This document shows, piece after piece, positions 1 through 64,000 of a DNA stretch of 64,000 nucleotides. A program made the translations under genes and the position numbers. The notes under the pieces are model-generated. The model was given only the letters and a program-made list of their open reading frames with translations. It was not told the origin of the DNA and made no database searches. The stretch's first letter is position 1, and every line of letters begins with the position of its first letter. Source of the DNA: Longimicrobiales bacterium (GTDB lineage: Bacteria; Gemmatimonadota; Gemmatimonadetes; Longimicrobiales; Gaopeijiaceae); assembly GCA_965197725.1 (NCBI GenBank), contig CBDANQ010000053.1, positions 1 through 64,000 of the forward strand, read 5' to 3'.

Positions 1-1878
1 GACAGCTTGTCCTCCGCGCGGGTGATGCCCACGTAGAAGAGGCGTCGCTCCTCCTCGATCGCATCGGCCTCGTCATAGGCTCGGCTGAGCGGGAAGAGTC
101 CCTCCTCCAGCCCCGCGATGAACACCACGGGAAACTCCAGACCCTTCGCGTTGTGCAGGGTCATAAGCGTCGCAGTCGCCGCTTCGGGGTCGAGGCGATC
201 GAGGTCCGCTACCAGGGCCACTTGCTGCAGGAACAGGTCGAGTTCGGTGAAGGCGTCGAGCTCGTCGTCGTCCATACCCTTCATGAGCGTGGCGTCGAAG
301 TCGAGCGCTCCGGCGATGAGCTCCGAGACGTTTCGCGCTCGATCCTCTCCGTCGCTTCCCTCGTCGTACAGATGGCGTACGAGGTCGAGGTCTTCGACGA
401 GCGCCTCGAGTAGTTCCCCGATCGCCGCCTGCATCGCGCGTAGGCTGAAGCGCTGGATGAGGTCCGCGAAGCGCATGAGCCCATTGGCGCCCGCGGCCCT
501 TAGGTCGGGGATCTCGTCCGCCTGCGCCGCGGCCTCCAGGAGCGTGAGCCCTTTCTCGGCGCCCCAGCGTACCAGATGCTCCTGCGTCGTCAGCCCGACA
601 CCCCGACGCGGGTAGTTCACGACCCGACCGAAGGCCGTAGCGTCTTTCGGGTTCGAGATCAGTCGCAGATAGGCGAGTACGTCCTGGATCTCCCGGCGCT
701 CGTAGAAGCGCACACCGCCCACGACCTGGTAGGGTACCGCCTTCTCGCCGGAAGGCGTCTTCGAGCGCTCTGGCTTGCGCGTTGGTGCGGTACAGCACGG
801 CGCAGCCGCTGTAGGAGAGCCCCGGCGTTTCGCGGATACACGCCTCGATCTCAGCGACGATCCAGCGGGCTTCGTCGTTCTCGTCGAACGTCTCGACGAG
901 GGTGATTTTCTCCCCACCGGTGCGACGCGTCCGGAGCGTCTTCTCCGGACGGTTCACGTTCTCGACGATGACCGCGTTGGCGGCGTCGAGGATGCGCTCG
1001 CTCGAGCGGTAGTTGACCTCGAGCGCGACCACGAGTGCGCGGGGAAACGCGATCTCGAAGTCCAGGATGTTCCTGATGTCCGCGCCGCGCCACGCGTAGA
1101 TCGATTGATCCGGGTCGCCGACGACCATGAGGTTCTCGTGACCCTGGGCGAGCAATTCCACGAAACGGAACTGCGCCCGGTTGGTGTCCTGATACTCGTC
1201 CACGAGGATGAACGAAAAACGTTCCCGGTACCGGTCCAGCAACTCCGGATAGTCCTCGAAGAGCTCGACCGGCTTCATGAGCAGGTCGTCGAAGTCGAAC
1301 GCGTTCTGGTCCTTGAGGGCCTGCTGGTACTCGGTGAAGACACGTCCCACGTTGCGAACGAACTGATCGAAGGAACCCTCCGTGTCCTTCGCGAAGGTGT
1401 CGCCGTCGATGAGCTGGTTCTTGGCCTTGCTGATCTCGGCGCGAATCGCCTTGGGACTCCACCGTTTGGGGTCGAGCCCTACCGATTCTTGAACGCTCTT
1501 CACGAGCCGAAGCGAGTGGTCGGAATCGAAGATGCTGAAGGCGCGGTCCCAGCCCAAGCGATCCGCGTGGCGGCGTAGCAGGCGCGCGCCTACCGAGTGG
1601 AAGGTGCCCACCCACATGCCCGACGGCTCGGTGCCGAGCAGCCGCGTAATCCTCTCCCGCATCTCGCCGGCGGCCTTGTTCGTGAATGTGACCGCCAAGA
1701 TCCGGTCCGGCGGCACGCCGTGCTCGCTGATCAAGTGGCTTACGCGCGCCGTCAGAACCCGCGTCTTCCCCGAGCCCGCACCCGCGAGCACGAGCAGCGG
1801 GCCCTGGAAGTGCGACGTAGCCGTTAGCTGCTCTGGGTTGAGTCCGTCGAGATGCGCTGGAACCTGCGGATCAGGCAT
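1..1878 (-). pseudogene. pcrA: UvrD/PcrA family ATP-dependent DNA helicase, frameshifted near 741 and running off the window edge
   Basis: LNPEQ, VLAGAGSGKT, VTFTNKAA, VDEYQD, VGDPDQSIY, NYRS motifs. After EDAFRRE the conserved continuation (VPYQVVGGVRFYERREIQDVLAYLRLI ... EEERRLFYVGITRA) is in a different frame. Could be a sequencing error. Confidence 0.85.
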
Positions 1879-3052
1879 CAGCGGATGGCAGTCGGATCTG
1901 GAACGTGGTGCCCCCGAATCCTTCGAGCAGCTCAATGCGTCCCCGGTGCACGCCCTCGACGATGCGACGGGAGAGCGCGAGCCCGACCCCCCATCCACCC
2001 GACTTCGTCGTCACGCCCGGCTCGAAGAGCCTGTCCCGAATCTCGGGATCGACGCCCGGACCGGTGTCCCGGATGCGAAGCGAGATCCACTTGCCACCGA
2101 TTTCGCGGGCATAGATGGTGATCTTGCCACCCCGACCGGCGAGCGCATCGAGGGCGTTCTTCACCACGTTCTCCAGTGCCCAGATCAGCAACACCTCGTT
2201 GCCCTGCACTCTCGGCAGACCCGGGGCGATGTCGACGACCAGTTCTACACCCTTGCGGCTCAGCCTTGGGATTCGGACCGCGAGGTACTGCTCCAGATCG
2301 CTCACCACCTGGCGGACCGAGAGAGATTCCAGTACGGGTTCCCGCCCGATGAGCTCGAAGCGGTAGCTGATCCGCTCGAGCCGCTCCAGGTCTTCGCCGA
2401 TCGAGCCGGCGATCTCGCCATCGCGTAGTCCGCCAGGGCGCTCGCCGACTGGAAGGCTGAGCACTTCGAGCCATCCCGCCAACGAAGAGAGCGGCGTGCC
2501 CAACTGGTGTGCGAGCTCGCGGGCCATCGATGTCCAGGCTTTCTCACTCTCGGCTCGACGTTGGTAGCGGATTGCGACGAACCCGATGATCGCCGTGAGG
2601 AGGAGGCCTCCGACTTCCAGCCACGGGATCCACCTGAGCCCCCGTCTTTCCGGCGTATTGCCGAAGTGGAGGTGCTGGAGGTCGGTGTCTCCCACCGGCA
2701 CATGTTCGACGTCGAGCCTGCGAATGTATGCCTGGACGGCCGCCTGTCCTTCGCGTGTCTCGAGATCCGCCTCGAACCCAAGGTTCTCGGCGGCGAACAC
2801 CGTATCTCTAGGACCGGTCAGCACGAGCGGGACACCGGACTCGAGAATGATGCCCTGAAGGTTGAACAGTGCCTCCACGGTCGCTGACTGGTCCATTGTG
2901 GTGATGCCCGATTGCACTTCGTGGTAGATCTGGCTCAAGCGCTCCGTGTTCTCCTCCAGCGTCCTCGCAATGAACTGCGTATACAGCAGGAACACACCGA
3001 GCTGCACGAGGAAAACCGTGGCCAGAGCGACGGGCCACTTGATCTTCATCAC
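1871..3052 (-). CDS. Sensor histidine kinase
   Basis: Two TM segments, H-box ELAHQLGTPLS, N-box KNALDA, DTGPG and GWGVGLA G-boxes. Confidence 0.9.
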   Translation of the reverse strand: MMKIKWPVALATVFLVQLGVFLLYTQFIARTLEENTERLSQIYHEVQSGITTMDQSATVEALFNLQGIILESGVPLVLTGPRDTVFAAENLGFEADLETREGQAAVQAYIRRLDVEHVPVGDTDLQHLHFGNTPERRGLRWIPWLEVGGLLLTAIIGFVAIRYQRRAESEKAWTSMARELAHQLGTPLSSLAGWLEVLSLPVGERPGGLRDGEIAGSIGEDLERLERISYRFELIGREPVLESLSVRQVVSDLEQYLAVRIPRLSRKGVELVVDIAPGLPRVQGNEVLLIWALENVVKNALDALAGRGGKITIYAREIGGKWISLRIRDTGPGVDPEIRDRLFEPGVTTKSGGWGVGLALSRRIVEGVHRGRIELLEGFGGTTFQIRLPSADA

Positions 3053-3077
3053 CGGACGAGGAACCCCATGCCAGACG

Positions 3078-4358
3078 TCAGGTCGACGGTGTGAGCCGGT
3101 GCGAGCCCACGTAGGGGTGCAGTACCTCTGGCAGGGTCACGCTCCCATCCGCCTGCTGGTACGTCTCGAGCAGCGCAGCCATCACGCGAGGAAGCGCGAG
3201 CGCTGAGCCGTTCAAGGTGTGCACGAACTCGGGCTTCTCCGCCTGGGTACGCCGGAAGCGGATGTTCGCCCGGCGCGCCTGATAGTCCGAGAACGTCGTG
3301 CAGCTCGAAACCTCGAGCCACTTGTCCACTCCCGGAGCCCACACCTCGAGGTCGTAGGTGAGAGCGCCGCTCTGCCCCAAGTCACCCGAGGCGAGTAATA
3401 CGCGCCGGTAGTGCAGCCCGAGTCGCTCGAGCAACACCTCGGCTTCTCGCGTCAGCTCCTCAAGCGCGTCGCGACTCCGCTCGGGCAGCTCGTAGCGGAC
3501 GAGCTCGACTTTGTCGAATTGGTGCACTCGGAGCAGGCCACGTGTGTCCTTGCCGGCAGCCCCCGCCTCGCGCCTGAAGCACGGTGAGTACGCCGTATAC
3601 CGGAGTGGAAGATCATCGGCGGTGAGCAGCTCGTCCCGATGCAGGTTCGTGACCGGCACCTCAGCCGTCGGGACGAGCCAGAGTTCGTCCCGCTCGGTCT
3701 CATACGACTCCTCAGCGAACTTGGGAAGCTGGCCCGTGCCTGTCATTGTGTCGCTAGTCACCAGATACGGTACCCGTACCTCGGTATACGCGTGCTCATC
3801 GGTATGCACGTCGAGGAAGAAGTTGATCAGCCCACGCTGCAACCGCGCACCACCTGCCAGCAGAACGGGGAAGCCGGAACCGCTGACCTTCGCACCGCGC
3901 GCGAGATCGAGTATCCCCAGCGCCTCACCCAACTCCCAGTGCGGGCGTGGCTCGAAGTCGAACGTCGCGGGTGAACCATGACAGGCCCGGACGAGGTTGT
4001 GGTCCTCATCGCCCTCGGGGACCTCCTCGAATGGGGTATTCGGGATGCCCAGCAGCAGCGCCTCGATTTCCTCGTCGGCCGTCGCGACGCTCGCGTCCAA
4101 CTCGCTGATCTGATCCCCCACCTCGCGCATCTCGAGGATGAGCGCCTCGGCGTCTCCTCCCTCTCGCTTGAGCTCGCCGACACGCTTCGAGACCTCGTTG
4201 CGCCGCGCCTTCAAGTCGTTCACGACACCGAGCGCTTCGCGGCGCGTCACGTCGAGCTCCAGAACGCGGTCCACCAGGTCCGGGAGGCTCGCGTCTCTCT
4301 TCGCCAGCGCGTCTTTCACGGCCTCCGTCTCGTGGCGGAGGCGGCGGATGTCGAGCAT
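3078..4358 (-). CDS. serS: Serine--tRNA ligase
   Basis: MLDIR start, N-terminal coiled coil, PTAEVP, FRREAG, RVHQFDKVE, EVSSC, HTLNGS. Confidence 0.97.
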   Translation of the reverse strand: MLDIRRLRHETEAVKDALAKRDASLPDLVDRVLELDVTRREALGVVNDLKARRNEVSKRVGELKREGGDAEALILEMREVGDQISELDASVATADEEIEALLLGIPNTPFEEVPEGDEDHNLVRACHGSPATFDFEPRPHWELGEALGILDLARGAKVSGSGFPVLLAGGARLQRGLINFFLDVHTDEHAYTEVRVPYLVTSDTMTGTGQLPKFAEESYETERDELWLVPTAEVPVTNLHRDELLTADDLPLRYTAYSPCFRREAGAAGKDTRGLLRVHQFDKVELVRYELPERSRDALEELTREAEVLLERLGLHYRRVLLASGDLGQSGALTYDLEVWAPGVDKWLEVSSCTTFSDYQARRANIRFRRTQAEKPEFVHTLNGSALALPRVMAALLETYQQADGSVTLPEVLHPYVGSHRLTPST

Positions 4359-4954
4359 CAGTCCGGCGGAATGAGCCGGAGGCTGTTACAGACCGGGCTC
4401 GCGTCGAACATGAATCTCAGCGTACCGCCCTCCACGTCGATCACGAGCGGCACGAGCTTCGCGTAGTACGAGCAGGCCGTGCCAAAGATGCCGGGACTCC
4501 GCGACGTCTTCACCACGTACACTGTCTCCATCTCCACCGGGACCGCTGCGAACTTCGAGTACACGGCGGTATCCTCCGGAGCGTCCAACACGTCATCGAA
4601 CGAGAGTCCCGGCAGCGCCGTCAGGCTAGCCTTGGAGCTGATGCCGAGCGCCCCCGGTGGCAGGAAAACGAGCTGACCGCCTCGCGTATCGACCGCGACG
4701 TCCCAAGTGCCGGTGGCCCTTGCGGCCTCCACCCTCACTTTCACGCGATTGTGGAAGTTGTACGCCGCCTCGAGATTCAGCTCAGGACGCGCCAGGGAGT
4801 AGAGCAAGACGGTGTCCGGAGAAGCCGCCCATGGGAAATCGAACGGGTCGTCCCCGCAAGCGGCGAGTCCTACGGAGAGCGCGACGAGCGCAGCGAGAAG
4901 CGCGGACCCGACGCCACGGAGATTCACGCTTCTTACCAGGCGGAGCGTTGTCAC
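4358..4954 (-). CDS. Hypothetical lipoprotein
   Basis: Hydrophobic signal with lipobox LAAC; stop abuts serS start. Confidence 0.7.
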   Translation of the reverse strand: MTTLRLVRSVNLRGVGSALLAALVALSVGLAACGDDPFDFPWAASPDTVLLYSLARPELNLEAAYNFHNRVKVRVEAARATGTWDVAVDTRGGQLVFLPPGALGISSKASLTALPGLSFDDVLDAPEDTAVYSKFAAVPVEMETVYVVKTSRSPGIFGTACSYYAKLVPLVIDVEGGTLRFMFDASPVCNSLRLIPPD

Positions 4955-5053
4955 GAGGTCAGTCCTTGTTCACACGGCGGCCGAGGCCGAAGAGAGAGCG
5001 AAAGGTGCCGGAATCGAGATGGGGGTGTCAACCCCGAAAAGGCCTGCAATTCC

Positions 5054-5082
5054 TTGACTTTACCCCATGTGCCGGGTAGGTT
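5054..5082 (+). promoter_or_regulatory. Putative sigma70 promoter (TTGACT-17-TAGGTT); a divergent TTGACA lies at 5031-5026
   Basis: Consensus-like hexamers in a divergent intergenic region. Confidence 0.45.
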
Positions 5083-5157
5083 CCCCGCCCGTCGGCCCCG
5101 GCCTCCCGGCCCTTTCCGCGGCTGGGCGTCCGGCGGCCCTGCGATCGAGGAGCAACC

Positions 5158-5556
5158 GTGCCCGACCAGCAAGCCCATCACAGAGGTGGGTGCATCCTCG
5201 TGGTCGACGATGAGCCTCACATTCGACGGCTCCTCAACACCATCCTCAGCAACGACGGATTCGACGTGGTCGAAGCCACGGACGGCGCAGCGGGCATGGA
5301 GGCGGTCAAGTCGGATGCCGAGTACGACTTCATCCTGCTCGACTTCATGATGCCCGGCGCGACTGGACTCGAGGTCCTCGCTAGGATCAGGGCCAGTGAC
5401 CATCGAGCGAAGACCCCGGTGATCATCTTGACGGCAAAAGGCCAGGACACAGATAGAACGGCGGCGCTCGCTGGCGGCGCGAACGACTTCCTCACCAAAC
5501 CCTTCAGCCCCAAGAAACTCGTTGCCCGAATCCACGAGATCCTCGACGCGAACTGA
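5158..5556 (+). CDS. Single-domain response regulator (REC)
   Basis: ILVVDDE, LLDFMMP, ILTAK, FLTKPFS. Confidence 0.92.
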   Translation: MPDQQAHHRGGCILVVDDEPHIRRLLNTILSNDGFDVVEATDGAAGMEAVKSDAEYDFILLDFMMPGATGLEVLARIRASDHRAKTPVIILTAKGQDTDRTAALAGGANDFLTKPFSPKKLVARIHEILDAN

Positions 5557-6592
5557 CGACGGGCTGTGGGTCGTCGCTTTGGCCGGTGGAATCGGGTCTC
5601 GCTTCTGGCCAGTGAGCACCCGCGAGAGACCCAAACAACTGCTCCCGCTGGCGAGCGAGCGGCCGCTCATCGTAGACACCGTCGAGCGAGCGAGGGCGCT
5701 CGTGCCCGACGACCGTCTGCGCATTCTAGCGGGACGACACCTTGCTGAACCGTTCCGCTCGGCGCTCAAGGACCTGTCCGACACGGCCTACTGGATCGAA
5801 CCGGAGGCGCGAGGCACGTGTCCCGTACTCGCCTGGGCTTCCTGGGAGATTCACCGGCGCGATCCCGAGGCGGTCATGGTCAGCCTTCACGCTGACCACC
5901 GCGTCGACTCCCTGCCTGCGTTTCAGAGAACCATCCAGGCGGCCGCTGAGATCGCCCGAAGAGAAGACGTTCTGGTCTGCGTCGGGGCCGTTCCGGACCG
6001 GGTCGAGACGGGATTCGGACACTTGGAGCGGGGGGAAACGCTCGAAACGAGGGGCGAGATCACGGCACACCGGGTGAAGGCCTTCCACGAGAAGCCGGAC
6101 GCCGAGACGGCACAGCAGTACGTGAGGGATGGTCATCTGTGGAACACCGGCATCTTCGTCTGGAAAGTGTCGACCTTCCTTTACGAGTTGGCCGAGCACG
6201 CCCCGGAAGTCTCCACGTGCCTGGCTCTTCTGGAGGAGGGCGTCGACGCGTTCTTCGGGGCGGTACCCGTGTGCGTCGTCGATACCGCCGTCATGGAGCG
6301 CTCGGAGCGCGTGGCGACGGTCGAGGCGCTCTTCTCATGGGACGACGTCGGGAGTTGGGAAGCTCTTTCACGCTCACGGCCTTCGGACTCCGAGGGCAAC
6401 GTGCTGATCGGCGACGCGGTCACGGTGGATGGGAACGGGAACATCGCTTTCGCGGATCAGGGCAAGGTCGTGCTCTTCGGCGTCGATGACCTCGTCGTCG
6501 TTCGTGCGGCTGATGCCACGCTGGTGATGCCCAGGGGGCGCGCGGCGCACCTCAAGACGCTACTGACGGCGCTGAAGGGAAGCGAGGAATGA
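5522..6592 (+). CDS. manC: Mannose-1-phosphate guanylyltransferase (start uncertain)
   Basis: LAGGIGSRFWPVS...PKQLL, FHEKP, WNTGIF, WDDVGSW. Confidence 0.9.
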   Translation: MPESTRSSTRTDDGLWVVALAGGIGSRFWPVSTRERPKQLLPLASERPLIVDTVERARALVPDDRLRILAGRHLAEPFRSALKDLSDTAYWIEPEARGTCPVLAWASWEIHRRDPEAVMVSLHADHRVDSLPAFQRTIQAAAEIARREDVLVCVGAVPDRVETGFGHLERGETLETRGEITAHRVKAFHEKPDAETAQQYVRDGHLWNTGIFVWKVSTFLYELAEHAPEVSTCLALLEEGVDAFFGAVPVCVVDTAVMERSERVATVEALFSWDDVGSWEALSRSRPSDSEGNVLIGDAVTVDGNGNIAFADQGKVVLFGVDDLVVVRAADATLVMPRGRAAHLKTLLTALKGSEE

Positions 6593-7806
6593 GCGAGGCG
6601 AGGCTCTACCTCTTCGACGACAGCCGCGCACGGCGCTGGGCGCCGTTCTCGTTGACGCGCCCCGTGGGCGAGCTGCTCTTCGGTTGCAGCACCCTGAGGA
6701 CCCGTGTGGAGCACGTGCTCGGAATCGAGTGCCACGGTCACGTCTCCAGGAGAGCGTTAGTCGGCTTCGACGAAACGGGTGCGACGCCGGGCGTGTCCCT
6801 CAACCAAATAGCCCGTGATCGCTCGGTCGTCTTGTTCTCCAGCCGAGCGGTACCTGACTTCCAGGATGTCGAAGTGCCGAGCGAGCGGGCGCGCATCACG
6901 GTCGGCGGCGCGCCCGCCGGATGGGTCGTGCCACCCGGGTCCGAGCTCCCCTCCGAGCTCTGGATTCGCGATCCCGGCCATGACCCGGGAGACGCTCCCG
7001 AATTGGAGCTCGACGGCATCGTGCTCGAACGTCCCTGGGATCTCGTCGCACGGAACGGAGCGCGGGTCCGCGCGGACGCAGCGACGATGCCGGGCCATGG
7101 CATCGTTCCGGCCGACGTGGTCGTCGTAGGCGAGGGGACCGTGTCGCTCGCCGAGGACGCGGAGATCGAGCCCGGAGTTACGCTCGACACGCGACAGGGA
7201 CCCATCCGCCTGGATCGTGGCGTGCGCGTCGAGGGACCCGCCCGCCTGGTGGGTCCACTATATGTAGGTCCCCAAACCATGGTGGCGGGTGGAGCGATCT
7301 CGGCATCGTCGATCGGGCCCAACTGCCGAGTTCGCGGAGAGGTCTCCGACTCCGTCCTCGTCGCTTATGTGAACAAGGCTCACGAGGGGTATCTCGGCCA
7401 TGCGCTCGTCGGCCGATGGGTCAACCTCGGGGCGCTCACCACGAACTCTGACCTCAAGAACAACTACGGGACCGTTACCGTGTGGACCCCCGACGGGGAC
7501 GTCGATACCGACCAGATCAAGATCGGCTGCTTCCTAGGCGATCACGTAAAGACCGGAATCGGAACCCTTTTGAACACGGGGACGGTCGTGGGCTCCGGGA
7601 GCAACATCTTCGGAGGCGCGATGCCGCCCGCGGCGGTGCCTCCCTTCAGCTGGGGTTCGGGTTCGAATCTGACCGAGTACCGCCTGGACAAGTTCCTCGA
7701 GACTGCGGAGCGGGTGATGGCCGGGCGCAACGTTACGCTCACCCCCGGTGTGCGGGGCGTGCTCGAAGCCGCCTGGGACGCGACCGCTGGTCGCCGGTCG
7801 CAGTGA
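6589..7806 (+). CDS. GlmU-like putative sugar nucleotidyltransferase with hexapeptide repeats
   Basis: PFSLTRPVGEL, NKAHEGYLGHA, WVNLGALTTNSDLKNNY, GDHVKTGIG. Confidence 0.85.
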   Translation: MSEARLYLFDDSRARRWAPFSLTRPVGELLFGCSTLRTRVEHVLGIECHGHVSRRALVGFDETGATPGVSLNQIARDRSVVLFSSRAVPDFQDVEVPSERARITVGGAPAGWVVPPGSELPSELWIRDPGHDPGDAPELELDGIVLERPWDLVARNGARVRADAATMPGHGIVPADVVVVGEGTVSLAEDAEIEPGVTLDTRQGPIRLDRGVRVEGPARLVGPLYVGPQTMVAGGAISASSIGPNCRVRGEVSDSVLVAYVNKAHEGYLGHALVGRWVNLGALTTNSDLKNNYGTVTVWTPDGDVDTDQIKIGCFLGDHVKTGIGTLLNTGTVVGSGSNIFGGAMPPAAVPPFSWGSGSNLTEYRLDKFLETAERVMAGRNVTLTPGVRGVLEAAWDATAGRRSQ

Positions 7807-7825
7807 CAAGGGCTAACAGCGGGTC

Positions 7826-8647
7826 ATGAGGGTCGCGGTCTTGGGCAGCGGCAGTGCTGGCAACGCGACCTTCGTGTGGGCCGGCAACACCCGTGTGATG
7901 GTCGACGCAGGCTTCAGCGGGAAGGATCTCGCGCGCCGGCTCGAAACTCTCAGCCACGGCCCCGACAAGATCGACGCCATCATCGTGACGCACGCCCACG
8001 GCGACCACACTCGCGGCATGGGGGTCTTTGCTCGCCGGCATGGCACACCGCTGTATATGACCGAACGCACCCGGGTGGCTTGCGCGAAGCTGCTCCGGGG
8101 CGAAGAGACGATCGTCGAGTATCGGCCCGGACGGGCGTTCAACATCGGAGATATTCGCGTGGAGCCGTTCCTGACGGTGCACGACGCAGCCGACCCGGTC
8201 GGCGTCGCGCTCGTCGACGAATGCACGGGCCTTCGCCTCGGGGTCGCCACCGACCTGGGACGGCCCACCGCTCAGGTCCGGCATGCGCTGTCCTCGTGTG
8301 ACCTTCTGATTCTGGAGGCGAACCATGACGAGGTTCTCCTGCATACCAGCGCCTATCCGGCCTCGGTACGGCGCCGCATCGCGTCGAGCCACGGACACCT
8401 CTCCAATCAGGCAGCGGCACGCTTCGTGATCGACCTGCTGCATCCGCGGCTAGCCGGCGTCGTCCTGGCCCACTTGTCCAAGCAGTGCAACCGACCGGCC
8501 CTCGCGCACAGCGTGGTCGGAGAGGCACTCGAACAGGCAGGCTGGTCAGGACATCTGGAGATCGCGCTTCAAGATCGGCCGACGGCCCTCCTCGACGTGG
8601 AAGAGCTTCGGTACAGAGCCGGTCCGGCCCAGCTCAGCTTCCTTTAG
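7826..8647 (+). CDS. MBL-fold metallo-hydrolase (YycJ/WalJ-like)
   Basis: LGSGSAGN, THAHGDH, HDA, TDLG, LEANHD, GHLSN, HLS. Confidence 0.9.
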   Translation: MRVAVLGSGSAGNATFVWAGNTRVMVDAGFSGKDLARRLETLSHGPDKIDAIIVTHAHGDHTRGMGVFARRHGTPLYMTERTRVACAKLLRGEETIVEYRPGRAFNIGDIRVEPFLTVHDAADPVGVALVDECTGLRLGVATDLGRPTAQVRHALSSCDLLILEANHDEVLLHTSAYPASVRRRIASSHGHLSNQAAARFVIDLLHPRLAGVVLAHLSKQCNRPALAHSVVGEALEQAGWSGHLEIALQDRPTALLDVEELRYRAGPAQLSFL

Positions 8648-8712
8648 CTTAGCTGTACCCAAGCCCGGAGCCATCCACCAACGCCACATGGGTCCCTCGC
8701 GACACGGCCGCC

Positions 8713-8741
8713 TTGACAGAGCGAGCCCACGTGTTCATCGT
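8713..8741 (+). promoter_or_regulatory. Putative promoter (TTGACA-17-CATCGT) just upstream of Cys-rich leader ORF
   Basis: Perfect -35; weak -10; ATG 10 nt downstream, possibly a leaderless or very short leader. Confidence 0.5.
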
Positions 8742-8750
8742 TCCTTCCTC

Positions 8751-8858
8751 ATGAGTCAACGTACGTCAATCCTGAACGAGTCGTCACCGATGCCTGCAAG
8801 CTGTTGTGGTCAGACCTGTGGTTGTCCGAGCCGAAAGGGGCGTCGGAAGGTGGACTGA
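8751..8858 (+). CDS. Putative Cys-rich attenuator leader peptide 1 (MSQRTSILNESSPMPASCCGQTCGCPSRKGRRKVD)
   Basis: 35-aa ORF with four TGT Cys codons, followed by a terminator; upstream of cysH. Confidence 0.65.
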   Translation: MSQRTSILNESSPMPASCCGQTCGCPSRKGRRKVD

Positions 8859-8884
8859 CAGGCATCTGTCATACGGATCCGCCC

Positions 8885-8923
8885 AAAGGCGCCCCCCAGG
8901 TTGGGTGGCGCCTTTTTCTTTTT
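8885..8923 (+). terminator. Intrinsic terminator/attenuator 1
   Basis: AAAGGCGCC-C-CCCA-GGT-TGGG-T-GGCGCCTTT followed by a T-rich tail. Confidence 0.8.
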
Positions 8924-9050
8924 GCGACTGGGATCCAAGAAGAGACGCTGACCGGAGGGGTCGGGGGTCTGTCTCGATGGCTGGGGCCTGGGCAAGACCG
9001 AAACCTGAACAAAGAACGGAGCGATGCAGGACGCGCCAAGATGGCTTCGC

Positions 9051-9149
9051 ATGGAGGTGGGGGTGACCGCGCTTGTGATCCGAGGACACAACTCTGCCGG
9101 AACATGGTTCGCACTCTTTTCGGGCCGATGTTGTTGCGCGTGTAGCTGA
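9051..9149 (+). CDS. Putative Cys-rich leader peptide 2 (ends ...FSGRCCCACS; start could be 9024, 9051 or 9063)
   Basis: TGT TGT TGC GCG TGT AGC TGA at 9129-9149; GGAGG precedes GTG 9063. Confidence 0.5.
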   Translation: MEVGVTALVIRGHNSAGTWFALFSGRCCCACS

Positions 9150-9216
9150 CGCGATCCAGCCCACAGAGGTGAGCGGCCCAACCATCCATCAATAGGCGCA
9201 GACGACGCGAGCGGAT

Positions 9217-9247
9217 GACCGCGACCCTCACCCGGTCGCGGTTTTTT
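9217..9247 (+). terminator. Intrinsic terminator/attenuator 2
   Basis: ACCGCGACC-CTCACCC-GGTCGCGGT then TTTTT. Confidence 0.8.
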
Positions 9248-9407
9248 GTGCCTCGCGGAAGGAATCAGATCAGATCGACATCAGAGAAGACCACACGGGG
9301 AGCAACGTGAGACCCCTCAGGCGGGGGCTCGAGCTGATGATGAATCTCACATGGGAAAGAGGAGAAGAGCGGTGAGCAGGGAAGGCCAAGTCCGAAAGCT
9401 GAGCCAG

Positions 9408-10133
9408 ATGAGTCGAGGGACTGCGGCCGGACCCGGTAATCCGGGGAGGCCCAGTGCCGCCACGCTGAACGGCCTGAATCACCGACTAGGACAAGCGGAC
9501 GTGAACGAGATCCTCCGTTGGGCAATCGACACCTTCGAGGAGGGGAAGTTGGCGATCACGACGTCCTTCGGCCCGGCGGGTATTGTGATTCTACATCATC
9601 TTCAATCCGTTGCGCCCGACCTCCCCGTCGTATTCATCGACACGCTTCATCACTTCCCGGAGACCCTGGAACTCGTCGAGCGAATCCGGCAGCGCATGGA
9701 CCTCAATCTGCAGATCTATAGACCGGCTGTGAGCCGGGCCATGTTCGAAACGCTCTACGGTCGCGATCTGCACCGCTCGGACGTGGATCGTTACCAGCGT
9801 CTGACGAAGCAGGAGCCCGCTCTGCGAGCCGCCCGCCCTCTCGAAGCGTGGATCACTGGACGGCGTCGTGAGCAGGCGTCGACGCGGGCGGCACTGCCGA
9901 TCCTGGAGGCCGGAGAACGACTGATCAAGATCAACCCACTGGCTACCTGGAGTCTCGACCAGGTCTGGGCATATCTCATCCTCCACGAGCTCCCCTACAA
10001 CCCGCTTCACGACCAAGGCTACGCCAGTATCGGCGACGAGCCCTTGACGTCCCGCGTCAGCCCTGGCGAGCCGGAGCGAGCCGGACGCTGGCGGGGATCG
10101 GAACGCCTGGAGTGTGGAATGCACGAGGTATGA
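9408..10133 (+). CDS. cysH: Phosphoadenylyl-sulfate (PAPS) reductase
   Basis: TSFG, FIDTLHHFPET, WITGRRREQ, KINPLATW, YNPLHDQGYASIGD, ERAGRW, ECGMH; lacks the CC Fe-S motif of APS reductases. Confidence 0.9.
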   Translation: MSRGTAAGPGNPGRPSAATLNGLNHRLGQADVNEILRWAIDTFEEGKLAITTSFGPAGIVILHHLQSVAPDLPVVFIDTLHHFPETLELVERIRQRMDLNLQIYRPAVSRAMFETLYGRDLHRSDVDRYQRLTKQEPALRAARPLEAWITGRRREQASTRAALPILEAGERLIKINPLATWSLDQVWAYLILHELPYNPLHDQGYASIGDEPLTSRVSPGEPERAGRWRGSERLECGMHEV

Positions 10134-10233
10134 AGACACAGTCCCGGACATACTCCCGCGCCGCCGAGTTAGCGCTTTCTATCCGGTCTACCTGGACCTA
10201 CGGAAACGACAGAGTCTGGTGATCGGCGGTTGA
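10114..10233 (+). pseudogene. cysG: N-terminal fragment of siroheme synthase / precorrin-2 dehydrogenase
   Basis: FYPVYLDLRKRQSLVIGG then TGA. Confidence 0.6.
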
Positions 10234-10345
10234 CGTCCACCACCGCGGTGCCTGCGGCGGCGGGGTCGTGCTCATGGGGCTCAGAGCTCTCGGAAGAATC
10301 TGCCAGAGGCTCCAGAGGGAAGGCGCCTCTGCAGAGACACCCTAG

Positions 10346-10426
10346 CTCGCCACGCCCGCGAACTGGCAGCAGGGCGACGACGTGATCATTTGTCCCTCGG
10401 TCTCCGACGAGGTGGCGAAGGAGAGG
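10346..10426 (+). pseudogene. C-terminal fragment of 1-Cys peroxiredoxin (Prx6 type)
   Basis: LATPANWQQGDDVIICPSVSDEVAKER with no start, preceded by TAG. Confidence 0.65.
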
Positions 10427-10453
10427 CCGGGGGCGGAGAGGCTACGCGGGAAA

Positions 10454-11809
10454 CTAGATTCCCAGAAGGCGCAAGAAGTCGTTCGAGAGGGCCCAGAGCA
10501 TGATGCCGACGACGACTAGAAAGCCGACGTTGCTCCATCGTAGCTTCTGCTCGAGCGAAAGCCCTCGCCCGCCGCGGACCGCTTCGATTCCCAGGAAGAC
10601 CAGATGGCCACCGTCCAGAACGGGGATCGGGAGTAGGTTCAGAACTGCCAGATTAATGCTGAACAGTGCCATGAAGCGGAGGAACGTGTTCATGCCTGCG
10701 GCCGCCGCCTGGCCGGACGCCTCACCGATCGTGACGATGCTGCCCATCGAGCGCGGCGAGATGCCACCGGTGACGAGATCTCTGAGGAAGCCGAGAATCA
10801 TTCGGGTGACGGCGACGGTCTCCCCGTAGCCGAACACGAAGGCGTCCCCGAAGGAGACGGAACGGTAGACCACGTCACCAACTGGCCGGTAAATCCCCGC
10901 CTTCCCCAAAAGTGCTACGGAGCCGTCCAGGCCCCGCCCTTCCGCAGACTCGAGCGTGACCGGACGCATGATCTCCTGCTCGTCGCGCACGATCCCGAGT
11001 TCGACACGCTCGTCGGGTCGAGCTTCGATCAGCCGCACAAACTCGTACCAGTGCTCGACCGGGGTACCCGACACCGAGACGATCCGGTCCCCGGCCTCGA
11101 GCCCCGCCATGTCCGCGGGTGAACCCGGCTCCACTGCGCCGACGCCGGCCTCGAACCAACTCCCCACTGAACCGACGAGATCGCGCCGGTCGGACTCCTC
11201 CCCAGGGATGCGGATCTCGATGAGCATGCGAGGCTCGGCCAGCTCGATCTCGATCGGGCCGGGGTCGGACCGGTAGAGGCCACGCCGCACGTCGCCCCAG
11301 CCGTGGACCTCGGAATCCCCGATTCGTACGAAGCGACTTCCAGCCGGGATTCCCGCGAGATCTCCCGTCCCCGCCGGCAGGGTGCCAGCGCTGACGTGGC
11401 CTACGCGCGTCGTGCTCAGCTCGGCCATGCCCCACTTCGCGGCAACGAAAGTGTACACGCCGAATGCGAAGAACATGTTCATGATCACGCCCGCGGAGAT
11501 CACGAACGCTCTCGCCCAAATCGGCTGCGCGTCGAAGTCACTCGGACCCGGCTCACGGTGCGCCTCGCTTCCACCCTCGAGCCGCTCCATCGCCTCGTCG
11601 TCCATGCCGCCCATCTTCACGTACCCGCCCAGCGGGATCGCGCTCACTACGTATTCGGTCTCACCCCGCTTCACCCCGAAGATCTTGGGGCCCAGCCCGA
11701 TCGAAAACCGTTGCACCGCCACTCCCACCGCCTTCGCTGCGGCAAAGTGGCCCAGCTCGTGCACGAAGATCAGCACACCGAGCACGATGACTGTTGCCAA
11801 TAAAGTCAT
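10454..11809 (-). CDS. rseP: RIP metalloprotease RseP
   Basis: HELGH, PLGGYVKM, PDZ domain, NLLPIPVLDGGH. Confidence 0.95.
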   Translation of the reverse strand: MTLLATVIVLGVLIFVHELGHFAAAKAVGVAVQRFSIGLGPKIFGVKRGETEYVVSAIPLGGYVKMGGMDDEAMERLEGGSEAHREPGPSDFDAQPIWARAFVISAGVIMNMFFAFGVYTFVAAKWGMAELSTTRVGHVSAGTLPAGTGDLAGIPAGSRFVRIGDSEVHGWGDVRRGLYRSDPGPIEIELAEPRMLIEIRIPGEESDRRDLVGSVGSWFEAGVGAVEPGSPADMAGLEAGDRIVSVSGTPVEHWYEFVRLIEARPDERVELGIVRDEQEIMRPVTLESAEGRGLDGSVALLGKAGIYRPVGDVVYRSVSFGDAFVFGYGETVAVTRMILGFLRDLVTGGISPRSMGSIVTIGEASGQAAAAGMNTFLRFMALFSINLAVLNLLPIPVLDGGHLVFLGIEAVRGGRGLSLEQKLRWSNVGFLVVVGIMLWALSNDFLRLLGI

Positions 11810-12978
11810 GAAGTCGTTCCCATTCTTGCCTCACCGAGCCGATGAGCCACCTCGGTGGCCACCGCCCGTGCCGTCCCATCGACGGCTAGCACATCCTCTA
11901 CACTCGTTGGTTGCCCCGCCCCGACTCCTGCGATGGCTTCGCTCACCACATCCGCCATCTCTGGGAACCGAATCCTTCCTTCCAAGAACGCCTGAACCGC
12001 GATCTCGTTCCCGGCGTTGTACGCGGCTGGCGCCGCCCCCCCTTTCACCCCTGCTTCAACGCCGAGGCCAAAGAGCGGAAACGCCGCCTGGTCTATGTCC
12101 TCGAACGTCAGCGGCGACGACCGCACCGGGTCGTACGTCCGTAACACCTCATCTTTCACTCTCTCAGGATAACTCAGTGCATACAGTATCGGCAGTTCCA
12201 TGGTCGGAAACCCGAGCTGCGAGAGCACTGAGCCGTCCACGAACTCCACGAAGGAGTGGATGATCGACTGAGGGTGCACAACCGCATCGATTTGGTCATA
12301 CCCGAGACCGTAGAGGTAGTGCGCCTCGATGACCTCAAGCGCTTTGTTTGCGAGCGTGGCCGAATCGATCGTGATCTTCGCCCCCATGTTCCACGTGGGG
12401 TGCCGCAACGCATCTTCAGGCCGTACGTGCCAGAGATCCTCCCGGTTCCGCCCTCGTAGCGGACCACCGGACGCCGTGAGCACAAGACGCCGGACCGACT
12501 CGGGTCTACTGCCTTCGAGGCACTGCAGGATGGCGCTATGCTCCGAGTCGATCGGCACGATCTGAGAGCCCGCGGTCTCTGCCGCTTGCAAGACGAGCGC
12601 GCCGCCCGCGACCACAGATTCCTTGTTCGCGAGGGCGAGGCGGTGTCCTGCCTCCAGCGCCCTCAGCGTGGGCTCTAGTCCGGCGGCGCCCACCAGCGCG
12701 TTCAGGACCACGTCGACGTCGGGGTCAGCAGCCGCGGAGAGCAGCGCCTGACGGCCCGACTGCCACCGAGTCGGACCGGAGCTCGTTGGGAGCAGGACCG
12801 ATTCGTCCGCTAGCACGGCCCGCCGGGGACAAAACTTCTCCACCTGTGCCCACAGTTCCTCCACCCGGCGGTGCGCCGCCAGGGTGACGAGCTGGAACCG
12901 GTCGGGATGCCGCGCGACGACCTGCAAGGCGCTCTTCCCGATCGATCCGGTGGATCCAAGGATCGCGACCCGGGTCAC
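11806..12978 (-). CDS. dxr: 1-deoxy-D-xylulose-5-phosphate reductoisomerase
   Basis: LGSTGSIG, LANKES, PIDSEH, LTASGGP, HPTWNMGAKITIDSA. Confidence 0.97.
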   Translation of the reverse strand: MTRVAILGSTGSIGKSALQVVARHPDRFQLVTLAAHRRVEELWAQVEKFCPRRAVLADESVLLPTSSGPTRWQSGRQALLSAAADPDVDVVLNALVGAAGLEPTLRALEAGHRLALANKESVVAGGALVLQAAETAGSQIVPIDSEHSAILQCLEGSRPESVRRLVLTASGGPLRGRNREDLWHVRPEDALRHPTWNMGAKITIDSATLANKALEVIEAHYLYGLGYDQIDAVVHPQSIIHSFVEFVDGSVLSQLGFPTMELPILYALSYPERVKDEVLRTYDPVRSSPLTFEDIDQAAFPLFGLGVEAGVKGGAAPAAYNAGNEIAVQAFLEGRIRFPEMADVVSEAIAGVGAGQPTSVEDVLAVDGTARAVATEVAHRLGEARMGTTS

Positions 12979-13862
12979 CGTGTGCTCCCTAGCAGAACTA
13001 GTATCGCGTACGCCATCGGAAGCGTGATGATGAGGGCGTCGAGCCGGTCGAGTACGCCCCCGTGCCCCGGGAAGATCGCGCCCGAATTCTTTACTCCGGC
13101 CTCCCGTTTCAGCAGCGACTCAGCGAAGTCTCCGACCTGGGCTCCCACTCCTAGTGCGGCGCCCACAACAGCCGCTACTGCCACACTTCTGATCGGCACC
13201 CCGGGCAAATATGGTGCAGCCACGAGATGCCATAACCCTGCTCCGGCCGCCGCGCCGATCAGGCCCGCCACCGATCCGAGCCAACTCTTCTTGGGGCTGA
13301 TCGATGGCAGAATCTTGGTTCGACCCCAGGCGGTCCCAGCGAAGAACGCGACTGAGTCCCCGATCCAGGTGCTCGTCAGGGGTAGTGCCACTACTAGCAA
13401 ACCGATCCCCGCCTTCGGAATCACCTCTCCCCACGCATCGATCGTTGGCAGCTCGCGCAGCATGGGTACGAACGCCAGCGATAAACCGACATAGAGCATA
13501 CCGAAGAGCGTGAGGGCGATGGACGAGAGGGGCTGGCGGTCCGCTCCCCGCACGATCGCCGCGAGCAACGCGAAGAACGCGACCGCTACCACGACCGTCA
13601 GGGCCCAAGGGGCAAAGGCCGTGAAGCTGGGGTATGCCGCGGCGAGGAGTACGAGCCCGGCCGCGGCGGCGGCGCCGAGCCAACGGAACGGGCGCGTGCC
13701 TTTTTGCTCGGCCAAGCGGTACGTCTCCATCGCTCCAAGTCCGGCGAGTATCGCGACGGGTACAGCCAACACCCAGCCGCCCATGTAAAGCAGCCCAAGA
13801 ACTACCGGGACTCCGACGATCGCAACGGCCCACCGCCGCCCGAGCTCGTTCCCTGAGTTCAC
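12975..13862 (-). CDS. cdsA: Phosphatidate cytidylyltransferase
   Basis: ISPKKSW, GDFAESLLKR, PGHGGVLDRLD. Confidence 0.95.
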   Translation of the reverse strand: MNSGNELGRRWAVAIVGVPVVLGLLYMGGWVLAVPVAILAGLGAMETYRLAEQKGTRPFRWLGAAAAAGLVLLAAAYPSFTAFAPWALTVVVAVAFFALLAAIVRGADRQPLSSIALTLFGMLYVGLSLAFVPMLRELPTIDAWGEVIPKAGIGLLVVALPLTSTWIGDSVAFFAGTAWGRTKILPSISPKKSWLGSVAGLIGAAAGAGLWHLVAAPYLPGVPIRSVAVAAVVGAALGVGAQVGDFAESLLKREAGVKNSGAIFPGHGGVLDRLDALIITLPMAYAILVLLGSTR

Positions 13863-14602
13863 GTCGCTTCTACGCGACCGAACCGGCGTTCACGCCGCTG
13901 GTACTCCAGCACCGCCTCGAAAAGGCTCTCGCGATCAAAGTCGGGCCAGAGGACGTGGGATATGTGGAGCTCCGTATACGCCAGCTGCCAGAGCATGAAG
14001 TTGCTCAGTCGGTACTCTCCCGACGTGCGGATGAGCAAGTCGGGGTCCGGCAGTCCAGCCGTGAAGAGCGTGGAACTCAACGCCTCGTCGTCAATCTCCT
14101 CCGGCAACAGCTCACCCCGCGCGACGCGTCCGGTCAGAATGCGTGCCGAGCGGATGATCTCCTCCCTGCCCCCGTAGGAGATCATCAGGTTGAGGCGGAG
14201 CTCGGTGCCCCCCAAAGTGCCGCGGACGATCGTGTCCACCGCGCGCCGGGTTCGATCGTCGATCCGATCCAGATCCCCCAACACGTGCACCTCGACGCCC
14301 TGCTTCTTGAGCTCGTCCCGCTCCCTGCGGGCGTACAGCTGCAGCAGCGACATCAGCGCGGACACTTCCTGCTGCGGCCGATTCCAATTCTCGGTCGAAA
14401 ACGCAAAGAGCGTGAGGGCCTCGATGCCTGCCTCGAGGGCACCTTCGATCGTTTCGCGCACCGACTTCATGCCTTCCCGATGCCCGAGGTGCCGCGGCAA
14501 GGACCGCTGGCGAGCCCAGCGCCCGTTCCCGTCCATGATAACGGCGCCGTGCCGCGGCACGTCCCCGCTCAAACGAATGCGATCGAGGCGGTGCGAGGAC
14601 AC
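13859..14602 (-). CDS. uppS: Undecaprenyl diphosphate synthase
   Basis: IMDGNGRWA, FSTENWNRP, PDLLIRTSGE, RLSNFMLWQ. Confidence 0.97.
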   Translation of the reverse strand: MSSHRLDRIRLSGDVPRHGAVIMDGNGRWARQRSLPRHLGHREGMKSVRETIEGALEAGIEALTLFAFSTENWNRPQQEVSALMSLLQLYARRERDELKKQGVEVHVLGDLDRIDDRTRRAVDTIVRGTLGGTELRLNLMISYGGREEIIRSARILTGRVARGELLPEEIDDEALSSTLFTAGLPDPDLLIRTSGEYRLSNFMLWQLAYTELHISHVLWPDFDRESLFEAVLEYQRRERRFGRVEAT

Positions 14603-14629
14603 TTAGACGGCCGACTAGTAGATGGCCGA

Positions 14630-15184
14630 CTAGATGGCCATCACCTCTTCTGCTTTGTGCTTCATCAGCTCGTCGATCTTGTCGCCGTACTGGTGTGTCA
14701 GCTTTTCGAGCGCGTCCTCGCGTCGACGTCCCTCGTCCTCACCGAGCTCGTGTTCCTTCACGAGCTCGTGGATCTCCTCCCGCACGATGCGACGGGAGTG
14801 CCGTAACGAGACACGCCCCTCCTCCGCCATCTTGTGCAGGAGCTTCACGTATTCCTTCCGACGCTCTTCGTTGAGCGGCGGAATCGGAATCCGGATGATG
14901 TTGCCGTCGTTGGCCGGATTGAGCCCCAGATCCGCCGCCATGATCGCCCGCTCGATGTCTGCGAGCAGGGTCTTGTCGAACGGCTGCACTACGAGCAGAC
15001 TCGGCTCGGGAGTGTTCACGGTGGCGAGTTGATTGATGGGCATCTTCGAGCCGTAGGCGTCGACCCGTACGCTCTCGAGGAGCGCCGGCGTAGCCTTCCC
15101 CGTGCGTACGGTTGCGAACTCACGTCGGAGAGCGTCGAGCGCCGCCTCCATGCGCTTCCTTGCATCCTCGACGGTCGGCATCAC
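14630..15184 (-). CDS. frr: Ribosome recycling factor
   Basis: VRTGKATP, DLGLNP, PPLNEERRKE. Confidence 0.97.
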   Translation of the reverse strand: MMPTVEDARKRMEAALDALRREFATVRTGKATPALLESVRVDAYGSKMPINQLATVNTPEPSLLVVQPFDKTLLADIERAIMAADLGLNPANDGNIIRIPIPPLNEERRKEYVKLLHKMAEEGRVSLRHSRRIVREEIHELVKEHELGEDEGRRREDALEKLTHQYGDKIDELMKHKAEEVMAI

Positions 15185-15217
15185 AACCTCCGGAAACTGT
15201 GAACGAGCGTTGATCTG

Positions 15218-15943
15218 CTAGGATACAAGGGTTCCCACGTGCTCACCACGGATCGCACCCGCGACTGCGCCGCGGTTCTCGAGGTTGAGCACGATGATCG
15301 GGAGGCCGTTCTCCTTGCAAAGCGACACGGCCGCCGCATCCATCACGGCGAGTTCGCGGCTCACTATCTCTTGGAACGTGATGTTCGGGATGAACTCGGC
15401 GTTGGGGTTCTTCACCGGGTCGGCAGCATACACGCCCTGCACCTTCGTGGCCTTGATGACCACGTCGGATCCCATCTCGATCGCCCGCAGCACTGCGGCG
15501 GTATCGGTGGAGAAGTACGGGTTCCCAGTGCCTCCAGCGAACAGTACGACGCGGTCCTTCTCCATGTGCCGCAATGCCCGCCGCCGGATATACGGCTCTG
15601 CGATCTCCTCCATCCGGATCGCGGTCATGACCCGAGTCTCCACGCCTTTGTGCTCCAGGAGGTCCTGAACCGCCAGCGCGTTGATGATGGTGGAAAGCAT
15701 GCCCATGTAGTCCGCCTGAACACGGTCCATCCCTTCCTTGGACGCCATCGCTCCGCGCACGATGTTGCCGCCTCCGATCACGACGCCCAGCGTCACGCCC
15801 ATCTCCACGATGGATCGGATTTCGTCTGTGAGCTGGTCGACGACGGAGGGATCGATCCCGAAGCCACCATCTCCGGCGAGCGCCTCACCGGACAGCTTGA
15901 GAAGCACTCGCTTGTATCGAAGCTGTGGAGCCGCGTCGCTCAT
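15218..15943 (-). CDS. pyrH: UMP kinase
   Basis: RVLLKLSGEAL, GGGNI, DYMGML, GTGNPYFSTD. Confidence 0.97.
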   Translation of the reverse strand: MSDAAPQLRYKRVLLKLSGEALAGDGGFGIDPSVVDQLTDEIRSIVEMGVTLGVVIGGGNIVRGAMASKEGMDRVQADYMGMLSTIINALAVQDLLEHKGVETRVMTAIRMEEIAEPYIRRRALRHMEKDRVVLFAGGTGNPYFSTDTAAVLRAIEMGSDVVIKATKVQGVYAADPVKNPNAEFIPNITFQEIVSRELAVMDAAAVSLCKENGLPIIVLNLENRGAVAGAIRGEHVGTLVS

Positions 15944-15959
15944 CGCTTCCGCCTTCTCG

Positions 15960-16571
15960 CTATCGGTTCTCGCCAACCTTCATGCGGCAGAAGCGCGCCA
16001 CCTCGATCTTCTCACCCGTGCGGGCGGAAACCTCTGTGATCAGCTCCTCGATCGTCTTATCGGAGTCCTTCACGAAGGGCTGCGCCATGAGCGTGCTCTG
16101 CTTGAAGAACTTGTTCAACTTACCCTCGACGATCCTGTCGGCGATGCTATCGGGTTTGCCCTCCTGCTTCACCTGCTCGAGGTACACCGCGTGCTCGCGC
16201 TCGATGACCTCAGCCGGAATGTCGTCAGAAGAAACCGCCAACGGCACCATCGACGCAACATGCAGCGCGAGATCCTTCGCGAGGGCCTTGAAGTCGTCCG
16301 TGTTGGCGACGAAGTCGGTCTCACAGTTGAGCTCGACGATGACCGCGGTCCGGCTGTCGAAGTGAACGTAGCTGCCGATGGTCCCCTCGTTGGCCGACTT
16401 CTCGGATCGCTTCGCCGCCTTGGCGGCCCCCTTGGCCCGCAGCAGATCAACCGCCTTATCAAGGTCGCCATCCATCTCCGCTAGCGCCCTCTTGCAGTCC
16501 ATCATCCCCGCGCCGGTCATGTCGCGGAGCTTCTTCACATCCTTCGCGCTGACCATCGTCTTATCGCTCAT
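15960..16571 (-). CDS. tsf: Translation elongation factor Ts (short form)
   Basis: LRDMTGAGMMDCK, ELNCETDFVA. Confidence 0.97.
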   Translation of the reverse strand: MSDKTMVSAKDVKKLRDMTGAGMMDCKRALAEMDGDLDKAVDLLRAKGAAKAAKRSEKSANEGTIGSYVHFDSRTAVIVELNCETDFVANTDDFKALAKDLALHVASMVPLAVSSDDIPAEVIEREHAVYLEQVKQEGKPDSIADRIVEGKLNKFFKQSTLMAQPFVKDSDKTIEELITEVSARTGEKIEVARFCRMKVGENR

Positions 16572-16702
16572 CGTGCCATTTTCATCATTCAGGGCTGAAA
16601 AAAGAGGCGGAGCGGACCGGGACTTCCGGTGCCTCTGCCGCCTCTCACCGGTCCTGCGGATGCCAGAACCCGGCCGGGAATGCCACCGGCCGCGAGGCTG
16701 GA

Positions 16703-17776
16703 CTATCCCTCGGCCTCCGCAGACTCCTCGGTCTGCTCGTCCCCCACCGTCTTCGCATCCGCATCGGGCTCCTCGGCAGGCGCTTGGGTCGCGCCGTCCT
16801 CCGACGCTGCTTCCTCTGCCGCGGCTTCCGGAGGATGCTCTACCGCTGCTTCCTCTGCTGCGGCCTCCTGGGCCTCGTCCACGTCCGTTTCGGGCACCCT
16901 CTCGTCCTGCGAGGAATCGGCCTCATCGGCGCCCCCCTCTCCGTCCTTCAGCTGTGCGATCGCCTCGGGGCGCGGACGCCGCTTGCGACGTGGACGTCTG
17001 CGCTGCGGGGCCTGACCTTCAGTCGTCTCTCCCGTTTCGGTCGAGTACACCGTCGCCGCCAAATCATCGATCCGGCGGCGTTCCTCGTCCGGAACCTCCT
17101 TGCGCGCGACCTCGATCGTATCAGCGATCGCCTTGGCGATCAGGCTGACCGAGCGGATGGCGTCGTCGTTGCCCGGGATCGGGTAGTCGACGAGGTCGGG
17201 ATCGGCATTCGTATCGGTGATCGCAATGATCGGAATACCGAGCTTGGCAGCCTCACGAACCGCGATCATCTCTCGCTTGGCGTCGACGATGAAGATCGCG
17301 CCAGGCAAGCGGCTCATGTCCTTCACGCCCACAAGGTACTTGTCGAGTTTGATGCGCTCTCGATCCAGAACGAGCCGCTCTTTCTTCGTGTAGAACTCGA
17401 AAGCGTTCTCTTCCTGGCCTCGCTCGAGCTCCTTGAGCCGGCGAATCTGTTTCCGGATCGTCTGGAAGTTGGTGAGCATGCCGCCGAGCCAGCGTTCGGT
17501 CACATAGAACGCCCCGCAACGCTCGCCTTCCTGCTGGACGATGGACCGAAGCTGTTTCTTCGTGCACACGAAGAGGACTCGGTCCCCGCGCAGCACGACC
17601 TCGCGAATGGACTGCTGCGCGATCCTGAGCCGATCGAGCGTCTTGCGCAGGTCGATGATATGGATGCCGTTGCGCTCGGTGAAGATGAAGGGCTTCATCT
17701 TCGGGTTCCAACGGCGCGTCTGGTGACCGAAGTGTACTCCGGCCTCCAGGAGTTGGTTGAGGCCTACCTCAGACAT
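16703..17776 (-). CDS. rpsB: 30S ribosomal protein S2 with long acidic C-terminal tail
   Basis: [36 protein letters not shown]. Confidence 0.97.
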
Positions 17777-17852
17777 TTCGCCATCTCTTTTTATGGGGCC
17801 GATTGATTACGCCCCGATCAGGATGTCAGGGCATTGGCACGCCCTGAGTACT

Positions 17853-18254
17853 TCAGCGCTTCGAGAACTGGAAGCGCTTTCGGGCTTTCGGCTGGCCGGG
17901 CTTCTTGCGCTCCACCTGACGCGCGTCCCGGGTGAGCATGCCCTTCTCACGGAGGACCGGGCGCAGCTCCTCGTCGTGTTGCACGATCGCACGCGCCAGC
18001 CCCATGCGCACCGCGTCGGACTGCCCCGTGAGGCCGCCCCCGTGGACGCGGATGGTAACGTCGAACTGCCCCTCGAGATCCGCGATCTTGAACGGCTCTT
18101 GCACGCGGATCTGGTGCGTTGGACGGGGGAAGTAGTCGGCCATCTCACGACCGTTGACCTGCCATTCGCCGGCGCCCGGGCGCAGAATCACCCGCGCGAC
18201 GGACCTCTTGCGGCGTCCCACCGTCTGAATCTGGTTCTTGACTTCGCCTGCCAT
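17853..18254 (-). CDS. rpsI: 30S ribosomal protein S9
   Basis: GRRKRSVARV, GGGLTGQ, ERKKPG, QFSKR. Confidence 0.97.
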   Translation of the reverse strand: MAGEVKNQIQTVGRRKRSVARVILRPGAGEWQVNGREMADYFPRPTHQIRVQEPFKIADLEGQFDVTIRVHGGGLTGQSDAVRMGLARAIVQHDEELRPVLREKGMLTRDARQVERKKPGQPKARKRFQFSKR

Positions 18255-18271
18255 ATCGCTCGGATCCCTCT

Positions 18272-18700
18272 TCAGATGTCCAGGGGCTCGGGCCGCTGGC
18301 CCTGATGGGGATGATCCGCGCCCGCGTAAACCTTCAGTTTCTTTCTTATCGTCCGACCGAGAGCGTTCTTCGGCAGCATGCCTTTGACCGCGAGCTCGAT
18401 CACCCGCTCCGGGCGCGTCTCGATCATGCGGCGGAAGGGAATGTGCTTTTCGCCACCCATATAACCCGAGTGGCGGAAGTACGTCTTCTGATCGGACTTA
18501 TTCCCGGTGAGCACCACCTTCTCGGCGTTGACGACCACCACGTTGTCACCCACGTCCAGGTGAGGGGTGTACATCGGCTTATGTTTGCCTCGAAGAATCA
18601 CGGCGATCTGGGTGGCGAGTCGTCCGAGCGGCCTGTCGGTCGCGTCGACGACCCACCAGTGGTGCGTGATTTCTCCAGCTTTTGGCGTATACGTTCTCAT
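18272..18700 (-). CDS. rplM: 50S ribosomal protein L13
   Basis: LGRLA, LRGKHKP, GMLPKN, KLKVYAG. Confidence 0.97.
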
Positions 18701-18705
18701 GCCCA

Positions 18706-19683
18706 CTATCGACAAAAGGGCGATTTCAAAACAGAGCCATAAATGATATCTGGGAGCCAGATGGGTGTCAACGGGCGTTTGGCCTTGTAGGACGGGCCTT
18801 TCAGAGGGGTCGCAGGGTGACCAGCCCGCACGTACATGAAGGTCTCGAGGAACCTTGCCCGCGAGGCATGGCGCAGCCGAACCAACGCCTTTTCCTTGAT
18901 CTGCCGCACCCGCTCGCGGGTGATGCCGAGGATGGTTCCGATTTGCTCGAGTGTCATCGGCTCTTGATCGTCCAGCCCGAAGTACAGCCGCAGGATCTTC
19001 GCTTCGCGTTCCTTGAGCGTACCCAGCGCTTCCTCGACGGTATTCTTGAGCGCGGCGGAGTACGCCTCGTCCTCGGGACCGGGCGAGTACTGGTCGGGGA
19101 GATAGTCGAGCAGACGACTGTCTTCCCCAGGCGTCATCGGGGCGTCCAGCGACAGGTGTGACTGCGAGATCGCGAGCGTCCGCTCGACCTCTTCCTGCGT
19201 GATGTCGAGGTCTTCGGCGATTTCCTCGACGGTGGGTTCCCTGCCGAACTCCTGGAGCAGCGTCGAGCTCCGGCGGCCAATACGGTGAAGGGCCCCGGCA
19301 CGATTGAGGGGCACGCGTACGATCCGGCTCTGCTCGGCCAGCGCCTGGAGGATCGCCTGCCTACTCCACCAGACAGCGTAGCTGATGAACTTGATGCCCT
19401 TGGTTTCGTCGAACTTATGGGCGGCCCTGATCAGCCCCAGGTTTCCCTCGTTGATCAGGTCGGAGAGAGGGACGCCTTGGTTCTGGTACTTCTTGGCGAC
19501 CGACACGACGAAGCGAAGGTTGGAACGCACGAGCTTGTTGAGGGCTTCCTCCTCGCCGACCCGGATCAGCTTGGCGAGTCGTGCTTCCTCTGCTCTGTCG
19601 ATCAGCGGATAGCGGCTAATCTCTTTCAGGTACTGATCCAGCGAGCCTTCCTTGAAGGAACCGCGTCGGGCGGGGAAGGTCAT
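18706..19683 (-). CDS. RpoD/SigA-family RNA polymerase sigma factor (short, no region 1.1)
   Basis: [47 protein letters not shown]. Confidence 0.92.
18743..18771 (-). promoter_or_regulatory. sigma70 promoter of the rplM operon (TTGACA-17-TATCAT)
   Basis: Near-consensus hexamers with 17-nt spacer upstream of rplM. Confidence 0.75.
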
Positions 19684-19804
19684 TTGCTGGGCGGTGAGAG
19701 GTCTCTGAAGGAGCGGGCGGCCTCGACGGACCGGAGCAAGCCAGCCGACGAGGGAGTAGAATCGGACGCGGTCGAGTCTCGCGCAACCTGGCCCCGGCAG
19801 CTTT

Positions 19805-20509
19805 CTAGCGTACGGCAGCTCCGATGCGTCTCCAGCGGATCTCCCGCAGCCAGCTCGCGCGCTCACCCCCTCGCGGGTCAAAGGAGTAGTAGACCAACCA
19901 GGGCCTGCCTCGGATCGCATCCTCGTGGACAAAGCCCCAGTACCGAGAGTCCTCACTGTTATCCCGGTTGTCACCGAGCATGAAGTAGCGTTCCCGTGGC
20001 ACGACGAGGGGACCCCAGTTGTCCCGGGTCGGCTGATAATCCCACACCGGTGCGGCGACCAGGTGGTTGGATTGCCACCGCATGTCCGGGTGCTCCGCGT
20101 CGCCGCGCCGATCCACATGCTGGGCATACGGCTCGTACAGTGGGGCGCCGTTCAGGTAGAGACGCTTGTCCCGCATCTCCAGCGTATCCATCGGAAGCCC
20201 TACCAGCCGCTTCACATAGTTCCGATCGGGCTCGTTTGGCGGGTTGAAGACGACCACGTCCCCGCGGCGGGGCTGGGAGATAGCGGGCAGTCGGAGGTCC
20301 GTGCCCGGAACCCGTGCCCCGTAGACGGCCTTGTTCACCAGCAAGAAATCTCCGACGAGCAACGTGTTTTCCATCGAGGAGGTCGGAATCTTGAAGGCCT
20401 CGACGCCGAAGGACCGGATGACGAGGAAAAGCACGAACGCCACCAAGAGCGACCTGCCCCAGTCCCGGATGTCGGCGATGACTCCCCGGTCTCCCCCCGA
20501 GCCTCGCAC
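19805..20509 (-). CDS. lepB: Signal peptidase I (start uncertain)
   Basis: IPTSSM, GDFLLVNK, YVKRLVG, GDNRDNSEDSRYWG. Confidence 0.93.
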   Translation of the reverse strand: MRGSGGDRGVIADIRDWGRSLLVAFVLFLVIRSFGVEAFKIPTSSMENTLLVGDFLLVNKAVYGARVPGTDLRLPAISQPRRGDVVVFNPPNEPDRNYVKRLVGLPMDTLEMRDKRLYLNGAPLYEPYAQHVDRRGDAEHPDMRWQSNHLVAAPVWDYQPTRDNWGPLVVPRERYFMLGDNRDNSEDSRYWGFVHEDAIRGRPWLVYYSFDPRGGERASWLREIRWRRIGAAVR

Positions 20510-20741
20510 ATCGCCCTCGCTTCTTGCTAAGATGTCACAAAGGCGCGCGCCGGCGCCGAATACCCCGTCCGCCCCCTGGAGCTCACCGTACTCCTCGAGC
20601 GCTGGTGGGTGTCCGAACATACACAGCCTGGTCGACCTCGTTCCGCAGAGACACTGCGCCGATCAGGGGATCGCATGTACTCTTAGGGAAGCGCAACCCA
20701 GAGACCATACATGCCCATTCTAGCTCTGCTACGGTCCGGCC

Positions 20742-22198
20742 GAAGCTGTCCCAACCGTAGTTGAAGGTCCCTGATAGGGGAGAAAGAAAAGTGGTGGCTC
20801 CGGGGGTCCCGGGCCGATAGGCTCGGGTAGGCAAAAACCCCAACACGGAGCCACCACGATGAAGAGAACGTACGAGGTAAGGGATCGGGCGGACAAGCGC
20901 GCGATCAGGGAGTTCCTGAAGCGGGAGGGGCAGTTTCTGCTTCCGATGCTTGAGCTCGTGGAGCAGACGGAGGTCGCGATCGACGAAGTCATCCAGGTGA
21001 TGGGACGAGCGACGATCGAAGCGGTGCTGGAGATGAGCGCCGAGGGTGTGGCAGGCGTGAAGCAGGCAGGTCGGTCACGAGCGGAAGACGACACGGTGTG
21101 GTATGGCCGGCAGGGTGGTGTGGTTTACCTGTCGGACCGGAAGGTGCGTGTGGAGCGGCCACGGCTCAGGCGCCGGGGCGCCGGGGAGGGTGGCGAGGTC
21201 GAGGTGCCGGCGTACGCAGCGATGCGGAGACCGGGCGCCGTGGCGGATCGGATGCTCGAGGTCCTGATGGCGGGGGTGAGCACGCGAAAGTACGGCCGTG
21301 TGATCGGTGAGATGGCCGACACGGTCGGGGTGAGCAAGTCGGCGGTGAGCCGTGAGACGGTCGAGGCCTCGGAGCGCGTGCTGAAGGAGCTGATGGAGCG
21401 CCGGCTGGATGCGTGGGACCTCCTGGTGATCTACCTGGACGGGATCCAGATGGGCTCGCACCACGTGCTTGCTGCGGTAGGCGTGGACTCAGACGGAAAG
21501 AAGCACGTGCTGGGCGTGAGGGAAGGAGCGAGTGAGAACGCCGAGGTGACCAGCGCGCTCCTAGAGGATCTGGTCGAGCGCGGCCTGGACCCGGGCAGGC
21601 GGCGGCTGTTCGTGATCGATGGCTCGAAAGCGCTCAGGAAGGCGATCGAGAAGGTGTTCGGCCAACGTCACCCCATCCAGCGCTGCCGCAACCACAAGCT
21701 CCGCAACGTGCTGGGTCATCTGCCGAAGGATCAGCATCCTCAGGTGAAGGCGGCGTTCCGGGCGGCGATGAAGCTGGACGCGAAGCAGGGCGAGCAGAAG
21801 CTCGAGCAGCTCGCCCGATGGCTCGAGCGCGACCACCCCTCGGCCGCAGCCAGCCTGCGCGAAGGCCTCAGCGAGATGTTCACCATAAACCGGCTCGGCC
21901 TCCCACCGCGGCTGAGGAAGTGCCTGGGCTCGACCAACCTGATCGACAGCACCCACTCGGGCGTAAGACGGAAGACCCGCAGGGTGACTAACTGGAAGAA
22001 CGGAGCGATGGCCTTGCGCTGGGCTGCGGCCTCGTTCGTGGAAACCGAGAAGAGCTACCGGAGGATCATCGGCTACGACCAGCTCTGGATGCTCAGGGCC
22101 CACCTCGACGACCATGAACCGGTTGCCGAAATGAGAAAGACAGGCTAACCAAGAGACTCTCCGGCGCCACCACCTTCAACTGTCAGCGGGACACCATC
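20742..22198 (+). mobile_element. IS256-family insertion sequence, 1457 bp
   Basis: Imperfect 27-bp terminal IRs (GAAGCTGTCCC...AGTTGAAGGT / GATGGTGTCCC...AGTTGAAGGT); 8-bp target duplication GTCCGGCC at 20734-20741 and 22199-22206. Confidence 0.92.
20859..22148 (+). CDS. IS256-family transposase
   Basis: GVSTRK, VSKSAVSR, IYLDG, DLVERGL, IDGSKAL, QRCRNHK, STNLID. Confidence 0.93.
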   Translation: MKRTYEVRDRADKRAIREFLKREGQFLLPMLELVEQTEVAIDEVIQVMGRATIEAVLEMSAEGVAGVKQAGRSRAEDDTVWYGRQGGVVYLSDRKVRVERPRLRRRGAGEGGEVEVPAYAAMRRPGAVADRMLEVLMAGVSTRKYGRVIGEMADTVGVSKSAVSRETVEASERVLKELMERRLDAWDLLVIYLDGIQMGSHHVLAAVGVDSDGKKHVLGVREGASENAEVTSALLEDLVERGLDPGRRRLFVIDGSKALRKAIEKVFGQRHPIQRCRNHKLRNVLGHLPKDQHPQVKAAFRAAMKLDAKQGEQKLEQLARWLERDHPSAAASLREGLSEMFTINRLGLPPRLRKCLGSTNLIDSTHSGVRRKTRRVTNWKNGAMALRWAAASFVETEKSYRRIIGYDQLWMLRAHLDDHEPVAEMRKTG

Positions 22199-22244
22199 GT
22201 CCGGCCGGGGCCCGAGCCCCCTTGCGCTCCTCGCGACCCTGCTC

Positions 22245-22988
22245 GTGCTCTCCGGAGTCTTCGCGCTGATGCGTGGTCGCATTTCGACGACGCACAACCT
22301 CGACGAGACTTCTCAACCGTGCGATGAGGCCTACGACCCCTTGTGTACCTCCGAGCTGGACGGGGGGGCCGCGAGACAAGGACTCACCGCGCGGCCTGAG
22401 GGGACGGCCGGACCCGTGCTATCCGCCGAGACCGCATGCCTCAACGTCGGGTACTTGTGTTCGGAGCTGGAGTCCAGGGGCATGGTGCAGATTCAGCGGT
22501 GGAAGGACTTCCAGGGCACGATCGTCGTGCACATTCCGCGACCTGACTTCTTGCCATCCGGCGACGCCCGACGGCTTCAAGCCGGGGCCGCCGCAGGGGT
22601 CCGGCAGTGGAGCGGTCAGCCCTTCCCGATCACCGTGGACGAGCGCGGAAACCGCGAGGCACACTTCGAGGTGCAGTGGCGCAGTTCACTCGACGGCCGT
22701 CAGATCGGAGTGGCGCGCACCCAGTGGTCCTCGCAGCGGGGCTTGGAGGTCGTCAAGCTCGAGCTCGCCACCCAGAACCCCTTCGCACGGAGCGGGACGC
22801 TCGAAGCCCGTCAAGTGCGACTTACCGCGGCGCACGAGATGGGCCACGCCCTGGGCATTCTCATGCACAGTGACAACGCGCGCGACGTGATGTACGCGAC
22901 CAATACCGCGACCTCGCTGAGCGCACGCGACTACCGCACCATGGAAGCGTTGTACGCGCTGGCGGACGGCACCACGATCATTCGCTGA
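22245..22988 (+). CDS. Matrixin-family (metzincin) metalloprotease; 5' end probably cut by IS256
   Basis: HEMGHALGILMH zinc motif and VMY Met-turn. Confidence 0.8.
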   Translation: MLSGVFALMRGRISTTHNLDETSQPCDEAYDPLCTSELDGGAARQGLTARPEGTAGPVLSAETACLNVGYLCSELESRGMVQIQRWKDFQGTIVVHIPRPDFLPSGDARRLQAGAAAGVRQWSGQPFPITVDERGNREAHFEVQWRSSLDGRQIGVARTQWSSQRGLEVVKLELATQNPFARSGTLEARQVRLTAAHEMGHALGILMHSDNARDVMYATNTATSLSARDYRTMEALYALADGTTIIR

Positions 22989-22992
22989 GCTA

Positions 22993-23197
22993 GTGCCCCT
23001 GTCCCAGAAGCTCGCCGGCATTCGGGAACCGATGCATCCACGCTGGCTGCGTTGCTCCTCGACCCATGCCTTCGGCGTGGGCGCCCCATAGCCCTGCTAT
23101 TCCTCGTCGTCGCGCCTTGGGGCACCGCTCGCCGAAAGGCGAGTGGTCGCGGCGCCTCGACACCCTCGGTGCGCGCCGAACTTCTGGGACAGGACAC
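22993..23197. mobile_element. MITE A (TA-flanked, IS630-like ends)
   Basis: TA at 22991-92 and 23198-99; terminal IR GTG(CC/T)CCTGTCCCAGAAG; internal palindromic modules; no ORF. Confidence 0.65.
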
Positions 23198-23228
23198 TAG
23201 CATCGTGGCTTCTACGCGATTGGGGGCA

Positions 23229-25196
23229 TCAGCGCTCGCCGCCGAAACTCAGGATGCCCTTCACGTACATCGCCCACCCGGGCGCCACGAAGCCGAAGAC
23301 CTCCTCGAAGTCCTGGTCGAGCACGTTCTCCACCCGAAGCTCCAGCACGAACCCGGGACCGCCGGCCCCGGCAGTGACAACCTCGACAGATCCGCCCAAA
23401 GCGAGGTTGCTGTATCGAGCCAGTTGTACGGGCAAGGCCGGAAACTGTGTGAAGTCCCGGTCGGCTCGCGTTCCGACGACGGAGACATCGGCAAACAGTT
23501 GTGCGCGGCTGCCCGCAGCGGCGGCCACACGCGCGTTGAAGGTGTGCTTGGGCCGCCTCAGCAGCGATTCCCCCCCGACGAAGGTTGCGCCGGGGCCCTC
23601 GTCGAATCCGGAGTTGGTGACCTCGGTGTCGAGTCGGGTCCACGAAGCAGAGCCACGGAACGAACCGACTACGCCGTCGACCTCGACCTCCAGGCCGCGG
23701 CTGCTGGCGGCCGCCACATTGAAGAAGTTCGGATCGGTCGGAGCCGCCGTTGCGAACGTGAACTGGATCAAGTCTTCGAACGATTGCTCGAACCAGGTTG
23801 CGCGAAAGCGAGCGTCGCCCCCAAAGAGGACCTGATCGATCCCGAGCTCCCACGAGCGAGAGCGCTCCGGCTCGAGATTCTCGTTCCCCCTCGCGAAGCC
23901 AGTCGCAAAGTTCTCGAAGAATGTGGGCTCCTTGAGTGACGTGCCGGCGGAGGCGCGGAGTCGAGTACCGATTCGCTCCGACGCCAGCCACGAGGCGCCT
24001 ATCTGCCACGTGCCGAACGTGCCGAACCTCTCATTGTCTTCGAGCCGCTGGCCGAGGTTCACCGCGATGCGGCTCCGCTCACCGGTCACATGTACGTAGT
24101 ACGCCTTGTTCAGGCGGGCGTGCTCGCTCCGGCCGGAAGAGGTACCAAACTGGCTCTGGGACTGGTTGAAGGAGCGTTGGCGCTCCTCCTCGAGCTCCCA
24201 CCCTCCGGTTGCGACGAAGTCCCCTAGGCGTGCGTTGGCGCGCAGGTCGACGGTCCCGCGACGCACGTGGTCGAGACTCGAGAAACCAAAGAAGCCCAGC
24301 GAGTCGGCCGCGTGGTCGGGCGCGTCGTCCGAACCGCCGTCAGTATCTACGATGCCAACGCGTGCCTGCACATCGACCATAGACGACAGAGCTCGACTCA
24401 CCGAGGCGCTGAGGAGCGTCTCGTCGGCATACGTGAACGCGTTCCGATCCACTACGATGCCGGAGCCGTCCGTGGGAAAGTGGTATTCGCGGTCGCCGAT
24501 ACGAAACGAGATGTCGGCGCGCGTGCGATCGTCCGGCAGGAAGCTCGCCCGACCGCTCACCACCTTATTGTCGTGTCGGTTGTTGAACGCCAGGATTCCG
24601 TCGGTCCTGGAGCGCGACAGCGAGATGCTGTATCCGGCCCGCTCCGTGCCACCGGCTGCTCTGGCGGACCAGTCACGCCGGCCAAAGGAGCCGAGGCGGG
24701 TCACCAGAGTTCCTGTCATGGGTCCGCGCCCCGTCGAAGTAATGACGTGGATGACCCCGGCCACCGCGTCCGACCCGTGTAGCGCGCTGGAAGGACCCCG
24801 CACGATCTCGATCCTCTCCACGTTCCAGAGCGTGAGCGCCGCAAAGTCGAACGCGCCTCCCGGCTGGTTCACCTGGACACCGTCGACCAATACCAGGACG
24901 TAGTCACTCTCCCCTCCCCGTAGGAAGACCGAGGTCGCAGCGCCGAACGAGCCACTTTGCACGACCGCCAGCCCGGACACGGTTCGCAGCGCGTCCTCAA
25001 CGGTGGCGAGGCCCCGGGACCGCAGCTCTCCACCCTCGAGTACGGTGACGTTGGAAGAGATCGCGTCGGCGACTCGGGCTGTGGGGCTGGTCGTGACGAC
25101 CAGGCCTTCGAGCGAGAATGCGCGGTCCTGCGCGACGAGCGGGAACGGGCTCAAGAGAGCAGCGAGTGCCAGGACGGCCGGAGTTCTGCGGGCCAT
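23229..25196 (-). CDS. btuB: TonB-dependent receptor, probable cobalamin transporter
   Basis: Signal peptide, plug motifs (VFLRGG, VLVDG, VERIEIVRGPSSALHGSDAVAGVI), beta-barrel; downstream of a cobalamin riboswitch. Confidence 0.88.
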   Translation of the reverse strand: MARRTPAVLALAALLSPFPLVAQDRAFSLEGLVVTTSPTARVADAISSNVTVLEGGELRSRGLATVEDALRTVSGLAVVQSGSFGAATSVFLRGGESDYVLVLVDGVQVNQPGGAFDFAALTLWNVERIEIVRGPSSALHGSDAVAGVIHVITSTGRGPMTGTLVTRLGSFGRRDWSARAAGGTERAGYSISLSRSRTDGILAFNNRHDNKVVSGRASFLPDDRTRADISFRIGDREYHFPTDGSGIVVDRNAFTYADETLLSASVSRALSSMVDVQARVGIVDTDGGSDDAPDHAADSLGFFGFSSLDHVRRGTVDLRANARLGDFVATGGWELEEERQRSFNQSQSQFGTSSGRSEHARLNKAYYVHVTGERSRIAVNLGQRLEDNERFGTFGTWQIGASWLASERIGTRLRASAGTSLKEPTFFENFATGFARGNENLEPERSRSWELGIDQVLFGGDARFRATWFEQSFEDLIQFTFATAAPTDPNFFNVAAASSRGLEVEVDGVVGSFRGSASWTRLDTEVTNSGFDEGPGATFVGGESLLRRPKHTFNARVAAAAGSRAQLFADVSVVGTRADRDFTQFPALPVQLARYSNLALGGSVEVVTAGAGGPGFVLELRVENVLDQDFEEVFGFVAPGWAMYVKGILSFGGER

Positions 25197-25223
25197 AACC
25201 CCCCCACGGAGATGTTCGGCTGG

Positions 25224-25381
25224 TACGGGTGGTCCAGGTCTCCTGGCTCGAGGCCGACTGCCCGCCTTCCCAGGGATCAACCCCAGTGGCTCCGGTGAAC
25301 AGCCGTTCCGACTACGTCAGACCTCTCACAGTGGCGGGGCCGCGCCGGAATCTCACCGGCTTCCGATATGGCCCACCCGTA
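25224..25381 (-). promoter_or_regulatory. Cobalamin riboswitch
   Basis: GGAAGCCGGTGAGATTCCGG, GCCCCGCCACTGTGA, GCCACTG...GGGAAGG, AGCCAGGAGACCTG B12 box; closing stem TACGGGTGG/CCACCCGTA. Confidence 0.92.
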
Positions 25382-25458
25382 TGATCGATTGTGGGAGAAT
25401 ATATATCGATCCGATGCCTCGGGGCAAAGGGCGGCTCTGGCCTTGCGCTGATTATACG

Positions 25459-26820
25459 CTAGCCGTCCCGCACGAGGCCGTATCGCTCGATCTTCTTGTA
25501 GAGATTCGAGCGTGGCATCTCAATCCGGCGCGCGGTTTCGGCAACATTCCATTCGTTCTCACGCAGCTTCTGAACGATGTACGCGCGCTCGGCGCTCTCC
25601 TTGAACTCCACGAACGTCTCGAGTCCGAGGATCTCCCCGGCCATGCTTGGAGAGCCACCCCTCCCAGACGCGAGCAGGTCGACGTCTTCGGGCCCCACCT
25701 CGTGAGATCCAGAGAGTATGAGCAGGCGTTCGACCGTATTGCGAAGCTCCCGCACGTTTCCAGGCCACGGAAGCGCCTGTAGCCGTTCGATCGCGGACGC
25801 CGAAAAGTGCTTCGGGACCACGCCTCGCCCGTTCGCCATCTGCTCGCAGAAGTGACCTATCAGCATCGGGACGTCGTCGCGCCGCTCGCGCAGAGCGGGT
25901 ACCTGAATCGGGACTACGTTCAACCTGTAAAAGAGATCCTCGCGGAAAGCTCCGACTTCGATCTGCTGCTCGAGATCCTTGTTCGTCGCGGAGATGACGC
26001 GAACATCCACCTCGATCGACTTGGAGCCACCTACGCGGGTGAGGACTCCCTGCTCGAGCACCCGGAGGACTTTCGCCTGAGCCTCGAGCGACATGTCTCC
26101 GATCTCGTCCAGAAAGAGTGTCCCGCCATGCGCCTGTTCGAACTTCCCCTCCCGGTCGGCGACGGCCCCAGTGAACGATCCCTTAATGTGCCCGAAGAGA
26201 GCCGACTCGATCAGTTCTGATGGGATCGCCGCACAGTTGACCTCCACGAATGACTTGTCTGATCGCGACGAGAGCCGGTGAATCGCTCGAGCGACCAACT
26301 CTTTGCCGGTTCCATTCTCCCCGGTGATCAGAACGCGAGCTTCGGTCGGGGCGACCTTTTCCACGCGGTCGAGCACCTGCCGTACCTGATAGGACGTGCC
26401 GACGATCTCGTATCGGCTCTCGACCTGACTCTGGAGGTCCGCGATGCTGTCGGTGAGCCCCTTGAGCTCGAGCGCCCGACGTAGGGTGACCAACAGGCGA
26501 TCGGTGTCGAGCGGCTTCTCGAGGAAGTCGTACGCGCCATTCCGGGTTGCCTCGATAGCCGTCTCGATCGTTCCGTGACCCGAAATCATCACGACCAACG
26601 CCCCCGGACATTCGGTGCGGAGGCGTGCCAACACGTCCAGGCCGTCCATGCCGGGCATCTTCACGTCCAGGAAGATCACATCCGGGTGAAAGGACTCTGC
26701 CGTGAGAAGCGCATCGGGCCCATCCCCGGCCACACGAACGTCATGGCCCTCGTACTCGAAGACTTGAGCGAGCGCCTCCCGGATCCCCTTCTCGTCATCG
26801 ACTACCACCAGCCTTGCCAT
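25459..26820 (-). CDS. Sigma-54-dependent response regulator (NtrC/NtrX family)
   Basis: REC domain, GENGTGKE, GSFTGA, FLDEIGDM, WPGNVREL, Fis-type HTH. Confidence 0.93.
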   Translation of the reverse strand: MARLVVVDDEKGIREALAQVFEYEGHDVRVAGDGPDALLTAESFHPDVIFLDVKMPGMDGLDVLARLRTECPGALVVMISGHGTIETAIEATRNGAYDFLEKPLDTDRLLVTLRRALELKGLTDSIADLQSQVESRYEIVGTSYQVRQVLDRVEKVAPTEARVLITGENGTGKELVARAIHRLSSRSDKSFVEVNCAAIPSELIESALFGHIKGSFTGAVADREGKFEQAHGGTLFLDEIGDMSLEAQAKVLRVLEQGVLTRVGGSKSIEVDVRVISATNKDLEQQIEVGAFREDLFYRLNVVPIQVPALRERRDDVPMLIGHFCEQMANGRGVVPKHFSASAIERLQALPWPGNVRELRNTVERLLILSGSHEVGPEDVDLLASGRGGSPSMAGEILGLETFVEFKESAERAYIVQKLRENEWNVAETARRIEMPRSNLYKKIERYGLVRDG

Positions 26821-27495
26821 CTACCGCGTCCCCTCACGCTCGTCATCGGTCGCAGGAGCCACGTCGGCGAGCATCACCAAGCTGTCTCTCTGTACGAACA
26901 CCGAGCGCAGGCCATCGGGCAGCGGGACCTCGAGCGCGTCGTCCGGTAGGCTCGCGGGCCGCGACGGTCCGAATGCCTTGAGCACCTCGGCTACCAGCCG
27001 AGCCGGAATGGGAATCCTCGCGGCCTGTAGCCGGTCGACGAGCAGCGCCACATGACGCTGGTCTAGGGGCACGAGCGAGCCGCGGATCTCTATCAGGATC
27101 GTGTCCGGAAGCAAGCCGATGATCTGATCGAGCCGGGGCAAGTCCGGGAAGGCCTCGACGGCGACCCTGGCTGACAGGTGCACACGTCCCTTGTCCAGCT
27201 CGATCGTAGGCGCGGTGATCCCGCGAGGCACGATTCCGGGTAGCGAATGCCTCACCACGGCGGACAACTCGGTGCCCCCGAGCATGAGCCGGTCACCGGC
27301 CTCTCCGGCTCGGAACCGCTCGAAGAGGTCCATTGTCCGCTCGGCGAGCTCGGGCGTTGGCTGTGCGTCCGGAACCGCCGGGGCCGTGGGATCGATACCC
27401 AACGCCCGCTCGATACCCGGAAAGACCGCCGGACCCCACAGAAAACCGGCGTACGCCACGAGGATCAGGACGACAGCGGAGAGGATCTTCTTCAT
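26821..27495 (-). CDS. Hypothetical membrane-anchored protein
   Basis: N-terminal TM; sits in operon between thpR and the regulator. Confidence 0.7.
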   Translation of the reverse strand: MKKILSAVVLILVAYAGFLWGPAVFPGIERALGIDPTAPAVPDAQPTPELAERTMDLFERFRAGEAGDRLMLGGTELSAVVRHSLPGIVPRGITAPTIELDKGRVHLSARVAVEAFPDLPRLDQIIGLLPDTILIEIRGSLVPLDQRHVALLVDRLQAARIPIPARLVAEVLKAFGPSRPASLPDDALEVPLPDGLRSVFVQRDSLVMLADVAPATDDEREGTR

Positions 27496-27513
27496 GCGCG
27501 AGCCCGGAACCCC

Positions 27514-28074
27514 TTAGGTGGCGAGTTTCGCGCTGGACAGTACGCTATAGCGCGCGCCGTCCTTAGACAGGTTGCTGCGAAGGAGATCGATCGTCCGCAC
27601 CTTCACCTCAGCCGAGAACTCCATATCGGCAACGAGCTGATCGAGCCTCCGGAACGCGCCGGCCCCTCCGCGGTCGTCCGCCCTCCCCAAGGTGATATGG
27701 GGGTGAAACGCCCGCGTTTCAGGCTCGAAGCCGCAGTCGCTCATCGCCCACTCGAGGTCCTGCTTGAGACACCGCAGTGAGGCGGTCGCGCCTAGGCCCA
27801 GCCAGAGCATGCGAGGCCGCCGAATGGTCGGGAACGCCCCGAATCCGCCGAATTCGGCCGAAAAACTCGCCGTGGTGCTCGCGACCTTCACCATTGCGGC
27901 CTCGATCGGCGGAACGTCCTCGGGCCGGACTTCTCCGAGGAATTTGAGTGTGACGTGATAGTTCTCGAGATCCACCCACCGAACCGGCAGCTCTTCTTCC
28001 CGCAGGACGCGGGCAGCACGATGGATTCGCTCGCGCTGCTTTTTCGGGAACGTGAGACCAATAAACAGCCGCAT
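27514..28074 (-). CDS. thpR: RNA 2',3'-cyclic phosphodiesterase
   Basis: MRLFIG start, two HxT motifs (HVTLKFLG, PHITLGR). Confidence 0.92.
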   Translation of the reverse strand: MRLFIGLTFPKKQRERIHRAARVLREEELPVRWVDLENYHVTLKFLGEVRPEDVPPIEAAMVKVASTTASFSAEFGGFGAFPTIRRPRMLWLGLGATASLRCLKQDLEWAMSDCGFEPETRAFHPHITLGRADDRGGAGAFRRLDQLVADMEFSAEVKVRTIDLLRSNLSKDGARYSVLSSAKLAT

Positions 28075-28196
28075 CCTGTGTGGATTCCTAGTGTGAACTA
28101 TGAAGTCCTGAGTTACACATGACACCCCACTCACGGTCCAGTCGATCCGCTCTACGCCGTCGATCGAGTAGCGAGGTGTGACCCACAAGCCGTTGC

Positions 28197-29144
28197 TCAC
28201 TTCGGCCCATCCACCAGCAGCCTTTGAGTCGGATATGCGAACTCGATGTCCGGCGACTCGGCGACGACTTCCAGAATCCGCTCCCAGAGTGCCTCCGCGG
28301 TCCCCCGGCGCTGCCGCGGGCGGCAGAGGTAGCGGATCGTGAGCAAGACCCCTGACTCCGCTACGGATGTGTATACCATCGGTGTCAGCGTCCGGTAGTG
28401 GATCAGGAGTCGCCTGTCGGCATCGGCACGGGGGCTCCGAGCCTCCGCCACCACCTCTTCGGTAAACTCGGTCACCAGCGCCGAAAGCAGCTCCTTGGCT
28501 CGCTTCCAATCGCTCTCGAATGTCACGCGAACCGGCAGTTCGTTCCATAGGTAAGTAAAGCCGGCGGAGTAGTTGGCCAGCGGCTCGGTGAACACCAGCG
28601 CGTTGGGTACGTGGATCACGCGCCCCGTGCTCTGGTCCGCCTCCACCCAGTTGCCGATCTCCATGATCGCGAATTGGAAGATCCCACGATCGACCACATC
28701 GCCAGCGTGCGGCCCGATCTGAATGCGATCACCGAGGTCGAAGGGCCGCCGCGCCAGAATGAAGACCCACCCAGCGAAGTCCGCCACGAGATCCTTGAGC
28801 GCGATCGCAAGGCCCGCCGAGAGCAGTCCGAAGAATGTGCCGAGAGAGCGGATGGCGGTGGACCAGACCAGGACCAGCGCCAGCAGACCCAGCGCCAACG
28901 CTACGTACCGGGAGATCTTGGTCCACCGGTACTGGACACCTGTGTCCACGACGCGCCTGCGCACCACCACGAGCAGTGCCCGGCGCACGGACAAGATGCT
29001 CAGGACGACGAGAATCGAGACGAGGATCTGGACCTGCGTCCCCGTCGCGAGGCCTCCAAGCCCGTCAGCGAATGCGGCTATCGAGTTGTCGTCCTGTTGG
29101 ATCATGCCCGCTACGCGGGCGAAGGCGTGTATTCCTAGGCTCAT
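28197..29144 (-). CDS. Small-conductance mechanosensitive channel (MscS family)
   Basis: GLAIALKD, RPFDLGDRIQIG, QSTGRVIHVPN, FAYPT. Confidence 0.9.
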   Translation of the reverse strand: MSLGIHAFARVAGMIQQDDNSIAAFADGLGGLATGTQVQILVSILVVLSILSVRRALLVVVRRRVVDTGVQYRWTKISRYVALALGLLALVLVWSTAIRSLGTFFGLLSAGLAIALKDLVADFAGWVFILARRPFDLGDRIQIGPHAGDVVDRGIFQFAIMEIGNWVEADQSTGRVIHVPNALVFTEPLANYSAGFTYLWNELPVRVTFESDWKRAKELLSALVTEFTEEVVAEARSPRADADRRLLIHYRTLTPMVYTSVAESGVLLTIRYLCRPRQRRGTAEALWERILEVVAESPDIEFAYPTQRLLVDGPK

Positions 29145-29260
29145 GGGTTGTTCTCTCCCGGGCGCGTCCCCGCTTCCGTCGTGATCAAGACGACCGCACC
29201 GAGGATGATGGCCGCTGCCCCGAGCGAACGGAAGGTCAGCGGTTCATTTCCCAGATCACG
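29141..29260 (-). pseudogene. C-terminal fragment of an EamA/DMT transporter
   Basis: LGNEPLTFRSLGAAAIILGAVVLIT with no upstream domain. Confidence 0.55.
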
Positions 29261-29299
29261 CATACAGCCACGAAAGCCACACCACCCGATCACTCCCGC

Positions 29300-29535
29300 A
29301 CGTGATCCAAGTATCGGTATTGGAGGGCCTTGGCCGCATCGCGTTAGCGGATCTCCTCCGCGCCGTCCAGGTCGGCGGTCGTGCGAGCCACCTTCAAGAT
29401 CCGGTGGTAGGAGCGCGCTGACAGACCCACGCGATCGACTGCGCGTTGAAGGAGGCGTAGCACACCTCGACTCGGCCGGCACCACCGACGCAACTCCATG
29501 GGAAGCGCTACGGCCCCGAGATCCGTGCGTTCGCG
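29300..29535 (-). pseudogene. comM: C-terminal remnant of ComM/YifB Mg-chelatase-like ATPase
   Basis: ELRRWC...[31 protein letters not shown]...*...ALQYR with internal stop. Confidence 0.75.
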
Positions 29536-29962
29536 GGATCGTCGTCCCTACCCTCAGGTGACTCCCTGCCAGACCGCCTCCGCTTCATCCGGTGGACGTC
29601 GGGGCTAACGCAGGACGATCTCGCAAGGCACCCAGGAGTGAATCGATGCACAGTGTCGGCTTGGAGGCCGGTCGTGACTCGCCGAATCGTGCGAACCGTC
29701 ATGCGATCGAGGTAACAATGACGTTCGCTCTCGGAGAGGACGGTTGGGGGGTCTGTAGAACAAGCGAGAACCTGCTAGGGCGGCCCGAGGGTGAGAGAGC
29801 CTCTGTCGCTTGAGTCTCAGACCAAAACCGGTGCACTGCTCGAACCAGCGACAGTGACCGACGTGCGCGGAGCCGACCTCCGCGTACATTGAGAACCTCC
29901 GCAGGTGACGCGGGCTTCGCTATCGCTGGGAGCGGAAGTTTTCTTCTTCGAAAGGAGGAAGC

Positions 29963-31252
29963 ATGCGACACTCGATCCTCGGTTCGCTCCTATCCGCCCT
30001 GGCCGCAGCAGTCGTGCTCACGACCGCGAGCGGCGCGGAGCAGACCGCGGCCCTCCCTGAGTGCGACGCCGGCAACGGCAGCATCCAGCTTCCAGATGGG
30101 TTCTGCGCTGTCGTCGTCGCGGACGGCCTCGGCACGGCGCGGCACCTGGACGTGGCCCCGAACGGCGACATCTTCGTGGCGATCCGTAACCAGCCGAACG
30201 CCCCCGGCGGAATCATCGCCCTGCGCGACACCGACGGAGACGGCCGCGCCGACGTTGAGGAGCGATTCGGCGCCGACGGCGGAACGAGCATACAGCTGCG
30301 CGGCGACTATCTATACTTCGGTCGCGACAACGCGATCGTCCGCCACCCGATGACGCTCGGCGAGCTCGTCCCGCACGGGCCTGCCGAGGTGATCGTGACG
30401 CTACCGGATCAGCAGTCCCATGCGTCCAAGGGCTTCGCCTTCGACGGTGGGGGCGGGATGTACGTGAACGTCGGCGCGCCCGCGAACGCATGTCAGTCGA
30501 AGGATCGCGTGCCTGGAGTCCCTGGCATGGACCCGTGCCCGTTGCTCGAGAATCACGGGGGCGTATGGAAGTTCGACGCGGATCGCCTGGGTCAAACCCA
30601 GGCGTCGGGCACTCGCTACGCGACCGGCATGCGGCAGAACTTCGCCATGGCCTGGCATCCGTTCGCGGCCGGGCTCTACCTGGCTCAGCACGGACGCGAT
30701 CAGCTGAACACGCTGTGGGAGGGCTTCACGGAGGAGCAGAACGCCGAGCTACCGTCAGAGGAGTTCCTGAGGGTGGAAGACGGCTCCAACTTCGGTTGGC
30801 CGTACTGCTACCACGACTGGCAGCAGGGCAAGCGGGTGCTGTCGCCGGAGTACAGTGGCGATGGAATGGAGGTCGGCCGCTGCGGCGAGTTCGATCTCCC
30901 CTTGATTGGCTTCCCGGGCCACTGGGCGCCCAATGCATTGATGTTCTACACGGGCGAGCAATTTCCGGAGAGATACCGGGGAGGTGCGTTCATCGTGTTC
31001 CACGGTTCGTGGAACCGGGCGCCATTGCCCCAGGGCGGGTATAAGGTCGTGTTCGTGCCGTTCGAAGGCAACGCGCCGGCCACGGGCGACTACGAGATCT
31101 TCGCGGACGGCTTCGCCGGGGAGGCGCCCTTGATGAACCGCAACGACGCGGCCTACCGGCCCTCGGGCATTGCCGAGGGACCGGACGGCAGCGTCTACAT
31201 CTCGAACGACAAGACCGGCCGAATCTGGAGAGTGATGTACCCTGGCGCCTGA
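29963..31252 (+). CDS. PQQ-dependent sugar / sorbosone dehydrogenase family beta-propeller protein
   Basis: Signal peptide, LPDGF, YATGMR, HGRDQL, NFGWPYCY, HGSWNR, GPDGSVYISND. Confidence 0.85.
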   Translation: MRHSILGSLLSALAAAVVLTTASGAEQTAALPECDAGNGSIQLPDGFCAVVVADGLGTARHLDVAPNGDIFVAIRNQPNAPGGIIALRDTDGDGRADVEERFGADGGTSIQLRGDYLYFGRDNAIVRHPMTLGELVPHGPAEVIVTLPDQQSHASKGFAFDGGGGMYVNVGAPANACQSKDRVPGVPGMDPCPLLENHGGVWKFDADRLGQTQASGTRYATGMRQNFAMAWHPFAAGLYLAQHGRDQLNTLWEGFTEEQNAELPSEEFLRVEDGSNFGWPYCYHDWQQGKRVLSPEYSGDGMEVGRCGEFDLPLIGFPGHWAPNALMFYTGEQFPERYRGGAFIVFHGSWNRAPLPQGGYKVVFVPFEGNAPATGDYEIFADGFAGEAPLMNRNDAAYRPSGIAEGPDGSVYISNDKTGRIWRVMYPGA

Positions 31253-31298
31253 GCGTTCGGCGACTAAGCCCGCATCAAAGGATAGGACGGCCAACCCG

Positions 31299-31453
31299 AT
31301 GTCCGGTGCGATCACCCGCCTGAATTCAGCCCTTGAAGGCCGCTACCGCATCGAGCGTGCGCTAGGCGAGTGTGGCATGGCTACAGTCTCTACCTGGCCG
31401 ACGACCTCAGGCATGAGCGGAAGGTCGCGCTGAAGGTCCTCAAGCCCGAACTC
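31299..31453 (+). pseudogene. N-terminal remnant of a Ser/Thr protein kinase
   Basis: MSGAITRLNSALEGRYRIERALGECGMATV / frameshift / YLADDLRHERKVALKVLKPEL. Confidence 0.8.
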
Positions 31454-31655
31454 CTAGGTACGTCGGATACTCACCTACTGTGGGCATACGCGAACGCTGG
31501 GCAGAGTGACCGTGCCGTTCAGCTGTTCGCGGGTGGCGAGCGCCGAAGAGTACCCACAACGTCCCAGGAGTGCCACAACTTTCCAAAAGCGTGCTGGGTA
31601 TGAGAAATAAATAACGTAAGAAAATCGAAGTTCAATACCGTCGGAGCGTGGAGAG

Positions 31656-31946
31656 GTGGCAAACGGCGAAAAACGGATCGATCTCAGGAACGCACTGCTG
31701 AACCCTGCGCTTGCATTCCATGGTCCCGAGGATGTGCTTAAACGGGACGAGTTGACTCGCGAACAGAAGATCGAAGTCTTGCGTCGGTGGAAACTCGACG
31801 AGCTACAACTTCAAGTCGCGGACGAAGAGAACATGCGAAGCGAGCAATCCTCGGATATTTTCGACCGCGTGTTGCAAGCGCTCCATGCGCTGAACGCGAG
31901 TCCCAATCTCGAAGATCCACCGTCCACGAAGCACGGCGGCATTTGA
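31656..31946 (+). CDS. Hypothetical protein
   Basis: 96-aa ORF with GGAGAG SD and globular composition. Confidence 0.65.
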   Translation: MANGEKRIDLRNALLNPALAFHGPEDVLKRDELTREQKIEVLRRWKLDELQLQVADEENMRSEQSSDIFDRVLQALHALNASPNLEDPPSTKHGGI

Positions 31947-31992
31947 CTGCAACTGTCGCCGCCAGGCAGCTGAGACCAGGAGAAAGCGCACA

Positions 31993-33009
31993 GTGCTGGA
32001 CACGTTCGGCCGGCCTCTTAAGAGCCTCCGGGTCTCACTGATCGACAAATGCAACCTGCGTTGCCAGTACTGTATGCCCGAGGAGGAGTATGTCTGGTTA
32101 CCCCGCGACGACATCCTCACCGTCGAAGAGATCGGCGATCTCGTCGATGTCTTCAGCGAGCTTGGGGTGGACAAGGTGCGGCTCACAGGAGGCGAGCCGC
32201 TGCTCCGCCGCGAAGTTGTGGATGTGGTGGAGCGCGTAACGGCAAACCCGGATGTTCGTGACCTGAGCATGACCACCAATGGTGTGTTGCTGGCGAAGCA
32301 GGCGGAGTCGCTCCGGAGCGCGGGCCTGGACCGGGTCAGCGTGAGCCTCGATACGCTACGGCCGCAGCGGTTCGAGCAGCTCACGCGCCGCGCCCGTCTC
32401 CCCGAGGTGCTCGAAGGGATCGATGCCGCCGCGGAGGGCGGGTTGAAACCCCTCAAGATCAATACCGTGGTCATGCGCGGGTACAACGACGACGAGCTCA
32501 CTGACTTGATCGACTTCGCTAGAGATCGGGGCGCAGAAGTCCGTTTCATCGAATACATGGACGTGGGCGGTGCAACGCGGTGGACGATGGACATGGTCGT
32601 TTCAAGTAGGGAGATACTGAGCCGGCTGGCGAGGCACTATGGACCGATCGAGCCGCTTCGCAACGATGGCTCGGCCCCGGCGAGCCGCTATGCGCTGCCC
32701 GACGGGACGACATTCGGCATCATCGCCTCGACAACCGAACCATTCTGCCGTGCCTGCGACCGGAGCCGGCTCACTGCCGATGGGATGTGGTTCCTGTGTC
32801 TGTACGGAGCCCACGGGATCGACCTTCGGCGGCCTCTGCGAGAGGGAGCCTCCCAAGACCATATGAGGTCGCTGATCGTGCGCGGTTGGACAAATCGTGC
32901 CGATCGTGGGGCCGAGGATCGGAAGGCGTTGGGCTTGCGAGGCCCTCTCTATCAGATCAAGGCTCTACGTAAAGATCCGCACCGGGAGATGCACACGCGG
33001 GGTGGTTGA
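31993..33009 (+). CDS. moaA: GTP 3',8-cyclase (copy 1)
   Basis: CNLRCQYC, RLTGGEP, RFIEYM, FCRACDRSRL, C-terminal GG. Confidence 0.93.
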   Translation: MLDTFGRPLKSLRVSLIDKCNLRCQYCMPEEEYVWLPRDDILTVEEIGDLVDVFSELGVDKVRLTGGEPLLRREVVDVVERVTANPDVRDLSMTTNGVLLAKQAESLRSAGLDRVSVSLDTLRPQRFEQLTRRARLPEVLEGIDAAAEGGLKPLKINTVVMRGYNDDELTDLIDFARDRGAEVRFIEYMDVGGATRWTMDMVVSSREILSRLARHYGPIEPLRNDGSAPASRYALPDGTTFGIIASTTEPFCRACDRSRLTADGMWFLCLYGAHGIDLRRPLREGASQDHMRSLIVRGWTNRADRGAEDRKALGLRGPLYQIKALRKDPHREMHTRGG

Positions 33010-33228
33010 TGGTGCACCTGTGGGCAGTGCTTGCCCCCCGGTTGAGCGGCGGCCGGTTGCCTGTTCCAGGGAGTGTCCGGCGGAGGTGCGAGGATCGCGC
33101 TGCGGCCGACAGGGGCAATGGCGAGATCTAGGTGGGAAGCCTGCGGACCGGCCAGAGATGCCCTACGCGGCGAAAACGCCGTCTGACGCGCCAGCGTAGA
33201 CATTTCACCGATCCGATGGAGTTAGCGT

Positions 33229-33867
33229 TCACCTCGCCTCGTCAAGCGAGGCGGAGAAGAAGCCGAGCTCACAGCGCATCGCGTAACGGTAGGCCAGAGA
33301 GACCCTGTGCGTGCCCTCGGCTAGCCGGTCGAGCAGCGACTCGAGCTCGGCTGCCAGCGCCTCGAACTCCTCGCTCGAGTAGGTCTCGATCCACTCCCGA
33401 TAGGGGTTCTGGGAGTGATCCTCCCGGGCCAACTCGTGTCCTAAGTATGCATAGAGGCGCATGCAGGGGGTCATCGCCGCCATAATCTCACCGACCTCGG
33501 CCGTCCACGCGGTCCGGAGCAAGAAGTCGGTATAGGCGCGGGTGGCCGGGTGGGGTCGGACCTTCTCCAAATCGATCGCAAAACTCTGAGCGTAGCCCTC
33601 GTGGAGTTTCAGCTCCTCCAGTACGCCGCGCATGAGCCCGTGGAGCCTCTGTGCGACCCCCCGTCTCTCCACTGCTCGAACCGCGCCCAGGGCGTAGGCG
33701 CTGAAAAAGGCCTTCAGGAAGAAAGCGTCCTGAGCCAGATAGTGCTTGAAGACCTCGAGATCCAAGCTACCGTCCCCCAAGCCGCGGACGAACGGATGGG
33801 CCAAACATTCTTCGGCTAGTGCCTGGTTGGCCTGCCATAAGGTCCTGTGGAGCGGTTCGGCGACCAT
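33229..33867 (-). CDS. tenA: TenA family protein, Cys-type (thiamine salvage aminohydrolase)
   Basis: HPFV, YLAQDAFFL, YTDFL, PCMRLY, YREWIETYSS. Confidence 0.88.
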   Translation of the reverse strand: MVAEPLHRTLWQANQALAEECLAHPFVRGLGDGSLDLEVFKHYLAQDAFFLKAFFSAYALGAVRAVERRGVAQRLHGLMRGVLEELKLHEGYAQSFAIDLEKVRPHPATRAYTDFLLRTAWTAEVGEIMAAMTPCMRLYAYLGHELAREDHSQNPYREWIETYSSEEFEALAAELESLLDRLAEGTHRVSLAYRYAMRCELGFFSASLDEAR

Positions 33868-33874
33868 GATCGGT

Positions 33875-34477
33875 TCAGCCTTCCCAAGTCATGCGCCAAA
33901 AATCCCGCTCATGGCGCATCACCTCGTTGAACATCGCTTGCTGACGGGGATGGGGATGCTCGTCCACGAGCCTTGACAGGACGCGCACGTAGGCTTGGAA
34001 GTCCTCATGGGTCCACCGAGCGATAAACTCGGTGTATGGCCCCCGGACCTCGAGACGACCCCACGCGACCGTGTAGGCCACCTCGACGCCGTAGAAGAGT
34101 GCCAGCAGCACCTGGAACGGCTCAGAGTAGCCCGCTGCGATCAGAAAGTCGACGTAGCGCTGGCACGTTGGGTGGAGCTCGGCGCCCAAATTGAGGGACC
34201 TGGCCTGGGCATGCGCCTCGAACCAGTCGAGCTCGTCGTCGAGGGCCGAGAGGCCCGCGATCAAGGCGCTCTGTCCCGGCCTGGGCGTCTTCGAGACCGT
34301 CAGCGACAAAAAGGCGGCAAAGCCTCTCACGAACAGGTAGTCCTGCACGAGCCAGCGGCTGAACGCATCCTCGGGCAGCGAGCCGTCGCCGACCGCATCC
34401 AGGAACTCCGCGCGTGTACCGAGCTCCCAGAGTTCCCCAGCGCCCAAGGCAAGACGCGATTCCTTAAACTCTTTCAC
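33875..34477 (-). CDS. TenA family protein, Glu-type (TenA_E-like)
   Basis: WLVQDYLFV, DELDWF, YGVEVAY (no active-site Cys), HERDFW. Confidence 0.8.
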   Translation of the reverse strand: MKEFKESRLALGAGELWELGTRAEFLDAVGDGSLPEDAFSRWLVQDYLFVRGFAAFLSLTVSKTPRPGQSALIAGLSALDDELDWFEAHAQARSLNLGAELHPTCQRYVDFLIAAGYSEPFQVLLALFYGVEVAYTVAWGRLEVRGPYTEFIARWTHEDFQAYVRVLSRLVDEHPHPRQQAMFNEVMRHERDFWRMTWEG

Positions 34478-34807
34478 CTACGGCCTCCCTCGGGATAGAC
34501 AAGAGTTGGCGACCCGGTGCCCTCCAGACAGAGAGTCTATCCCAAGCACCTTCGCCTGCCCATTGTAAGTTCTGGAAGCTACATTGCTGAGAAGAAGAAT
34601 CATTCTTGAGTAGCGTCCCCGCTGTTGAAGCATCCGAAATGACCGCTGACCACTGACACTCATTGGTTCTATCGGGCGGTTCTGAGGTCGCCTCGGACCG
34701 CGGGACCCGCAGGCAACAGCTAACCGGGGGTCCCCCTACGTCGGACGCTTACTCAAATCTGACGATCGAAGCGGGTCATCGTGCACCGCCATGAGGCATC
34801 CTCGGCA

Positions 34808-36244
34808 ATGAACGTGCTCCTCATCTCCTGCTATGAGCTCGGCCATCAGCCGTTCGGGGTGGCGTCCGCTGGCGCACACCTACTCGCTGGAGACCGCCAT
34901 CAAGTAGAATGCCTCGATCTCGCCGTGGAGGTTCTCGACGAGGCCAAGGTCCGGCGAGCCGACTTTGTGGGGATCTCGACTCCCATGCACACCGCGATCC
35001 GACTCGGCGTCAAAGTCGGTGAGCTGGTCCGGGGGTTGAATCCGCAGTGCCACATCTGCTACTTCGGGCTCTACGCTTCTCTTAACGAGGACTACCTTCT
35101 CGACGGCGTAGCCGACAGCGTGATCGGCGGTGAATTTGAGACGCCGCTCACTCAGCACGTCGACCGCTTGGCGGAAAATGGACCGCCCGTCCCCGGAGGC
35201 GTCTCCCTCGCGGAGCTGCGCGGTCCGCCGAACCTGTCTCGACAGCAGTTTCTCCCACCGGCGCGACATCTACTACCTCCCCTGGAGAAGTATGCCCGCC
35301 TCAGGACCTCCGGGGGAGAGCTCCGGCTTGTGGGACACGTCGAAGCGAGCCGCGGTTGTGCTCACCGGTGCCGCCACTGCCCGATCCCCGCCGTCTATGA
35401 GGGGAGGCTTCGAATAGTTCAGCGGGAAGTCGTGCTCGCCGATATCGACAACCTTGTGCACATCGGTGCGCAGCACATCAACTTTGGTGACCCTGATTTC
35501 CTGAACGGTGTGAAGCACTCACTCGGGATTGTTCGGGAGATGCGTAACCGCCACCCCGACCTGAGCTTCGACTTCACGGCCAAGATCGAGCACCTGATCC
35601 AGCATCGTGACGCGGTCATGGAGCTCGCAGCGCTGGGGTGCGTCTTCGTTCTGTCCGCCGTGGAGAGTGTGGACGACCGTATTCTCCGGTATCTCGACAA
35701 GGGTCACACCCGCGATGACGTGGTTGCTGCCCTGGAGATTACCCGAGCCGCCGAAGTAGCGCTTCGCCCCTCGCTGCTGCCTTTCACACCTTGGACGACG
35801 CTGTCGGGGTATTTGGGGCTGCTCGAGTTCGTGCAGGACCACGATCTGGTGTATCAGCTGGACCCGGTACAGTACTCCATCAGGCTCCTTCTGCCTCCAG
35901 GCTCATGGCTCCTTGACATTCCGGAGATCCAACCCCACGTGGGGAGCCTGGTTCAGGAGGATTTCGTGTACACGTGGCGGCATCCGGATCCCCGTGTGGA
36001 CATGCTACAACGGCAGGTCGCGCGAGTCGCTGAAGAAGCGGCCGGCTCCGGTGAAGACCCGGCGACGACCTTCAACCGGATCAAGGAGCTTGCCCTTTCG
36101 ACTATTCTCGGCCAGCCGACCGTAGCCCGGCTCCGATACCGCCGTCGAAGTGGTAGGCCGCCGCATCTCACTGAAGCGTGGTTCTGCTGAGCTGAGCCGA
36201 CCGAGAGTCAGTTCGGCTCTGTGGCGAGGGGATTGGAAAGCTAG
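34808..36244 (+). CDS. B12-binding-domain radical SAM protein with CUAEP tail (probable selenoprotein; UGA at 36188-36190)
   Basis: ISCYELGHQP, EASRGCAHRCRHC (CxxxCxxC), FGDPDF; ends WFC-UGA-AEPTESQFGSVARGLES-TAG. Confidence 0.85.
36194..36219 (+). promoter_or_regulatory. Candidate bacterial SECIS hairpin
   Basis: GAGCCGA...TCGGCTC stem starting 3 nt after the UGA, apical GAG. Confidence 0.5.
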
Positions 36245-36366
36245 ACGATGCCAAGGACGGGACGGTGCACAGCCCGCGGCGGGCCCCGGCACCCTCTCGC
36301 CGAGTACACATCCTTGTAGAGACGATCGCCCCCATTGTGGAGACTCGCAGGGACCCGGGAGGGCTG

Positions 36367-36637
36367 TTGGACAAAGAGATCCAAGAAGCGGTCAACGAAC
36401 AGATCCGCGCCGAGCTGTACTCTGCGTACACGTACTTGGGCATGTCGGCCCACTTCGCGGAGCAGAGCTTCGATGGGTTCGCGCATTGGATGCGCCACCA
36501 GGCCCAGGAAGAGGTGCAACACGCGATGCGGCTCTACGGCTACCTCCTGGAGCGAGGTGGCCACGTCAACCTGCGGGCCGTGGAAGCGCCGCCGACGAAG
36601 CTGGGCAAGCCGCTGGAGGTCTTCGAGGCCGCCCTAG
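36367..36637 (+). pseudogene. ftnA: Ferritin, truncated at IS insertion
   Basis: NEQIRAELYSAYTYLGM, GFAHWMRHQAQEEVQHAMRL; C-terminal half not recoverable beyond the IS. Confidence 0.85.
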
Positions 36638-38132
36638 CAGACCGTGGATAAAGTCCGGTCATCGCTGTTGTGTTAAATCAGGAGGACACGAGGGTTTTTG
36701 CAGCGAGGACGGCGATGGCGGTAGGCAAGCGGCCCGAGGCTCGGCAGGGCGAGATGTTCGTGGTGGCGAGCGAGATTCGGGCCTTGGACAACCCGTTCTA
36801 CTGGGCCTTGAACGAGCTTCTGGCGAAAAGCGGGTTTGACGAGTTCGCGGAAGAGGCATGCCGTGAGTTCTACGCGGACAATCGGGGTCGCCCGGGGATT
36901 GCTCCCGGGGTGTATTTCCGAATGATGATGGTGGGCTACCTGGAAGGGATCGGCTCGGAGCGGGGCATTGCCTGGCGGTGTGGGGACTCGTTGTCGTTGC
37001 GTGAGTTTCTGGGATACGGGTGGGCGAAGAACCCGCCGGAGCATTCGACCCTGTCGAAGACGCGCAAGCGCCTGAGCGTGGAAGCGCACGCGGCGGTGTT
37101 CGGGCGGGTGCTGGAGCTGCTGAAGGGGTCGGGGTTGCTGAGCGGCAAGACGCTGGGCGTCGACTCGACGACGCTGGAGGCGAATGCGGCGATGCGCACG
37201 ATCGTGCGGCGCGACGACGGGTTGGGCTACGATGAATGGCTGGAGCAGGTGGCCCGGGCGTCGGGGATCGAGACGCCGACGCGCAAGGATCTGACGACGC
37301 TGGACCGGAAGCGTCCGAAGAAGGGCTCGAACAAGGACTGGGTGCATCCGCACGACCCGGAGGCGCGGATCACGAAGATGAAGGACGGCAGGACGCGCCT
37401 GGCGCACAAGTTGGAGCAGGCGGTCGACATGGAGACCGGTGCGCTTGTGGCGGTGACGGTGCAGACGATGGACGGGGGAGATGTGGCGTCGCTGCCCAAC
37501 ACGCTGGACGAGGCAGAGCGGCAGCTGGAAGTAGTGCAGGTAGAGCCCGAGGAAGTGGTGGCCGACAAAGGCTACCACTCGAACAAGACCATGACGGGCG
37601 TGAAGGAGCGGGAGCTGCGCAGCTATGTGAGCGAGCCCAACCGCGGGCGCCGGAAATGGAAGAACAACCGGGACGCGCAGAAGCCGACCTACGACAACCG
37701 CCGCCGGATCCGCGGCAACCGGGGGATGCGGCTGCTGCGCCAGCGCGGCGAGAAGGTGGAGCGGGGGTTTGCGCACTTGCTTGTGACCGGAGGGCTGCGT
37801 CGCGTCCACATACGGGGCCAGGAGGAGATTCGAAAACGGATGTTGATCCACGCGGCGGCCTTCAACCTCGGCCTTCTCATGCGCAAGCGGTTCGGGGTTG
37901 GAACCCCCCGTGCGTTACAGGGCCTCGCTACCGTACAAGCTGCGCTCGTAACTCAGGTTACAACCCGCGTCTCGCGCTTTTTCCGCCGTATTCGGCGCTA
38001 TTTCGCCTGCCTTGGGCCGAATATCGCCTCGTCAGACCCCAAAACCCGCTTCTTGCACAACAACACAGCCCCCGCGTGTCTGCCTTCTCTCCCACCCATC
38101 ATCCGCTGGGAACCTATTTCTTCCACGGACTG
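36638..38132 (+). mobile_element. IS1182-like insertion sequence, 1495 bp
   Basis: Terminal IR CAG(A/T)CCGTGGA; CTAG duplicated at 36634-36637 and 38133-38136. Confidence 0.85.
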
Positions 38133-38136
38133 CTAG
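36715..38136 (+). CDS. DDE transposase (IS1182/IS5-like)
   Basis: GRPGIAP, SERGI, PEHSTLS, VDSTTLEANA, DPEARI, ADKGYHS, VERGFA; stop codon formed by the target TAG. Confidence 0.88.
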   Translation: MAVGKRPEARQGEMFVVASEIRALDNPFYWALNELLAKSGFDEFAEEACREFYADNRGRPGIAPGVYFRMMMVGYLEGIGSERGIAWRCGDSLSLREFLGYGWAKNPPEHSTLSKTRKRLSVEAHAAVFGRVLELLKGSGLLSGKTLGVDSTTLEANAAMRTIVRRDDGLGYDEWLEQVARASGIETPTRKDLTTLDRKRPKKGSNKDWVHPHDPEARITKMKDGRTRLAHKLEQAVDMETGALVAVTVQTMDGGDVASLPNTLDEAERQLEVVQVEPEEVVADKGYHSNKTMTGVKERELRSYVSEPNRGRRKWKNNRDAQKPTYDNRRRIRGNRGMRLLRQRGEKVERGFAHLLVTGGLRRVHIRGQEEIRKRMLIHAAAFNLGLLMRKRFGVGTPRALQGLATVQAALVTQVTTRVSRFFRRIRRYFACLGPNIASSDPKTRFLHNNTAPACLPSLPPIIRWEPISSTDC

Positions 38137-38257
38137 ACAGGGAAGAGGGACCCAGAGACGGCGCTAGCGGTCGTACAACACGGATCGTGACTCCCCGAAT
38201 CGACCTAAAGCCTCTTCAAAGACAGCCTGCGAGACACATTCGAGACACAGTGCCGAA

Positions 38258-38298
38258 AAACGACATAGCGCCGCAGGGCTCGAAAGCCTTGCGGCGCT
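38258..38298 (-). terminator. Terminator-like hairpin downstream of tRNA-Asn
   Basis: AGCGCCGCAAGGCT-TTCG-AGCCCTGCGGCGCT then a T-rich stretch. Confidence 0.65.
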
Positions 38299-38311
38299 TT
38301 CTCTCCCACTA

Positions 38312-38384
38312 CTGGGGCGGGTGGGTTCGAACCACCAACCTCCTGGTTAACAGCCAGGCGCTCTGCCGATTGAGCTACACCCCA
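38312..38384 (-). tRNA. tRNA-Asn(GTT)
   Basis: TGGGGTG acceptor stem, TAGCTCAATCGGCAGAGC D-arm, CCTGG-CTGTTAA-CCAGG anticodon arm, GTTCGAA T-loop. Confidence 0.96.
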
Positions 38385-38482
38385 ATTTGGTCACTTCGTC
38401 GCATAACTGCGCGTTATGCTCACACAGCCGCCTTCAGCTACACGCAGTTCTGTGCAATGTCTTGTGCAAGAACGATCTGGTC

Positions 38483-38680
38483 TCATCCCTGCCTCTCTCT
38501 CAGCTCACCGCCGCCGAGAACGACGTGTAGGATAGTCTCAGCATCGGATTGTTGGTAGACCTTCCTGAGCGTAAGCGAACCCTTCCAGCCTCCCGCCGCA
38601 GCCACATCGGTATCAGATAAGTGCTTCCTTAAATCCGTGGCCCATTTGCGACGGTACGCAAGCCAGAGGCTCCCCCTTGA
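38483..38680 (-). pseudogene. C-terminal remnant of a tyrosine recombinase/integrase
   Basis: GSLWLAYRRKWAT...VAAAGGW...TLRKVYQQ: degenerate HxxR box, GW and catalytic Tyr region. Confidence 0.7.
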
Positions 38681-38755
38681 GCGGCTCCGAAAATCGTTCG
38701 TCCTGCTGCGGGTTCTCACCAACATCGCCTATTGACCCGGTCCTTCTTAATGGTG

Positions 38756-39712
38756 TTAGGAAGCCGGTCCAAACTGCGCCCGCGCCCATTCCACCGTCCT
38801 ATCGGCTCCTTCATCGGGATCTGTTGCGCCAACACCGAACTCGGCGCGGAACCGCGAATCGTCCACTTCGAACGGCGCCTCCCACTGGTGGAGCATCTCA
38901 CCTACCTCGCGGACAATGGGGACGAAGAGACCGATAGCCCTGAGGACGATCGTTGGCATGCCGCGAAGGGCGATGTCCATTCCAAGGACTCTGGCAAACC
39001 GGTCGACTAGCGTACGGCTAGTTTCCGCGGGAGCGCAGGGCAGCATCCATGGACGACCCACAACTTCGTCCGGACCTACCCCAAGCTGCTTGAGGCCTTC
39101 CACGACATCGGGGATAAAATGGTAGGTGTGCGGATTTTCTGGGTTGGGAAGGAACTCCGCTGGTTTGCCCGCTAGAGCAGCAGCCCAGAATCGGTCAGCG
39201 AAGTGGGTTCCCACCCCCCTTGGACCGTAGAAATCGGACGCCCGCCCTGCCACTGCCCTGACGTCCCCACGGTGATGGGCTGCAAAGAGAGCCTCAGCAA
39301 GACGACCTCTGATTTCGCCCTTTCGACTCCGAGGATTGACGGGAGTATCCTCATTGATTGGGCCACCGTCTCCCACGCCCATCATGTAGAGGTTCTCCAG
39401 AACAACCAGGCGTGCCCCGACCGAGCCCGCGGCCGCGATGAGATTCTCGAGGTACTTCGGTAACACCTCTTCCCAAACGCGCGTGCTGTAGGCTGGGTTC
39501 AGGCAGTGGTACACAACCTGCGCGTCGGAAACACACGCCTTGCAGAACGCAGGATCAGTCGCATCGCCGAGGGCTGGCTCCGCCCCGTCAGGGATTCCGG
39601 TGGAGCTCCGCTTCGCGACACGCACCTTTGCCCCAGACCGGAGAAGGGACTCAGCTAGGTGAGAGCCAACCTGACCTGCGCCGAACACGACATGGACGCC
39701 TTCGGTCTCCAT
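38756..39712 (-). CDS. NAD-dependent epimerase/dehydratase family protein
   Basis: VFGAGQVG, YHCLNPAY, ENLYM, KGEIR, RASDFYGP. Confidence 0.88.
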   Translation of the reverse strand: METEGVHVVFGAGQVGSHLAESLLRSGAKVRVAKRSSTGIPDGAEPALGDATDPAFCKACVSDAQVVYHCLNPAYSTRVWEEVLPKYLENLIAAAGSVGARLVVLENLYMMGVGDGGPINEDTPVNPRSRKGEIRGRLAEALFAAHHRGDVRAVAGRASDFYGPRGVGTHFADRFWAAALAGKPAEFLPNPENPHTYHFIPDVVEGLKQLGVGPDEVVGRPWMLPCAPAETSRTLVDRFARVLGMDIALRGMPTIVLRAIGLFVPIVREVGEMLHQWEAPFEVDDSRFRAEFGVGATDPDEGADRTVEWARAQFGPAS

Positions 39713-39789
39713 TTGCCTTCCGATTTTCAGGCTTTCTAACGTGTCGCGATTCTGCTGCGCGCCTAAGATTTAGTAAGACGGCATGATCA

Positions 39790-40110
39790 CTAGTGGATCT
39801 GAACATCATTGACGTACCGCCCGTTGCTAAAATCAGTGAAGTAGCGCTCCACTAGGGGATGTTGAATGGGGAGGCCACTGTGATCTGGTTCGAGGTTTCG
39901 TTCGGCTACATACGTTTGATTTTGGGCTCCGTGTGGCAATACCCGATACCAAGGACGGTGCTTGGGTGGTCTCGAACGGGCCACGGCTTCGTACCATTCC
40001 TCGGTTCCTCGAAAGTGCGGATCGACCTCGACGATTACACCTCGGTAATCAAACAGTTTGTGCTGCACCACGTCACCGACTGAAAAACGGGCACTCGGCA
40101 TCCGTATCAT
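39790..40110 (-). CDS. hspQ: Heat shock protein HspQ (YccV-like)
   Basis: ARFSVGDVVQHKLFDYRGVI, RPWYRVL, TYVAERNLE. Confidence 0.88.
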   Translation of the reverse strand: MIRMPSARFSVGDVVQHKLFDYRGVIVEVDPHFRGTEEWYEAVARSRPPKHRPWYRVLPHGAQNQTYVAERNLEPDHSGLPIQHPLVERYFTDFSNGRYVNDVQIH

Positions 40111-40255
40111 TGATTCATGTCCAATCCCAAGAACATGCCCTCTACCCACTTGCGATTCTGCTGCCCACCCAAAGTGGCTCCTCTTCGCGCAACCCGAAAC
40201 TGTTACCCATCAGGGTTTTCTACCGGGTCAGTTGGGCACTCGGGCCCGCACCGTG

Positions 40256-40549
40256 TTACGGCATCAACCCCACGATCTCAGCGAATTCATCCGGATCCCA
40301 GGCGCGCATGGTGGTGCTCCTCACGTTTCCCTGTGCACCGGTAGCTAGCCCGAACGCGGTCGCGGCCTTTTCGTCCTCGGCCTCCCAGATCGCGATGAGG
40401 TCGTAGGGGCCCGCGGTGTAGTAAACGGCAAGCACCCTCATGCCCATTCCGTCGGCCGCTTCGATCGCAGCCTTGAGCCGGCTGGGAGATTCCTTCACAG
40501 CCCGGATGCCCTGGTCCGTGAAATTGTACAGTGTTGCGTACTTGGCCAT
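40256..40549 (-). CDS. GYD-domain protein
   Basis: FTDQG, GPYDL, GNVRSTTMRA. Confidence 0.85.
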   Translation of the reverse strand: MAKYATLYNFTDQGIRAVKESPSRLKAAIEAADGMGMRVLAVYYTAGPYDLIAIWEAEDEKAATAFGLATGAQGNVRSTTMRAWDPDEFAEIVGLMP

Positions 40550-40662
40550 CTGTCCGACCTCCTCTTGAGGGGTGTTTGTCGTAGACGATGGGGATTCCTC
40601 CTTTCTGCCTCAAGACTTGAGGTGTCCTTCAACCACGGCGGGGCCAGCTTCCAGCGCCAACT

Positions 40663-41505
40663 TCAGTGGCGCAGCATTAGCCCGATGGCACTGCCGCCCC
40701 CCGAGGGAGCGATCGTGAGGTTGACGCCGGTGACCTCGTGCAGCTTTGGCACGCCCCATCCGACCAACGAGCCAATGATCGCACCGCTGATGATGTCGGT
40801 CGGGTAGTGCTTACCCCCGTGGTAGCGCATGTAACCAGTGGTTGTGGCGAGGGTCAGGGAGCCCGCCCACATCCACGTCGTCGCGGACGAGCCAGGACGG
40901 AGCTTCGCATAGACTGAGCTGAGGAACACCGCCGCGGCGAAGGCGTTCGCGGTATGGCCGGACGGGAATGCGCGGCGAGCCTTGACCTCCAACCGCGCCT
41001 CGTCGGGGATGTCTGGATCGGCGTTGTAGACGAACGGCCTGGCCCGGTTCGTCACACCCTTCAGCAGCTCGACCAGACCGTTGCCAACCAGGAATACCTC
41101 GCCGTACATGGCCGCCACGGTCCAGGACTGTCGCGACCCCGGCGTGGCGATCGCCAGGCCGAGTGGCGCAGCCATCAGGGTCAGGACGAGCGTGTTGCTC
41201 ACGGCGGCGGCTGTGGTGGACCACTGCGTGGTAGCGGAGCCGTCGAAGCCGTTGATATCCGCTGGGTCGAGCAGCGAGATCTCCTCCACGGTGAGGGGAT
41301 CTTGCCCGCGACGGACGGCAGCGGCACCGGAGACGAGGACGACACCTCCGGCGGTGAGGCCGCCATCAAGCCACAGGTCGAGTTCGCCGGGGGAGCTTTC
41401 ATGTTCCTGTGAGGCGGTGCACGGGGTGGCGAATCCCAGCAGAATAGAGCCGACGATCACCACGCGTTCCACGAAGACGCTAAGCGCGGGGATCTGAGCC
41501 TTCAA
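40663..41505 (-). CDS. PAP2 family phosphatase
   Basis: KGVTNRARP, FPSGH, RYHGGKHYPTDI. Confidence 0.85.
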   Translation of the reverse strand: MKAQIPALSVFVERVVIVGSILLGFATPCTASQEHESSPGELDLWLDGGLTAGGVVLVSGAAAVRRGQDPLTVEEISLLDPADINGFDGSATTQWSTTAAAVSNTLVLTLMAAPLGLAIATPGSRQSWTVAAMYGEVFLVGNGLVELLKGVTNRARPFVYNADPDIPDEARLEVKARRAFPSGHTANAFAAAVFLSSVYAKLRPGSSATTWMWAGSLTLATTTGYMRYHGGKHYPTDIISGAIIGSLVGWGVPKLHEVTGVNLTIAPSGGGSAIGLMLRH

Positions 41506-41576
41506 TTGGGCACCCCTCTATCTACGCGGTAGCCGCCTTCCAGGGCGGCGTTCCGGCGGATGATGGCTTCGAACAT
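41502..41576 (-). pseudogene. Second very short Ser/Thr kinase 5'-end remnant
   Basis: MFEAIIRRNAALEGGYRVDR resembles MSGAITRLNSALEGRYRIER at 31299. Confidence 0.45.
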
Positions 41577-41601
41577 GGCGGACAAGATGCTGGACAGCTG
41601 C

Positions 41602-42764
<1,163 letters not shown>

Positions 42765-42826
42765 CAAGCCCTGAAGGCTGAAGAAGGCTGCTTTACCGCG
42801 TAGGCGGCTTCCCGCCTCGCATGGTC

Positions 42827-43210
42827 TCAGTGGCGGGTCTCGATATCGAGCGTGCCGCCAGATCCCGCCATGGTGCCGAAACGGAACATCGCGTCGCTGA
42901 GGCTGAGGTAGGTTACGCTGGCGATGTCGGTGAGCTGCATGCCTCTCAGGCCCGAGGTGTCGCCTCGCGGAGATCCGTCGAAGAAGACGGTGACAACCGT
43001 CACTTCGGAGACGCTCGTCAGACCCCTGGGCCGCAGCCACCGGGGTCGCAGCGATTGTATCGCATTGAACAGATCGGTCTCATTGGTCGCGACGAGCTCA
43101 TCGTACGTGAGCACGTTTTCCGAGCCGCCGGCGCGGCTCGAGCCGCTCAAGGCACAAGCGACCAAGAGAGTCGCCACCGTTAGCGCGACCGGTAATCGGA
43201 GTCTCTTCAT
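42827..43210 (-). CDS. Hypothetical lipoprotein (TonB plug-like)
   Basis: Lipobox LVAC; AIQSLRPRWL, VFFDG, A..RFG. Confidence 0.65.
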   Translation of the reverse strand: MKRLRLPVALTVATLLVACALSGSSRAGGSENVLTYDELVATNETDLFNAIQSLRPRWLRPRGLTSVSEVTVVTVFFDGSPRGDTSGLRGMQLTDIASVTYLSLSDAMFRFGTMAGSGGTLDIETRH

Positions 43211-43347
43211 CGCCTGAGATCCAGCTCAGAGAAGAACCATGAACACTTGGTTCCAACAATATACTTCAGCCTCAGCCATACCGCTGTGGTGACGTATGGA
43301 GGCGTCAGTCACCGTACCTGCCAGATGCCGAGCCAAGCATAACATCC

Positions 43348-43404
43348 ATAAGGAGTCTCTAGTGGGCCCATGGGGGGCGACGGCGGGTTTGAGGAGGCGC
43401 GGAG
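43348..43404 (+). repeat. ~57-bp imperfect direct repeat, copy 1
   Basis: ATAAGGAGTCTCTA...TGGGGGGCGA..GGGTTTGA..CGCGGAG, also at 44563-44620. Confidence 0.75.
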
Positions 43405-43515
43405 CGCGTAATAAGCAAAAGAAGGTGCACGCTAGTAGTTTGGTCGTTCCACATATCGGGCGAGCGGACAAGCGACGTGACTCGTAGCTTGTGAGGCCCC
43501 ATGCCGGAGAGTGCC

Positions 43516-44394
43516 ATGAAGAGTGCCATGAGCAGACAACAACTCGCGTTTGCCGCCGGGATCGCTGCCGCTCTGGCAGGCGCACCTCTGTGCGCCCAGG
43601 ACGACTACGAGACCGCACGGATCGCCGACGGCGTGTACCAGTTCAGGTGGATCGGCCACAACGGGATGTTCGTCACCACCGACGAAGGCGTAGTCGTCTT
43701 CGACCCGATCAACGTCGACGCTGCGAGGGTATTCGCATCGGAGATTCAGCGAATCGCGCCCGGCTCTCCCTTGGTGAGCATCGTGTACAGTCACAGTGAT
43801 GCAGACCATGCGACCGGCGCTAATGCCCTCATGACCGCCATGGGTCAGGAAGGCGTCCCCATCATCGCGCACGAGAACGCCGTCGCTCCGATCCGGGCGC
43901 GCGGGAGCGCTGATCAGCCCGTGCCGAATGTGACGTTCTCCGACAAGCTGCGGTTCGAGATCGGCGGCCGCTGGATCGAGCTCTACTATCTAGGGCCGAG
44001 CCACACGGACAACATGGCCGTGCCGTTCTTTCCCGACGTGGGCGTGGCGTTCGCCGTCGACTTCGTCTCCCTCGACGCGATGGGGTATCGAGAGCTGCCG
44101 GGGTGGCAATTCCCAGAGTTCTTCGATGCGGTCTCCGGATTACTTGACATCCCGTTCGAGACGATGGTCTTCGGGCACGGACCACCGGGCGACCGGGCGG
44201 CGATCCAGCGACAGATCGCCTACTACGACGACCTCACCGCCGCCGTGCGGACAGCGGTCGCGGATGGCCTCACGGAAGACCAGGCCGCCCGGAGAATCCG
44301 TCTCGATCAGTACGCCGACTGGGATCGCTACGAAGACTATTTCCCGATGAACGTGCGAGCGGTGTATCGGTGGGTCGCAGGCGCGGGCCGGTAG
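43516..44394 (+). CDS. Secreted MBL-fold metallo-hydrolase
   Basis: Signal peptide, YSHSDADHATG, IIAHEN, GPSHT, FGHG. Confidence 0.85.
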   Translation: MKSAMSRQQLAFAAGIAAALAGAPLCAQDDYETARIADGVYQFRWIGHNGMFVTTDEGVVVFDPINVDAARVFASEIQRIAPGSPLVSIVYSHSDADHATGANALMTAMGQEGVPIIAHENAVAPIRARGSADQPVPNVTFSDKLRFEIGGRWIELYYLGPSHTDNMAVPFFPDVGVAFAVDFVSLDAMGYRELPGWQFPEFFDAVSGLLDIPFETMVFGHGPPGDRAAIQRQIAYYDDLTAAVRTAVADGLTEDQAARRIRLDQYADWDRYEDYFPMNVRAVYRWVAGAGR

Positions 44395-44403
44395 CGGCCG
44401 GTC

Positions 44404-44577
44404 ATGCCCGCCCAGCGCCCTCAAGATCTCGTATTCACGCTGTATGGTGAGTACCTCCTGCACCGCGACGAGCCGATTTGGGTCGGCAGTCTCATCTCGC
44501 TGCTTCAGCCCTTCGGCCTAGCGGAGGCCGCGGTCCGCACGGCCCTCTCACGCATGGCGGAAATAAGGAGTCTCTAA
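44404..44577 (+). pseudogene. PaaX-family transcriptional regulator, N-terminal fragment
   Basis: QDLVFTLYGEY...WVGSLISLLQPFG..EAAVRTALSRM, truncated at the repeat starting 44563. Confidence 0.8.
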
Positions 44578-44620
44578 CCCCCCTTGGGGGGCGATGGGGT
44601 GGGTTTGAAGTGACGCGGAG
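44563..44620 (+). repeat. ~57-bp imperfect direct repeat, copy 2
   Basis: Matches 43348-43404. Confidence 0.75.
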
Positions 44621-44715
44621 AGGGTGAAGGTGGGATGCTGTGCTCACCGCCGATGAGGCTTCTCAGCCTTCCTGATCGATCCGATACTCCCAAAATCGGC
44701 TCTTCCCATGCCGGC

Positions 44716-44753
44716 TTAACAGCCAGGCGCTCTGCCGATTGAGCTACACCCCA
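44716..44753 (-). repeat. att site: 5' half of tRNA-Asn through the anticodon loop
   Basis: Identical to 38347-38384. Confidence 0.9.
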
Positions 44754-44804
44754 TCTGTTCTGTGACAGTATCGGCTCGCACGCTGTCGGGTCTGGACCGT
44801 CACG

Positions 44805-45746
44805 CTACGCTTCGAGCGCCTTCAATGCGGCGACCGTCAAACGTACGTGCTCCGCGGAATCCTGCAAAGCCGCCGTTTCGTCAGCATCGAGCTCCACTTC
44901 CAGAATACGCTGGAGGCCGCTTTCACCGAGCATGCAAGGCACTCCCAGGTACATATCGTTCATGCCATACTCGCCCTGGAGCCAAGCCGCACAAGGCAGT
45001 ATACGCTTCTTGTCCTTGACGATCGCCTCGGCCATTTGCACGGCGGCGGCCGCCGGCGCGTAGTACGCACTCCCCGTTTTGAGGAACGCGACGATCTCGC
45101 CGCCGCCCTTCCGCGTCCTCTCGACCAGCGCGTCGATGCGGTCCTGAGCGAGCAGCTGGGTGAGCGGAATTCCACTCACCGACGTATAGCTCGCGAGCGG
45201 CACCATCGTGTCGCCATGGCCTCCCAGCACGAGCGCCTGGATATCTTCGATGCTGACGTCGAGCTCGAGCGCGATGAAGGAGCGGTAGCGCGCCGTGTCG
45301 AGCACGCCGGCCATTCCAATCACCCGCTCCCGGGGGAATCCGGTTGTCTCGAGCACGACCTGTGCCATCACGTCCAGCGGGTTGGTCACGACAATGACGA
45401 TCGAGTCCGGCGCAACGCGCCTGATCTGCTCGGACACGGAGCGGATGACCCCGGCATTGATCTTCAGAAGATCGTCCCGGCTCATGCCAGGCTTGCGCGC
45501 GATACCGGCCGTCACGATGAAGATGTCGGAGCCCACAGCCTCCTCGTACCCGTTCGTGCCGGTCACGCGGGTGTCACATCCCTGGATGGGCGCGCTCTCC
45601 CACTGGTCCAGCGCCTTGCCCTGCGGAATCCCCTCGACGATGTCGACGAGGATCACCTCGCGGGCGAGTTCCTGTTGGGCGAGCAGCTGCGAGCAAGTCG
45701 CGCCGACGTGCCCGGCGCCAACGACTGTGATCTTCTTCGCACTCAT
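44805..45746 (-). CDS. mdh: Malate dehydrogenase
   Basis: VGAGHVG, ARKPGMSRDDL, TNPLD, GVLDTAR, LGGHGD, GSAYYAP. Confidence 0.96.
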   Translation of the reverse strand: MSAKKITVVGAGHVGATCSQLLAQQELAREVILVDIVEGIPQGKALDQWESAPIQGCDTRVTGTNGYEEAVGSDIFIVTAGIARKPGMSRDDLLKINAGVIRSVSEQIRRVAPDSIVIVVTNPLDVMAQVVLETTGFPRERVIGMAGVLDTARYRSFIALELDVSIEDIQALVLGGHGDTMVPLASYTSVSGIPLTQLLAQDRIDALVERTRKGGGEIVAFLKTGSAYYAPAAAAVQMAEAIVKDKKRILPCAAWLQGEYGMNDMYLGVPCMLGESGLQRILEVELDADETAALQDSAEHVRLTVAALKALEA

Positions 45747-45838
45747 GGGGCGACCTGGCTCCACGGGGGTTTCCTTCAGAAATCGAACGACCGTGATCCT
45801 CGGCCGCGCGTGGAGTATAACGACCTGCTTGCCGCGGT

Positions 45839-46819
45839 CTACCCGCCGGTTTGAGACAGCGCGACGAGCCCACCGGACCCCACGTCACTGCCCTGGATGA
45901 GGTAGTGCCGCTCCGGCTTGATGCGGAGCGTTTCCTCGATGAGCGGCCGCAAGTCTTCCCCTGCGCGCAAAGGGTCGCGCAGGTTGGTTTCGATGTCCCC
46001 GAAGAGGCACGGGCGGAGCTGCCCGGAGGCCGTCAGCCGCATGCGATTGCACCGGTCACAGTAGTTGTGACTCATCGGGGTGATGACCCCGACGGTGCCC
46101 GGAGCGCCGGGGAACCGATAGTAGGTGGCGGGCCCGTTTCCGAACGGACCGTCGACGGCCTCCAGCTCTTCGATCGCGCGGACCCGGCGCAGCGCTTCGG
46201 CGCATGATACGAAGCTGTTCGCGCTCAAGTCTAGGTTGGCCCCGGTGGGCATGAGTTCTATGAAACGCACGTGCCAGGGGCGCTCGCGCGTGATGCGCGC
46301 GAAGTCTTCGATCTCGTCGTCGTTCTGTCCGCGGATGAGCACGACGTTGATCTTCAGAGGCGTGAAACCGACCTGCTCGGCGGCATCAAGCCCTTCCATG
46401 ATCTTCGAGTATGAGCCGGGCCGGCGTGAGATCGCGTCCACGCGATCCGCCTGCAGGGAGTCCAGCGAGATGTTGAGGCGCTGGACTCCCGCCTGCTTCA
46501 GCGCTTCAGCGTTCTCGGCGAGCATCACGGCGTTGGTGGACAGGGAGAGATCCTCGATCTCCGGCACCGCGGCGATCATGTGCACGAGATCGGGAAGGTC
46601 ACGGCGGACCAGCGGCTCGCCTCCGGTGAGGCGGACGCGCTCGAGCCCCATTCCGGCCATAGTGCGAACGACGCGCACGATCTCCTCGTACGAGAGAATC
46701 TCCTCGCGCTTGAGCCAGGGCAGCCCCTCGAGCGGCATGCAGTACACGCAGCGCAGATTACATTTGTCAGTGACTGAGACGCGTAGGTAGCGTACGGTCC
46801 GCCCGAATTGATCGATCAC
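45839..46819 (-). CDS. moaA: GTP 3',8-cyclase (copy 2)
   Basis: CNLRCVYC, RLTGGEP, RFIELM, CDRCNRMRL, C-terminal GG. Confidence 0.95.
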   Translation of the reverse strand: MIDQFGRTVRYLRVSVTDKCNLRCVYCMPLEGLPWLKREEILSYEEIVRVVRTMAGMGLERVRLTGGEPLVRRDLPDLVHMIAAVPEIEDLSLSTNAVMLAENAEALKQAGVQRLNISLDSLQADRVDAISRRPGSYSKIMEGLDAAEQVGFTPLKINVVLIRGQNDDEIEDFARITRERPWHVRFIELMPTGANLDLSANSFVSCAEALRRVRAIEELEAVDGPFGNGPATYYRFPGAPGTVGVITPMSHNYCDRCNRMRLTASGQLRPCLFGDIETNLRDPLRAGEDLRPLIEETLRIKPERHYLIQGSDVGSGGLVALSQTGG

Positions 46820-47292
46820 GCGTCACCCTCTTTCCCAACGGCCGCGGCCTCAGCGGCCGGCGCGGTGCCCGGCGGCTCGGTGCCTTCAACCCACTCGGAG
46901 ACCCCGTCGACGTAATGCTCCTTCTTCCAGACGGGAAGACGCTCCTTGAGCTGCTCGATCACGTACCGTGACGCCTCGTACGCCTCTGCGCGGTGCGGAC
47001 TAGAGACGGCGATCGCCACGCTGACCTCACCGATCGCCAACTCTCCGAAGCGATGCGCGACCGCGACGCGGTCCGTGCCCAAGCGCTCAGCAGCCTCTTC
47101 AGCGATCGTCCTCAGGACCTCGCCGGCCATCTCCTGGTAGGCGTCGTAGCGCATGCCCGAGACCGGTCGCTCGTCGGCGTGATCACGGACGACGCCCAGG
47201 AAGAGCAGCGTCGCGCCGTCTCGGTCGGACCCGACCCGAGCCAGGACTTCGGCCGGGTCGATCGCTTCGGAGGCCACGCGCGCAAAGATCAT
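46816..47292 (-). CDS. moaE: Molybdopterin synthase catalytic subunit
   Basis: FLGVVR, HRFGEL, SSPHR, PVWKKE. Confidence 0.95.
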   Translation of the reverse strand: MIFARVASEAIDPAEVLARVGSDRDGATLLFLGVVRDHADERPVSGMRYDAYQEMAGEVLRTIAEEAAERLGTDRVAVAHRFGELAIGEVSVAIAVSSPHRAEAYEASRYVIEQLKERLPVWKKEHYVDGVSEWVEGTEPPGTAPAAEAAAVGKEGDA

Positions 47293-47294
47293 GG

Positions 47295-47546
47295 TCAGCC
47301 GCCCGCGACCGGCGGTATGAACGCGACCTCGTCTCCTGCGCCAAGGGGCTCGTTCAGCATCGCGTAGGTGCGATTGACAGCCACCGCAGGCTGCGCCGGC
47401 AAGATGTCGAACGGAGAGCCACGGCCCCTCAACTCTGCCACGAGGTCCGCAACCGTAGCGCCTTGCGCGAGCTCCACCGTCAACTCGGAGAGCCCGAGCC
47501 GATCACGGTAGGCAGCAAAAAAGAGCGTACGGACAGGAACGGACAT
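47295..47546 (-). CDS. moaD: Molybdopterin synthase sulfur carrier
   Basis: AVN, GDEVAFIPPVAGG. Confidence 0.95.
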   Translation of the reverse strand: MSVPVRTLFFAAYRDRLGLSELTVELAQGATVADLVAELRGRGSPFDILPAQPAVAVNRTYAMLNEPLGAGDEVAFIPPVAGG

Positions 47547-47608
47547 GAATCCCTCAGAAGAGAGTGGCGCGCTGAGCCGACTGAGCTTGGGAGATCCCGC
47601 GGGCTACG

Positions 47609-48256
47609 TCAACGTTCCCGTGAGAAACCCCCGAGCAGTGGCAGCTCGGACCCGTTGGGTCGACCCAACGCGCGTCCGCCCCCGAACGCCCCGGGGCTAC
47701 CGCCCGGTCGCACATCGCCGCCACCGCGGCCGCGGCCGCCGCCCCGGCCGTCCCTGCGTCCTGGCTGACCCCGGAGGCGCCGGATACGCTGACCGAGTTG
47801 CTCTCGAAGATTCACGAGCCGCAAGACCTGTACGGGCGTGAGAACCTGGAGCAGTGCCTCGTGCTCCGCCTGGAATAGCGCGGCTTCTTGGATCCGCAGC
47901 GCGGACATGCGCTCCAGCAACTCCGCCGCCTCGGCTTGGTCCTGCCCACCTTCGAGCATCAGAGCCTCGACGCGGCGTCTCAGAGCCTGCTCCTGACGCC
48001 CCACCTGCCGGCGCTGCTCCTCGAATCCCCGGACTGTCTCGTCGAGGCGGGCCTCCTCCTCCTCGCTGAGGCCGAGCTGCTCCCGGATCATCTCGGCCAT
48101 GCGCGCGCGTACGCGCCGTTCCAGCTCCATCCTCTCTGGCCCCTGCCCTCTGCGCCCCATCGGCGGCCGTCGCTGCGCCTCCACGGGCACAACGACGAGG
48201 AGCGAAAGCAACACAGAAAGCACGAACCCCGACTTGGCCAGCCGCGACGTCCTCAT
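47609..48256 (-). CDS. Spy/CpxP-like periplasmic protein
   Basis: Signal peptide, QLGLSEEE, VLTPVQ; follows the ECF/anti-sigma pair. Confidence 0.65.
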   Translation of the reverse strand: MRTSRLAKSGFVLSVLLSLLVVVPVEAQRRPPMGRRGQGPERMELERRVRARMAEMIREQLGLSEEEEARLDETVRGFEEQRRQVGRQEQALRRRVEALMLEGGQDQAEAAELLERMSALRIQEAALFQAEHEALLQVLTPVQVLRLVNLREQLGQRIRRLRGQPGRRDGRGGGRGRGGGDVRPGGSPGAFGGGRALGRPNGSELPLLGGFSRER

Positions 48257-48729
48257 GCCGAACCCCCCGCTCCACCCACGTCCAATTCATCCAGAAACCG
48301 CAGAAGCGCCTCGTCGCTCAGAGCATCGAGTACCGGAGCCCCTGCGATGAGGCCGTCGTCACTGAGCCACAGGTCTCCGTCTTCGAGCTCGTACGCGTAG
48401 CCCGGAATCGCCGACTCGGGTTGTTCAGGCCGGTCGGAAGAGATGCCGATGCCGAGGGCGAGAGCCGCCACGGCGGCCGCGGTGATACCCCACCAGGGAC
48501 GGCTGACAGATGTGCGGTCGTAGCGCACGGCGTCGCGGACCCGATTCGCGAGCCCGTCCGGCGCGTCGACACGAGACTCGAAGACAAGGCATGCGAGCCC
48601 TACTTCGGCCCTGCACTCATCGCAGGCCTTCAGGTGCGACCCCACCGATGTGCCATCGAGCTTGGCGAGTCGCCCACTCACGTATTCGGGAATCCACTCC
48701 CGCACCGTTTCGCACTTCACATTGCTCAT
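48253..48729 (-). CDS. Zinc-finger (HxxxCxxC) anti-sigma factor
   Basis: HLKACDEC plus TM helix; downstream of ECF sigma. Confidence 0.85.
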   Translation of the reverse strand: MSNVKCETVREWIPEYVSGRLAKLDGTSVGSHLKACDECRAEVGLACLVFESRVDAPDGLANRVRDAVRYDRTSVSRPWWGITAAAVAALALGIGISSDRPEQPESAIPGYAYELEDGDLWLSDDGLIAGAPVLDALSDEALLRFLDELDVGGAGGSA

Positions 48730-49283
48730 TGCATCAACTCCCTGAGCCGTCGGATCCCATGAAAGTAGTTGACCCTGGCAGCACCCTCGCTGGATCCGAT
48801 GATCTCGCCGATCTCCTTGAAGCTCAGCCCCTCTTCTATCCTAAGTGAAACGGAGAGCTTCTGCTTCTCTGGTAACGTCTCCATCATCCTTCGTGCCCGC
48901 GCGGCCTCCTGCGCATCGACCGCTTCGGTGTCCGGTGCTTTCTGCTCCGCTCGCACCTGCCCCGCATCCTCTAGCGCCGTCTCTCTCCGGCGTCCTCTTC
49001 GGCGCAACGCGCCTCGTGCCTCATTACCCGCGATGGTGAGGACCCAGGTTCGAAAGGACGCATCGCCCCGGAACCCTCCGAGCGCTCGAAACGCCTTGAT
49101 GAACGCGTCCTGCACCGCGTCCTGCGCCGCATCGTCGTCCTGCAGCATAGAGAACGCCACGCGGTACGCAGCCGCGTGATGTCGCTCCACCAAACCGCTG
49201 AGAGCCTCGTCGTCACCGGCGCGCCCCCTTTCGACCAATTCCTCGTCGGAAAGAATCGCGTCAGACTGTTCGTCGTCCCTCAC
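48726..49283 (-). CDS. ECF RNA polymerase sigma factor
   Basis: DAVQDAFIKA, FRTW, GLSFKEIG. Confidence 0.92.
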   Translation of the reverse strand: MRDDEQSDAILSDEELVERGRAGDDEALSGLVERHHAAAYRVAFSMLQDDDAAQDAVQDAFIKAFRALGGFRGDASFRTWVLTIAGNEARGALRRRGRRRETALEDAGQVRAEQKAPDTEAVDAQEAARARRMMETLPEKQKLSVSLRIEEGLSFKEIGEIIGSSEGAARVNYFHGIRRLRELMQ

Positions 49284-49361
49284 CGAACGTCAGACGCGCG
49301 CACGCCCAGAAACGTTAAATGAGGATCCAGCGAATCGACCGAGGCACGGTCCGGCCATGAA

Positions 49362-49661
49362 TCAGCCGGAAACTTCGTCCAGCCTTGCGACGCGGCTACG
49401 GAGATGCTTCGAGGGTTTGAAGACGGGCACGGACCGCGACGGCACTTCGACCGGATCCCCGGTTCGGGGGTTGCGAGCCACTCGCGTCTTCCGCTTGCGC
49501 ACCTTGAATGTGCCGAAGCCCCGGATCTCGATGTTGTCGCCGTTCGCGAGCGCAAGCTTCACGGCGTTCAACAACCCATCCACGACGAGTGCGCAGTCCT
49601 TCTTGGTGATCCCGGGGCCGATCGCTTCGGCCACCTGCTCAACCAGGTCCGCCTTCGTCAT
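49362..49661 (-). CDS. HU/IHF family DNA-binding protein
   Basis: MTKADLV, IEIRGFGTF, ARNPRTG, PVFKPS. Confidence 0.95.
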   Translation of the reverse strand: MTKADLVEQVAEAIGPGITKKDCALVVDGLLNAVKLALANGDNIEIRGFGTFKVRKRKTRVARNPRTGDPVEVPSRSVPVFKPSKHLRSRVARLDEVSG

Positions 49662-49801
49662 GCTTCCTCCAGAAGAGCGTCTTTCCAGGGGCTTCTGAAT
49701 CCAACTGTCTCGCTAGGGGCCAGGCACGGTAACGACGGCCTCGTGCGGCCGCAAGGTGACCGGAATCGTTGTGACAGATGGACTTAGGTGCGTGGTCCGA
49801 C

Positions 49802-50920
49802 TCAGGCGGAGGGTGCTCGTCGCTCTTCCATGAGCTCGATGAACCGATCGAAGAGATAACGACTGTCGTGGGGCCCCGGGGCGGCCTCCGGATGGTACTG
49901 CACCGAGAGCACAGGATATTCGCGGTGCTCGACGCCCTCGACCGTGAGATCGTACAGGTTGAGGTGCGTGAGCCGCAGGTCGGGGGCCCCCGGAATCGCA
50001 TCGCCTTCCCCGCTGCCCACCGCGAAACCGTGATTCTGAGAAGTGATCTCCACCTTCTGGCTGTCGAGGTTCTTCACGGGATGGTTCCCACCGTGGTGTC
50101 CGAACGGGAGTTTGAACGTGCTCGCTCCAAAAGCGCGGCATATCAGCTGATGCCCCAGACAGATTCCGAAGACCGGGACATCTGCCTTGGCGAGCCCGAG
50201 GATCGCGGCCCCCACCTGCTCAACCGCCGCAGGGTCTCCGGGTCCGTTCGAGACGAACATGCCGTCCGGCGGATCGTCGAGGATCTTCTCCACTGATGTG
50301 TCCGCGGGAATGACAGTGACCCGACACCCCCGTTCGGCAAGCAGCTTGGGGGAGTGGGCCTTCACACCGAAATCGGACGCGAGCACGTGGAAGCGCTCTT
50401 CCCCGATGGCGGGGACCGAGTACGGCTGCTCTGTCGAGATTCCACAGGCGAGGTCGAGGCCCTCCATGAGCGGATGCGCCCGCACTTTTTCCATCACCTT
50501 CTCTTCGGACATCCCCACCGGGGCGATCGCCCCGCGCATCGCGCCCTTCGAACGGATGTGTCGCGTGAGCGCACGAGTGTCGAGATCGGCGATCCCCGTG
50601 ATGCCGTTCTGCTTCAGATAGGCGTCGAGGCCGCCTTCGGAGCGCCAGTTGGAGTGGAGCCGCGACGCTTCACGAACGATAAAGCCCGCAACCTGAGGGA
50701 CTGGGGATTCCCGGTCATCGGAGTTGACGCCGTAGTTGCCGATGAGCGGGTAGGTCATCGTGACCAACTGGCCAGTGTACGACGGGTCGGTCAGGACCTC
50801 CTGATACCCGGTCATGCAGGTGTTGAAGACGACCTCACCCAAGGCGAGGTCCGACGCGCCCACGAGATCGCCGTCGAAGCGGCGACCGTCTTCCAGGAGT
50901 AGGTAGGCTGTGCTTTCCAG
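49802..50920 (-). CDS. carA: Carbamoyl-phosphate synthase small subunit (start uncertain, possibly CTG)
   Basis: GEVVFNT.MTGYQE, TDPSY, SNGPGDP, GICLGHQ, SQNHGF, QYHPEA. Confidence 0.95.
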   Translation of the reverse strand: MESTAYLLLEDGRRFDGDLVGASDLALGEVVFNTCMTGYQEVLTDPSYTGQLVTMTYPLIGNYGVNSDDRESPVPQVAGFIVREASRLHSNWRSEGGLDAYLKQNGITGIADLDTRALTRHIRSKGAMRGAIAPVGMSEEKVMEKVRAHPLMEGLDLACGISTEQPYSVPAIGEERFHVLASDFGVKAHSPKLLAERGCRVTVIPADTSVEKILDDPPDGMFVSNGPGDPAAVEQVGAAILGLAKADVPVFGICLGHQLICRAFGASTFKLPFGHHGGNHPVKNLDSQKVEITSQNHGFAVGSGEGDAIPGAPDLRLTHLNLYDLTVEGVEHREYPVLSVQYHPEAAPGPHDSRYLFDRFIELMEERRAPSA

Positions 50921-51051
50921 GGGTCCCTCACTGTGCTGACCAGCGGGTCGTCGGCCAAAAGCTACCCACGGGGTCAACCGGGTCAACCCGGACTCCCGAG
51001 CGCGCCCGGTCACACTTAGGTTGAGCGGCCAGTTACCCGTCGGAGCACGCA

Positions 51052-51633
51052 ATGAGCACCGAAGTCGTCTACATCCACGCCGATGAATCCTGCCTGGGGA
51101 ATCAGTTCCAGAAGCGGGCCAACCCCGGTGGAGCCGGTGGCCTCCTGGAGGTCTGGAAGAACGGCGAATGGGAGCGGCGGGACTATTGGATCTCGGAGCC
51201 CGACACGACCAACAACCGCATGGCGCTGCGAAGCGCTCTCGAGGGGCTTAGCGTGCTCAGACGTCGCTGCACCGTGCACTTCGTCTCGGACAGCCAGTAT
51301 CTGGTGAAAGGGATCTCCGAGTGGATGCCGAACTGGAAGCGGCGCGGTTGGAAGAGGAAGGCCGGCAAGATCGAGAACCTGGAGCTCTGGAAACAGCTGG
51401 ACACCCTGCTCCAGCGCCACGACATGCGTCCCCGCTGGGTAAAGGGCCACGCCGGACACCCCGAAAACGAGTACGCGAACGAACTCGCGACGATCGCCGC
51501 CAAGGATCGGTCGAACTCCGGCGGCCTGATAGACTCCGGCTTCCAGGAGTGGCTCGACGCTCTACGCGAGAAGGGGAAGTACCTCGAGTACATGGAATTC
51601 CAGGCGCCGGCGGAGCGGTTCTCGCGGAAGTAG
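51052..51633 (+). CDS. rnhA: Ribonuclease HI
   Basis: ADESCLGN, TTNNRM, SDSQY, WVKGHAG..ENE. Confidence 0.93.
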   Translation: MSTEVVYIHADESCLGNQFQKRANPGGAGGLLEVWKNGEWERRDYWISEPDTTNNRMALRSALEGLSVLRRRCTVHFVSDSQYLVKGISEWMPNWKRRGWKRKAGKIENLELWKQLDTLLQRHDMRPRWVKGHAGHPENEYANELATIAAKDRSNSGGLIDSGFQEWLDALREKGKYLEYMEFQAPAERFSRK

Positions 51634-51723
51634 CTCAAGGCGGGCGAGCGAGGCATACTCATGTACGCCGCAGCCGAGCGAGACCGCGGTCCCAACGCAG
51701 AGATGTGCCAAAGCTCGCAGCCA

Positions 51724-51768
51724 GAAAAGCGAAAGGGCCCGAACCGTAGTCGCCTACGATCGGGCCCT
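51724..51768 (-). terminator. Intrinsic terminator (minus strand; possibly bidirectional)
   Basis: AGGGCCCGA...TCGGGCCCT stem with inner CGTAG/CTACG, followed by TTCGCTTTTC. Confidence 0.7.
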
Positions 51769-52100
51769 CTCTACTCGGGGGTCTTCCGGCCGCGTCACGC
51801 TGCGCCTTCAAGTCCCCACTGCGCTGTCGGATCCTGGCCTCGCTTGGGTCCGCCCTCGTGCAGGCGGCCAGGCCTCTCTCCATTCACCCCCGTATTGTCG
51901 CGCGGTCCGCGACCGAGAGCACCCCTTCGCTTTCGGGGCTTCTAGTGAGGGTCAGCGAACTCCCCCACCAGGCTCCCCAGAAATCCCAAGTTCCGGTTCG
52001 CCTCGCCACCGCTGCGCCGTCGCGCCCGGCAACTCACTCTTCAGATTTATCTGAGGGATGACCAACGCCATCGTCTTTCGATGAGCCGCATCTGAATCGC
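51724..52100 (-). ncRNA. Candidate unidentified structured ncRNA
   Basis: Promoter-like TTGCCA-17-TATTGA, several hairpins and long-range stems, terminator, no credible ORF. Confidence 0.4.
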
Positions 52101-52366
52101 GAAGGATCAATACCGGTTCGCGGGCACGATGGCAAGGGTTCGGCGGAGAAACACTTGTGGTTCTATATACGACGACCTAAACCCATGTTACTTAACATGT
52201 TATATGCTGCGCCAAATGTTTTTTCGAGGTTTGTTCGGGCTGTACTGTAAACATATGGATTAGGGAACATTCGTCCGAAACAAACGGGTTCTTGCCTATC
52301 CGGAACTTGAAATTCACGTAAGAAAAGTCGGTCGCGAGAGCGATCAGAAGGGGCGATCTTTGTTGT

Positions 52367-53032
52367 CTATGCTACACGAATATCGCATGAAAAGACGTCG
52401 GCGAAGCGCTCGACGAGGGATTCCGACGCTTCCGAGACGCTCACTGGCCGACCTAGCTCGCGCTGGAGCGATGTCACGTCCCCATCCGAGATGCCACAGG
52501 GCACGATCGTGCCGAAATAGTCGAGGTCAGTCGACACGTTGAGCGCTACGCCATGAGACGTGATCCACCCCGAAGAGACTCTGACACCGATCGCGGCGAG
52601 CTTGCCCATCTCGGTCCACACACCGGTGAGACCTTCGCTTCGCTCGGCGTGGACGTCGAATGACGCCGCCACTCCGATCAACACGGTCTCCAGGTCTCTC
52701 AGGTAGCGGTGCAAGTCCTCGCGGTCTGGCTGGAGGTCCAGAATCGGGTATGCGACGAGCTGGCCGGGTCCGTGATAGGTGACGTCACCGCCCCGTCCCG
52801 ACTTGAAGAGCTCGATGCCCAGGCGATCCCGCTCGACCTGGTCCGCAAGGACATGAGCCGCATCAGAGCTCGAACCGAGCGTAACGACGTGCGGGTGTTC
52901 CAGAAGTAGAAGCGTGTCGGGGATGTCGGCGGCCCGCCGCTTGGTCACCAACTCGGCCTGTAGCTCGAGTCCTTCAGCATACGGGACGACTCCCAGTTCT
53001 CGGAGCTCCAGGGTCCTACGCAGTTTGCTCAT
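52367..53032 (-). CDS. lipB: Lipoyl(octanoyl) transferase
   Basis: LLEHPHVVTLG, RGGDVTYHGPGQ, KLAAIG, HGVALN, PCGI. Confidence 0.96.
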   Translation of the reverse strand: MSKLRRTLELRELGVVPYAEGLELQAELVTKRRAADIPDTLLLLEHPHVVTLGSSSDAAHVLADQVERDRLGIELFKSGRGGDVTYHGPGQLVAYPILDLQPDREDLHRYLRDLETVLIGVAASFDVHAERSEGLTGVWTEMGKLAAIGVRVSSGWITSHGVALNVSTDLDYFGTIVPCGISDGDVTSLQRELGRPVSVSEASESLVERFADVFSCDIRVA

Positions 53033-53041
53033 GCTCGGCGA

Positions 53042-54463
53042 TCATGCGTCCTCAGGGAAGCTCTCGAGCATCTCCTTGAGGGCGGAGAGGAAGCGCGCGG
53101 AGTCCGCGCCGTCCACGATGCGATGATCGTACGCCAGTGAGAAGAGTGACCGCTTCCGGATCGCAATTACATCGGCCCCTGTCTCCGAGTCCGAGACCAC
53201 CACGACACGTTTTTCGATTGCGCCCGTGCCAAGGATGGCCGATGTCCCCTTCGGGATGATCGGGAGTCCCACCAGTGTACCCAGCACCCCGGGGTTGGTC
53301 ATGGTGAACGTCGCACCCTGAATCTCGGCCGGCATGAGCTTTCGCTCGCGCGCTCGAGTCGCCACGTCGACGATCTTGTTGCCGATCCCGAGGAGCCCCA
53401 GGTGGTCGGCGTCGTGCAGCACCGGAACGATCAAGCCCGGGTTGAGGTCGACCGCCATCCCTAGGTTCACGTTGCCTCGGGAGATCACGTTGTTTCCCGA
53501 GACCGCGGAGTTGACCATCGGAAACTCACGCAGCACGCGAGATACCGCCCAGGCCACGAAGGCCGTGTAGCTGACGCGCGCGCCCTGTGCGACCCAGCCC
53601 GCCTTGTTCTCGGACCGGATACGGTCGACCGCCGAGAAATCGACTTCGATGAACGAGTGAACGTGCGGCGCAATCCGCTTGGCCAGGACCATGTGCGCGG
53701 CGGTGAGACGACGGATCTTGTCCATCGGCTCTACCTGGTCGGCCGGGCGGACCGTGTATTCGGGATGCTGAACTTCGCCGTAGAACGCGGTCCACAGATC
53801 GGAAGGAGCCGCTGCGGCAGCAGGAGCCGAGGCTGAAACGGCCGGCAGCGCGGCGGCGGCAGAAGCCGCGGGAGCGGGAGCCGCAGGAGCAGCGGGCTGG
53901 GCCGGAACCACCCCGGCACTCGATTCGATGAAGCTCAGGATGTCCCGCTTCGTCACGCGACCGGCATGCCCGGTCCCCGGTACACTCGCGATATCGACAC
54001 CCTGTTCGTCCGCGATCTTCCTGACGACTGGGGTAGAGCGTGTACGCAACCGGTACTCGGCGCTCTCCTCGCCACCCGGCGGAGCCGCACCAGAGGTAGC
54101 GGTCGGCGGTGCTCGTGCGGGTGCTTCCGCAGCGGGCGCCGTCGCTGCTGGTGCGTTCGCGGCGGGCGTCGTCGCTGCTGGCGCAGCCACCGCAGCCTGT
54201 GCCGTGGCGGCCGGCGCGGCGCCGTTGGAATCGATGAACGCCACGACCGTGCCGACCTCGACGGTCTCGCCCTCTTCGACCGTGATCTCCACCAACGTCC
54301 CCGACGCGGGCGCCGGGATCTCCGCGTCGACCTTGTCGGTCGAAATCTCCAGGATGGGCTCATCGCGCTCGACGGCATCCCCGAGCTGCTTGAGCCACTT
54401 CGAGACGGTGCCCTCAACAATCGACTCCCCCATCGGGGGCATCGGGACTTCGATGCGAGCCAC
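53042..54463 (-). CDS. 2-oxoacid dehydrogenase E2 dihydrolipoamide acyltransferase
   Basis: Lipoyl domain STDKVD, E3-binding TPVVRK..GTG..GRVTK, DHRIVDG. Confidence 0.93.
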   Translation of the reverse strand: MARIEVPMPPMGESIVEGTVSKWLKQLGDAVERDEPILEISTDKVDAEIPAPASGTLVEITVEEGETVEVGTVVAFIDSNGAAPAATAQAAVAAPAATTPAANAPAATAPAAEAPARAPPTATSGAAPPGGEESAEYRLRTRSTPVVRKIADEQGVDIASVPGTGHAGRVTKRDILSFIESSAGVVPAQPAAPAAPAPAASAAAALPAVSASAPAAAAAPSDLWTAFYGEVQHPEYTVRPADQVEPMDKIRRLTAAHMVLAKRIAPHVHSFIEVDFSAVDRIRSENKAGWVAQGARVSYTAFVAWAVSRVLREFPMVNSAVSGNNVISRGNVNLGMAVDLNPGLIVPVLHDADHLGLLGIGNKIVDVATRARERKLMPAEIQGATFTMTNPGVLGTLVGLPIIPKGTSAILGTGAIEKRVVVVSDSETGADVIAIRKRSLFSLAYDHRIVDGADSARFLSALKEMLESFPEDA

Positions 54464-54551
54464 GCTCGATCACTCCGCTCTGTCGGATCTGGGTAGCGAC
54501 GCGTCGCTTACCCTCGGCGATGCCCTTCGGTCCTTTGTGCTTCTTCGAAAA

Positions 54552-55000
54552 TCAATAGGCGGCGAGATAGCGTGCCGCCTTTATTACATCGTCCGTTTGA
54601 GGGAGGTAGTAGTCCTCCAGCGAGCCCGAATACGGGACGGGCGCATCGATGGCCGTCACCCGCAGAATCGGGCCCTCTAGCCACTCGAACGCCCTCTCAC
54701 TGACCCGGATTGCGATCTCGCTTGCGATGCTTCCGGTCCGTGTGTCCTCGTGCACGACGAGCAGCCTGCCCGTTCGCTTCACGCTTTCAACGATCGCGTC
54801 TTCGTCGAGCGGGAGCAGCGTCCGCAGGTCGATGACCTCGACGCTGACCCCGTCGCCCTCGAGGGTCCGCGCGGCCTCAACCGATTTGTGAACCATCGCT
54901 CCGTAGGTGACGATCGTGAGGTCCTCGCCCTCCACCCTCCAGTACCGTGCGGGCCTCACCGAGCGGGACGATGTAGTCCTTCACCGGAAGATCTCGCGCA
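54552..55000 (-). pseudogene. 2-oxoacid dehydrogenase E1-beta C-terminal remnant
   Basis: DYIVPLGEAR / 7-nt duplication / EGEDLTIVTYG, EVIDLRTLLPLD, VKRTGR; N-terminal domain absent. Confidence 0.85.
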
Positions 55001-55067
55001 CGCAGGAGCCGCAGCCCCGGAGAAAGGTTGTCAGCCACGGCTCATCGAGTCAGGCGCTCGGAAGGGG

Positions 55068-55436
55068 TCAGTTCCCCGAGTTGCCTGGATCTGGGGCGTC
55101 CGTGTTTCCCGTGCCCTGCGCGGGCTGATCCCCGAGGCCGGGCAGAACCGGTGCGGGCGCGGTCACTGGAGCCTGGACCTGGATGACGGACGAAGGCTGC
55201 CGGGCACGCGAGGACATGATGGAAAGAACCAGCGCCAGCACCATGAAGATGGTGCCGGAAGTCCACGTGGCACGCGTCAGCACCGTGGTGGCCTGGCGGC
55301 CGCCGAGGATGCCTTCGGTCATGGCGGCTCCCCCGCCTACGGCCGCGAGCCCTCCACCTTTCCCGGACTGGAGAAGGATGATGACCGTCATGAATATACC
55401 GTCCAATACTAGGACGGCGAGCAAGAATCCGTACAT
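55068..55436 (-). CDS. secG: Preprotein translocase subunit SecG
   Basis: ILLQSGKGGGL, LTRATW; downstream of tpiA. Confidence 0.93.
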   Translation of the reverse strand: MYGFLLAVLVLDGIFMTVIILLQSGKGGGLAAVGGGAAMTEGILGGRQATTVLTRATWTSGTIFMVLALVLSIMSSRARQPSSVIQVQAPVTAPAPVLPGLGDQPAQGTGNTDAPDPGNSGN

Positions 55437-55438
55437 CT

Positions 55439-55470
55439 CTGCTGTGAATCCCTTCTGCTGTGAATCCCTT
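55439..55470. repeat. 16-bp perfect tandem duplication upstream of secG
   Basis: CTGCTGTGAATCCCTT x2. Confidence 0.9.
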
Positions 55471-55510
55471 CAAAGTGAGGCGTTAAACGTCGATGAGGTC
55501 CAAGTGGGTG

Positions 55511-56278
55511 TCAACGCCCCTTCTCGCCCCCTGCCGCGGCGATCTCGGCGAAGGAATGGGGATCCAGGCTGGCGCCGCCGACCAACACGCCGTCTACGTT
55601 CGCGGCACCGAGCAGGTCGGCGGCGTTGGCCGGCTTTACAGAGCCTCCGTACAGGATTGGCGTGCGCACGGCGGCCGCGAGGCCCAGAGTAGCCTCGAGC
55701 CGAGTGCGAAGCGTCCCGTGGGCATTTGCCGCGTCGTCCGGGGTCGCGGTTTCCCCGGTGCCGATGGCCCAGACCGGTTCGTACGCGATCAAGAACCGTC
55801 GGAGGTCACCCTCGAGCGCCTCCAGCGCCTCCAGCGCCGCATCCAACTGCGCGAGGATGACCTCATCGACCCGACCGTCCTGTCGCTCCGCGAGGGTCTC
55901 TCCCACGCAAACCACCGGCACCAGGCCATGCCGACAGCCGGCCGTGATCTTCAAGGCCACCTCTTCGTTGGTCTCGCCGAAGACGTGCCGTCGCTCCGAG
56001 TGGCCGACGAGCACATGGCTGGCTCCGGCTTCGGCCGCCATGGCGGCGGAGGTCTCACCGGTGAACGCGCCCCCATCCTGCCAATGGATGTTCTGTGCGC
56101 CCAGCTGAATCCTGGGATCGCGCTCGAGGCACGCCGCGGCGACCCCCAAGGAGACCACGGGAGGGAAGATCAGCAGCTCGTTCTTCCCCGCGCGTTCCTC
56201 CAGGGTGAGCCCGGCAAAAAAGGCCCGGGTCTCGGCGGCACCCATGTGCATCTTCCAGTTGCCCGCGATCACAGCCAT
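55511..56278 (-). CDS. tpiA: Triose-phosphate isomerase
   Basis: AGNWKM, GHSERR, AYEPVWAIGTG, YGGSV, LVGGASL. Confidence 0.97.
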   Translation of the reverse strand: MAVIAGNWKMHMGAAETRAFFAGLTLEERAGKNELLIFPPVVSLGVAAACLERDPRIQLGAQNIHWQDGGAFTGETSAAMAAEAGASHVLVGHSERRHVFGETNEEVALKITAGCRHGLVPVVCVGETLAERQDGRVDEVILAQLDAALEALEALEGDLRRFLIAYEPVWAIGTGETATPDDAANAHGTLRTRLEATLGLAAAVRTPILYGGSVKPANAADLLGAANVDGVLVGGASLDPHSFAEIAAAGGEKGR

Positions 56279-56283
56279 CCGGC

Positions 56284-57498
56284 CTACTCCCTATCGCTCA
56301 GTGACTCGACCGCGGGCAGCGCCACCCCCGCCAGCAGCGCGAGCGAGGCGCCGCCGCCCGTTGATACGTGGCTCAGTCGCTCGACGACACCGGCCTGCTC
56401 TGCCGCCGCCGCCGAGTGCCCCCCTCCCAGGACGCCGAGCGCTCCCCCGTCACACGCATCGGCTACGGCGCGCACCACCTCCACCGTGCCTCCGGCGAAC
56501 GCGGGGATCTCGGATACCCCCATGGGTCCGTTCCAGACGACCGTGCGGGCGCTGGAGACGATGCTCCGGTAGATGCCGCACGTCTCGGGACCGATGTCAA
56601 CGATTCGGTCCGTGTCAACGACGTCGGTCCGAGCCACCACTCGCTTCGGCGCGTCGTGGGAGATCTCGTCCGCCACCACGCAGTCGATGGGTAGCGCGAG
56701 TTTGTCCCCCGCGGCCTGGATCAACTCGGCCGCCATGTCGATGCGATCCTCTTCGACGAGTGATTCGCCTGTAGCCAACTCCATCGCCCGAAAGAACGTG
56801 TTCGCCATCGCTCCCCCGATGAGTAGCCGATCCACACGCGGCAAGAGCGCCTCAACCACGTCGATCTTCCCCGAGATCTTCGCTCCGCCCAAGATCGCGA
56901 CGAAGGGTCGCTCAGGACTCTCGAGCGCATCCCGTAGGCACTCGAGCTCACGCGCCATCAGGAGCCCAGCGACCGCTTCGCCCCCCCGTTCTCTTACCGC
57001 CCCCGCCAGACCCGCTGTCGAGGCATGTTTCCGATGAGCGGTCCCGAAAGCGTCGTTCACGAACAGGTCGGTCAGTCCCGCCCAGGTGGCCGAGAGCTCC
57101 GGTTTGTTCGCGGTCTCACCCGGGTGGAAGCGGGTGTTCTCGAGCAAGGCGATTTCTCCGTCATCGAGTGCGAATACGGCATTCTCTCCGCCTCGGCCAA
57201 CGGCGTCCCGTACGAAGGCCACAGGTGTCCCGAGCCGACCGCCCAGGTACTCGGCTACGGGTGCGAGCGAGAAGTCCGGATTCGGGCGTCCCTTCGGCCG
57301 ACCCATGTGAGACAGGGCGACCGTGCGAGCGCCGGACTCGCGGAGCACCGTGAGCGTCGGCAGCGAAGCCTCGATGCGCTGGGCGTCCAAGACCCGGCCG
57401 GACTGCACACGCACGTTGAGATCCGTGCGGACCAGAACCGTGCGACCGCGCAGGGTCGCTCGGTCGATGTCGGCGAGGGTCTTCTTCAGTGGGCTCAG
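56284..57498 (-). CDS. pgk: Phosphoglycerate kinase (probable CTG start)
   Basis: VLVRTDLNV, SHMGRP, LENTRF, NDAFGTAHR, GGAKIS, WNGPMG, STGGGASL. Confidence 0.94.
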   Translation of the reverse strand: MSPLKKTLADIDRATLRGRTVLVRTDLNVRVQSGRVLDAQRIEASLPTLTVLRESGARTVALSHMGRPKGRPNPDFSLAPVAEYLGGRLGTPVAFVRDAVGRGGENAVFALDDGEIALLENTRFHPGETANKPELSATWAGLTDLFVNDAFGTAHRKHASTAGLAGAVRERGGEAVAGLLMARELECLRDALESPERPFVAILGGAKISGKIDVVEALLPRVDRLLIGGAMANTFFRAMELATGESLVEEDRIDMAAELIQAAGDKLALPIDCVVADEISHDAPKRVVARTDVVDTDRIVDIGPETCGIYRSIVSSARTVVWNGPMGVSEIPAFAGGTVEVVRAVADACDGGALGVLGGGHSAAAAEQAGVVERLSHVSTGGGASLALLAGVALPAVESLSDRE

Positions 57499-57710
57499 TC
57501 CCAGTCCTGATCCGGGTCCTCGCGCCGATCCAGGTCGCGTTGAGCGACGATGCCGGCACCAACCTCCGGAACGTCAACGATGATCCGTAGTGTGGGCCTA
57601 CCCCGGTCGACGTCATTCAGCGCGACCGTGAGGAGCTCGCTCGTGAGGCCGCCCGCGGCTGGGAACCGATCCCAGGTCGGTCGGACTAGCGGAGCCACGG
57701 CTTCTTGCAC
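57495..57710 (-). CDS. Small hypothetical protein between gap and pgk
   Basis: 71-aa ORF filling the gap; its stop overlaps the proposed pgk start. Confidence 0.35.
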   Translation of the reverse strand: MQEAVAPLVRPTWDRFPAAGGLTSELLTVALNDVDRGRPTLRIIVDVPEVGAGIVAQRDLDRREDPDQDWD

Positions 57711-57718
57711 TCGCGCGC

Positions 57719-58747
57719 CTAAGCCTCGACCGGCGCCGGGAGGCGCTCCCCGACGTAGCGCACGAGGTCCACGACGCGATTCGAGTACCCCCACTCGTTG
57801 TCGTACCAGGAGAGGACTTTCACCATCCGGCCCGCCATGACCGAGGTGGAGAGCGCGTCGACGATCGAGCTGAACGGGCTCCCCCGGTAGTCGATCGACA
57901 CGAGCGGCTCGTCTGAAACGTCCAGGATGCCTTCCAGGGCACCACCAGCGGCGTCCCGAAAGGCCGCGTTGACCTCTTCCGCGGTAGTGTCCTTGTCCAC
58001 CTCGACCACGACGTCGACGATGGACACGTCCGCGGTCGGCACGCGAAGAGCCATGCCGTCGATGCGACCCGCGACAGTCGGCAATACGAGCCCGGTCGCC
58101 TTCGCCGCGCCGGTGGTGGTCGGGATCATCGAGACGCCAGCAGCACGAGCGCGCCTGAGGTCGCTGTGCGGCAGGTCCAGGATACTCTGGTCGTTCGTAT
58201 ACGCGTGGATAGTCGTCATCAGTCCGTGACGGAATCCGAAGCTCTCTGTGAGGACCTTCACCACCGGCGCGAGACAGTTGGTCGTGCAGCTCGCGTTGGA
58301 GATTACATCGTGACTCTCGGGATCGTACTGATCGTGGTTCACGCCAAGCACGATGGTGACGTCCTCGTTCTTCCCGGGCGCGGAGATGATCACCTTCTTC
58401 GCGCCCGCCGTGAGATGCTTGGCCGCGCCATCACGGTCCCGGAAGTGGCCCGTCGACTCGATTACGATGTCGATCCCGAGGTCCGCCCATGGGAGCCGGG
58501 CGGGGTCGCGCTCGCTGAAAACCCTGACCTCGTCACCGTCGACGACCACGCTGCCCTCGGCGACCTCGACGGTGCCCGGGTAGTGCCCGTGCACGGAGTC
58601 GTACCTGAGCAGGTGAGCGAGCGTCGCGGCGTCGGTGAGATCGTTCACGGCGACGAAGTCGATGTCGGCGCCGCCGGCCTGCTTCGCACTGCGAAGAACG
58701 TTGCGGCCGATGCGACCGAATCCGTTGATGGCTACCCGGATTGGCAT
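57719..58747 (-). CDS. gap: Glyceraldehyde-3-phosphate dehydrogenase
   Basis: [29 protein letters not shown]. Confidence 0.98.
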
Positions 58748-58808
58748 GAGCGTGGGCTCCTACTGGTCGAGTGCTGAGGCAGTCTACAAGGTAACCCCCA
58801 TGTGGCCG

Positions 58809-59557
58809 TCATGTGGCTGTGAGCGGGTCGTGGGGCAGCGCCCTCGCGTAGGCGATCAGAGTGACGCGCGCGGCCCCTGCCGCGATCAATGTCTCGGCGG
58901 CTTCGCAGGCGGTCGCTCCCGTCGTGAGCACGTCGTCGATCAGGAGGACGTGGGCGCCCTCCAGCACCGCTCGGACCCCGGCGGCCAGGGAGAACGCGCC
59001 TGCCACGTTCGCGCGCCGCTCCGCGGGGCGCAACGACGTCTGAGAGGCACTCGCCCCAGTGCGTACCAGCAGCTCGTCCAGCGCCAGCGAACGGTTGCTG
59101 GCGTAGCATTCGGCGAGCAAGCCCGCCTGGTTGTAGCCACGCGCTCGCAGGCGCAGCCTGGTCGTGGGGACCGGCGCTACGAGCGCTCACCCCCCCTCGC
59201 TTGGGAGCGAGAGGGGCGTCATCGCCGAAGCCATGACCGGGGCTAATTCCGGCCATCCCTCGTACTTGAGCGCGTGCACGAGGTCATCGGCGGGCGGCGC
59301 GAGCACGTAGGCATAGCGCGCCGTGGAGAGCGCGGCCGACCAGTCCCGGCAGCCGCGGCACTGCAGATCGCTCGTCCGTCCCGTGCCGCTGGGAAAGTGG
59401 CACCGCCCGCAGCGGGGCCACGGCGCCACCTTGAGTCGGGTCCGACATCGGGCGCACACGAGCCCGCCGCGCCGCCTGGCACCCAGATTCCACAGGATAT
59501 GCAGCCGGCCGGCAGCAACAGATCGGTGAAGTCCGCGGCCCATGATGCCGCGTTCAC
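58809..59557 (-). pseudogene. comF: ComF family phosphoribosyltransferase-like protein, disrupted
   Basis: Zn-ribbon CxxC pairs, HALKY, RGYNQ, LLIDDVLTTGAT; frameshift near 59470 and in-frame TGA at 59187-59189. Confidence 0.85.
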
Positions 59558-60393
59558 CCAGGTTGGCTCCCCTTCATCGCAGCGCGCATCACTTCCACTG
59601 GAGCGGGCTTGCCCCACCATCGCTCGAACGAGGCAGCCGCCTGTTGCACGAGCATCTCCGCGCCGTCGGTCGCCCGGATTCCGAGCGCTTCGGCCGCGCG
59701 AACGAAGGGAGTCGGCTTGCTGCCATACACGAGGTCCATCGCCGCACCGACTCGGTTGAGCATCTCGAAGTCCAGCGGTGTGGGATCGGATTCTCTGAGG
59801 CCCAACCGGGTAGCGTTCACAACCAGATCGAAGCTTTCGCTTCGCAATCCCTCGAGGAGCGGTGAGACTCGCGTTTTCTGTCCCCCGATTCGACGCGCAA
59901 CCGCGCGGGCACGTTCGGCCGTGCGATTGAAGATGAGCACTTCGCCGGCGTCCTCCTCGAGCAAGCCCATTAAGGCTGCGCGGGCGGCACCGCCGGCACC
60001 GAGCAACAGGACGCGGATCCCCGCCGGGGAGCCCTCGACGAAGCTCTTGAGCGCGCGCCGAAAACCGTCCACGTCGGTGTTGTCGCCGTGGACCCGCCCG
60101 TCGTCGTCGCCCCAGAACGTGTTGCAGGCCCCGGTTCGACGCACCGCGGGGCTCGCGACGTCCACGACCGAGGCGGCCTTCTCCTTGTGCGGGAGCGTGA
60201 TATTTCCGCCACCGCCTGCTCGGGACAGGCCCCGCATGAAGCCGTGAAGGTCGTCCGCGGCGCAGCGAACGGCCACGAAGATCCCGTCCACACCGGCTGC
60301 CGAAAACGCCGCGTTCAGGATCGTCGGAGACATGGAGTGCCCGACGGGGTCGCCCAACAGGGCCAGCGCGCGAGTCGATGCCGTGACGCTCAT
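59554..60393 (-). CDS. aroE: Shikimate dehydrogenase
   Basis: GDPVGHSMSP, NITLPHK, GACNT, NTDVDG, GAGGAAR, NATRLG, DGAEML. Confidence 0.95.
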   Translation of the reverse strand: MSVTASTRALALLGDPVGHSMSPTILNAAFSAAGVDGIFVAVRCAADDLHGFMRGLSRAGGGGNITLPHKEKAASVVDVASPAVRRTGACNTFWGDDDGRVHGDNTDVDGFRRALKSFVEGSPAGIRVLLLGAGGAARAALMGLLEEDAGEVLIFNRTAERARAVARRIGGQKTRVSPLLEGLRSESFDLVVNATRLGLRESDPTPLDFEMLNRVGAAMDLVYGSKPTPFVRAAEALGIRATDGAEMLVQQAAASFERWWGKPAPVEVMRAAMKGSQPG

Positions 60394-60887
60394 TTCTCGA
60401 CCACCGGATCGAGGCGCCGGAAGGCTCTAGCAATCAGCCGTTCGAGGAACTCAAAGATCTCGAGGTAGCGCTCGTCCGGACCCCCGATGGGGTCGGGGAC
60501 CGATGCCGTGCCGTCCTCTTCTCGACCCTCGGCGAACGACGTGATCAGCGCCGCGTTCTCGCCTCGACCGAGCTCCACGATCCTCACGAGGTGGCTCGGT
60601 GACATCACCAAGATGAGGTCGGCCCACTCGGTTAGCTCGGGGGTGAGCAGCGTCGCACTGTGCTCGGAAAGGTCTAGACCGTTCCCGGCTGCCGCGCGAA
60701 GCGCTCCACCGGAGGCGCGATCTCCGTCGAAAGCGGCAACGCCCGCCGAGCGCACCTCGAAGCCCTGCCAGCCCAACTCGGCGACCGCGCGTCGCGCGAT
60801 GACTGCTGCCATCGGGCTCCGACAAGTATTGCCGGTGCACACGAACAGGAGGCGGAACCCGCCCTCCATGCTAGGAACGGTTTCCAT
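60390..60887 (-). CDS. Low-molecular-weight protein tyrosine/arginine phosphatase
   Basis: VCTGNTCRSPMA, SAG, DPIG. Confidence 0.92.
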   Translation of the reverse strand: METVPSMEGGFRLLFVCTGNTCRSPMAAVIARRAVAELGWQGFEVRSAGVAAFDGDRASGGALRAAAGNGLDLSEHSATLLTPELTEWADLILVMSPSHLVRIVELGRGENAALITSFAEGREEDGTASVPDPIGGPDERYLEIFEFLERLIARAFRRLDPVVEK

Positions 60888-60899
60888 GAATCTCCGGTA

Positions 60900-61604
60900 T
60901 CACGGAATCTCCGGTATCACGCAGCGAAGCCTGCCCACCGAAACGGTACCCTCCCGCAGCACGGTGGGCGTGCCGCTCGTACAGTCGATGATCGTGGAGG
61001 GGCCGGATTCCGGAAGTGTGCCCCCATCCAGGAGCCAAACGTCGCTTCGCCCGAGTCGTTCGATCACCGCAGCCGCCTCGGTCCCCGACCGGGCAGGCTC
61101 CCGATCCGGTTCGTTTAGGCTTGTCGACGTGAGCGGGACCCCCAGTCGCTCGAGGAGTCGTCCCACGATCGGCTGCGGGCTCACCCGCACCGCGACCGTG
61201 CCGTCCACGCTGCGCACACCCGAAAGGAAGATACCGTGGGGGTCCCCCAGTACCAGGGTCACCGCCCCGGGCCAGAAGATCGACGCGAGCTTCTTCGCTT
61301 CGTCGGTCCACGCCAGCGCTTCCACCGAGGCCGCCGACGGTACGAGGGCAATCAAAGGCTTGTCGCGCCCGCGACGCTTGAGCTCGTACACCCTGCGGAT
61401 GCCCGAGAGCGTGCCCAGGGAACCGAAGCCGTACACGGTCTCGGTCGGATAGGCGATCACGCCGTCGCGCTCCAGGTGCGCGACAACCTTCGCGAGATCG
61501 GCTTCTGGATCTTCGCGCAGGTCGGTGCGACGCTCGAGAAGGGTGATCGGAAAGGGGGGCGGGCCACCACCCGCTTTGCGTCGGTGCCCGCGCGGTTGAT
61601 CCAT
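60900..61604 (-). CDS. tsaC: L-threonylcarbamoyladenylate synthase (TsaC/Sua5)
   Basis: YPTETVYG, KRR..KPL, FWPG, TSTSLN, STIID. Confidence 0.93.
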   Translation of the reverse strand: MDQPRGHRRKAGGGPPPFPITLLERRTDLREDPEADLAKVVAHLERDGVIAYPTETVYGFGSLGTLSGIRRVYELKRRGRDKPLIALVPSAASVEALAWTDEAKKLASIFWPGAVTLVLGDPHGIFLSGVRSVDGTVAVRVSPQPIVGRLLERLGVPLTSTSLNEPDREPARSGTEAAAVIERLGRSDVWLLDGGTLPESGPSTIIDCTSGTPTVLREGTVSVGRLRCVIPEIP

Positions 61605-61754
61605 CGTCTCTCCTCGTCGGACCACCGCCTTCGGCGGCGGTGCCCGCTAAGCTACGACTCCTCGTCGTTCCTTGCCTGAACGCGCGCAAGCGCGGGGCAC
61701 CCACGCCGTCCAGGCGTGGGTCGCGCGGCCCACCCCCCTTTCCGATCCCCCTTC
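61538..61754. mobile_element. MITE B overlapping the tsaC start
   Basis: 28-bp terminal IR with 2 mismatches; TA / mutated-TA flanks; internal modules shared with MITE A. Confidence 0.65.
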
Positions 61755-61758
61755 TAGG

Positions 61759-62466
61759 TCAGGCATGGTCGTTCCGTGCAGCCAGAATCGCTTCCGCGAT
61801 CGGGATGTCTTCGGGCCGAGTCAGCTTGATGTCGGTGGACCCGCCATCGACCATCTGAACCTTGCCCCCGACGGACTCCACGAGCGCGGAGTCATCGGTG
61901 CCGCTCCCAGCTCCCTCGTATGCGCGCCGGAGAAGATCGGCTGGAAAGACCTGCGGTGTGTGCGCATGCCACATCGCGACTCGACTCGGAGTGTCGACCA
62001 CTCGCCCCTGTTTGTCGACTCTCTTTATGGTGTCGACCGCGGGGCGCCCCGCGACTGCCCCGCGCCCTTCAGCCGCGATGTCGATGCACTCGGAGATCAT
62101 GGCCTGAGTCACCAACGGCCGCGCGGCGTCGTGAACCGCGATGATGTCCACGTCGTGGGGCAGAGCCAGAATCGCATTTCGGACCGAGTCGGTTCGCGTG
62201 TCGCCTCCGGCCACGACCTTGACGCGACCGTCGAGGTCGATGATCCACGCGGGGGGCTCGGCGGCGGCGTCCGGTGCGAGCGCAACGACAACCGCCACGA
62301 CACGAGGCTCGGACAGGAAGGGCCGGAGCGCATGGCGAAGTACCGGCTCACCGGCGAGCTCGACGAACGGTTTCCTCAATCCACCCATACGAACGCCGAG
62401 TCCAGCGGCGGGCACGGCGACCCCCACTCGAGGGGCCGATTCGGACCTGTCCCGCGGTCCGGTCAT
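61759..62466 (-). CDS. ispD: 2-C-methyl-D-erythritol 4-phosphate cytidylyltransferase
   Basis: AAGLGVRM, GGDTRTDSV, VHDAARP, TPQVF, TDDSAL, KLTRPED. Confidence 0.95.
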   Translation of the reverse strand: MTGPRDRSESAPRVGVAVPAAGLGVRMGGLRKPFVELAGEPVLRHALRPFLSEPRVVAVVVALAPDAAAEPPAWIIDLDGRVKVVAGGDTRTDSVRNAILALPHDVDIIAVHDAARPLVTQAMISECIDIAAEGRGAVAGRPAVDTIKRVDKQGRVVDTPSRVAMWHAHTPQVFPADLLRRAYEGAGSGTDDSALVESVGGKVQMVDGGSTDIKLTRPEDIPIAEAILAARNDHA

Positions 62467-63890
62467 GGACCGAGGCTCGGTCCCTCGCTCTGTGGTCCGC
62501 CTGCGCCCCCCCCGGGCTCGCGCTGGACAGAGTCGAACCGAGTGTAGGCCTTCTGGAAGAACAACTCCACCACGCCCGTCGGGCCGTTTCTCTGCTTGCT
62601 CACAATCAACTCCGCCTTCCCCTCGAGCTCCTCACGCTTGTCCGGTGAAGCGTAGTACTCGGGCCGGTACAGGAACATGACGATATCGGCATCCTGCTCG
62701 ATCGAACCGGAATCCCTGAGGTCCGACAGCATGGGTCGTTTGTCCGTCCGCTGCTCGGGCCCGCGGCTCAGCTGGGAGAGCGCCACGACGGGGACTTCGA
62801 GCTCGCGAGCGAGTGCTTTCAGGCCGCGAGAGATCTGGCTGACCTCTTGCACGCGGCTCTCCGTCCTCCCGGCTCCCGACATCAGCTGCATGTAGTCGAT
62901 GACGACCATGCCTAGATCCTTGCCATCGGCGCGCAGCTCCGACTGGAGGCGACGCGCCTTGGCGCGGATCTCGAGCACGTTGCTGCCGGGCGCATCGTCG
63001 ATCCAGATCGGCGCGGTGTTGAGATGCCCGGCCGCGGCGGCGAGCCGCTGGTGTTCCTCTGGCGAGAGCCAGCCCCGCCGCAGCTTCAGCGCGTCGATGC
63101 GCCCTTCGGCGCACAGGAGGCGCTGGACGAGCTGCTCGGACGACATCTCGAGTGAGAAGACAGCGACAGGAATGTTGTTCGAGATCGCGGCATTCGCGGT
63201 GACGTTGAGCACCCACGACGTCTTACCCATCGAGGGGCGCGCCGCGACGATCGCCAAGTCACCCTTCTGCAGCCCCGTCGTGATGCGGTCGAGGTCCCGG
63301 AATCCTGTGGCCACGCCGGTGATGCCACTGTCGGACTCCTGAAGCCGCTCGATGTGCTCGAACGCCGACCAAAGGACCTCCTTGATCCAGACGAAGCCCT
63401 GTCGTTTGTGACTCTCCGCGACTCGGAAAATTCGCGCTTCCGCTTGATCGAGGATCTCATCGACCTCGCGCTCACCCTGGTCATAGACGTCCCGGATGAT
63501 TTGCGACGATTGCTCGACGAGTCGCCGCAGCAATGCCTTGTCGCGAACGATGCGAGCGTGGTACTCGAGGTTGGCCGCTGTGGGCACGGCATCAACGAGC
63601 GCGGCCAGGTAGTCGAACCCCCCGGCCGATTCCATCTCACCGGTCTTCTTGAGCTCCTCCGAGACCGTGATCACATCGATCACGTCCCCGCGTTCGAAGA
63701 GGCGGACCATGGCCCGGTAGAGCCGTCGGTTCGCCTCCCGATAGAACATGGAGTCGTTGAGGAACTCCACGGCCCGCGGCACCGCGTCCCGGTCGATCAG
63801 CATGCCACCCAGTACGGCGGTCTCCGCCTCGAGCGAGAACGGAGGCGTCCGATCGAATACGGCCTGGGCGAGGTTAGGTGAGGCTTCCAT
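62463..63890 (-). CDS. dnaB: Replicative DNA helicase
   Basis: PPFSLEAE, AARPSMGKT, FSLEM, IDYMQL, LSQLSR, DLRDSGSIEQDAD, KQRNGP. Confidence 0.97.
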   Translation of the reverse strand: MEASPNLAQAVFDRTPPFSLEAETAVLGGMLIDRDAVPRAVEFLNDSMFYREANRRLYRAMVRLFERGDVIDVITVSEELKKTGEMESAGGFDYLAALVDAVPTAANLEYHARIVRDKALLRRLVEQSSQIIRDVYDQGEREVDEILDQAEARIFRVAESHKRQGFVWIKEVLWSAFEHIERLQESDSGITGVATGFRDLDRITTGLQKGDLAIVAARPSMGKTSWVLNVTANAAISNNIPVAVFSLEMSSEQLVQRLLCAEGRIDALKLRRGWLSPEEHQRLAAAAGHLNTAPIWIDDAPGSNVLEIRAKARRLQSELRADGKDLGMVVIDYMQLMSGAGRTESRVQEVSQISRGLKALARELEVPVVALSQLSRGPEQRTDKRPMLSDLRDSGSIEQDADIVMFLYRPEYYASPDKREELEGKAELIVSKQRNGPTGVVELFFQKAYTRFDSVQREPGGGAGGPQSEGPSLGP

Positions 63891-63925
63891 TGGTCCTAAG
63901 ATACACACGCCGTCAAGCGCGCAAC

Positions 63926-64000
63926 CTACGCGCTATTCATGACCCCCCTGAGTAGCTGCAGGTCGTCCCAGAACGCACGGGTCCACTTCGGATTTCGCAA
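63926..64000 (-). CDS. 3' end of probable family-4 uracil-DNA glycosylase (partial)
   Basis: LRNPKWTRAFWDDLQLL resembles the tail after the HPAxLLR motif; only 24 aa visible. Confidence 0.5.
   Translation of the reverse strand: MRNPKWTRAFWDDLQLLRGVMNSA

Follow-up and report, generated by a model that had tools for sequence, protein, structure and literature searches.

Candidate cysteine-sensing attenuators in series upstream of cysH in a Longimicrobiales bacterium, and their relatives in Gemmatimonadota

Classical attenuators read by a translating ribosome include trpL of E. coli and hisL of Salmonella, as well as those of thr, leu, ilv and phe. As described in the available text of Canestrari et al. 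(10.1101/834739), leader-peptide attenuators of this kind have a short ORF rich in end-product codons, alternative 1:2, 2:3 and 3:4 hairpins, and a terminator before the biosynthetic operon. Cysteine is a gap among these terminator/antiterminator systems, and the one tested Cys leader acts, according to the same available text (10.1101/834739), on translation: the polycysteine leaderless sORF attenuators of mycobacteria mask a Shine-Dalgarno (SD) sequence and are without terminators. Mycobacterial Cys leaders had been predicted earlier, as seen in the accessible part of Seliverstov et al. 2005 (PMC1262725). The one terminator-type Cys case that we found in print is uORFC-8-2, before cysS in Rhodobacterales, which in the accessible part of Brewer et al. 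2021 (PMC8632094) is a predicted Cys-sensing ribosome-mediated attenuator with a U-tailed hairpin. Two short-ORF attenuators in one leader are described for Salmonella mgtCBR, where they sense ATP and proline (Lee and Groisman 2012, PMC3641672, available portion). The available parts of PMC2965389, PMC8079986 and PMC13236596 contain no further terminator-type Cys case, and in the literature outside subscription journals and supplements we found no terminator-type Cys attenuator for sulfate assimilation. Within that same literature we also found no report for Gemmatimonadota, in agreement with the preliminary description of this DNA, which knew of none for the lineage.

Here we analyse the region upstream of cysH in a stretch of 64,000 nucleotides from a Longimicrobiales bacterium (the window, meaning the whole of that stretch). 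Its first leader (leader 1) and the leader family to which it belongs are very probably classical trp/his-type, ribosome-mediated transcription attenuators that sense charged tRNA-Cys. As in trpL and hisL, an ORF with end-product codons, alternative hairpins and an intrinsic terminator (T1 and T2 in the window) precede the first gene; unlike them, the Gemmatimonadota leaders would sense cysteine for sulfate assimilation, have no Rfam match, often stand in series and carry the antiterminator in the 3' part of the ORF. A uORF with Cys codons and a U-tailed hairpin are common to these leaders and uORFC-8-2, and the two are set apart by description: in the accessible part of PMC8632094 the latter has two tandem Cys codons, mostly UGC, and belongs to cysS in Alphaproteobacteria, whereas the cysH leaders have 3-9 Cys, mostly UGU, and belong to sulfate uptake and reduction in Gemmatimonadota. 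With the mycobacterial leaders, as far as the available text of 10.1101/834739 describes them, they share Cys-codon runs in a short upstream ORF, Cys-tRNA sensing and sulfur genes at several loci, but the Gemmatimonadota leaders have intrinsic terminators and 8-27 codons from the Cys run to the stop. The two mgtCBR attenuators respond, in the portion of PMC3641672 available, to two different signals, whereas both units of the cysH tandem carry Cys codons.

Leader 1 and its conservation ahead of cysH

Leader 1 consists of the following elements, all on the forward strand of the window.

8713-8741, + strand: likely sigma-70-type promoter judged from sequence, with -35 TTGACA at 8713-8718, 17 nt, and a weak -10 CATCGT at 8736-8741
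8751-8858, + strand: leader ORF 1, 35 codons from ATG 8751 or 22 from the conserved ATG 8790, with stop TGA at 8856-8858
8826-8846, + strand: predicted protector (1:2) hairpin, 8826-8832 with 8839-8846 by folding, which would sequester the antiterminator strand without a ribosome
8837-8895, + strand: predicted antiterminator (2:3), 8837-8844 (GGGGCGTC) with 8888-8895 (GGCGCCCC) by folding
8885-8923, + strand: intrinsic terminator T1 (3:4), a U-tailed hairpin of -21.4 kcal/mol, 26 nt past the leader 1 stop

The TTGACA box named in the preliminary description is present; the -10 box that follows fits only three of six positions, and a promoter scan called no site, the putative leader 1 promoter lying below its threshold. 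In a second genome of the genus (G002) the arrangement is TTGACA-17-CAGAAT, with a distance identical to the window's, and many relatives have TTGAC-like boxes about 90-165 nt 5' of the first Cys codon. The 35-codon ORF also exists as it had been described. Its peptide ends in SCCGQTCGCPSRKGRRKVD, and four Cys codons, all TGT, lie within 8 codons (8802, 8805, 8817 and 8823). Its start at 8751, which a check for a leaderless start placed 9 nt 3' of the putative -10 box, is not kept in G002; there an in-frame stop directly precedes the ATG equivalent to 8790, so that the conserved leader comprises 22 codons from 8790. No SD was found in the window 5' of either ATG 8751 or ATG 8790. The leader 1 region matches G002 at 85% over 134 nt, and the ORF aligns with G002 and with the first leaders of genera g10, g71 and g83.

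The strong terminator of the preliminary description is in place, and the complementarity it reported between GGGGCGTC and GGCGCCCC holds at both sites. According to folding, antiterminator 1 is closed by an inner hairpin (8849-8861/8866-8883) that holds the leader stop codon, and together with it extends from 8835 to 8899 at -33.4 kcal/mol. The leader region gave no Rfam match at the gathering score (four chance matches, E 1.3-7.3), and no Rfam riboswitch or T-box, the SAM riboswitch included, matched at the window or at the leaders of 20 related loci. A loose detector run over the whole 3.0 Mb genome returned 21 Cys-tail-plus-hairpin matches, among which a compact hairpin with a U tract was seen by eye only in the window's two. 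Elsewhere, on the minus strand, the window holds a cobalamin riboswitch (25238-25364) and a tRNA (38312-38384).

In the mechanism that we propose, two attenuator units would act in series 5' of cysH. When Cys-tRNA is scarce, a ribosome would stall on the Cys codons of leader 1 and cover the protector strand (8826-8832); this would free 8837-8844, which would pair with 8888-8895 while the terminator 3' arm was still to be transcribed, and the polymerase would read through. When Cys-tRNA is plentiful, the ribosome would reach the stop at 8856 and cover 8837-8868, the terminator would form and the transcript would end near 8920. Folding predicts all three hairpins and the way in which they depend on where the ribosome stands, and we infer the translation of the leader, its coupling to transcription, the starvation response and a tuning of sensitivity by UGU.

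Conservation was examined in relatives. Searches detected cysH in 66 of 401 genomes from the order and in 54 of 401 drawn from the phylum. With up to 8 kb upstream, the order set comprised 69 loci (the window and 68 fetched, of which 67 were all the non-window matches of the order search and one came from another search), and for other orders 40 of 48 cysH matches were fetched. A leader was called where an ORF tail with at least three Cys in nine codons was followed by a U-tailed hairpin. Such a Cys-rich ORF and terminator lie 5' of cysH operons at 58 of the 69 loci in the order, and 5' of cysH at 35 of the 40 loci from other orders of the class, one of these 35 looking spurious. Thus the conservation of Cys codons in orthologous leaders, fixed beforehand as the point on which the preliminary description could fail, was borne out. 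A stricter detector found leaders at 57/69 and 33/40 loci, against 1 and 6 on the opposite strand, where six of the seven matches look like further Cys leaders of divergent genes. At L116, L225, L226, L229, L231 and L232, further Cys leaders with terminators were seen upstream of cysH, facing away from it.

Eleven loci in the order were negative; by eye, four of them (L090, L109, L110, L120) show a leader with 2-5 Cys and a hairpin, and in the remaining seven cysH is inside an operon or near a contig end. Curation by eye reduced 83 detector rows by 12 (2 duplicates in genome G270, and 10 taken to be either spurious or a second frame over a terminator already counted) to 71 leaders in 57 loci, which span 27 of 31 genera and all three families and come from relatives that are not independent. 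Among named CysH records a leader match was obtained for 9 of 19, which may overlap with the fetched genomes and were kept out of the totals; a metagenome scan gave a leader in 5 of 53 loci, the rest being mostly distant cysH genes or short contigs, and no credible leader was seen at five cyanobacterial cysH loci. At 52-59% identity, the ten best named relatives of CysH carry the labels Gemmatimonadota, Gemmatimonadetes, Gemmatimonadales or Gemmatimonas, which points to that phylum. In one Acidobacteriota record (L033) a Cys/Met leader and terminator lie about 1170 nt upstream of cysH, and the element is therefore not confined to Gemmatimonadota.

A scan of 52 proteins encoded behind the leaders identified sulfite reductase, ATP sulfurylase, APS kinase, CysD/CysNC, TauE and a sulfate ABC transporter, along with SLC13-type transporters, rhodanese, ThiF/ThiS/JAB and siroheme enzymes (siroheme synthase). 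Since the layout recurs across the class, it is likely that the ribosome switches sulfur assimilation on only when cysteine is short.

The second unit and the state of the cysH locus

Three elements go beyond the preliminary description: the protector hairpin at 8826-8846, the published prediction uORFC-8-2, and a second Cys leader with its terminator (9063-9250). The features downstream of T1 are as follows.

9053-9149, + strand: leader ORF 2, with SD-like GGAGGT at 9053-9058 and an in-frame GTG at 9063 or 9075 (also ATG at 9024 and 9051), ending in GRCCCACS
9166-9229, + strand: predicted antiterminator 2, GAGG 9166-9169 with CCTC 9226-9229 and GCGG 9173-9176 with CCGC 9219-9222
9217-9250, + strand: intrinsic terminator T2, -17.7 kcal/mol
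9372-10133, + strand: cysH, phosphoadenylyl-sulfate reductase (NF002537 and TIGR00434 above cut-off; C-terminal ECGMH)
10130-10455, + strand: gene stubs after cysH, seen in three-frame translation, with pieces at about 10177-10233 and 10340-10455

The Cys codons of leader 2 occupy 9129-9137 and 9141-9143, and its stop (9147-9149) follows the last Cys at a distance of one codon, where the other 70 curated leaders have 8-27. An out-of-frame TAG (9193-9195) lies 21 nt 5' of T2, the usual stop-terminator spacing, and the shifted frame that leads to it reads PTEVSGPTIHQ at its end, in register with PREGRVPTSR in homologues. A one-base frameshift, either genuine or introduced in assembly, would probably explain the early stop. 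Of 23 sequencing runs listed, two contained at least half of the words, both from one sample; run X1, which may itself be the source, agrees with the stretch throughout, coverage by X2 is interrupted at 9068-9176, and a further run, X3, has short related pieces only (8993-9096 and 9155-9232). A selenocysteine reading of the leader 2 TGA, conceivable because tRNA-Sec is present, was provisionally set aside: the next stop would fall on the terminator, unlike in the other 70 leaders.

Two leaders are present in 10 of the 57 curated loci, 45-252 nt apart, and in none of the ten tandems was a TTGAC box found between unit 1 and unit 2; the two units of the window likewise have none between them. Leader 1 matches best G002 and the first leaders of g71/g10, and leader 2, when aligned with 69 leaders, has as its four best local matches the second leaders of g10/g71 tandems (scores of 48.5-57 against a median of 26.5); the tandem was therefore probably inherited. 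This homology of leader 2 is visible only through alignment against curated leaders: a DNA search of 100 family genomes gave only chance-level matches of 18-56 nt. G002 lacks unit 2 at its cysH locus. In the window's genome, unit 2 probably represents a second checkpoint, inherited but now damaged or altered. In one relative (G270:C1; L089 and L092) the cysH locus with tandem leaders is present twice, about 26 kb apart, with identical leaders.

The start of cysH is placed at GTG 9372, putatively, from its likeness to the G002 gene, with which it is 85-88% identical. Past the stop only the first ~20 nt are common to the two genomes, and the sequences then differ. Judging by motifs, we tentatively take the stub at about 10177-10233 to be like the start of siroheme synthase and that at about 10340-10455 to be like a peroxiredoxin C-terminus. 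The sequence of this region suggests operon breakup in the genus. Contigs of RNA run X21 cover 9353-9552 only, outside the leader. The sat-cysC loci of the window's genome, G001 and G002 showed no Cys leader.

With stubs after cysH and no sulfite reductase found, the locus may be decaying. This bears on a reading in which the family is a real attenuator and the locus itself is a relic in the window's genome, T2 being nearly constitutive or the whole unit irrelevant; we consider it unlikely, though deserving of serious weight. Besides the stubs and the apparent frameshift of leader 2, it can draw on the fact that neither sulfite reductase nor cysG was found in the window's genome and that cysH was not found in three of the four other genomes of the genus. 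Against it, leader 1 and cysH are conserved with G002, whose sulfite reductase has its own Cys leader; the cysH gene itself is intact, the genome has ATP sulfurylase and APS kinase (on C61), and by folding antiterminator 2 is able to form. Moreover, the assembly is 88.9% complete and is without even a tRNA-Cys: ARAGORN found tRNA-Sec and no tRNA-Cys, probably owing to assembly incompleteness.

Reading frame, codon choice and folding

In 60 of the 71 leaders the Cys run is preceded, at most 15 codons away and without an intervening stop, by an in-frame ATG, compared with 0 and 5 in the other frames; the presence of an ATG played no part in leader selection, and the bias indirectly favours translation of the leader. 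An in-frame stop lies 5-50 nt 5' of the terminator in 70/71, against 23 and 25 in the other frames, a difference partly built into the selection, and the stop-to-terminator spacing is near 24 nt. Of the 339 Cys codons in the leaders, 237 (70%) are TGT and 102 are TGC, whereas in long ORFs of the same loci TGT makes up 232/1078 (21.5%); the TGT share exceeds 0.25 in 24 of 27 genera. The tRNA-Cys reads UGU by wobble. The preliminary description had called the four TGT codons unexpected. In long ORFs of the window's genome TGT accounts for 603 of 2381 Cys codons (0.253), Cys being 0.6% of codons, so that four of four are unlikely by chance (0.253^4 = 0.004). Across the leaders it is the bias that is conserved, and not the all-TGT pattern as such, which occurs in only 13 of 71.

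Outside the Cys run the peptide residues differ between genera, with no conserved sequence core across them. Together, the in-frame ATG, the TGT bias and the variable peptide speak against both a peptide product and a repeat bound by a protein. Within the Cys clusters of the 71 curated leaders, Met accounts for 31 of the 153 residues other than Cys, which may reflect sensing of Met together with Cys or the presence of additional start codons.

The variable residues also weigh on the possibility that the short ORFs are genes for small Cys-rich peptides, either metal-binding or modified, with a terminator that just ends their transcript and cysH expressed from another promoter. CC and CxC clusters do resemble those of metal-binding peptides, and conserved in-frame starts and strong terminators would be expected as well; yet such peptides would need neither the TGT bias, nor the ~24 nt stop-terminator spacing, nor the complementarity to the terminator arm. 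In genome G312 a one-base insertion past the antiterminator alters the C-terminus, and the ten tandems have no TTGAC box between their units. We regard this possibility as highly improbable. Nor is there much to be said for a UGU-rich tract serving as a site for an RNA-binding regulator, with TRAP-like logic, or as part of a ligand-sensing RNA, with the ORF incidental. The strong UGU bias and an SD that is weak or absent at many leaders agree with this reading, which we think very improbable given the frame dependence of the ATG (60/71 vs 0 and 5), the 102 TGC codons among 339, the lack of a conserved core across genera and the absence of an Rfam riboswitch or T-box match.

The attenuator reading was examined by folding. 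The transcript was cut before the terminator 3' arm, and the ribosome footprint was assumed to be the A-site codon plus 9 nt. The median pairing energy gained by the terminator 5' arm was -12.9 kcal/mol with the ribosome on Cys codons, -7.9 in the naked transcript and -4.6 with the ribosome on the stop. A set of 91 control terminators, matched for distance, had a median of -7.4 kcal/mol; comparison with this set is the fairer one, since a ribosome on the stop leaves less RNA free to pair and weakens pairing by construction. By genus, pairing at the stall was stronger than naked in 25/27 and stronger than at the stop in 26/27; by leader, naked pairing was weaker than stalled in 55 of 71. For leader 1 of the window the values were -10.2 to -16.1 stalled, -11.3 naked and -6.3 at the stop. 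For leader 1, and likewise in 65 of the 71 leaders, folding predicts an antiterminator that excludes the terminator, is free at the stall and is covered at the stop; leader 2 fails, with no difference between stall (-9.1) and stop (-9.3).

In leader 1 the 2:3 pairing is the predicted minimum-energy fold with the ribosome on any of the three Cys codons tested and is gone with the ribosome on the stop, consistent with the proposal of the preliminary description that stalling would free the antiterminator and arrival at the stop would mask it. In 59 of 71 leaders, and in 23 of 27 genera, pairing with the leader's own terminator arm is stronger than with most arms taken from other genera. When the antiterminator duplex was compared with base shuffles, p<0.05 was reached in only 23/71 leaders (p=0.13 for leader 1 and p=0.28 for leader 2 of the window), so that much of the pairing rests on G-richness. 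In 11 alignable leaders, 86.4% of 66 cells are paired in the 2:3 helix and 98.7% of 77 in the 1:2 helix; the covariation suggested as a check in the preliminary description did not appear, both helices showing one-sided changes only, at a level that did not exceed the shuffle control, and no two-sided compensatory change. With the whole terminator present at equilibrium, the terminator forms in all five states tested, and the switch must therefore be kinetic and co-transcriptional. In the naked leader 1 prefix antiterminator 2:3 beats protector 1:2, which makes the role of the protector uncertain.

Translational or Rho-dependent control, as proposed for actinobacterial poly-Cys leaders, has on its side that the only tested Cys leader masks an SD sequence (10.1101/834739, available text), but is scarcely credible here, where the mycobacterial pattern of a Cys tract pairing with the gene SD and no terminator is not seen, a G+C hairpin with a U tract stands 3' of each curated leader, and the ~450 nt between T1 and the cysH start are too great a distance for direct SD masking.

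Wider bearing, further leaders and relays

If leader 1 and its relatives are ribosome-mediated attenuators, they bear on more than one question. About 100 natural leaders, unlike in sequence and like in geometry, would form a test set for Cys-tRNA charging as the driver of intrinsic termination; the same set bears on the choice of UGU for sensitivity and on the response curve of two same-signal attenuators in series. They would also provide a first regulatory model for sulfur metabolism in the mostly uncultured phylum Gemmatimonadota, and the Cys leader could act as a marker for finding new sulfur genes behind it. With middling confidence, we further propose that sulfur assimilation in a whole class of Gemmatimonadota is organised as a cysteine regulon read by the ribosome. 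It would be made of classical transcription attenuators, several per genome, UGU-tuned, partly Met-reading, and stacked in series (10/57 loci, with relay-linked double terminators in addition), which would make the response to a single signal sharper.

Other leaders were also observed. In the window's genome (G000:C23, ATG 17929 on the minus strand; L270 1855-1929), a leader MHRHARGYRYYWFAPRRGARSPRV and a terminator precede a DAHP synthase gene. This leader, with its YRYYWF run, is likely an aromatic amino-acid attenuator, and the genome thus appears to use leader-peptide attenuation elsewhere. G002 has another Cys leader, distinct from its first, on the minus strand of G002:C3 (L267); it ends in MIRMIACTCTCQCCVCLPTPGAVQGA, with its stop near 13285, and stands with a terminator before cysG and a sulfite/nitrite reductase gene. 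Separate Cys leaders at further genes occur at L103 and L117 (two leaders each), L067 and L097; their settings are a sulfate ABC transporter with cysD-cysNC, a PLP-enzyme/ThiS operon, and both sides of a JAB-domain gene.

A second terminator 70-80 nt past the stop of the first leader was seen at L079, L086, L087, L089, L091, L098, L101 and L107 (and L104). In eight of these nine double-terminator loci, a stalled ribosome is predicted to free the 3' arm of terminator 1 for pairing with the 5' arm of terminator 2, a relay pairing that also appears in the stop-state fold in three of the eight.
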